The notes under the pieces: generated by a model
Database searches by the model: none
What the model saw: the letters and a program-made list of their open reading frames with translations, nothing else
Told to the model about the DNA's origin: nothing
Translations under genes and position numbers: made by a program
Origin: Piromyces finnis finn
Taxonomy: Eukaryota > Fungi > Neocallimastigomycota
DNA: 64,000 bases
Assembly: GCA_002104945.1 (NCBI GenBank)
Contig: MCFH01000003.1
Span: 248,001 to 312,000 of the forward strand
Direction: 5' to 3'
In this document: positions 1-64,000 of the stretch, one piece after another
Numbering within the stretch: the first letter of the stretch is position 1
Layout of the letters: every line of letters begins with the position of its first letter

Positions 1-3000
1 ATATATATATTTTTTTTTTTTTTCTTAATATTAAATTTTATTAATTGAAAATTACTAAGTGTTGAAATTTTTCTATAATTTGAATTATTTATAATATACA
101 TCTTTTTTTTTTTCTTAAATATAAAAAAAATAATAATAATCATTATTATTACAATCTATTATAAAAACTTTTTTTTTCTAAAAATTTTGAAAAAAAATGT
201 TTTTTTTTTTTTTAAATATATTAATAACAGAATAATAAAAAAAAAAAAAAGACTTAATAGTTGATAGATCTTTTAAAAAAGTACGATTGAATAAAAAGAA
301 ATTTTAAAGGAAAGTGTTTGAATAAATATTTATGTTATATTGTTATATTTCTGATGAAAGCTTGGTGTTGAATAGGTCATTTAAAAATTAACCTTTATAT
401 TAAATTATTAAATAGGTATCAATTTTTTCTTGTTAATTTCTATTAGAAATTAACTATGTTCCATTATGATTGTATTATATACATACTACATTTTTACATC
501 ATATGTCATAACGATCATTTAAATTTGTTTTTGTTTTGGTTTGTTTTTTTGTTTTGTTTTTTATTTTGTTATTTTGTTTTTTTTTTTGCTTTGTTTTTTT
601 TTTATTTTATTTTGTTATTTTAGTTTGTTTCATTTTGTTTTTTTTTTTTTTTTGTTATTTGATATTGTCATTATTACTATGATTATTGTTTTTAACTTTA
701 TTGATAGAATTACTTTTTTTTTTATTAATTTTATTCTTTATGAAAAGTGAGTATTGTTATTTATTTTATGTTTTTTTTTTTAATTATTTATCTTTAATAT
801 TGATTTGATGGTTTCTCTGTTAATATTGTTTATTGAAAATATAAATTTTATTATTTTCTTTAATTTCTCATAGAAAAAATTATTATTATTTGATAACAAG
901 GATATATATATAATTTTCATTATGTTTCAAGAATATTTAAAAATTATATATATCAATAGTTCTCAAAGTGACTATTTTATTATTTTTCATTATTTGCTTT
1001 TTCATGTTTAATTTTGACAATCAAGTATTTATTTTGTCTGTATTTTTATTTCGTTTCTAAATATAAATAAAATTGTTCGTGTTACCCTTTTTATTTATAA
1101 GTAGAATATTAAAATAGATTATATATAATTCAGTTATATATATTTTTATTCTTTGCGTGAATATGTAATTTTTTTCATTAAAAAAAATACTATTATCCAA
1201 AAATTTCTATGTGTTTATTAAATAACTATTCTATACTTTTTTTATTAGGTAAAAATAAATATAGAATAAATAATAATTTCTATATTATTATTTTCTTTAC
1301 GAGAAAAATCTGTTCGTTTATTTGAAGAGTTACATATATATATAGCCTCATAATAATTTTGTTTATCTTTTTAGTTTAACGAAAAGAAGTACTTTTAAAA
1401 ACCGATTTTTAAGTACTAACATAAGATAAACAAATGCCAAATTCTTTTTTACGTTGACACCAATTTAATAATATTTTTTATTTATAAAAGTTTTTAGAAT
1501 TTATTTACTCTTTTTGAGTTACTATTGGTTAAAATTAATAAATATAATAAATTAGTATTTCTATATATCATTTTTATTATTTTCTTTAAAAAAAAAAACT
1601 ATTTAATATATACCTTGTTTTTAGTAAATAACATCTTGAGTTTCCATCCTGACCTATCCAAACTTCGCCGTGTTCGTAGCGTTTAAATCTAGGATTAGTG
1701 TTTTCACTAACTTCCTTGTAGGTAGATAACATTGAGATCAATGATTTTATATATGAAGTCATTTTCAATTTACTTATAATGTATATTATTTTTTTTAAAT
1801 GTTTACTTTTTTTTTAAAAAAAAAAACTTTATTAATGGGTATTATTATTAATATTACTATTAATATTATTAATCTATGATTATTAAGCTTTGCTTTTATT
1901 GAATAAATAAATTAAATAAATTAAATAAATTCTATAATGAAATATTTATATAAAAAATTAAAAGTGATTTACGAATTCAAAATATTAATATGTAAAAAAA
2001 TAAAAACTATGAATAATAATTCAGTTTGAACTATTACTTTACTCTATATTTGTTTTATAATGAATTAATATATATATATAAATTAAATTAAAATACGTTT
2101 AAATTTGATTAAATATTTTTGATTTTTTTTTAAAGATTATTATCAATTTCTTGTTTTTTTTTAAAAATAAAAAAAAAAGTGATTATTAATACACTATTTA
2201 TTTATAAATAATAGTTTTTTTTTTTTTTAACGTACAAAATCCTTGTATTAATAAACTATTTAATTATTACTTTTTACTTTTGATATTATGAATAAGTAAT
2301 AATTTTGCAATAATTTTTACTACAATGGTCAAATGAATTGTTTTTTTTTTTTTTAAATGGAATATTTAATTTTATTTCAAAATAAATAATTATTTATTTT
2401 TCTTAATATTTTTCAAAAAAAAAAAACGTATTTTTAGTCTTTTTTCTTTTTCTTCTTCCTTTTTTAAACAGTACACTTTTTTATATTTTAAAAAAGATTT
2501 TTTGCTTTTTTTTTTTTTCTTTGTTGTTTGATGCCTTTATTTTTTTATTATTAAAATTATGAATAATTAAATAATAGTTATTAAAAAAAAAAAAAAATTA
2601 TAATTATACATTTATATATAATTTTGAACTTTATTTCGTTCCATTATCTTTTTTGTAATTATTAATTAAGCGTAAACTATATTAATTAAATAATATATTG
2701 TAATATCATATACAATTGAAATATATATTATCAGTATAATGGTATATATAAGCTTTTATACTCTAAACTATTTAATTCAACCATACATCTCTATCAATAT
2801 ATTATTCCATATATTATTTAAAAACTCTATCATTTTCTTGAAAATATACTCTAATATATATAAAATATATAAAATATATTTATACAGTATACTCTAATTT
2901 ATGGTTAGAGTAAATTTGAATTTCAAAGAAATTAGATTATTGGCTAAGAATAAATTTGCTTCTCTTGCATAATATATTACAAATAATTTAGTAATATATT

Positions 3001-5463
3001 AGAGCTGAATTTAATATATTGAAAGTTTTCTTTAAATTAATAACTTTATATAGTATAAATTAATAAATCTTAATATATCATTACTATATATTATATTATA
3101 ATGAATAATATATCTATTACACAACAATTTATTAATTAATAAATAATGATTAAAGATAAATCAAACCTTATATTATAACTTTAATTTATAATATATTAAA
3201 CATTCCATTTTGGATATAGTGTATGTACAATATAAATAATTCTATTTATTAATATATATCATAATATATTTATAATATATTTATTATAGACAATTATTAT
3301 AAATTATTTATTATTGATAAAATAACTCATGGAATAATAATATAATAATGATGGAAAAAAGAGAATAAAAATTATATTGATATTTTTATGAAGAGAGGCA
3401 TGTGTGATCATGTGATTGGGATAAGGACACTGTAGAAAAAAGAAAATGTAGTCTACTACCTTGATAATGCTCTCATTTTTTTTTTTTTTAAAGAAAATAT
3501 TACCCTTTCCTAGAGAATACTTTTTTTTTTAACAAAAATATTAGATTTATTGGGCTGTAGCACCATTAAAAGGATAGATAATGACCTTGACGTCACTGAA
3601 ACTATTAATGAATAATCAATCAATTTTTTTTATTTTTATTTTTTTTTTTTTTTTTGATATTAATCCATAAATGGATTATTCATCTACATTATTTTGTATT
3701 CTACATTACAATTTAGTACATTAAAAATAAATGAAATATTTTTATGTAAAGGTAACGCATCATCTATAACCAATGGAATTAAAAAATGCGGAAAAAGGAA
3801 AAAGGGATAGATAAATTAGAATGGAGAAGAAGAAGAAGAAGAAGAAGATTGCTTGAAAGAGATTAATAGTAAAATATTACTTTCAAAAAATGTAAATTTA
3901 AATATATGGATGTATATTTTAAAATCAAAATAGTATACACAGTCAGTATACACAGTATACGACATTTAGTTAATTATAGATGGAAGAGTTAAAAGAATCT
4001 TTTAAATAAATTTATGACTTTGGTTGTTTGATATAAAATACATTAAATTGATAATTCATACTATACCAGTTATTTTTAAAAGTGTATATAGGCACAACTA
4101 GAATTAAACGAGTATATAACGAATATATATATTTATATTTGTATAGAGTTAAAACTCTACATATTTTTTTTTAAATAATTTGGATGATATACCTTCTTTT
4201 TCTATATATTATTTTATCATTTACATAGTATACATAGTATACATAGTATTACTAAAATACTATGTAAATGATAATTATAAAGTAAATAGTAAATGGAATA
4301 GGATGCATTCTATTGTATTATGTCTATAAAATAAATATTCATATAATCCGCATCATCATTTTTTAATTACTATTAGTAATGACCATTATTTTATATAACA
4401 TTAGTGAGCATATTATGTTTTTACCATTATAGTCATTAATAATTAAATAATTAATATTTATTAGAATATAATGAATATAATAGTGAATAATATATATTAA
4501 TATGTTGAAAACTATATCACTATAGAATATAGAATAATATAATATTTATTATGATATATATTATAATAATATATAAACTTTTTTTTTTTTTTTTTTGAAA
4601 AAGCAGTTAGTGTGTGCTAATTTATTCATAATCTAAATACCTAATATATTTATTTATTTATAGATTGTTATTTGGCAACTTATTTTAAAGTAATAGTAAA
4701 AATAAAATGTAATAACTTTTTATTTCATTAAAAACACTGTGCCCATACTATAATTATTAGAAGCGGGAAATGTGTAAATTTTATATTTGATGAAACCTCC
4801 GCAATAAAACATTTCATAAGGTAACATATTATTAAATAATTTTTTTTTTTTTTTGCATTTATATAATATAAACTATTCTGTTATTAAATATAGAGTTACT
4901 TATTTAAAACTATATTGTTATTATCATTTGTTTTAAAAACTATTTACTAATTAAATATCATTAGAGTTTCTATATTATAATAAGTAATAGATTAAAATTG
5001 TAAAATCGAATCAAATGCTTTCAGAATTGAATAAAGGTATAATCCATTTAATCCATTTTATCTTTGATAAATCAAAAAGCAAAAAAAAAAAAAAAAAAAA
5101 CAATATTGTGAATGAATTTATTGTTTTTTTTTTAAATAATAGTTTTAGATAACGATACACTTTTTATTGAAATAATGGCTTAAATAAATAAAATTATTGA
5201 AAGGAATTATGAATTGCTGTTTAATAAAACTAACCCTTTACAATACTCTTCATTATTTCTATGTAATTTTTACATTAAATAATGAAAAAACGTGGATTTA
5301 ATTATTCTCCGAGAATTTAAAATTTTAATGTTTAGAAATAGTTAAAAATTTAGTGCGTGTAAAGTGACAGCTATTTTTTTTTTTTTTTTTTTGAAATATA
5401 TGATAATTTTTAAAAGATATTTTATATATTATAAAATAAAAATTATTTTAAATTGAGATTACA

Positions 5464-8450
5464 ATGAAAATTGGCTATGTTGGTATCAATAGAGTAAAGA
5501 AAAATAATAATAAAAAAAGAATATCTAAATTAATATGAATTATATATATTTTAAAATTTTTTTTTTTTTAGTATGTATTAGCAGGTCAAATTGGTGACTT
5601 GAGCTTATATAAGGTATTCATTACACATTATATAATATATATAATATATATTTAAATAATAAGGATTTAAATAATAAGGAAGACTTTTTTTTTTTTTGTC
5701 ATTATGAATGAATAGTATTAACTTTAGAATCTAAATTAATATATTATTTTATACATAATATATATATTATATTTTATATATTATATATACAAGGCAGAAG
5801 CATTAGCTCATTTTTTAAATAGAAATTTACCATCTTATCATTTTGAAATTGTCAAGGTACCACCATCTCAATGGCATTCATTTGTTGAATATTTAGTTAT
5901 GAAATTATGGCATCCTAAACGGTTTTTATATTATCATCGATTATCAACAAAGGTACAAAAAGCAATATCAAAAATTGTTGAAGTTAATGATTTAATGACA
6001 ACGGATATAAAATATAAACCATGGGAATTATTAGAAAATTGTCAATCAACATCATTAAAGAGTGAAAGTTTAATTAAAGAAAACTCAAAAAAAAGTATTA
6101 GTAGCAGACCTTCGAAAAGTAAAAGTTTAATTAAAGAAAACTCAAAAAAAAGTATTAGTAGCAGTAGTAGTAGAACACCTTCAAAAAGTAAAAGTTTAAT
6201 TAAAGAAAACTCCAAAAAAAGTATTAATAGTAATAGCATACCGTCACTTAACGAAAATAATGAAGAGAATGCATTATCAAAGTCACCCTCAAAAGATGAT
6301 GATAAAAATAAAATAATTAACATTAGTTTAGATACAGTAAAACAAACTATCGTTATAAGTACAGAGGATATACTTCAATCATCGGATACAAATCTTTCAA
6401 ATGAAAAACCAAAACCGGAAGATAATAATAATGATATCATAAATAATAATGAAAACATCATGAAAACGAACAATTCATCTGTATCCCTATTTTCAGATGA
6501 TCAAACCGGTATAATTCACATTTTTATGATATATTTTTTATTAATCCCATAAAATTAATTCGTAAATTTTATGTTATATTTTTTTTAATGATAATATAAA
6601 TTATATATTAAAATAAAATATAATATATTATATATTAAATGAAAAGAAAGCCTTGATTCATTAGCTAATGAAGATGATGATACTACTACTTCTAATAATA
6701 ATAATAATGGTGATGATAATGGAAATAATAATAGTAATAATGATGAGGGTGATAATGATAATAATAGTAGAATAATTTCAACTGGAAATAATGGTTCAAA
6801 TATTAGTTTTAGTAAATCCAACTCTAATAGTTCATCGTTTAGTGATTTAAATTTAGATGATAATGATAATGACAATAATATTAATACAATGAATATAAAT
6901 CAAGCCACAAATGAAATTCAAAGGGATAGTTCTAATAATAATAACAACAACAACAACAACAATTTTGCTGAAGGTGATTCAGCTCCATCCTCTAATAATG
7001 AAAATAAATCTGATAAAATTCCAAACGAATCCTATTATATATTACCATATGAAGTGGATGTTCATATTCAATCTATTTTAGAAGAATTACCCCAATTTAC
7101 ATGGAAAGTTGACGGTGAATTTATTGGTAATTTATATTTTTTTTTTTTTTTTTATTTATTTAAAAAAATATTATTCATATTAATTTATACTTTATATATT
7201 ATTAATAAATGTATAGGTAATTGTGATTCATTCTTTAAATATGTAAGACAAGTATATCCTATTACATTATAACATCCGAAAAAACTTAAATTTTATTAAT
7301 TTAGGTTTTTTTTTAGAACTTTTGTTATTCTATTCATTTCATATATATATATATATTAATATACTTATTTCTAACTTTTTTTGTAATAAATACATTTTAT
7401 AATTTTTTTTTTTTTACATGAAAATGAAAGATTGAAAATAATTATGGATATCAAATACAAATGGATGAAGATTTAATAGAAGAAATTGCTGATGAAGATG
7501 TTAATACACAAAAATATAATGTATCTGACATTCCAATTATATTTAGTACATCAAATGACCAATACTTCAAAAATATACCACGTTTATCAGAAATTTCTAA
7601 TAGTTTATCCAATGATTACATTAAGAAGCATAAGACCCATATAGCAATTAAGAAATTCCGTCATCATCTTAAAAATACTATAGATGATATTAAATATGAA
7701 GATTATATTAATAAAACATATAATAATAAAGATTATTCTTCTGGATCGCTTAATTACAGCGATTTAGAAATTGATTCTGAAGATTTAGATGAACATGAAA
7801 ATGGAAATAATGAAAATGGTTATAATAATTATGATGATGATACTAAAGAAGATTATATTAGATCACCAGTTCGTCGTTATCATAAATATGTCAATGATGG
7901 TAATGGAAATTCGGCATCAAATTATTCAAATGACAGTTTATTAACTCCAATGAATTCAAAGTATACACCATCCACTAAACCACAATCCAAGAATGAAAAT
8001 ACAGAAAATGTACAATATAATGATGATACTATTGAAAGTCCAGAAGAGCATGTAATGGATGAAAATGAAATAAACAAAGAAGAAAATATGGATAATAATA
8101 ATAATGATGAAGAAATAGAATATTCATATAAAGCTGATCTTTCTTCAGATGTTGACGATTCAAACGACAATAAGGAAATTCATTTAAATGAACAATTTAG
8201 TGATGATGATGATGAAATAATCGAACAGATTGATGATACAGAAACTGCCAACATGGTCAACATGGTAGATGAAGTAGATAAAGGAGACATTGAAGAAGAT
8301 ATTATAAAAGAAAGTAACGAAATAATAAATCAAGTTAGTAATAGTAAAGAAAATGAAATATCTAAAGTAGTATCCTCATCAAATTCAAGTAATAATATTG
8401 TAAGAAAAACTATATCCGGTTCAAAAGGTTCTCTTCAAAGATTAAATTAA
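5464..8450 (+). CDS. MDH1B/PPIL6 N-terminal-type glutaredoxin-like domain protein with long low-complexity insert and acidic tail, about 770 aa, 6 exons
   Basis: Exons 5464-5493, 5572-5613, 5794-6508, 6647-7126, 7217-7242, 7431-8450 join through GT-AG introns in frame (2313 nt). YVLAGQIGDLSLYKAEALAHFLNRNLPSYHFEIVKVPPSQW and FTWKVDGEFIGNCDSFFKYIENNYGYQIQMDEDLIEEIADE resemble the two halves of the MDH1B/PPIL6 N-terminal domain as I recall it. Confidence 0.65.
6061..6230 (+). repeat. Three coding copies of KSxSLIKENSKKSI
   Basis: agtttaattaaagaaaactc recurs at 6067, 6124 and 6193. Confidence 0.85.
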
Positions 8451-8950
8451 AGTTTTACACATATATTTATTTTATTATATATCCAATTTACATTCTTTTT
8501 TTTTTTTTTTTTTTTTTTTTGTATTAAAAATTCATTAATGAAAAATAGTGGATAAAAAAAATTTTTTTTAAAATTTAAAATAAAAAATCAATATTTATAA
8601 AAGTAATCTCATTTACCAAGGGATTTAATAATAAATATATAAAACTATAGTCTTATTATTTAAGAGTATTAGACTATATGTAATATTGTTTAAGATAAAT
8701 TAAGTAATTAAAATTATTTAAAAATAGTGTTAGTTCTATAGTTTTTAAGAATAATATAATTAATTATTGTAAAATCTTTTTAATTCTCAAAACGTTAATT
8801 TATAATTTTTTTTTTTTTTTTTTTTGTAATTTTCATTCCTATTATTTTTCATTCTATTCTCTTTAAATAAAATATATTATAATAAAAAAAAATTTTTTTT
8901 AAAATAATTCATTCCTCATCAATGATTTAAATATTTTGTTTTTTATTAAT

Positions 8951-10965
8951 ATGGATAGAAGAAATTTAAGGTATACAAAACTTCAATCTGTTCAATATAA
9001 TGATAATTCTATAGTAGAAAATCTTAACATTCCCTATAGATCATTCATCGAAAATGAAAAAGGATATGAATTAGAAGTTTCATGTAAACTTTTAAATTCT
9101 AGAGGAAGAATAGGCGGTCCTTTACATTTAAAATTAAATATTATTAATATAGGTGGTATCAATATTGAAAATTTTAAAATAGATATAAATGCTTATTCTT
9201 CTGAAGATAATAGAACGCCTTATTATGACAGGTTTGCAAAAATATCAGACATTATAATAAAAATATTACATTAATTCAAATTTATTATGTATACCTATTG
9301 AAATGATGTTTTAATGTTATATATATATATATATATATAAAATGGGGGGGGGTTGAATTAAATTTAATTCATGTTAATAATGATAGGTTTGTTTTATGGA
9401 TTAAGGAAACCTTGGAGGTTGGACAATCAATTGAAAAAGACATTACTTTACAGAATTCATATAGAGAATTTGATTTAAGTTATAATGATTTATCTTCATT
9501 AATTACAAATTCAGAAAAAGATTTAAGAAGTCTTGATTATAAAATACCACGTTATAATGATTTATTGGATTTAACCTCAAAAACAAATTTACAATCAAAA
9601 ACAAAAATCTTAGATGCAATATCTAGCACAACGGGCACTCCTTATGATATAATAAAAGCGGAAGATTTTGATGATGATTCGTCAAAGGAAGATGATTCCG
9701 ATAGATTAAGAAGTTCAGATGAATTTTTAGCAGTGCCGATTGAAACTAAAGATAATGATATTAGTTTTAGTGATGTAGATAGCCTTATGGAAAGTAAAAA
9801 AATATCAAATCGAACGAAAAGAAATATGAGTACAGATAAACAATACCATCAAATCATTAGTCCAATATACGATAATTTTTATTGTGGTGATGATACCTTG
9901 GTGATTAATAAGAAAAAAAAGATGAAATCTATTTTTTTAACCGATGATTTTGATTATTTAATATCCACTTTACCTTCTATCATTCATATTGAATTTAAAC
10001 ATAGTGATATGAGACCCATTCCATGTCGTCAATATCAATTTAAATTATGTTCTGAATACTTTACCGGTGATTTATTAGTGGCAAGACCAGGAATGGTTAT
10101 TCCAAAAGATAAAACTCCAAGATATTCGCATTACAATATTTTAATGCTGGGAACTTGTAAAAATGGGAAAACATCCCTCGTGAACAGTATACTAACTTTA
10201 TTTAATAATAGAGTAACATTGATGAGTCCCTATCTTCATAAATTATACCATGAAAATAAAAGTTATTTATTATATAACATTAAGGATTTATTACCAGAAT
10301 CTTTACATGTAAGGTTCTATGATTGTCCTTTAGATTCAATAAGTGCTTTTTCAAATTCACAGTATTCCTACAATAACTTAGATTTAGTATTAAATGGCAA
10401 TTTCCCATACGGTTTTCTCATCAATTCAACTAATGTTGACCTTATCGGTAAGGTAACAGATGATAAACTTCATAAGAGATTATCCTATAATAATCTTAAT
10501 AGTTCAGTATATTCTTTAACAAAACTTTATGGTAATGAAATGTCTGAGCTAAAATCGAGACCTCTTTCAACAAATTCTCCTTTATTGTCCTATAGAACAA
10601 AATTAAAAGATTCCACATCAAATCTATCCAATAAAAATAGTTTATCAAAAATTCATGTTGTTATATTATCAATATCCTATACAATTGTTGATTCATTAGA
10701 AGAGTTTAAACTTTACGTAAAATTATTTAAATATATAACCCAATTAAATATTCCTGTTGTAATTGCACTCACAAACACAGATCAACTTTCTCAGGAAAAA
10801 ATTGAGGAATACGTTACAACGATAAATAATTCATTTAGATCCTATCATGTCTACCCAATATCCAATTATACACTATCAAATAATAAATTAAAGTCGTTTG
10901 AAAGAGATAGGTAGAAGAATAATAATTAATTTATAACTTTTATAACAACCTATATAAATGATTTA

Positions 10966-10996
<31 letters not shown>

Positions 10997-12105
10997 TTTT
11001 TTTACATTTTATAAATTAAAAAATAATAAAATATAATCCGTTCAAATATGCCTATTGATATAATAATAACAAAAAAAAATATAAATTTATGTCAATAATT
11101 TACTGAATGTATAAATGAAAAAAAAAATAATTAAATAGAAATGTATTAAGATTACTTAGTAATTCCATATATTTAGCTCACAATTTTATTTTCAAGGAAT
11201 TTAATGAAGAAAATATTAAAAAAGCGAATTATATTAAAAATAAAAGTTGTTTTGACTTGGATAGTCAAGTAAATTATGAATGCCAATCCATGATGTTTGA
11301 ATCAATAGTTAAAAAAACAAATGATACTACTTTATGTGCAACAGATGATTCTAGTAAATATAGATTAGATGGATTAGTTCCATTTATGGGTGAGGAAAGT
11401 TTAAATGTTATTGATATGACAAAATATTCAAAAGATCAAATTAATAGTTTACACGAAGATATAAAATATGATGGTACCATATTTGAAAATATTACTCACT
11501 ATGATATTTCAGGTGAAGAAGAAATCGATGTTATTCTTGCATTTGATGCAGCTTGTATTGTTGACCAAGAAATGCTAGATTATGTAAAATATATTGGATT
11601 ATCCATCACATCACAATACCCCAGTAATATTAATATTGGTGGATTTCTGTTTGGTGAAAAAATGCAAAATATTTCCAATGTTACCTATAATAAATTATTA
11701 TTTGAAAATCGTATTGTAGCCTTGGATCAAAAAGAAAATAGACATAGTGCTGATGGGGATACCTTGTATAGAACTTTGAATCATTGTAAAACATTATTGG
11801 ATGCCCAATACAAATTGTCCAATAGACAACAATTATGGATTTTTATTTCTGAATGTAGTAATGATAATTACTATCAAAATCAAATAAAGAAGCTTGCTGA
11901 AACTTTACGTGGTAATAAATACAATGCTGAAATCTATTGTTTCTACCTTAGAAACTCAATTGATGATGACCCATTTGAAAAATTTTTACAATCATTTGCT
12001 GATCTTGTTGTAATCTTCAATGATATTTCAAGTATGTACAATTATTTAACACCTCCAACAACAAGTTATAATAATATGTTAAATCCGAAATTATATTTAA
12101 AGTAA
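8951..12105 (+). CDS. Arrestin-C-like beta-sandwich + IFI44/IFI44L-like P-loop NTPase + vWA domain protein, 919 aa if it ends at 12105
   Basis: Exons 8951-9231, 9387-10910, 11151-12105 with two phase-2 introns, 2760 nt in frame. Walker A GTCKNGKT; LDLVLNGN, KIHVVI, IALTNTD and PISNY match the IFI44 motif order. DVILAFDAAC, IGGFLFG, TLYRTL and LWIFISE give a vWA pattern. Confidence 0.75.
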
Positions 12106-12372
12106 ATAAGAACTATCTTAATACTAATTTAACACTAAAAAAAAAAAAACTATTACTATATAAAAGTTTATATAATATATATAAATATCATTTACATTAT
12201 TTTACTAATAATATATTATATAATTTTAAAAACGTTAGGTTCCTTAAAATACTTAGAGAATCATCAAAAATGTAGGGAGTTATATAATAATTATGAATTA
12301 TTTCATTATAATAAGATATGCTCTATCATTAAATCTTAATTATGAAAATTTTTAATATATATTTATTGACAG

Positions 12373-14117
<1,745 letters not shown>

Positions 14118-14408
14118 ATTGAACTAAACAAGCTATCCGAAAAAAAAAAATGTAATAATAAAATAAACTTTAATTATACTTTGCATTTTTGATATTTTTT
14201 AAAATTTAAAATAAAAAAAAGAAAAAATTTTTTTTGTGCAACCTATAACTTTTAGTAATTTATTAATGTATCATCCCCTTATCCTCTAATAGGAAATAAA
14301 AAAAATATAAATCGGAGATTAAAAAAAAAATAATAATAATAATTATGAAAATATTTTTTTTTTTATATATTATTTTATTTTTTTATTTTTTTTATTTTTA
14401 TATAACAT

Positions 14409-14420
14409 TTGCTGCAGCAA
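14409..14420. promoter_or_regulatory. Perfect 12-bp palindrome TTGCTGCAGCAA, X-box-like, 83 nt upstream of the IFT22 ATG
   Basis: GC-containing palindrome in an AT-rich promoter; half-sites resemble RFX GTTGCY-NN-RGCAAC. Function is inferred only. Confidence 0.3.
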
Positions 14421-14502
14421 TAGTATAAAATTATTGTACACCTAAAATTAAAATATTTTAAAAGTTTCAATTGAGAAAAAATAATAATTTTATATTTTAA
14501 CA

Positions 14503-15813
14503 ATGTTATCAAGCAATAATAATATTAAAATTTTTGTTATTGGCCCTCCAAATTCCGGAAAAGTAATATATAAAATAAAATAAAATAAAATAAAATAGTT
14601 AATATTTATGTAATATATATCATCACAATTATTATTTTTTATTCTAATTTATATATATATTTCTTTTTTTTTTTTTTTTTTTAATTTTTTAAGACGGCTA
14701 TATCAAATTATTTAGCAGATTTAAATAAGTCATTATCTTCAGATTATTCACCAACTCAAGGTGTTAGGTAAAATGTCAAGAAATGTCATTATTTATAATA
14801 CACTAAAATTTACAAACTTTTTATAAAAGTATATTAAATTTTCATTTTATAATTTTTTTTTTTTTTTCATAAGAATTCTCGAATTAGATCAAATTATAAA
14901 AACTACATCAAAACATTCAAAAAAACAACAACAAACAAATGTATCAATTGAACTTTGGTAATGCTAATTTTATATAATCATTAAATTAAAAGATAATTAA
15001 TAATTTGGTTATGAAATATAAATAAATATTTCAAAAATTTAATAGAGATATGAAGTTATTGAATATTACTTAATAATAAATATATCATTTCATTAATTTT
15101 AATAATATAATAAATTTATATATATAAAATTTTGAATATAAAAAGGGATTGTTCCGGTGAAGATAGGTAAAATTTAAAGAGAATAAAATTTCATTATATT
15201 AACTAGTTTGAGGATTATTTTATTAAAAAAAAAAAAAAATTTTTTTTTATTAATTAAAAAGATATAAAACTATATGGCCAAATCTTTCATCTATTGCTAA
15301 TGGATTAATTCTTGTATATGATCAGGAAAACAGATTAACAGAAAGAGATATTGATGAATGGTATATATAAGAATTAATGGATAAAACATATTTAATTATG
15401 TTGTAATTCTTATATATATATATTTTTATAATTAATTAATAATCAGGTTAGGTTACTTTTCGTTAAATGAAAAACAATGTATGATATATGTCTATTGTAA
15501 AGATAATGTTAAAAAAGGTATGTAGTATAAAAAACATGTTTGAAAATTTAAATAAATATCAATTTATATTATATTGATTTTATATATATATATATATATT
15601 TTCAATTAATCAATTAAATACTAAAAATTAATATATCATTTTAAAATAATTATAATACAATAAGGAAAAATAAATAATAGAATACCAACTCATTCAGTAT
15701 CCGTTAATGAGGACCCAGATAATATTAAAAAAACATTCGATAGATTTTTAACTCAAGTATATATAGAGATGCAAGAACAATTAGAAAATGAACAACGTAT
15801 TATCACTGAATAA
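14503..15813 (+). CDS. IFT22: Intraflagellar transport protein 22 (RABL5), Rab-like small GTPase, 7 exons
   Basis: Spliced product MLSSNNNIKIFVIGPPNSGKTAISNYLAD..YSPTQGVRILE..IELWDCSGEDRYKTIWP..EDPDNIKKTFDRFL..EQRIITE. YSPTQGVRILE and ELWDC are characteristic of IFT22. Confidence 0.92.
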
Positions 15814-16305
15814 ATAAATTCAACGTCAAACAAAATGAATATACCATTTTTTTTTTTATTTTAATTAATTTATAGAGTTATACAATTAAAATTTGGATAA
15901 ATATTTTTTACATTTAGAAAAACAAACAAATAAACAAACAAATTAATAAAAACGAAAGCAACTAACATATGAAAAGAAAAAAAAAATAATTATTATTTAA
16001 TCATATAATCAATAAATATGTATTACCATACAATTATCATATTAAAATTTTGTAATTATTTATTATTATCCTTATTTTAAATGATAAAGAGAAAAAAAAA
16101 TAATAATAATAATAATAAAAAAAAATAAAAAAAATTATTAATAAATTAAACAAAATTTTTATATACATATGAATAAAATGGGTGTGTGTATGTGCAGATT
16201 ATAAATAATCTTTAGAAAATATTTTTCTGTTTATTTAATATTAATATATAAAACATGAATAAATTAGAGTATTAATATACATAGGAATATATGTATAGTA
16301 TCTAT

Positions 16306-21902
<5,597 letters not shown>

Positions 21903-23902
21903 TTATTTATAATGGAATATCTATAGAATAAATGAACAGCCAACCGTAATATAATTTAATAAAATTAACAAATATCTTTTTTCAATTTGATAAATTTTTT
22001 CTAAATAAATTTCTGAAATTTAAATGAACTTTTTTTTTTTTCCTTTATTAATTTGTAATGTTTAGTTTAATTTGTTATTAAAATGAATATATATAATTAT
22101 CTTCATATTATTATTATTATTTTATAAATTCGTAGATTCAATTTAATTTTAAAAAAGTATAATGATTTTAAAAGTCCATTTCAAATTAATTAATTAAAAA
22201 ATTTCACTTTTTCTTATTAAAAAAAAAAAAAAAAAAAAATTGAAAATGGTATTTTTTTTACCACCACCACCACCACAAATAATAAAAAATAAAATTACCA
22301 AATAAAAATCATACATTAATTAAAATTTTTTTAAAAAAATTTTTGTGGGTTTAAAAATTCCTTTTTCAAAAAATTATAAATGGTATTATCGGCGGTGGTA
22401 ACAGTAGGAGAAGGAGAGGAAGCAGAAGTAGGTGCAAATGAAGCATTTAAAATAAATGGATTACCAACATCAATAATTTAATTAATCATTAATTCTTATT
22501 ATTTTATAGTAAATCTATTTATTTCTCTACACACACACCACGTACAAATATATAAAGGAATTTAATGAAAAATATTAATATAATATAATATAATGAAAAG
22601 AAAAGAATTGATTTTTTTTTTATATTTCCTTATCTCACGAATACTTTATGATTAATACTAATTTATTTTATAATACAATGATTATCAAAAAGTATTCAAT
22701 TCTGTTATATTTTTAAAATTTCATATTATCATGACTATTTCAATTTCATTAATTATTAATACAGCAATGGATTCATAATAAAAAAATAGAAAGGTTTTAA
22801 AGTATTTGTTAAATTAATAAAAAAAAGAAAAATAAAAATGAATTTGATGTTTTTAGTTAGATAAAAATTATACGTATGTGTATTAATAATAATATGCATA
22901 TACATATATACATAATTGTAAAATAGTAATAATAATATAACAATAATAACAATTTTAATCATGGAATCAAACTTTTTACCATATAGATAGAAATACTTTT
23001 AAGAGATATAATATGTATGAAACTATAAAATACAAAAATGTATTAATGTTTAAACTAGAAGTTGTTTCTATCTTATCATAATGTCAAATTTAAAGTAGAT
23101 TATACAGATATTTTTATTTTATTTCTATAAGTTTTTTTTATATACTTTCAACATGTGTTAAATCAATTTTCCTTATACTCTTTAAAAATTTTAAAATTTT
23201 TATTTTAAACTTTTCTTTTTTACCAAATTTTGATAATTTTTGATATTTTATATCTTTAAAAATTTTATTACTAATATATTTTATTAGTATTATATCTAAA
23301 ATTATCAAAGTATTAAAATATATGAAAAGGATTATATGTTATATTTTGGTGTTTGTTAAATTCTATCCGATACGATTAATCCTCCTCTTATTATTATTAA
23401 TATAAAGGAAACTGGAAAAAAAAAAAAAAAACTAATTTTTGAAAAGTTCAAAACCTTCATATTAAATGACCATAAAAATACTTGTAGCTAATTCCCTATA
23501 AATATATATTTTTCTTTCTTTTTTTTTTAATTATTAGTAATCACTTAATAATAGAAAAATAAAAAAAAAACATTTTAATATCTTAAAACTTTTATATAAT
23601 AATATTTAAGATTAAGTTTACAAAATGGTGATAAAAAGGGAAAATTTTAAATATTATTTTAATTAACTTTAAACAACTTTATATCTCTTAAATAAAACTA
23701 TTTTTATAGAGTTTTTGTAAAAAAAAAAATAAACGATAATAATAGTAAATAATAATTTAATACAGTCTATCTTATTCTTAAACTATATTTAGCTTTCTGT
23801 TTTTATATATATATTAACATTTATAATTAAAATACTTGAATTTTATTAATTTACCATAATGGTATTTTGTATTTTATAAACAATTTAGTTGAAAAAAAAA
23901 GA

Positions 23903-23942
<40 letters not shown>

Positions 23943-24242
23943 TTTTAATTTTTAACATTTCTCTTTTTATCAATTTCATCAAATCTTAATTGTATATTTA
24001 TCATTTAATGTTTCTTTTTATTTAAAATAATTTTATTTAAAGTATTTTTAAATATATATATATATATAAATTTCTTTTTGTTCACTTTTTTTTATAATAT
24101 TTTTTGATTCATACCTGTAAAAAATACGTCACTTTTGTATTTTTGTATATGTAAATAAATATATATATATACTTATTATATATATTATTAGTATACAATT
24201 ATATTAAATTTCATTAAAAAAAAATAATAATATTAGAATAAG

Positions 24243-27200
24243 ATGAATCTATTTACCTATCTGACATTTATATTCCTATTTATACTAGGTATAAATCTAA
24301 TATAATAATAATTAATAAAAAATAATTTTTTTTTTTTATTAAATGGTTATTACTCACTAAAAAAAAAAAAACCTTACTCTTCTTTAATTTTAAAAGACTT
24401 TATCTATTGTACAACTATTGAAATTATTTACCACGCTGATGGATATAATGAGAAGATCATTAATAAAATAATAGATGATTTCAATGATGAATCGAGAGGT
24501 AAAGGATGGGATGTAACTCTATCAAAGAATACAATATCTACGGATTTGACATCAGACAGTTATACCGAATCGTTAGAATCTCTTCTTAAGTCAAATAGAA
24601 AATCAGATATTTACGATATCATTATTTATGATGTAGGAGAAAAAAATAGATTTAGTAAACATCTTGAAGATCTAGATAAATATTTAGATACATCAATCAT
24701 TGATCAATATACACAAGGAATTGTTGGAGATATACTTTTGTTTGACAATAAACTATACTCGATTGTAAAATATTTATTCCATATAAAGAAAACAATACTA
24801 TTACTAATAATAATAATATTAAATAAAATAAAATGAAATGAAACTAAACAAATGCTAACCTAATATTTTATTTTAAATAATAATTAATTTAATAAATATA
24901 GCCATTATATTTAGAATATAGTATGCTTTATTATAATACCGAACTTTTGGATAAATATGAAAAAGAAGTACCAAAAACATGGTCTGATTTATATAATATA
25001 ACAAATTACATTGTATCAGAAGAGAAAAGCAAAGGTAGAAATATTATTGGTTACTCATCAGAAATGGCAGGTTATTATTTATTTTTAAAAGTATAAAAAT
25101 TTACCTATAAAATTTTAAATATTAATAAAATTAAATAATTTTATAAAAAAAAAAAATTATAAAATAGATACGGAAACGGGATTTTGTTCATTTTATGAAT
25201 ATGCATATTCATTTAGAAATTTACCAACGGATTCATATCCTTCATTTAAAAATCCAGAAGGTAGAAATTCTGTTGAATTCTTGATGAAAATGAAAAATGA
25301 ATTAGGAGGTATTTATTTTTTTTTTTCCCACTAATTTTAAGATAGTAAAAGTTTTATTATCCTCTATCTATCTATCTATAAATCATATAAATGAAATATA
25401 TATTATTAATAAAATATATATAAATATATAAAAATAACAATATATTTATATATATTTTATACATTTTTGTACTAATGAATAAATATTTTTCTACTTTTAA
25501 AAATTGCCAAAAAAGATAGTGCATTTTATTCCGATTATAAAAGTATTAATTATTGTTTAAAGTCATCAACTTGTTTATTTGTTAAAACATGGAATAATGT
25601 AGAACATGATAATCGATTCGGTATGACCACATTACCAGGAAAGAATAAAGATGTATCAGGTTCAATTATTTCAGGATATAATATTGGAATAAATAATAAA
25701 ATTTCAAAAGAAAAAAAGGAATTAGCATCGATAGTATTGAACTATTTTTCATCAAAAGATTTCCAAAAAAATATTATTATGGAAGCAGGATATCTAAGTG
25801 GCTATAAAGAATTATATGAAGACAATACAGAATGTGAAAAGTACAGTCAATGTCAAACTTTGAAAAGTGTACAATATTTATTGAAACCAACAGACCTCAC
25901 AGAAGATTATACAAATTATTCTAAAAAATTTAGAAATTACCTATTGCAGTATTTAACAAATGGTGATGATATTATGGAATATCTTATAAGTATTGAATCC
26001 CTATCAAATGTACTATTTGAGGATAAAAATTTTATTGTAAATAAAATTATCATTAATGTTATTTGTGCTACCAATTTATTCTTTCTTTGTTCGCTCGCAG
26101 TAGCCCATACAAAGAAGCATATAAAGAAATTTAGAATATTTAAGTGTTTTTATTGGTTCTTCTATCTCTTGGGATTAATGTTAATTATGGGTTATGCGTT
26201 CACTGGTATTGGTAGATTAAACAATTTTAAATGTAGAATAAGAACATTCCTTTTATCTATTGGATTTACATTGAGTAATACTTTACTGTGTATTAGGATG
26301 CTGATTAATTTCCCTGAGAGTGAAAGACGTTTTGTTAGATTTTGTGAAAGACATATTGGGTTATGTGTTCATCTTTCTGTTTTTATAGATACTATATTGA
26401 ATTTCCTAGTCTATATTGATCCATATAAGGTTGTTATATTGACGGATGATAATATAAGGTATTATTCATGTCAAATTCAAGGAAATCTAGGTCATGGTTT
26501 ATTGGGACTTATTTATATATACAAGATAATTATTATCTTGGCATTGTTTCTTTTGGTATTTATTGAATGGAATATGGAAGAATATAAGAATGATATTCGT
26601 TTAGTATTAGGTAATATAATTTGTTGTACTATTACCTTTGCTATCTATGCCATCATGCAACTTTTGAATATCAATAGTCAATTTCGATTTATGATCATAT
26701 CATTTTTATCCTACTTATTCGGAGTCTCTAATTTCTGTATATTCTTTTTCAGTCGATTCTTTTTCGGAGAAACAGAGGAAGAAGTAGAAAACAAAATAAT
26801 TTTAGAAAAAGCTAAAAATCGTAGTAAATCTTTAGCATCTACTGGTTTGGAAAGGTACCGTAGTAGTATAAGTTTGAATCAATCTGGTTCTGGTCCTGGA
26901 AAGAAGATGTCTTTTACCGAAAGAATAGTTAGTTTACATAACTTTGGTGAAGAAATTAAAAAGAGTTGTGATATTAGTAAGAAATCTAATAGTTCATCCA
27001 GCAATGATGTATCTAGTTCTAAAGATAATATTAAGAATGCTTTCGGTTCCAAAGATAATCTTAAAAGTATGTCTGGTTCCAAAGATAATCTTAAAAGTAT
27101 GTCTGGTTCTAAAGATAATCTTAAAAAAATTTCTCATTCCTCCATTAATATTTCACTTGGAAGATTAGATGAAGAAGCACCATCAATCCAAAGAAAAGCT

Positions 27201-27830
27201 TCCCAGATCGATGTTATTCCCGAAAACAAGATTGCCGAGATATACAATTCTACAAATGATAGAATTTCAGAAAATATTGATGACGTATATATCAGTCGTA
27301 GTAGAACTCGATCCTACGATAATGTTTTATCAAACATGAATAGAGTTACACGAATCAATTCAACACCAAATAAAAAGTATATTGGTTCTTCGAACATGCG
27401 TTCATATGAAAACTTCAGTAGTAATCGATTTGTCAGAAAAGGATCTAACGTTAGTTTTTCAAATATTAATGCCACCACTACCACCACTAGTTACAATAAC
27501 AATAATTTGCCAAGTGATAATTCTAATTCTAATATATCTAAAAAAGATATTGCTGTCAGTAATTCTGTAGATAACATTGAAATAATTACACATAATGGAA
27601 AATCTCAGAATAATATTTCTTCCGGTGTACCATACAATGTTATTTCAGGGGATTTTGTATCCATTAATAGTTCCAATTATAAAAATTCCATATATGAAGA
27701 CACCTCTAGCACCTACTCTGACAATAATAAAAGTAATAATAATAATAGGGGTAATGGACTTCCATCAGCTTTAAGTATGAATAGTCATGTGTCATTTAGA
27801 AGTGCTGAAGATTCTAATTTTGATGCTTAA
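24243..27830 (+). CDS. Class C-like 7TM receptor with N-terminal bacterial-type extracellular solute-binding (sugar ABC family 1-like) domain, 5 exons
   Basis: Signal peptide MNLFTYLTFIFLFILDFIYC; SBP motifs YDIIIYD, KLYSIPLYLEYSMLYYNTELLDKYEKEVPKTWSDL and SGSIISGYNIGIN; seven hydrophobic segments including KCRIRTFLLSIGFTL and YYSCQ; long Ser-rich tail. Exons approximately 24243-24288, 24397-24764, 24902-25070, 25168-25308, 25516-27830. Confidence 0.88.
27018..27128 (+). repeat. Four 30-bp coding repeats (SKDNLKSMSG-like) in the receptor tail
   Basis: tcYaaagataatcttaaaa units visible in tandem. Confidence 0.85.
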
Positions 27831-28237
27831 TTCCGCTCCATGAAACATGAATGAACACTTTAAATCATTTATTTTCATCCAAAAACATATAATCACTATT
27901 TAATATTTATTTTCTGTTTTATTTTTATATGAGTATTTATTTCTTGTATGTATACTAAATATTTTTATAGTATTTATCCTTACCCATTCCATTTCAATAA
28001 TTAATGTAAATTATTTCAACAGTGCTATAATAAATAAAAATCAAATTAATAGAATAATCCTTTTGACAAAAGATTTGGTTGTGATGAGAAATGTTACACA
28101 AGCTCAATAATATTTTTTTTGAGAAATAATATTATCACTGTTGTGTAACGTTACATATATCTTTTTTTTTTATTTTAATCATCCTATTATCTCATATTAA
28201 TGAAATAATTAATTTATGTCTATAAAGTGACCATAAA

Positions 28238-28366
28238 GTATTTAAAAGATATTATTATTTGATATAGAAAATAGAAATGTATTTAAAAGATATTATTATT
28301 TGATATAGAAAATAGAAATGTATTTAAAAGATATTATTATTTGATATAGAAAATAGAAATGTATTT
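28238..28366. repeat. Perfect 41-bp minisatellite, 3 copies
   Basis: gtatttaaaagatattattatttgatatagaaaatagaaat starts at 28238, 28279 and 28320. Confidence 0.95.
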
Positions 28367-29699
28367 TAATTTTTACAAAATATCTCTATTATAAACCACT
28401 TTTAGATCTAAATCATTCAATATATAATTATTATGGACTAAAAAGTTTTTATTTTAAAAAATGAAATAATTTTAAAAATCCAAGTGTTTTATATAAAATT
28501 AATATTCATTCTTTATAAATATAATAATAAAAGGATATTGCCAATTCTCTTTATAACTTTTATATTATTCATACCATTATTTAGTTGTAGTAATGACTAT
28601 GGTTGTAATTGCATATCAATAAAATGTTTTTTTTTACACTAAAAATGTCTTAAAATCAAATTCAATTTTATAATAAATAAGGTTTATTAAAAGTTTTAGT
28701 TTTATTATTAATTTCAAAACTTTATTTTATAGAAAAATAAAAATTTATATTATATAAATATATTATTTTTAATTTATAAAAATTTAATTAAACCATTTTA
28801 AGTATATGAATAACAACATTTATTAATTAAAAAAAAACAATTAACCAATAACACAATAATTTTATTCCTACATTTTACGATAATAAAAAGTAGGAATAAA
28901 CTGACCATTTAAAGTATTTTAATTAGAAGAAATGATAAGAAATGCGTGTGTGCGTGTGTGTGTGTATGTGTATGTGCATGCGTCTTTCTCTCTATCTCTA
29001 GTAGTAGATTATTACTTTACTTTAAAAAAGTAAAAAATAAAATCATATTTGAATGTCTATTATTTATTATTTGTTTTTAGTTTTACATTTAATTCTAAAA
29101 GAATGTGAATTATTTTTTTTTTTTTTTTAGATAAGAATGTTTTTATTGTTGTTAATGTTGAATGATAAAGGAAATAATAAAAATATAAAAAGCAATGAAT
29201 GCATTGATTAATTCAAATTATAAATTTCTAATAAATACTTCTTTTTTTTGCATTTAGACTAATGCATAAAAAGGAATGAGGAGATATTGCACTTTTTAAT
29301 ATTTTTGGTTTTAATATAAATTTATTATAAAATTGTTAAAAGTGGATTTTTGAAGCATGTTTTTTTTTTTAATATCCCATAAATGTATTTATTTATTGAA
29401 GATAAAGTTACCTTGTTATGGATAATTTTTATTTAATTGTCAAGTACGCCAAAAAATGAATAAACTATGACATAGAATTAGTCAAAATATTTCCTTTTCA
29501 CTTAATTTTATATTTAATTTATAGACATATTAAATAAAAAAAAAAAGTCATTTTTTTATGCATGGCTTAAGGACATCACTTTTATATATATATAAAAGTA
29601 AACATTGGTTTTTGTAAATAAGCAGTACAAACTATGTTTGAGTAGGTGTGATGTAATAAAGAAGATAAACACTTTCTATTTTTTTTTTTAAATATTTAG

Positions 29700-29880
29700 T
29701 ATATTTATTTAATATATAATTATCTATTCATTTATTTATATAATCCTATTTATTTAATATATAATTATCTATTCATTTATTTATCTAATACTATTTATTT
29801 ACATAAATATTTATCTATTCATTTATTTATCTAATACTATTTATTTATTTATTTACATAAATATCTATTCATTCATTTAT
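29700..29880. repeat. Imperfect AT-rich tandem repeat built from tatctattcatttattt and tatttattt units
   Basis: Recurrent tatctattcattt motif. Confidence 0.7.
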
Positions 29881-31669
29881 GTTTTATTATCAATTTATCA
29901 ATTTTGAACCAAATTTTTAACCTTTCTAATATATATTAAATAAATTAAAACATCATTTGAGATTTTTATTTATTCACAAATAATATTGCTTTAAATATAA
30001 CAATATATTAAATTTAATTAAAATAATATATTAATATAAATTATCAATACTATTTGAATGTATTAATAAATATATTATATTAAATAGAACTATTTCAATT
30101 GACTATTGTATTTATATATTATTTTTATATTAAATTAATTAGGAAATGTATTCATGATATGAGAAAAATTAATTAAACCAATATATTATATTATATTTAA
30201 ATATATTCCGTTATTATTTTATTATAAATTAAACTTTTTTGTGTTTTTATTTTATAATTAGTTTCAAAAAAATAAATAATACTAATCATTTATAATAATA
30301 GTTAACTTGTTATTATTATTGTATATTAATATTTAGTTTTTTTTTTTTGAATTAACTAGAGCATAGGATGATGATACTATATATTAAAATATGGGAATTA
30401 TCATAAGATAAATGGAAATACTATTATTTTAGAATAAAATAATAATTAGAAAAGAAAATTTCTCAATAATTGTTATAAACTTTTTTTTTTAAGATAGATA
30501 AAATTAATATATTATATCATAATTTTAAATATAAAAAATAAATAAATGAATAAATTATTATTTCTTTTAAATAAATTTTGTAAATTGTTTATTAATGTTT
30601 ATATTGAATTTATATATATTACAATATATTATTAATATATGATTTAATATATTTTTTTAATAATTAAAATCTATTCCTTTTTTAAAATAAAAATTTCTAA
30701 TTTTTTAAGAAATTTTTTTTTAAACATTTCCTAATAATTATTTATTTAAAAGTTAAAAAAAAAAGATTAATTTTTATTATACTGTTGATTTGTATATATA
30801 AAGATTAATTGTTACTTTTTCTATAAATTAATCTTTTATATATATAAATAGAATCATTATATGTATTTAGAAAGAATAATCAGTATCAGTATTAAATATA
30901 TAATTTATAGTTCCTTTTATATTTCTTTTTATTTGTAACAAAAAGTGTTGTAAAAATCAAATTATCAAAACATTTTTATTTGAAATTATAAATTTAATAA
31001 CTCATCACACCAATCAATCAATAATTATAACTAAGAAAAAAAATACTTTTATATTCTTAATAAAATTTAATAATAATTTAATAAAAATACCAAAATTATT
31101 TTCTAATCACAAATAATAATAAATAATAATAATTACTCAAAAACAAAACAAAAACAGTAATATAATAAAAATATTTAAAAACTAAATACTTAATATTTAT
31201 GTTTAATTAAATTCTTTATACCAATAAATATATTATAATATATTATTTTTTTAAAAGGTAACTACTGTAATATACATTTATAATATTCTCTATCAAATAT
31301 TTATTCAAAAAAAAAAAAAAACATTGAAATTTAAATAGAAAATAATTAAAACATTATATTTACTAGTAAGAAATAATGAAATTTAAATAGAAAATAATTT
31401 AATATTATATTTACTAGTAAGAAATAAAAGATAAATATAGTAGTATAAATTTACAAAAATTCACCATTCCATTTAACATTTAGAAATTATTAAAATTTAA
31501 AAAGATAGGTTTTATCTTTTTTAATTTATAATTAGTATTAAATAATGTTTTTTTTTCATATATATGTAAGCAACAGATCGTGTAATAGTAAAAGTAAAAT
31601 ATTAACATGAATAATATCTATTTATTTATATATATTAATTTAGAAATACTTTAATAACTATTATTAAAA

Positions 31670-33368
31670 ATGGCTGTCGAAATAGAAAATAATAATGAAC
31701 AAACCTCACAGACAAATCAAACTCCTGAATCAACACAACAAAATATTCCACGTAGAAGAATCAAGAAGGCTTCAAAGAGACGTGGTAATGATGTTAAGCA
31801 TGTTTCTCGTAAACTTATTATGGCTTGGAAATTGGCTTCTGAACATCCAAATATTACTTGGAAAGAAGTAGCACCAATAATTGATTCAGTTGAATATATA
31901 TCTTCTCATTGGAAAAGTGATGAACGTTTAAAAGATATTGAACCAGTAGCAATCGAAATTGTACAACAAGTTAATAAAATTCATGTTGAATTAAATTTAC
32001 GTGTATTTGGTATGAATCGTTTACGTATTATTACCGAAGAATTTTTAAATCTTTTAAAGAAAGAACGTGATGAATTCGTAGAAAAGTCGAAAGAAAAGAA
32101 AGAAAAAGAATCTGAAGGTGTTACAAACCAAGAACAATCATCTGAAATTGAAAATAGTATGAATGAGTCAAGCACAGAAAGTAATAAAATACTCTTTTTA
32201 ATATAGTTATTTTTTAAAATTTTATTAATAGGATAGATGGTCATTTTACTAATTTTTTTTTATTTGCATTTGTATTCTATAGAAAATGAAAATACCAAAA
32301 AGACAGAATCAAAACCATTAAGATCAAAAGAAGATTTAATAGATAGATTAATATTATCCTTGACTCAATTATATGATCTTTTAAACGAACCATCGGATTC
32401 AGTGCCATCATCAGGTCCAAATAGCCCAAAAGCAACATATATAACCCCACAACAAAAACACAAGTCTAAAAAGCGTAATTTATTTTCTGGTTTTTTCAGT
32501 AGTGATAGAAAACAAGCATCATCATCTAGTAATACTGCTAGTTCATCTATAAATAGTCCAGAATTAAGTACTTCTAGTATACCATCCAGTTTAGAAGTTT
32601 ACAAAAATAATATTGTCTCAGAATGGCAAGAATATACTCGTAAATATGTTGAACCAAATTACCTTTTTAAGGTATGTAAATGTTATTTAGCTGCTAATCC
32701 AACTGCTATACCTGAAAAAGCTAGTCTTATTGGTCAAAATTGGATATGTGTTGCTAATGAAATTAGTGTATCATTATGGAATATATTAAAAAAGAGAGAA
32801 GATGACTTGGCAAGTTCACTAATATTTTTAACTCTTTATAAACACGGTTCCAATGAAATTATAGAACGTGCCATTAATACCATAGGAAGTCAACTTCCAC
32901 ATTATTTATATGTTCGTTTAGAATATGCATTAAAGATAAAAGAGGTAAATTAAAATTTTAAAAAAAAATAATATTTCTATGTTTAAATATATTAATTAAG
33001 CATTTTTAAAAATATTTTTATTCATTCAACATAAAAAAAAAAAATATACTAATTTAACATTTTTAAAATATTCTTATTCATTCAACAATATAAAAAAATA
33101 ACACTTTTTGAAATAGTTTGAACAATTTACTAAGGAAGAACAACAAATGTTAGATAGTAATTACATACCAGAAGAATTACAACAACAAATTCCAGCTTCT
33201 CCAATATCCCCAAGTGTAAAATCTCTTCATAAGAAAAGCAATCCTGATTTTAGTGCTAAAAGATCCATCTCTCTATCTAAAAAAGACAAAAAGAAGCATA
33301 TGTCTCTTTCAACAAAGAGTGATGGTAGTGATGAACCATTAAGTTTTGCTGATATGTTAGCTATGTAA
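31670..33368 (+). CDS. Hypothetical helical protein, about 474 aa, 3 exons
   Basis: Exons 31670-32180, 32283-32944, 33117-33368 join in frame (1425 nt). Coding-like composition; no family recognised. Confidence 0.8.
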
Positions 33369-34325
33369 AAATGATATTACTATCATAAGGATGTTATTCC
33401 ATTTTTTTTTCTTTTTATTAAAGCAAAAAAAAAATGAAAGTTTTTTAAAACAAACAAAACGTATTATAATATTATTTTCTATAAAAGTAGAAAAAAAATT
33501 GATTTTTTAAATAATTAAGATGTTTAATATTTCAAAATAATTAACAATTTAAAATTATAAATATATATACATAAATAAAATAATTTATAATTTTAATAAT
33601 TATATATATATAAAGAATGATTAAAGAAGAAGCCTTTATTTTTTTTTTTTTAAAAAATATTAGTAATTATAAAATTTATAAATGAGTATATAAATTCTTT
33701 TTTTTTTTTTCTTTATAATTATAATATTATATATTAATATTTTAATTTCAAGAAGAAGAAAAGAAGAAGAAGAAAAGTACATAGCAGTAGTTTACAACAA
33801 CAACAACAACAACAACAACAAATAACAATCTATCTATTGATATAAAAAAAGAAAAAAGAAAAAAATAAAAATGAAATATTTATTAATTATTTCATTAAAA
33901 ACCTTTAAAGTTTTATATATAATTATAATAATAACTAGTAGTAGTAATAATAATAATTATTTTTTTTTTATCTTTATAAAATAATATCTATTTTAGAATG
34001 TAAAAATAAATATGTTTTTATTTTTTATCTATTTTAATCTAGTCAAGTAAATAATTATAGATTGTTATTTTTTTTTTTTTTTTTTAAAATAAATAAATAT
34101 AAATAAATAATAAATATTGGTAATAATAAAAATAAAAATAATAATAAAAATAAAATAATGACAACAATAACAACAACAACAACAACAAAAAATAAAAATA
34201 AAAATGAAATATTAAATCAATCAATTGTTTTTTTTTCTTTTCTTTTTTTTTCTTTTTTTTAGAAACGAAAAATAATTCTTGATAAAATTTTATCATTTAA
34301 CATAATAGCATCAACAATAACAATT

Positions 34326-34510
34326 AATAGTAATAGTAATAGTAATAGTCATAGTAATAGTAAGAGTCATAGTAATAGTAAGAGTCATAGTAATAGTAAT
34401 AGTAATAGTAATAGTCAAAGTAATAGTAATAGTAGTAGTAATAGTAATAGTAGTAGTAATAGTAATAGTAGTAGTAATAGTAATAGTAATAGTAATAGTC
34501 AAAGTAATAA
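34326..34510. repeat. (TAGTAA)n/(TAG)n compound microsatellite followed by three AATGCAATAC-like decamers
   Basis: Directly visible. Confidence 0.9.
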
Positions 34511-34709
34511 CATGCAATACAATGCAATACAATGCAATCTATTATAGACACCATTTTCAATCTAGAAATGTCAAATTCCATGTTTAGTCATATTAAAAAA
34601 AAAGATTTTTTTAAAATAACAGGTGATAATCATCAACTACGGAATAATTTTTTTTCTAATTCTTTTTTTCCCCGAAAATCCATTCATTTTTTTTAATATA
34701 TTTTTGGTT

Positions 34710-35248
34710 TTTTTTTTTTTTTTTAGACTTCCATATATCCTCATCTAACCCCCCTGAGTTATATATGGTATGTGATTGTACATTATTGTACATTGCCATA
34801 TCAGAACGACGTCGGCACAATCATCCCTCTGGGCAGGGCTAATATGGAATGGCTTATTGCTCTTAACGATCCTATCACACAAAGACCGAGCTACCAACAC
34901 CAGTGATCTCCTGAACCTTTATTGGCGAAGGATGATTAACGATGAGAACAACCCTCAAAGACCATAGTTAGTAATCTGTGAATTAATTGATACCCCTTCC
35001 TACATATACTCTAAACTTCAGTGGGAAAACCGCTTGATACGGAGAAAACTACCAATCTGAATTAACTGCTTAGGGTAGAGTCCGGTGGTATAGTTATACT
35101 TACCTGAATTGACCTTTAACCCCTATACTTTAAGCGCAAACCTGAAACAGGAAAATCGCTAAAGAACTGTCAATGGTGGGGGTCGAACCAGAAGCCTTAT
35201 GAATGCTAAGCGGGGGTCTTAACAACCAGGATAGAAACTGGAACGACC
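34710..35248 (-). mobile_element. Full-length tRNA-derived SINE (539 bp including poly(A)), flanked by a 13-bp target-site duplication
   Basis: TATATTTTTGGTT at both 34697-34709 and 35249-35261; poly(T) on the + strand to 34724 (poly(A) tail); B-box GGTTCGACCCC on the - strand at 35179-35189; markedly GC-richer than the flanks; no meaningful ORF. Confidence 0.85.
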
Positions 35249-35335
35249 TATATTTTTGGTTAATTAAATTTTTATATAAAATATTAAAAAAAAAAATATC
35301 AAATAAATTTTTTTTTTTTTTAAAAATACTTTAAA

Positions 35336-36478
35336 ATGTCACTTTCACAATTTTTTCAAACCGATAAATTTAATTTACAACAAGTTGTTACACCATGTAT
35401 AGGAAGTAAAAAGAATTTTTTAATCTTTAGAATAATAGCTTTTATTACTCTATTTTATGGTTTTGTGATTTCTATCTATAATTATTATTACAATTTCAAT
35501 GGTATTAAATTGAGGGTTTATTTACCATACTTTACCAATCAATCCTATATTGCCATTAATATTTATTTTATTGTAAGTTTTCGTATTATTAAAAATATAG
35601 ATTATATTTGCGGTTTAATTGAAATATATAAAATATAAAAAAATATTTGTATATTTTTTTTTTCAATGATTGCTATAACACTATAAACCACTTCTTCTAT
35701 TTATTTTTAGTTCTTTAATAAAAACAATTAAGTTTTAAAAAATATGATTTAAATTTGTAAATTTTTATACAAAGAATTTTTTAAAAATGAGTTTTTAACT
35801 TTTATATTTTAATATACCTATATATATACCTATATATTTTTATTGTATAGCTCACCATTTACCTCCAAATAAAAGATTTTAAAAATACTTTACCAAAAAG
35901 ATTCAACAATGAAAATTTAAATGTATTAGTTCATATCTTTTGTAATATATTACCACCATTAGCTTTACTTGTTACTATTGTTTTTTGATTATTAATTGCA
36001 CCAACTTTAGATTGGTCCTTATACAACCATTTCAATATTGAAGCTCATTTCCTTCAACATTTATTCCAAAGTATTTTCCTTTTAACCGACTGGTATTTAA
36101 TAAATGTTCCATCTAGTCTTAGTCACTGTATTCCTCCAGGTGTTTCTGGTATTATGTACTTTATTTTTGCTCAAATATACCATTATCTTTAGTAAGTTGT
36201 CCTCACAATAATTATTATTATTAATAATTTATTCGTTCATTTCATTAGTCATTTATTTAATATATTATGAATATAATTTATTTAGTGGAGATTGGATTTA
36301 TGATTTCTTAGATACAAAACATGAAAACTGGATTTTAACCTATATTATGGTTGTTGGATTTTGGATTGTTTTTAGTGTTATATTTTCTTATGTTCATATG
36401 AAAAAGTTTAAAGCTCGTAACAAGGAACCAAAAGAAGAAACTTCAAAAACCACAAAAAACCACAAAAAAACTAAATAA
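35336..36478 (+). pseudogene. FAR-17a/AIG1-like (rolling stone-like) membrane protein, copy 1, with in-frame TGA
   Basis: Three exons parallel to the downstream paralog. TGA at 35986-35988 lies where the paralog has TGG (VFWLL). A sequencing error is not excluded. Confidence 0.7.
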
Positions 36479-37037
36479 ATTATTATGAATAAAATAAAAA
36501 AAAAAAAAAAAAGGAAAACCTTTTAAAAATATTTATCAATCATTTAATAATACTAATCTATATAAATAAATATAAATATATCAAATAATAATAATAATAA
36601 TAAAAGAGATTATTTTGGTATTAATTCTTCTTTTACTATTTAACCTTTTTAATAGTATTATTATTAATATCAATATTAGCTCTTGTCAATATCCTTTTTT
36701 TTTTTTTTTTTTAATTTTTTTTAATAAGAAAAGTTGTATAATTGTATTAATTATTTAAATAAGGATAATAGTTCCTATATACATTTATAATTTAAAATTT
36801 TATTTTATATCAATGGTCTTAATCCATATGACAATTATACATTACTAAAGAGTTTAAATTATAAAATGACAATAATAATAAAGGTGCATCATCATTTAAA
36901 AGCAAAGCAAAACAAAACAAAAAATTTAAGTTTTTTTTTATTGGATTAAATTTAATTTAATTTTTGTTTAATTATTTTAAAATCAATTTTTTTTTTTTTT
37001 TTTTTTTTCCATTTATATATATATATATATAAAAACA

Positions 37038-38048
37038 ATGACTTTATCAAAGTTTTTTGGAACCAGTAAATTTAATCTTCAACAAGTTACAACATCGTAC
37101 ATAGGAAGTAAAACTAATTTATTTATTTACAGAATCTTTGTATTTATAATTCTACTTTATGGCCTTGCTCTTTCCATCTATCATTTTAAATTTAATTTTT
37201 ATGGTAATGAATTAAGAGTATACCTACCTTACTTTACTAATCAAGTTTTTATTGCTAATATTATCTATTTTATGGTAAATTTAATAGATGCCTATATATA
37301 CAATTTTTCTTTTTTTAAAAAAAATTTTTTTTTTCTAGAATATATGTTTATTATTATTATTATTATTATTTTATTATTATTATATATATAGCTAAGTATC
37401 ATACTACAAATAATAGATATGAAAAATGATTTACCAAAAAGATTTAAAAATGAAAATATAAATGTATTATTTCATGTCTTTTATAATGTTTTACCACCAT
37501 TAGCATTAATAGTTGCTGTTGTTTTTTGGTTGTTAATTAGTCCAAAGATAAAATGGGCCCGTTATGACAATTTAAATATTCAACGTCATTTAATTCAACA
37601 TCTTTTCCAGATTATTTTCATTTTAATTGATTGGTATTTAATCAATGTTCCAACTTCCCTTAATCATGCCTATCCTATGGTTGGTATTGGTATGATTTAT
37701 ATTGTTTTTGTTCATATTTATCATGCTCTTTAGTAAGTTTTTTTTTTTTTATAAATTATTTAATATAATAGATTATTGTTATATTATTTGATTTTTATGA
37801 TTTATAATTTATAAATATTATAAAAAATTATATATATGCGTTCAATTATTGTTGATGTTATTATAAATATAAATGTATATTTAATATTTAGTGGCAAATG
37901 GATATACAAATTCCTTAGCAGAAGAAATAAGTATTGGTTTGTTATTTATATTTTTGTTATTACATTTTGGATTGTACTAGGGGTTGTATTTACAAAATTT
38001 CAAATGAAAAAATACGAAAATCGTATAAAGGATGTAAAGAAGAAATAA
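37038..38048 (+). CDS. FAR-17a/AIG1-like (rolling stone-like) multipass membrane protein, copy 2, intact, 3 exons
   Basis: YLPYFTNQ, VFWLL, RHLIQHLFQ..LIDW and KWIYKFL motifs; about six hydrophobic helices; same intron positions as copy 1. Confidence 0.75.
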
Positions 38049-40149
38049 TAAACATGAATTATTAATAATAATTAAATTCCCAAGGTAATAGAAACAACAA
38101 ACTATGGCAGATAATTTAATTAGATTTTACTAATTATTCAAATAAAGAATATACCTTTGATACATTAAAATTTATTTTTTTTTAATATAAATTCATTTCT
38201 TTTTTTTTTTTTATTATAATTTAAATTTTTATGAATTTTAAGTAAATAAAAAAAAATAGTAAAACATATTGTAATCAGTAATATATATACATATATATTC
38301 AACAATGAATTATGGTGTTAATTCTATAGTGTTTATTTATTTATGTAATATGAAATAAATGATATCTTGAGAAATTTTAAATAATAAAATATTTCACATT
38401 TTCAAATTTTATATTTAATCAAGTTTGTAATAATAAAGAAGACAACGATAATAATACTACAAAGCAAAAAACGGATAATAATCCAAGGAACATTAATTTT
38501 CAACTTTAATTGAATGGAAGATGAATTTTCAAAATAAAGATAAAATGATGGATCATTTAAAAATATTAAATATCAAAAACTTGATAATTTTGTAAATACT
38601 TTTTTAAAAATTTATTTATTAACAAAGAAAAAAAAACTATTGAAACCAGCAGGATTCTTTTTAAATTATCTTTTTTTCCAAATAAAGAAACAAAGAAGAA
38701 AGGTTTTTTTTTTTTTTTTGTCAATTTTGGTATGATTTTGGTAAAAATTTAAAAGAGCTTAGGGAAAAAAAAAAAAAAATAGCTAAATGTAAATTATTTA
38801 TCATCAATAATTATTTATTAGAAAACCTTTATTTTTTTTTAATAAAAATGAATATAATATTCCTTTTTCCATAATTAATATTAATAAATTAATATATTAA
38901 AATCTTGTACAACTTTAATTAATAACACTTCTAAATTTGTATAATTTAATTTAATTAAAATTCTATTAATCATCAATAATTCATTATTGACCAATAAAAA
39001 TCATTCATATGAACGGCATCCTTTTATATTTTTCATTTAAAATTAATATTATTTAATATTATTATTTAAATTTATTATTTTTTTTGTAACTTTTTTTTTT
39101 TGATTTTATTTACCGTTTCATAAAAATTTCACAGAAATTAATGATATAAATTAATATATATATGATATATTTGAAATTGTATTAAATCATATATTATAAT
39201 ATAAAAATAGAATAGGAATATAAAGTTATTGGTTACACCGCAAATATTAAAAAATTATTTATTAAATAAAAGTTTAATATTCTAAATTTATTTTTTTTTC
39301 TTTTTGATAATAAACTTTATTTAATATATTTCCTTTTCATTATACCTAAAAAAAAAAAAAAAAAAATCTTTAATAGAAAAAAGGAATAATTTAAATAAAT
39401 AAAATATAAAATAATAAATTATTTAAATATATTATAATTAATTATAATAAAAAAGTTTTTTTTTTTTTTTAAATAAATCTTTCTATTAATGAATTGTTTT
39501 ATTTTTTCTTTCATACCATTTTATTAAACAAATCATTATTGTATAAAGAAAGAAAAAAAAAACTTTTGTAGATTATTTTAAAGTAATCTACTTTTTTTTT
39601 TTTTACCCTTTTATTATTTATTTTGTATATATAACTATTTATTATTAAAGTAGAAAAGAAAAAAAAAACACTATAAATAATATATATTAATAAAACATTC
39701 TACTTTTCATACAAAGAAAAAAAAAAGTATTTAGAAAGTTTAAACTTTTTCAATAAAAGAAAAAAAAAACAATATCAATATATATAATAATTATTTATGT
39801 ATATTGCTTTTCAAAATACTTTTCCCCCACAACATTTTTAATAGAAGTTTTATTCTTTTAGAAGAAAACACTATATAAACCTATAATATCAAAAGAGAAT
39901 ATTATATATTTTTTTTTATTTTTTGCTTACTGGTTAAAGTAAGATAATAGAAAAATATATATATCTATATATACTATACTGTTGATAAAATGATATTTAT
40001 TGTATATAGGTTTTCATTCTTTTAAAGTTTTTTTTTCTTTTATTATTATTTTATATCAACTTTTTTTTTTTTTTTAATTACATATTTAAGTTACAATAAT
40101 TTAATTTAATATTTAAAAGTTTATTTAAAAATTATATAATATTTATATT

Positions 40150-40192
<43 letters not shown>

Positions 40193-40273
40193 GCAGCTAA
40201 TAACTAATAATAATTAATAATAATTAATAATAAAATTAATCTTCACATTAAATAATTATATAAAATTTTCAAA

Positions 40274-45397
<5,124 letters not shown>

Positions 45398-46263
45398 AAT
45401 AAAAAAAAAAAAAAATGAGGATATGAAGGCAAAAAAAAAAAAAAAAAAAACCATCAAATAAATAAATACTAGTAATAAAAAAAAAGATTTCAAATACAAA
45501 AAAAAAAAATCAAATTTAATCAACAACGATAAAAACGTTAAAATATATAACTAACAAAACTCAATAATTTACATTGACTATATAAATAAAATTCCAAAAT
45601 AATAATTATGGAATTTTATATCTATAAAAAATATATATTATATATATATTATATAATATATACACTAATATAATATATAATATCATAAAATAATATATAT
45701 TAAAAAAAAAAGGTATATAATAGAATAATAATACAAAGAATAGTATAAGTTATGATAGTATATGACCTTTTGTTTTATTAATTAAATAATCATAGTATAA
45801 AAAAAAAAAAAAAAAAAAAAAAAACGTATGAAAGTATAACATAAGTATATAATCATACATAATAGAATATGATTTTTTTTTTAAATTATAAAGTAAATAT
45901 ATATACAATATTATTAGAAAAAAAAAAAAAGTAAATATTTCTAAAGTTATTACATCAAAACTAGTATTAATAATAATATATAAAGTATTTAAAAATGTAT
46001 AATATTTAAAAATTATGTCATAGGAAAAAAAATCCATTATTTATTTATTTTAAAAAAAAAAATATAAATAAATTATATATATATATAAAAAAAAAAAAAC
46101 GTCTGTAATCCCCCTAGTATTGAGTTTAGAATGAAATATTATTAAATATTATTCGTATTACCTCTTTTTTTTTTTTTTTTTGATGTGAAAAAGTATAATA
46201 AAAAAAAAAAAATAAATAAATAAAAATAAAAGGGAAAAAGGTTTTAAAATTTAAATGAACCTT

Positions 46264-46555
46264 TTAATCATTATAATTAAACCATGCTTTGTCAATTTCA
46301 TTTTCACTATCGAAACAATTACCGGGATCTAAATAAAGATATTCATCATTATTCTGATAATTATATTCATCAAAAGAATCATAATAATCATCATAACTAT
46401 CATAATCATTATTATAGCTATAACTATAATTATTGTTACTATTATACTTTTTATATTTTTTACGTTTTTCTGTTTTTTTCTTTTCTTTTTCAATTTTTTT
46501 ATTCTTTTTTTTTTCTTCCATATGACGTTTATAATCTTCTTCCTTGTAATCATCT
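46264..46555 (-). other. Possible terminal exon or short gene (K-rich then Y/D/N-rich; YLYLDPGNCFDSENEIDKAWFNY)
   Basis: Open frame with coding-like codon use and a candidate AG acceptor near 46555; no upstream exon found. Confidence 0.3.
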
Positions 46556-46758
46556 TTAATATTTAAATAACAATAATGTTAATTATTTAATTAATTTTTT
46601 TTTTTTTCAACTCATATTATATTATGAATATATATTTTATTTTATACATACATGGAATTTTAATATTTAATATCTTTCGATAAATTGGGTTATTAACATA
46701 AAAACAGAAATTTTTAAATAATACTAAAAAGTATTTCATAGTGTAATATGCATCATTT

Positions 46759-46791
<33 letters not shown>

Positions 46792-48855
46792 TTATAATTA
46801 GGATAATATTTATTATTTTATTCGTTTGGTTGATTAATTTATAAAAAAAAATATAAAAGTATCAAGAATGGTTTTAAAATCTATAAATAGTGATGAAAAC
46901 AAAAATAAATAATGATGACAGTTAGTGACGAAAAAATCATATTAGAAAAAAAAAAAAAAAATAAACAATGTAATAAATATATTAATATAAGCATTGAAAA
47001 TAATGTATATTTGAATAATAATATAAAAAATAGACAAAAAATATCTTTTAAAAAAAAAAAAAATGTTTATCCTTTATATAAGAAAAGGGAAAAAAAAAAA
47101 AAAAAAAAAAAATTTGAAAAGTTCAATAATAAAAAGATGAATTTCTATTCCATTCTATTTTTTTTTTTTTTTTTTTTTTTTTAATAGTGGGATATGATTA
47201 TAATACATGGCGAAAAATGTTTAAAGTTATAATATTACTAAAAAATAATTCATTTATAAAAATTAGATAGATAATAGGAAATTCATTTAATTACCACAAA
47301 AAAACTTGTTCCATTTTATATTTTCGTTTATAAATTATTTGATGATAGGTTTCATTTAACAATTTAGTTAATGGTAATGTGTATGTCTATATCAATAGGT
47401 TCAATATATAAAATATAAACATTACTCTTTAAAAAATTTTACCTATCTCATCCTTTAAACGCATTCAATATTCCATTTAATATTTTAATTAAAAAAAAAA
47501 AAAGAAAAAAAGATATTTCAAAAAAATAAAGACTCTTTTTTTTTTTATTATTATTTTTTATTATTATTATTATTTTTTATTATTACTTTTTTTTTTTTTT
47601 TACTATTATTATTTTATTTTATGTTTTTTTTTTTTTTTAATAACTCACTATATTTATATAAACTCTTTATAAATATAAAAATAAATTATTATGAAAAAAT
47701 TATATAATTCAAAACAATAACTTTTTTTTTTTATTTATTTGTTTATAGTTATTATTTTTCATTTAGATATTATAATTTGTTTAGTTTTGCTTTATTTTTC
47801 TTTAATTTTATATAGGTTGATAATTTAATTTATTATTATTGTTTTTACTATTATTATTTATAGTTTATTTTACGTTATTTGCTTTATTTTATTTTTTGTT
47901 TGTTTGTTTGCTTGCTTGTTTTATTTTGTTTGTTTTATTTTGTTTTTGTATTATTTTGTTTTTCTTGTAAAAAAAGTATTTTAAACTTTTTTTTTTTTTT
48001 ATAACAATTATTAATATTTTCATTATTAATAATATTAATAATTTTATATACTATTTTGAATAATAGTTTAGAAAAAAGTTTATATTAGATAATAAAAATA
48101 TATATAGGATCAAACTTTTTTTCTACTATTATTAAATGATTATTGCTTAAAAAAAGGTAGGTTACAAAATACCTTGCTTTTCTTTTCCTTTTTTTTCCCC
48201 CTTTTATGTTATTTGTGAAATAACATTGATATTTTAACTTACAAAAAAAAATATTAAATTAATATATTATTGCTTTATATATAAATTCACAATGAGTTTA
48301 TATTTTTAAATATATTATTAAATATTTGAATATTTTTTTTTTTTTTTTAAATTGACTATTTATATTTTTTTAATAAAAAAAAACATAAATATTTATTTTT
48401 GATTTTGAATTTCATATTGAATGTTTGTTATTTTTTTACTATCCATATGAAATGTTGCTGCTTAAAATATATATAATTTTTTCTTTTTCATTTTTTTTTC
48501 TCCCTATTTTTTTTTTTTTTTTATTTTTCCGCTTGAAGATTAAAAAAAAACTGAATGTAATAACTAAATAAAAACCTTTTATATACTGACTTCATTTATA
48601 TATATAGTACTATTAAATATTAACTTTAAAATATAAAGAAAAAATCGAATAAAACTGATATAATTATTTATGCGCTGTTTGAATTGTAAAATATATTTCA
48701 AATAGTTATTTGTTTTGGTTCGTTTTGCTATTATGTTTAATTAAATAATAAAAGGAAACCATTTAAAATATATAAATTTTGATATTGATATTGATATTGA
48801 TATTAATTGATGAATAATATGATATTGATTAAATTAAAAAAAAAAAAATAAATTC

Positions 48856-51234
48856 TTATTTTTTATTAAGGTAGAATATAAGTTTTGGGTATGAAAGTTT
48901 CATCAACATTTTTAAATCATCATTGCCATAAAGCTTGGTATCTGTGCCAAATTCATTGGAATAACTAATTCTTTCAATATAACCATCGTTTTCAGTATTT
49001 AATATGCAATTTTCAGCTTTAACTATTAAATTATCATATGAAATGTTACTATTGACTCTAACAGCAAATATTTCTTTACCACAAACAAATTTAACCTTAA
49101 TGCCTTCCTTATCTGAACCAAACAAGTTGCCATTTTTAAAATCTTCATCTTTAGTATCGAAAAACATTGAAAAGGTTCTCGCATTTTCTTTGACATGATC
49201 TTGACCATCTTCATCATAATTGTCATAATAGGAATCATCTTCGTATATTTCATTTCTTTTATTACGAACTTCGAAAAATCCAATATAAGCATCAGAAGAT
49301 TGAACGTTTTGTGATTGTTGAACTAAATATTGAAGAAATGAATCTAATATGGATTGGGTAATAAGATCCTTTGGTAAAAGATATGGGAGTAAACGTTTAG
49401 AATTCTCAGTTAAACCTGCTTCCTCTGGGCATTGGTCAATTAAATCAAAAATAAGTTTTTGGAAATCATTATAAGTACGGTATAATATATAACATTGACC
49501 ATCTCCTTTAAATATTTCCAATTGATAAACAATCTCTTCATTATCATCATCATCATATTTAGTTTCACTTGAACGAACGATGGCAGTGATAATTCTTTCT
49601 GAAAATCCAAGAATACGTTTCTTTTCTTGATTAAATCTCTTTGCATTACTTTCTTGTTTTGGCGATAAGTTGCTATTCATTTTTGACATTTCATAAGTCT
49701 TGATATTTAAAGATTTAATTTGATCTTCTAATTCAATATCATAATCACTTTCAACATCAGTTAATCTTGAAGTTTCTCTTTCACTATTCTTGTTATCATC
49801 CTCTTCGTGATCATAATCTCTATCATAATTTTTACTTTTATTGTAGTTATTATCATTTCTATCATAATCTTCATTATAATCATCACGATAGTCCTTTCTA
49901 TTCTTATCATAATTTCTGTCATAACTATCATAATCTCTGTAGGTATTACGACGATCATATTCATAATCTTTGTTATATCTTTTATCATCATAATCTCTTC
50001 TGTCATCATAATTTCTCCTGTCATCATAATCTCTTCTATCATCATATCTATCATCGTAATCCCTTCTGTCATCATAATTTCTCCTGTCATCATAATCTCT
50101 TCTATCATCATATCTATCATCGTAATCCCTTCTGTCATCATAATCCCTTCTATCATTGTAATCTCTTCTGTCACTATAATCTCTTCTATCATCATAATCT
50201 CTTCTGTAATCGTAATTTCTTCTGTCATCATAATTATTTCTATTATCATAATAACGGTCATCTGGGTATCTTCTGTCATCATAATTTCTTCTTTCATTTT
50301 CATAACTATTATGGTGACTACTTGTTGGACTTCTATATTCATCACGATCATCATAATAGCGATCTCTACTTTGACTTCTACTATTATCAGAGCGTTCTGA
50401 ACTTCGGCCACTGTCACTTCGTGAATATTTATTACTAAATGCGTTAAATTTGGATTGTTTTGAAGCTTGTCTTTTTGGTAATGGAAGAACTGGATTACCT
50501 CCATTATTCACATTGGTATCATCAATGGTTATAGCATTCTTTTTTTTCTCTACTTCATCAAAACAATTTCTTGGTACAAGACCTATTTTATTCATTCATT
50601 AACAATTACCATTACATTAATATATATATTAAACTTTATAATTCTTTTTATACTTTTCATTTTTCAAAAATAATATATATATAATATACATACCTTGAGT
50701 TTTTTCCAATGGATTACAAACTAAATAATAATTTTCCATTTCTTGAACAACAAAGAAAAAATCACCTTCTTTAAAGTTTAATTCCTTTGGATTTGGTGAT
50801 GTATAACTATGAATAGCTTTAATAATCTTTTTTGGAGGTAAATTTCCATTTTTTATATCTGCTGAGGCTGGATTAAAAGTATTTATTGGAGAGGATATAT
50901 TTGGAAGACGTGGGCTTACTCTTGGACTAACCATAGCCATACCACCGTATTGACTTTGTCCAAGACTTCCCTGACTAACATTACTGTTACTACGATTTGA
51001 ACGAGAAGATCCTTGACTAGAAAATGAATTACTAGCCATTGAACGACTATTGCCATATCTGTTATTTGGGTAATTTGAATATCCCATATTAGGACTTTTA
51101 TAAGAATTTGTTTTAATAGGATAAGGTCTACTTGTTGGTGAATTCATTGGTTTATAATTTCTATTAGTATTAGAATGATTGTTTTGTTTTAAAGAATAGG
51201 AAGATATAGATGAAGTACTTGAACTATAATACAT
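48856..51234 (-). CDS. BEM1: Bem1/Scd2-like polarity scaffold: SH3 - R/D/Y repeat - PX - PB1, 2 exons
   Basis: Exons 51234-50694 and 50582-48856. SH3 IIKAIHSYTSPNPKELNFKEGDFF..QGLVPRNCF; PX YILYRTYNDFQKL..DQCPEEAG..RLLPYL; PB1 GIKVKFVCGKEIFAVRV. Confidence 0.85.
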
Positions 51235-53337
51235 TTTTTTTATAAAGTAATATGAATTTTTATATTAGTTACTATCTTTTCTTTTTTTACAAAAATACTT
51301 TATTATATATATTAAAATTAAATCCTATATAAAATTTATCTATATACTTTTAAATAATTTAAAAAAAAAGTATTCTATATATATATAAATACTAAAACAA
51401 CATAGGTATATATATATATTAAAACTTTTTTCAAAAAAAAAAAAAAAAATTCACATTGAAATAATTAAAATGTGAAAATGTTATATTAACAATAAATGTA
51501 ATGAAAATCATTTAACTACTTACTATTGCTTGTTAAAATTTTAATATAGGATAATTGAAGTTGTAAAATTGTATTTCAATTGAATTTATTTACTATATTC
51601 TTTTACAATTTTCTTTAATAATATTTACATGTTAATTTTGTATAAAGATTTTTTCTATTTTTTTAATTTTTTCCTTTCAATTGTTTTTTTTTTTTTGTTC
51701 AATCTGTTGTATTACTGTAATACTTTTATTATTTAGCAAAATAATATATTTTAATAATATTATTTTACATAAAACAAGAGATGTACCTATGTGAAATGTA
51801 GAAGAAAAAGAAACAAATTATATATAAATCCTTTTAAAGATTGAAAAAAAAAATTGTTAATAAAAGGCAATGGGAATGTTTTTATTATTATTTATTTAAA
51901 AAAAAAAAAAATTAGAAATATATAATTTTTATTATAAAATAAAGTTTTACACTCCATGATTATATATATATATTAAATATTAAATACATATATTAGATTC
52001 AATTGAAATTTTATTACTTTATTGGTTTTTCTATACATTATAATATTAATATTATTTCATACTAATATAATACTAATATAATTTCAATATATTAATATTT
52101 ATTAAATAATGTTTAATTAAAAATAATAATTATTAAAATTTTTGTTCAAGTTTTATACCATTTTCAATAGAATATTAATTAATAACAAGGTCTATTATTT
52201 ATTATTTCAATATATTCCATTATATTCTAATATATAGAATAATATCAAATTTGTTTTAATCTAATTTTTTAATTAAAAAAAATGGGATCGTTGGTTTTAT
52301 AGATTAAATATAATAGTAATAATATATTGGAATCTATTCCAAAAAATGACTAAAAAGTGTGGTTCATTTCTGCTAACAACATTTTTACAAAGTTTTAATA
52401 TAAATATACTTATTTTTTAATATAAAAATAAAAATCCATGCTACTTTTAATAATAAGCTTTTCATCATCTATCTTAAACCATTCATCATCAATAGTTAAT
52501 GGTAAAAAAAAAAAAAAAAAGTAAAAGATCAATAATAAATTGTTTTACTTTGTAACATGAATTAATACAACAGCAGTTCAACATAACCAACATGAATTAT
52601 TGGTATATTTAAATTTCTGTAGCAGAACAGATGAATAACTCTATTTCTATTTCTTTTTTTTAAAACAATAGCGTTGTAGGATGAAACTCCTTAAAAAATT
52701 AAAAACCTTATTTATTATAATTTTATTTATATTCAAAGAAAAATGATGTAGAGAATGACATAAATTAAAAAAATTTAATATAAATTAAATTCATAAAATA
52801 AATAAATTAATTAATTAAATAAATAAATTAAATAAATAAATAAATTAAATAAATAAATTAATAAAAAAAGACAACTGGCAAACAAAGAATTTAAACTGCA
52901 GGTATCCTTCACACCAGTGTTGTCTAGAGAATTCATTAGACTGACTAACCTCATTATTAGTAAATAGTACTTATGAAAAAAAAAGATTAAATCAGCATAA
53001 CATTTAAATTCTATATATAATATAGCTATATAAAAGAAATAGTATTTTAATTTCCATGGTATAAATTATGTAACAACTAAAAATATTCTCCCACAAGATC
53101 AACCTTCAAGTACCATCTTTTATTACATAAAATAAAACAAATATTTTAATTCAATGATTGAAATAATACTAGATTCCTTTTTTTTGCTTTTAGTAAAGAA
53201 TATTTTATAATAGAATGTATATTTCCTTTTTACTTGAAACTTACTACTCATTTAAAAAAGTAATAGATTTTTTTTTTAAATAATAAAAAATAATTATCCA
53301 CTTTTAATGTTATTTCTAATTTTAATATAAATAATAG

Positions 53338-53437
53338 AATTATCACGTGTAATGATTTATTTATTTAATAATTCAAAAAAAAAAGGGAGTTAGATTTAAC
53401 ATAAATCTATGATAAAATATCATTACACGTGATAATT
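53338..53437. repeat. Perfect 19-bp inverted repeat, each arm containing CACGTG, with an internal 8-bp hairpin
   Basis: aattatcacgtgtaatgat (53338-53356) and atcattacacgtgataatt (53419-53437); tagattta-aca-taaatcta at 53391-53409. Confidence 0.85.
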
Positions 53438-55354
53438 AGATTATTACACATTAATTTTTATGTAAATGATCTTTTTCTATATTATATATAACAATACTAG
53501 GGAAAATAATCTTTTTTTAATATTATTCAAACGGACCATCCACTAAGAAAAAAAAATGATCCGTTTATTCCTTAGAAAAAAGCAAAAAAAAAAAAAAAAA
53601 GCTTTGCAATTATCCTTTTAACCAATGATGATGTATAATGAATTTACGAAAACTTTTTCAAAAATGATTTTGTTATATCAAATCATTTAAAAAAAAATTA
53701 GTATAAAGGATATTGTTATTTCATTATTTCTAATTTATATATGACTAGTATTACTAAAAATTTAATTCTTAATAAACACATACAGACACTCACTACTCTA
53801 TTTAATAAATATATTTTATAATCTTTTTTTTTTTTTCTGCCTATCTTTCAGGTACAAAATATAAAATTGATTTTTTAGTTAAAACCTTTAATAACCAATT
53901 GAAAACTTTTTTTTAGACTAAACTTGTTTATATTCTAATATATTAATATAATATATATACAATGAATTAAAAGATGAAATATGAAATAAAACAAAATGGG
54001 TCATTTCATTTATATTTGAACTTTAATAAATAAAGACATATCTAGTAATGATATAAAACTAAAAAAAAAAAAAAAGAGACACTTTAATTAGTTGTGACAT
54101 CATAAATTGAATAAAAAAATGGATAAACAATTTTTTAATATAAACATAAATGGAAGGTATAGAGAAAAAAAGGTTTAATGAAAATAAAAGTTAATGGTTC
54201 ATAGTAGCTATTTCAGCAACACCATTAAGAATCATATTTATAGCAATAATAGTAATGACATGCAAAAAAGTGTGATAACAATCAAATTCTTTTAAAAGGC
54301 AATAGCAATTAAATCCTTTTAATACAATTATATAATAAATAATTTAATCATATGTTAGTATTACTAATGAATAATTTTTAATATTTAAAAATATAAATTA
54401 CAATAAATAATAGCATTATTAATCTTTTTTTTTGTGAAATATTTTTACAACTTCTAATTATTATTCACTTTGATAATATATTCATACACATAAAACATAA
54501 CGTAGTGTACTTTATGAAAATGTTAAATTTAGTTTTATATTTAAAACAATTAATTAAAAAAAAAAAAAAAGAAATTTTAATAAAACAAAAAATAAATTAA
54601 ATTTAAAATTTTGTACTACTTTAAAAATTATAATTATATAAATGGATATATATAAATCCAATACATATAAAATACAAATACAATATTATGAATGTATTGT
54701 ATTTATAAATAATAATGGATAGGTGTTGTTGATGAAATATAGTGTTAGGAAGAGTTAGAAGATAATATTAAATAATTAAATAGAGAAACTAATTTAAATA
54801 TATTATTATGATATAAATATCTTTTTATACTAGTGTATAATATATAATCGAAGTTGTATATATATATTAAATTGATTTTAGACCAAATTTATAAATGTAT
54901 TTTACAAGACTTTTTATAATAATCGATTTTGTTTAAAAGTATAATAATAAATAATACACAAAATAAAGGTAAATGATAACAACTCCTATTTAACATTACT
55001 AAAAAAAATTGTTTTTTAATTAATTTATTAAGCAATAAACATAATAATAAAAGCATTGACTATATGTCTATTGCCAACTTTAATGTGATATTTGTTTATT
55101 TTTAAAAAATTCACCTTTTTTTTTTTCTATAATTCATATATTAGAAATGCTTATAACTTTTAATTTTTAAATAGAAAATAGTTTTTCTTATATTAATGAA
55201 ATAAAACTAAAAATTATATATTTCCTCAATAAAAAAACCGAATATAATAATTAACCTCTCAAAAATTTATAAATGTATATAAATAGTAATCCTTAGTATC
55301 AGCAAGTAAATGCCATAATCCATTAGACCTAAATCACCCTTCGTGACAATTTAA

Positions 55355-55502
55355 TAATACTAATACTAATACTAATACTAATACTAATACTAATACTAAT
55401 ACTAATACTAATACTAATACTAATACTAATACTAATACTAATACTAATACTAATACTAATACTAATACTAATACTAATACTAATACTAATACTAATACTA
55501 AT
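55355..55502. repeat. Pure (TAATAC)n hexanucleotide array, about 25 copies
   Basis: Directly visible. Confidence 0.97.
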
Positions 55503-56177
55503 TAGATAATTAGAATAATAAATAGATATTTAGTTATAATAACTAATGTTTAAAAATTACAATAGTTAATCATCCATATTTAAATATCATTTATTTGAAA
55601 ATATAATATTTATTTATTTATATAATTTAATATATTTATTTATAAATTTATTTATTTATTTATTTATTTTTTATAATAATTATATTTTTAATACATTTAT
55701 AAATCTATTAAAAGGAATTTTTTAAAAAAAATAGAATTCTTGTCCAATTATCTTACAGAAATTTAATTCCATCTTTTTTTTTTTTCCCTTTAAAAAAATT
55801 TGAATGTTAAATAATAAAAAAAAATATTATTTTAAATGGATAATTTTTAATGTATAAATTTATGTTGAATAGTATATGAATAATTTAAATTATCAAGTAA
55901 ATATTGTATTTTAAAAAACACTATTACCATTTTTAATTTCAAATATATATTTATTCATATACGCAATTGCCTATTTAAAAATAAAATTATAATTACAATT
56001 AAAATTATTTCTTTTTTTTTTTTTTTTAAAAAAAAGTAAAATTATTTAAAAAGATAATATATAAATGATTTAAATAGTCTTTTATTTTTTTATAGTTTTA
56101 TTTATTTGTTCATTTTTTGTATTGTTTGTACTTGGTTGATTTCAATTTATTTTTAATAAATATAAAAGTAGTAGAAT

Positions 56178-59100
56178 ATGAAAATTGGTAAATTATCAAA
56201 ACAATTTAAAGGAAAGTCAAAAAATAAAAATAAAAATAAAAAATTTAAAAATATTAATACTACTATTAATGATAATAAACGAAAGAAAATCAATAACAAT
56301 GTTTTAAATAAAATTAAAAATATTAGACAATCTTTACAAAAAATAAATAATGTAACGTCATTCAAAAAAAATGAAAAAAAAATAAAAACAAGTCCAACAA
56401 AAAATAGCAGTGTTAATAATACTTTAAACAATATATCGTTAAAGGAAAAAAATGAAAAAGAATTTAATTTGGATAACAAAAATAATAGAGTAGAAAATGA
56501 AAGTATAACAGAAAATATCAATAATATTATTGTGAAAGATAAAGAAAAGAAAAATAACCCAATTCTAGATACCCCTTCAAAAGTTGAAATTAAAAAAGAA
56601 ATTCAAAAGGAAACAGCCTCATCATTTAATAATAATATTGTAAAGAATGATATTGGTTTGTTATCAGAATCAATCACAGCAGATATTAGTAAAAAAGAGG
56701 TTTTAGATAAGACTGATAAATTCCAAAAAGATGACAATAACAGTCTATCCAGTTTGGATAAAGATACTCCTGAAGATACAGCATCAACAAACAAAAAAAA
56801 TATTATTAATACTAACAATAAGAATAGTAATAAAGATGACAAGAATAAAAGTCAAAGTAATTTGAACAGCGATAAAACTGCTTTAAATACTAAAAGTGAA
56901 ATGAAAATAAAAGATGATTCTAGTAGTTTTAAAACTTGTCCAACAATTTCATCTAATATAGTTATTGAAATTCAATCTAATACTATTGAACCTATAAAGA
57001 TCCTAAAAGATAAAATAGATAAAAGCGAAAAAATTGGTGAAAATGAAAGTAAAATTATACATGATCTATCCAATACTAGAGAAAATAATAACAAGTCAAT
57101 CATGAATACTAAAGTAAAATCTGAGGAAATTGTTGATAAATCAATCATGAGCACTGATAAAAAGAATGAGGTAAAATCTAAAGAAATTGATGATAAATCA
57201 ATCATGAGCACTGATAAAAAGAATGAGGTAAAATCTAAAGAAATTGATGATAAATCAATCATGAGCACTGATAAAAAAAATGAGGTAAAATCTAAAGAAA
57301 TTGATGATAAATCAATCATGAGCACTGATAAAAAGAATGAGGTAAAATCTAAAGAAATTGATGATAAATCAATCATGAGCACTGATAAAAAAAATGAGGT
57401 AAAATCTAAAGAAATTGATGATAAATCAATCATGAGCACTGATAAAAAGAATGAGGTAAAATCTAAAGAAATTGATGATAAATCAATCATGAGCACTGAT
57501 AAAAAAAATGAGGTAAAATCTAAAGAAATTGATGATAAATCAATCATGAGCACTGATAAAAAGAATGAGGTAAAATCTAAAGAAATTGATGATAAATCAA
57601 TCATGAGCACTGATAAAAAAAATGATGTAAAATCTAAAGAAATTGATGATAAATCAATTATGAACGCTGAAAAAAAGAATGATGTAAAATCTAAAGAAAT
57701 TAGTCACCCAGTAAAAATCAAAAAAGAAAATAATGTAATAAAATCTCCAAAAATTAAAAAAGGAAAAAAAGTAATTGATAAAAGTATTGAGAATATGGAT
57801 AGCACACCAAAAAAAGTTAAAAAGGAAAAAAATACTGAGAATAGAGAAATTCTTCACATAAGAAATATATCAAAGCAAACCACAGAAAAAGAGCTTTTAA
57901 GTAACTTTGAAATTATAGGTGATATTGATGAATTTCATTATTTAACAAGAAGTGCAAGCATTAATGAGGGGTAATTATACACTTTATTTTTTTTATTTTA
58001 TTTTTTAAAAAAAATAGACATTCCATTAAATATAAATTAGTATAAATATAAATTAGTAAATTTAAATTATAGAGTAATAGTCTTTTTTTTTTTTTTTTTT
58101 TTTAATATTTGACAGTAATTCTAAATTATTTTCATTTAAAAAAAAATTAGAATTATTATATATAAATATAAGGGTCATGGTGAAGAAGCCATTCAACTTA
58201 TGAATAATGTTAAAATTAATGGAAAATTATGTAAATTAAAATTAGTTGATGAAGATGAAAAGGATACATTAATGAAAAAAGAGAATAAGTCAGTAGCACG
58301 TGTCAAAAAAAGTAGTGAAACAGAAAATAGCAAAGGATCTGATAAAATTGACAATAAATTAAAATCTCCAAAAAAAATATCTACACCAATTGAAAATGAA
58401 TCATTGAAAAAAGAAGGAACTAAACGAAAATTACCTGAAAAGGATGACACTATAGAGAAACAAAAATCCCAAAAGAAAATTGCAAGTAGTACCCCCAAAA
58501 AGGACACCACCAAAAAAATAGAGAGTAATAAAAGTAAAGACGTATCTGAAAAAACACCCACCAAAAAAGGAGAGAGTAATAAAAGTAAAGACGTATCTGA
58601 AAAAACACCTAACAAAAAAGGAGAGAGTAATAAAAGTAAGAATGTTTCTGAAAAAACACCCACCAAAAAAGGAGAGAGTAATAAAAGTAAGAATGTTTCT
58701 GAAAAAACACCTAACAAAAAAGGAGAGAGTAATAAAAGTAAAGACGTATCTGAAAAAACACCTAACAAAAAAGGAGAGAGTAATAAAAGTAAAGACGTAT
58801 CTGAAAAGGTCACCACAAAAAAAGTAGAAAGTAATAAAAGTAAGAATGCTTCTGAAAAGGCCACCACTAGCACTAATAGTAAAAAAAGAAAATTAGCAGA
58901 AGAAACAGAAACTCAGAAAAAATCTAGCAAAAGAAAAGCAACAGAAAAAAAGAATTCAACTGATAATATAAAAGAAAATGAAACAACAACAAAATCTGAA
59001 TCTACAAATGAAACTTCCAAACACCCTAAAACAAATTCTAAATCTAAAATTAAAACCGAACCAACAGAGAGCAAAAGTCAAGGTGATATAATAAAGTTTT

Positions 59101-61684
59101 TCTTTATCAAAAGAATTGTCATGAATCAAGTTGTTTCAATCTATAGTGTACTTGAAGAATATGGAAATATTTTAAGTTTTGAATATATTAAAAATAAAAA
59201 ATTTGAAGGTTTATGGTATGTTTTTTTTTTTTTTAATCTTTTTTTTTTTTTTCTATTTTAAAAAAACTCTTTTTTAATATCAAAATTATATATATATTGA
59301 TTTTATTACATTCTAATTTTTTTATGATAAATTTTTATTTATTGATAATTTTTAATAATAATAAAAAAAAAAAAAAAAGGAATTTATATATAAAATTAGA
59401 GGGAAAACCATCAAAGCTTGAAGAATTAATAGAAATAAGAAAAATTAGTGTCGATGGAGAAAAAATAAAATGTAAAGAAATTACAGAAGAGACTTTTAAA
59501 GAAAAGATTGATTTTATCAATAAATCAAATGATTATCGTTACAGTAATAATGATAAATATAATGAAGAAATGAAGAATAGTGAAAATAAGCGAAGTCATA
59601 AAAATAACCCTAGTGAAAATCCTATAGAAAAGGATAAAAGTAAGACGTCTGATCATTCTATAAAGGAAGAAATAAAAGAACAAAAAAGTAAAAAGAGAAC
59701 AAAAGAAGCCACCACAAAAAAAAAGGCTACAACAAAAAAACCAACAAAGAAAAGTAAAAAGACAGTATCAGACACTATCAAAGAGACCCAAAATATAAAA
59801 TATGATTTGATTAATGAATTACATGATTATAGTTATAATGTTTTCTCTCCTAATAAAGATGTTTTACATAACCATACTCAGTGTTCACTATTTCCTCATT
59901 CCAATGACGAAATGAACAGTATAGATAGTCATTCAGCTGATGATAAAAAATCAAATAATATATCTCCAATTCAAGCAAGTTTCATCTATAGACCTGCCGC
60001 AATGCCTCAATCTACACCTCATGATATAGATATTCAGAATAACTTAACCTCTCCAGCATTTGGAAAAAATACCATGATAAATACAGCTTCTACAATTGGG
60101 GTCAGTTTATCTCAAATAGAGTTATCTAATCCAAATGATAATATCGTTCATGCTACAACCTCCGACGTAGCCCTAAGCCTAAATCAGCACCACTTTGATG
60201 ATAGAAGTATTCATAAAGCAAAATCGATCATCAATAATACCACAGAAATCATTAATAATCCTAAGATAGAGCATAAGAAAACATTAATTGTTCCATCCAA
60301 TGCTATTACATCAAATTCAAATCCTTCCGATCTTCTCAATCCTTCCAGTAAGCTTCTTAACCATTCTTCAAATTCGACTCTAAATGAAAATTTTATACCA
60401 AATACCACAAAGATTGACTATGATTTAAAAAAAACATTTGATCTTAATAAAGTCAGTATGAATGATGTAAAGTCCACAGCACAGCCAACGGCACTTTCTA
60501 TAGATTTAACAAAATCTAATGCAAATACCTTCCTTAACCATCCTTTCTATATAAATAATTATTATTCAGAGTTTAATCCCACCAACGATAAAAATAGTTA
60601 TATAAGTATATTTGGGGAGGAAGAGGAGGATGATGAATCACCATTTAAATCAAATATTAACTTTAATACAATGGAAACCAACGAACTCACCATGCTTCAA
60701 AATCTAAGATCCTTACATCAGCCCAATACAACGGATCCTATGTTAGTTTCCCCAACCGCCTCCCACTTTTCTATGGCACCATTAAACGCGACCAATTTAT
60801 CCATTCCAGGAGTCCAAACATCAAATTTACCGGTGACACCTTCAATGAATTCTTCAAAATTACCATTGACTGTTGGTGCCTCCCTGATAAACTCAACATC
60901 AACCACCACTGCCCTTCCAACCGGCGGAACTTTTCATCCCTCCTCCTCACTGCCAAATTCCGCTTTAAATTCACCAACCCGCAATCTACCTCTACGTTCA
61001 CTCTCCACGAATAACTCTCCATTACAACCAACACCAAAAGCAACATCTCTTTCAAATCTTTCCTTTAATCCAGCAGTACCAACCGTCCCTTCTCAATCCA
61101 ATCCTCTTTATAATCCTCCACCATTAAACTCGATTGGTTCAAACCTTTCCTCCAACCTTCAGCAAACTCGACTTACGCCATCGAACACGATACCAACCAT
61201 TGATTTAACACAATCTTCATTACCAATGTCGATAACCAAACCTGAAATGAATTCGTTAGTAGAAGAATCTTTTGACACTATGCCTACCATGGATACTATG
61301 CCAAAAATGACAGAAATAAAAAGAGAAACCTCCACTACCAATCTTAACTATTCCTCCTTCCCTACTGCTTCCTCCCAAGACGCTGCCATGACCATGGGAA
61401 TGAACATGAATCTAGGAATGAATTTAGGGATGAACATGAATATGTCAAGATCCATGGCGAATGCTCCATTAACTCAACCCTCTTCTCTTCCACTGATGAC
61501 AATGTCCAATGTCAATGCCAATACCTATCCTCTCACCAATACCAATCCTGTATCCTCTTTATCTTTAATGTCACCGACATCTACTCCACCCCAACCATCT
61601 TCCAATAATGGAAATATAGTACCATCCATGTCAAGTGTACCTCAAGATGATATGCCGATCATGTCACCTCATCCTATTTATTAG
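56178..61684 (+). CDS. Large K/S/N-rich protein with two divergent RRM-like domains and two tandem-repeat arrays, 3 exons
   Basis: Exons 56178-57970, 58151-59215, 59380-61684 with phase-2 introns. RRM1 LHIRNISKQTTEKELLSNFEIIGDI..EGIIIYKYKGHGEEAIQLMNNVKINGKLCKL; RRM2 FFFIKRI..VLEEYGNIL..LYIKL..ISVDGEKIKC. Confidence 0.78.
57135..57702 (+). repeat. 57-bp (19-aa DKSIMSTDKKNEVKSKEID) coding tandem array, 10 units
   Basis: Nine near-identical units plus one degenerate unit. Confidence 0.97.
58521..58860 (+). repeat. 51-bp (17-aa ESNKSKDVSEKTPxKKG) coding tandem array, about 7 units
   Basis: Units start at 58521, 58572 and onward at 51-bp spacing. Confidence 0.95.
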
Positions 61685-64000
61685 ATCTCCCCTTTTTTTT
61701 TTTTATTTTTTCCATCTTCCTATTCTATATCCAAAAAGAAACCAGTTAACCAGTACCTACTTTTTATATGTATAATTTATTAGCAAGAGTTTAGTGAATT
61801 CCACATGTATAATTTTTTATTAGTATTATTTTTTTTTATTTTAAAGGAATATAAAAGCACTAGGTCTAATTTAATTAAAGAATATAAGCTATATGAAAGT
61901 ATTTATAATTCTTTTTATTTTAATAATAATAATATTTTAATTTATAATTTACCTATTTTTCTATTTATTTATTTATTTACTTTTTTGTTCATTTATTATT
62001 GTAACCCGTAGGATTAAGTTTTATTAAAAAAAAAAAATTATAAAAGATAATTTTTATTTATTTATTTATTTATTTATAATTTATATAAAATAGCAGTAGT
62101 TATTAGTAACAGTAGTAGTAATTATGTATTGAAAAGAAAATAATTATTATCAATAAACACTATCGTATTTATTACAAATAAATAAAGTTAAAAAAAAAAA
62201 AGAAGCGTATCTTTATTAGCATAATATACATTAAATATTTTTTTTTAATAGAATTTTGATGATGATGACCAAGGGACTAGATAAATATAGAAATACTTTT
62301 ATTATTATAAATTGCTCTTTATATTTTTTTAACAGAATATTAATTTTTCGATTTTATGGATTCATTATCTATTTAGCCATATTGTTTGAATATTAACAAT
62401 GATATCAAAGGTATATCATTAATAAAAAATAAATAAATAATACTCTGTAAAAAAAATAAAGAGTAGAAAGTATTCCTTTTTTTAAAAAAAATGAATCTAA
62501 TAAAAAGTTTTAAATTGTTTAGAGTAAATTTTTATACTTTTATATTTATTAAGATAATAAGAATTGGTTTAGGAATAGATAAAATTATCATTAATATATA
62601 TATACATAAAATGAAAATAAAAAAAAAAAAGATTAAATATTTTAAAAAGGGATAAGTTTATTCTATTAAAGTATTATTTCAATTTTGGTAGGTTCAATTA
62701 ATATTATAATCTTTTTCTTCTTTATATTTATGATTTATTTAGATGCATTTATTCAATTCTATTATGAAAATTTACTTTTTTTAACTTTAATTAAAAGAAA
62801 AGAAAAAAGCTTTTTTTTTTTTTTTTACCATGACTCTTTTTCATTTTTAGGTTGCACAGGTTTTTTTTTAAATTTCATTCTCCATCTTATTTTACCAACA
62901 TTTTTTAGTGTGACACATGTAAAAATTAATTTGAAAAAGGTTACACTAACATTTCCATAAAAGGTAAATTAAATACATATTTTAATGTACATTTTAATAT
63001 TAAAAGGATTAGGTATTAATAGATTTCTTCCATCACACACTTTTCTTTATCAATAGAAAAAATAAAGTTATCAATTTTAAATTAAAATGTGGAACGGAAA
63101 TTTTACCATTTTTAATTCTTTATAAATTTAATATAATTTTTCTATTGCTTTGTTACACATGATAAGAGAAACCAATCAAAATTTAAAATGAAAGATTTTT
63201 AAACATTTTCATTTTTTATTAAATTAAAAACTCATCATCATCATGGAAATGGAAAAATAAAAAATCTTCTTTAAATGGCCATAGAAACAAATGAATAAAT
63301 CATATATAAATCATATATATCATGTGATTATTAATGAATATTTTTCATAGATTTAAACCTTGAAAATTTTATGTTTTAGATCAATTTAAAATTTTATTGG
63401 CTATTTCTATTGATGATTTATTTTAATACTTGTGACTTTTTTTGATAATAAAAAAGTGGAGAAATATTAAAAAATAAATGATTTTTTTAAAGGCATCTTT
63501 AGAGAATAAACTTTTCTCTAATGCACTTTTTTTCTTTTATTTCTTTAAAATATTGTTTTAGAATTTTGATTAGAATTATAAAGTGTTATTGTATGGAATG
63601 ATTTTTTTAAAGTAATAATAATAACGACATTATGGAAGTAATAATCCCAAATTAAATTTAATTAAAATAAAATTGAAAAAAAAAAAAATATTGATACAAA
63701 ATGGTGGATTAAAATTTGGTAGCTAGGCAATAAAAATTCTGGCAATAAAATTGAATTCTTCTGACTCTTTGAATGAAAATTAAAGAAAAAAAAAAGTTCT
63801 CATTCTTTTACAAAGTCCTTTTATTTATTAAATAAAAATAAATATTCAAAGTTTAAAAAAGAAAAAATAGTTTTTTAAAATATGCTTAGCCAAAAAAAAT
63901 TATTAGAATTTGGCTTGATGATTTGAATTGTGGCGCATTTTGTCGGATAATTAATTTAATAGTGGTAAAAAAAATTTATAAAAAAATTTTTCCCCATCAA

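Follow-up and report, generated by a model that had tools for sequence, protein, structure and literature searches.

A gut-fungal gene predicted to join an IFI44-type G domain to leucine-rich repeats in Piromyces finnis

Introduction

Among the interferon-stimulated genes of animals, IFI44 and IFI44L are prominent, and their products combine a TLDc domain with a G domain.

The need for the GTP-binding site of IFI44 is disputed: deletion of G1 from the human protein left its anti-RSV activity unabolished (bioRxiv 10.1101/2020.02.24.963900), so that a nucleotide switch is unestablished even for the animal family. P-loop NTPases are also found together with leucine-rich repeats (LRRs), both in soluble NLR proteins, where an N-terminal accessory domain and a central NACHT/NB-ARC domain precede C-terminal LRRs, and in ROCO proteins such as LRRK2, where LRRs, a Roc GTPase and COR share one polypeptide. 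The known fungal NLRs mainly carry WD40, TPR and other non-LRR repeats (review PMC10197012), which makes a conserved soluble protein with a P-loop G domain and LRRs unusual in fungi.

Here we analysed a Piromyces finnis locus for which an earlier note, made from the sequence alone, had proposed a spliced frame at 8951-12105 encoding an arrestin C-domain, an IFI44-like P-loop domain and a vWA domain. Domains resembling these do occur in that order, but a C-terminal array of nine LRRs had been missed, so the proposed architecture is not the real one.

Results

Gene structure and relatives

The locus holds one plus-strand gene at 8951-14111 of the window (the whole 64-kb stretch of DNA analysed), with 14 exons and a product of about 1164 residues:

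8951..9231, plus strand: exon 1, start codon and first strands of the N-terminal beta-sandwich (YELEVSCKL..GGPLHLKLNIINIGG..FKIDINAYS), from the open reading frame and the sequence
9387..10910, plus strand: exon 2, from its translation and a contig that covers 9547-10910 without differences
11139..12101, plus strand: exon 3; the loose end of a contig past 10910 is 11139-11149, and contigs cover 11155-12101
12102..12238, plus strand: intron 3, whose GTAAAT donor overlaps an apparent stop (TAA 12103-12105); contig joint 12101->12239, with 33 letters on the far side
12239..12271, plus strand: exon 4, a 33-nt mini-exon (FLKILRESSK) with joints 12101|12239 and 12271|12373
12373-12444, 12549-12620 and 12705-12776, plus strand: LRR exons 1-3, AG/GT boundaries and open frames
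13074-13145, 13217-13288 and 13405-13476, plus strand: LRR exons 4-6, AG/GT boundaries and open frames
13575-13646, 13723-13794 and 13888-13962, plus strand: LRR exons 7-9, AG/GT boundaries and open frames
14069..14111, plus strand: last exon (NVYGTKIKNNLYI and TAA stop 14109-14111), acceptor AG 14067-14068 and open frame to the stop

The gene is expressed: spliced transcript contigs (run X1) align to the locus, the stretch compared being 8900-12930, and they skip every intron tested, including 12102-12238, at GT..AG boundaries. The start ATG at 8951 had been placed correctly and is kept in the Anaeromyces and Neocallimastix orthologues. Exon 1 ends at an AG|GT donor at 9232, and the end of a transcript contig is consistent with the joint 9231|9387. 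The joint between exons 2 and 3 is 10910|11139 and not about 11151, as the contig reads AAATGTATTAA past 10910; the protein consequently reads ERDR-NVLRLL, as in the orthologues, and not the ERDRLL of the earlier note. The other motifs quoted there were recovered in plus-strand frames where it had placed them. Its end at 12105 did not hold: 11 further small exons follow, to 14111. G+C content is 26.1% in exons and 12.7% in introns.

Each exon is collinear with the 1168-residue Anaeromyces robustus orthologue (P0004, ORX81647.1), with one split codon between exons. Identity is 74% between exon 1 and residues 4-90 of this protein and 65% between exon 2 and residues 92-602, and exon 4 matches residues 928-937 at all 10 of 10 positions. 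The downstream exons follow the order of P0004 up to the stop at 14109-14111; those at 13074-14111 are based on this collinearity, plus one contig loose end for the joint 12776|13075. The last exon matches the orthologue C-termini NIHGTKLKKNTSV and NIQGTKIKKKKFL.

In agreement with the anaerobic-fungus origin that had been suggested, the closest proteins come from Piromyces sp. E2, A. robustus and Neocallimastix; the N. californiae orthologue (ORY85906.1, 1216 residues) carries its parts in the same order. The annotations of the orthologues read only hypothetical or "L domain-like", names that refer to the LRR part alone and leave the G domain unmentioned. Our literature searches turned up no paper that describes an IFI44-type domain in a fungus or fused to LRRs, and none on the arrestin, IFI44 and vWA combination, which the earlier note had likewise thought undescribed.

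Leucine-rich repeats and proposed role

The nine C-terminal LRRs (12373..13962, plus strand) are encoded one per exon of 72-75 nt, with all boundaries in phase 2, and the joints 12444|12549, 12620|12705 and 12776|13075 are present in transcript contigs. The repeat units are of the plant type, with 24-25 residues (LxxLxLxxNxLxGxIPxxIGNL), and are collinear with P0004 residues 939-1154, where 142 of 204 residues are identical. Tandem LxxLxLxxNxL repeats are recognised by LRR models: P0004 matches Pfam LRR_8 at 4.9e-22 and LRR_14 at 5.3e-20, and two LRR exons of the P. finnis gene give weak LRR_1 matches. Exon 4 acts as an N-terminal cap and linker ahead of the repeats. An AAT repeat lies between LRR exons at 12934-13038, and most LRR exons show the same kind of retained-intron pseudo-stop (TT|GTAA) as intron 3.

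No signal peptide or membrane segment was found in the protein, whose highest 19-residue hydropathy is 1.38; the product is therefore most likely a cytosolic, soluble protein. In this respect it is similar to NLRs, as it is in its domain order, with an accessory domain at the N-terminus, a P-loop NTPase in the middle and LRRs at the C-terminus. Its NTPase, in contrast, is a TRAFAC-type IFI44-like G domain and not NACHT/NB-ARC, for which Pfam models found no match in the gene pieces or in the full-length A. robustus orthologue. With ROCO proteins it shares the presence of LRRs and a G domain in one polypeptide, which makes intramolecular regulation by nucleotide state plausible. However, the gut-fungal LRRs follow the G domain on its C-terminal and not its N-terminal side, a kinase is lacking, and neither the gene pieces nor P0004 match Pfam Roc or COR.

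Based on these comparisons and on the domain analyses below, we consider it likely that this 14-exon gene encodes a conserved cytosolic protein built from a beta-sandwich, an IFI44-type G domain, a degenerate vWA-like domain and nine LRRs, which may act as a nucleotide-gated scaffold. Such a soluble scaffold would be analogous to NLR and ROCO proteins, with a similar coupling of NTPase and LRRs. The G domain would bind guanine nucleotide, hydrolysis of GTP would probably be slow or nil, and the nucleotide state may set the engagement of partners by the LRR, vWA-like and arrestin-like surfaces. The protein may serve in cell-autonomous defence, signalling or trafficking; a role in defence or membrane trafficking, as the earlier note had suggested, is pure inference.

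A more specific proposal is that of a true innate-immune receptor: the protein would serve the fungus as a GTPase-based counterpart of an NLR, with LRRs that sense a microbial or viral ligand. This proposal draws on the coupling of an NTPase to C-terminal LRRs, on the interferon induction of the animal relatives of the G domain, and on the varied accessory domains that accompany this module elsewhere among eukaryotes (TLDc in animals and zinc ribbons in P0010). We regard it as rather unlikely, as the gene is neither expanded nor hypervariable, unlike NLRs, and looks like a stable orthologue: exhaustive phmmer found no second copy in these fungi, none lies within the 64-kb window, and the repeat number is the same across Piromyces, Anaeromyces and Neocallimastix. 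Its LRRs, about 70% identical to those of A. robustus, are not hypervariable and are conserved like the rest of the protein, unlike those of arms-race receptors. The scaffold remains our preferred reading.

The G domain

The predicted G domain lies in exon 2 and ends in exon 3:

10114..10910, plus strand: IFI44-type G domain in exon 2, with its last helix (NVLRLLSNSIY..) in exon 3
within 10114..10910, plus strand: family motif LDLVLNGNFPYGF
10150-10173, plus strand: Walker A/G1 GTCKNGKT, in-frame translation, conserved in orthologues
10273-10287, plus strand: YNIKD, in-frame translation
10312-10332, plus strand: degenerate G3 'YDCPL'
10384-10401, plus strand: LVLNGN, in-frame translation
10423-10647, plus strand: low-complexity insert of about 75 residues inside the G domain
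10648-10662, plus strand: KIHVV strand, in-frame translation
10765-10782, plus strand: ALTNTD (G4-like LTNTD), in-frame translation
10858-10869, plus strand: ISNY (YPISNY), in-frame translation
10900-10910, plus strand: ERD(R), in-frame translation at the end of exon 2
11140-11230, plus strand: final G-domain helix in exon 3, followed by a variable linker

The P-loop (GTCKNGKT, which fits the G1 pattern GxxxxGK[ST]), the Walker B aspartate and the G4-like TNTD are intact. The switch elements are not: the fungi read YDCPL where their relatives have D-x-x-G, keeping only the aspartate, and an asparagine stands at the position of the conserved switch-I threonine of the relatives. A gut-fungal metagenome protein (P0027) carries the G3 variant YDAPL. 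It is the loss of these two catalytic-switch residues that leads us to expect little or no hydrolysis.

We found significant collinear similarity to IFI44-type proteins over the whole G domain. An exhaustive phmmer search of 1.84 billion representatives returned only 10 matches, of which the non-fungal ones in the G domain were a clam 'IFI44-like' protein (P0009, E 2.2e-5) and the metagenomic P0010 and P0011; P0010 in turn matches a fish TLDc and GTPase protein at 5.9e-5. By BLASTP the fungal G domain aligns collinearly to P0009 and to the fish TLDc-GTPase P0031. When the fungal profile was compared by hhalign with an IFI44 profile (fish TLDc-GTPase and clam domains), the score was 97.8% (E 9e-13, 194 columns) with shallow profiles (Neff 1.6-2.3), against 0.5% or less for reversed and shuffled controls, and it was still 84.5% (E 7e-6) without the P-loop region. 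Protein-language-model neighbours of the domain were IFI44-like and MMR_HSR1 chordate clusters (0.94-0.96). As in animal IFI44 and IFI44L, the P-loop context is GxxxxGK[ST]S-[FL]-[IV]-N-S, and it is followed in collinear order by LxLVLxGxxPxG[FY], an IHxV strand, TxxD in place of NKxD, and [FY]P[IV]xNY ahead of a D..LL helix. These similarities support the assignment of an IFI44-type G domain on sequence grounds, as the earlier note had proposed.

That the domain is instead a generic or other TRAFAC GTPase (AIG1/GIMAP-, septin- or EF-Tu-like), with an IFI44 likeness due to the P-loop and chance, is improbable in our judgement. IFI44-type proteins share only 18-22% pairwise identity with the fungal domain and the profiles are shallow; Pfam gave nothing above cut-off for the gene's own pieces, whose only matches were sub-threshold ones to GTP_EFTU (18.7 bits) and AIG1 (16.9 bits) in the G4 region. 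Against these points, no member of another GTPase family appeared at E 1e-3 in the exhaustive phmmer search, a better match of this kind being what the earlier note had asked to check for, and PDB sequence and profile searches with the G domain gave no significant GTPase (best EngB, E 0.16). The hhalign match that persists without the P-loop region and the collinear family-specific motifs likewise favour the IFI44-type assignment.

A close arrangement among non-fungal proteins is that of a metagenomic family (P0010, P0011 and P0028-P0030, from JGI metagenome contigs) with a beta-sandwich, an IFI44-type G domain and zinc ribbons. As in the fungal gene, an N-terminal beta-strand domain stands directly before the G domain; phmmer alignments begin in the pre-G strands and continue through to the G domain, and the G domains match at 94% by hhalign. 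The N-terminal domains, compared with fungal rows only, give a weak hhalign match (9.6%, E 0.003) over the last 40 residues. Unlike the gut-fungal gene, this family keeps DxxG intact and lacks large inserts, and it ends in double zinc ribbons and not in vWA and LRRs.

The N-terminal beta-sandwich

Upstream of the G domain we located the following parts of a single beta-sandwich:

9071-9091, plus strand: LEVSCKL, in-frame translation, exon 1
9113-9154, plus strand: GGPLHLKLNIINIG, in-frame translation, exon 1
9388-9453, plus strand: end of the first beta-sheet part, exon 2
about 9463-9837, plus strand: low-complexity acidic insert, exon 2
9838-10113, plus strand: second part of the beta-sandwich, exon 2
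10030-10047, plus strand: QYQFKL, in-frame translation, exon 2
10063-10089, plus strand: TGDLLVARP, in-frame translation, exon 2

An AlphaFold2 model of the A. robustus orthologue, built from a shallow alignment, has a mean pLDDT of 43, with residues 30-115 at 65-84; the residues equivalent to exon 1 form beta strands within the latter range. With this model all of the top 50 Foldseek matches were arrestins (E 8.7e-5 to 7.4e-4, about 100 columns). The top row in the ESM Atlas was arrestin-C-like (TM 0.33), and by VIA-align arrestin C-lobes gave the longest alignments (125-140 residues, Z 7.8-7.9), tied on the same low-confidence model with GH2, transglutaminase and adaptin sandwiches, also at Z about 8. 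Pfam Arrestin_N and Arrestin_C did not match the gene pieces or the relatives at E up to 10, and where arrestins have two lobes, the region ahead of the G domain contains a single sandwich of about 170 structured residues. The favoured reading, from the models, is that this single sandwich most resembles one arrestin lobe, split by the disordered acidic insert. The arrestin C-domain with an insert that the earlier note described is thus borne out insofar as Foldseek places the split sandwich beside arrestins, but not in the second aligner, which ties it with other beta-sandwiches. Structure searches on segments, which had been suggested as a check, returned arrestin and vWA domains as best matches, but the two fold calls rest on models of low quality, with mean pLDDT of 39 (vWA) and 43 (arrestin).

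A divergent TLDc was considered for the sandwich and rejected: the fish TLDc region scored only 0.3% by hhalign and Pfam TLD matched no piece of the gene, whereas the fish TLDc-GTPase itself matches Pfam TLD at 1.8e-11. Since it has no TLDc, the fungal protein is not an IFI44 orthologue, only an IFI44-type G-domain protein. It further differs from animal IFI44 and IFI44L in that its G domain has lost the switch-I threonine and the DxxG glycine and carries the insert of about 75 residues, in that arrestin-like, vWA-like and LRR domains are added, and in that its host has no interferon system.

The vWA-like domain

Exon 3 encodes a further alpha/beta domain:

about 11491-12099, plus strand: vWA-like alpha/beta domain, exon 3
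11545-11559, plus strand: degenerate MIDAS FDAAC, exon 3
11755-11763, plus strand: degenerate MIDAS GDT, exon 3
11848-11856, plus strand: degenerate MIDAS SEC, exon 3

This domain follows the P-loop domain in the same transcript, as the earlier note had it; a transcript contig leads from the G-domain exon into its exon. In place of the MIDAS pattern DxSxS...T...D it has D-A-A-C-I, the T of GDT, and S-E-C for T-D-G; the A. robustus orthologue reads D-G-S-R-I. Pfam VWA did not match the gene's own segment, and only one of nine relatives, the A. robustus orthologue, reached a sub-threshold score (22.1 bits against a cut-off of 23.8, E 1.9e-4, profile positions 1-152 of 174). The protein-language-model neighbours of the segment were all VWA clusters (0.93). 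On a model with a mean pLDDT of 39, the best Foldseek matches were vWA domains (E about 1e-3), as were about 45 of the 50 best VIA matches (Z 9.5-7.4, 120-150 residues aligned). PDB sequence and profile searches with this part were blank or insignificant, and a profile word search with its alignment found only gut-fungal fragments. Taken together, the sub-threshold Pfam score, the language-model neighbours and the folds on a low-confidence model indicate that the domain is probably a vWA domain with a degenerate MIDAS. The N-terminus of the metagenomic P0029 was tried as the same domain in permuted order and rejected (hhalign 0.1%).

The apparent stop in intron 3

Transcript contigs join 12101 to 12239 across a GT..AG intron, with the TAA spliced out, and the orthologues read NPKLYLQ-FLKILRESSK across this position. 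Retention of a phase-2 intron with a GTAA donor reads xxG TAA, so the splice site itself creates the apparent stop. A true product of 919-923 residues with arrestin-like, IFI44-type and vWA parts that ends at TAA 12103-12105, the LRR array being a separate gene or optional extension, is very improbable: this TAA does stand in frame, OUM63098.1, as deposited for Piromyces sp. E2, likewise ends at NPKLYLK, and intron retention yields exactly this short form, the contigs being compatible with a minor retained isoform, but the contig that joins 12101 to 12239 runs on through the LRR exons, the A. robustus and Neocallimastix proteins are continuous from vWA into LRRs, and OUM63098.1 is visibly mis-built. 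In that deposited model the neighbouring upstream gene is fused on, a portion of the G domain is missing, and translation halts at the false stop.

Implications

One broader reading, which we put forward with considerable reserve, is that the IFI44-type G domain is an ancient, pre-metazoan module that was combined with varied sensor and adaptor domains and serves in gut fungi as the nucleotide switch of a non-STAND, LRR-bearing intracellular receptor. If true, the fungal kingdom, with its known NLRs mainly of the WD40, TPR and other non-LRR kinds, would also have a GTPase-based counterpart to these receptors, and this would provide a tractable model for the biochemical role of IFI44. The gut-fungal and metagenomic G domains offer non-animal systems in which the IFI44 module may be studied. 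The presence of a clearly related G domain in fungi and in metagenome eukaryotes, without TLDc and within different architectures, shows that this module is older, and wider in use, than the animal family suggests.

Gene structure and leucine-rich repeats

The gene is composed of 14 exons with 3495 coding nucleotides (about 1164 residues), a model based on spliced contigs, an exon scan and the collinear alignment of 13 of the exons to ORX81647.1 (1168 residues), the orthologue from Anaeromyces robustus. Its extent and that of its repeat array are as follows:

8951–14111, plus strand: whole gene
12373–13962, plus strand: nine exons, each encoding one plant-type leucine-rich repeat (LRR) of 24–25 residues

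G+C content is 26% in exons versus 13% in introns, and the surrounding DNA is very AT-rich. An earlier note had placed an arrestin-C, IFI44-like and vWA protein at 8951–12105. Because all the motifs that it quoted were located in three long open frames of the plus strand (8951–9274, 9412–10914, and 11257–12105), and GT/AG sites link these into a single frame, the observation itself was real. Its gene model required correction at two points. Contigs from X1, a public sequencing run, were confined to exons and skipped introns at GT..AG sites; by this they behave as spliced transcripts, the RNA label of the run being a guess. The contigs were consistent with the joint between exons 1 and 2 (9231|9387). 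Past 10910 a contig reads AAATGTATTAA, corresponding to 11139–11149, which makes 11139 the first position of exon 3 and gives ERDR-NVLRLL in the protein; the splice proposed earlier was off by 12 nt. Furthermore, a contig was spliced from 12101 to 12239, which removes the in-frame TAA at 12103–12105; this triplet belongs to the beginning of a GTAAAT donor. The proposed end at 12105 therefore described a truncated gene, lacking the LRR array.

Contig joints continued into the series of 72-nt exons (12271|12373, 12444|12549, 12620|12705, and 12776|13075). The read check of joints covered exons before 13074; the remaining exons were located by scanning for open frames between AG and GT sites and by orthologue alignment. 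Each of 13 mapped exons was collinear with the A. robustus protein, with one split codon between neighbours, and the 14th, the last, was identified by its acceptor and open frame. We conclude that the gene is real, expressed and conserved.

The LRR exons are 72 nt each (75 nt in the last), are flanked by phase-2 boundaries and mostly have TT|GTAA donors, such that the reading frame would be preserved if a repeat were gained, lost or skipped. A phase-2 intron with a GTAA donor, when retained, always reads xxG TAA; an apparent stop that overlaps a donor is thus a splice-site by-product, and the coincidence is repeated at most LRR exons. The introns among them span 71–297 nt with approximately 13% G+C. 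Between LRR exons 3 and 4 lies a 297-nt intron, most of it a long AAT/AATAAACGT microsatellite (12830–13042, with an AAT repeat at 12934–13038) that translates as poly-Asn or poly-Leu open frames on the two strands. The A. robustus orthologue matched LRR_8 at 4.9e-22. Repeat number was equal in three genera, and the LRRs were about 70% identical to those of A. robustus, comparable to the rest of the protein.

IFI44-type G domain

The P-loop domain of exon 2, which the earlier note had likened to that of animal IFI44, was well supported as IFI44-type. Pfam returned only sub-threshold GTP_EFTU and AIG1 matches at the G4 region. When 1.84 billion representatives were searched exhaustively with phmmer, 10 matches were obtained. 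Five came from gut fungi (orthologues or fragments), two seemed to be matches to short low-complexity stretches of the query, two were the metagenomic proteins P0010 and P0011, and one was a clam protein (P0009, Ruditapes philippinarum XP_060588661.1; E 2.2e-5) named "interferon-induced protein 44-like" by NCBI. A search with P0010 led to a fish protein, P0031 (E 5.9e-5), in which a Pfam TLDc domain (1.8e-11) precedes the G domain, the architecture of IFI44. BLASTP of exon 2 aligned one common set of collinear blocks with the clam and fish proteins. In profile–profile comparisons the fungal set scored 97.8% against the fish and clam domains (E 9e-13, 194 columns) and 94% against the P0010 family, which itself scored 99.4% against the fish and clam set. 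Reversed or column-shuffled IFI44 profiles gave ≤0.5%, and deletion of the P-loop and next helix on both sides still left 84.5% (E 7e-6). Protein-language-model neighbours of the segment were chordate MMR_HSR1 and "IFI44-like" clusters (0.94–0.96). No other GTPase family was significant in the exhaustive phmmer search or in a profile search of the PDB.

In alignment, G1 (GTCKNGKT) is intact in the fungal domain, which also retains the Walker B aspartate and a G4-like LTNTD, compared with LTNVD in the fish protein and TKGD in the clam. The switch-I threonine and the DxxG glycine (YDCPL in all fungal copies) are missing, and a low-complexity insert of about 75 residues separates the LNGNFPYGF motif from the KIHVV strand. 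Judged from these motifs, nucleotide binding is likely, whereas efficient hydrolysis is doubtful.

Animal IFI44 combines its G domain with a TLDc domain. The N-terminal part of the fungal protein gave no Pfam match to TLD, and hhalign against the TLDc region of the fish protein returned 0.3%. Lacking TLDc, the protein carries an IFI44-type G domain yet is not an IFI44 orthologue. The clam protein has two tandem G domains and no TLDc match in a Pfam scan; architectures around this domain thus vary among animals too.

N-terminal and vWA-like domains

AlphaFold2 modelled residues 1–345 of the A. robustus orthologue poorly overall (pLDDT 43), with a six-stranded beta region at 28–112 (pLDDT 65–84), then a long disordered insert and low-confidence strands at 245–295. 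Foldseek of this poor model against the PDB gave 60 matches at E ≤ 0.001, the best 50 all arrestins (E 8.7e-5 to 7.4e-4, approximately 100 columns), and the top ESM Atlas row was an arrestin-C-like cluster with a TM of just 0.33. VIA-align scored many beta-sandwiches at Z ~8 (GH2 domains, transglutaminase, adaptin ears); arrestin C-lobes had Z 7.8–7.9 but the longest alignments, 125–140 residues on both sides of the insert. The N-terminal part had no arrestin match at the sequence level. An arrestin C-like sandwich interrupted by an insert, as first proposed, is accordingly the favoured fold, plausible but insecure. In the P0010 family, too, a compact beta domain precedes the G domain at the equivalent place. 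Phmmer alignments reach into it, and its last 40 residues align weakly with the fungal domain (hhalign E 0.003).

The vWA domain claimed for exon 3 is probable. The window segment had no Pfam match, and among nine relatives only that of A. robustus approached Pfam VWA (22.1 bits, E 1.9e-4, cut-off 23.8, profile positions 1–152 of 174). Language-model neighbours were all VWA clusters (0.93). The AlphaFold2 model of exon 3 was poor (pLDDT 39), yet showed beta-alpha alternation; vWA domains made up about 45 of its best 50 VIA matches (Z 9.5–7.4), including collagen VI and VII, Rpn10, vWF A1, integrin I domains, Ku, and Rea1 MIDAS, and were also the best Foldseek matches (E ~1e-3). The MIDAS motif is degenerate in the window, with D-A-A-C-I, a retained T, and S-E-C replacing T-D-G. 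The segment is best read as a divergent vWA fold that lacks an ordinary metal site.

Orthologues and metagenomic relatives

The fungal relatives found belong to Neocallimastigomycota only. Neocallimastix californiae ORY85906.1 (1216 residues) has the same order of parts, and no second copy of the gene was found within the 64-kb window. Names of the relatives cover the LRR part at most ("hypothetical protein", "L domain-like protein", and "R13L4/SHOC-2-like LRR domain-containing protein"). The Piromyces sp. E2 model OUM63098.1 looks mis-annotated: it stops at the false stop equivalent to 12103–12105, skips part of the G domain, and is fused to a homologue of the upstream open frame 7461–8450. 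Since the methionine equivalent to 8951 is the first residue in the Anaeromyces and Neocallimastix orthologues and in P0027, a protein from a gut-fungal metagenome, this fusion is probably an annotation error. The upstream frame encodes an acidic low-complexity protein of 329 residues.

Two metagenome samples contributed short, intron-free contigs:

L001, JGI 3300031057, 1794 nt
L002, JGI 3300028647, 1631 nt

Their products, P0010 and P0029, contain the beta-domain, the IFI44-type G domain and double zinc ribbons. P0029 has an additional N-terminal alpha/beta region, for which hhalign found no relation to the fungal vWA-like domain.

Proposed role

All four modules of the protein are of types that bind partners or act as switches, and the protein is soluble; no hydrophobic stretch long enough for a membrane span was found in the three main exon pieces. 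Most economically, it may be a nucleotide-gated scaffold, in which the IFI44-type domain would hold guanine nucleotide and how accessible the LRR, vWA-like and arrestin-like surfaces are would depend on the nucleotide state. NLR and ROCO proteins would be analogous, not homologous. Even for human IFI44, the role of nucleotide binding is unsettled (bioRxiv 10.1101/2020.02.24.963900).

According to a review of fungal immunity, fungal NLRs carry mainly repeats other than LRRs (PMC10197012). Our full-text literature searches turned up no account of an IFI44-type domain in a fungus, or of one joined to LRRs. Stable orthology and ordinary LRR conservation speak against a pathogen receptor that evolves fast and are more in keeping with a conserved adaptor for signalling, trafficking or surveillance. 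We regard the protein as a known kind of G domain placed in a new architecture and found in a new kingdom.
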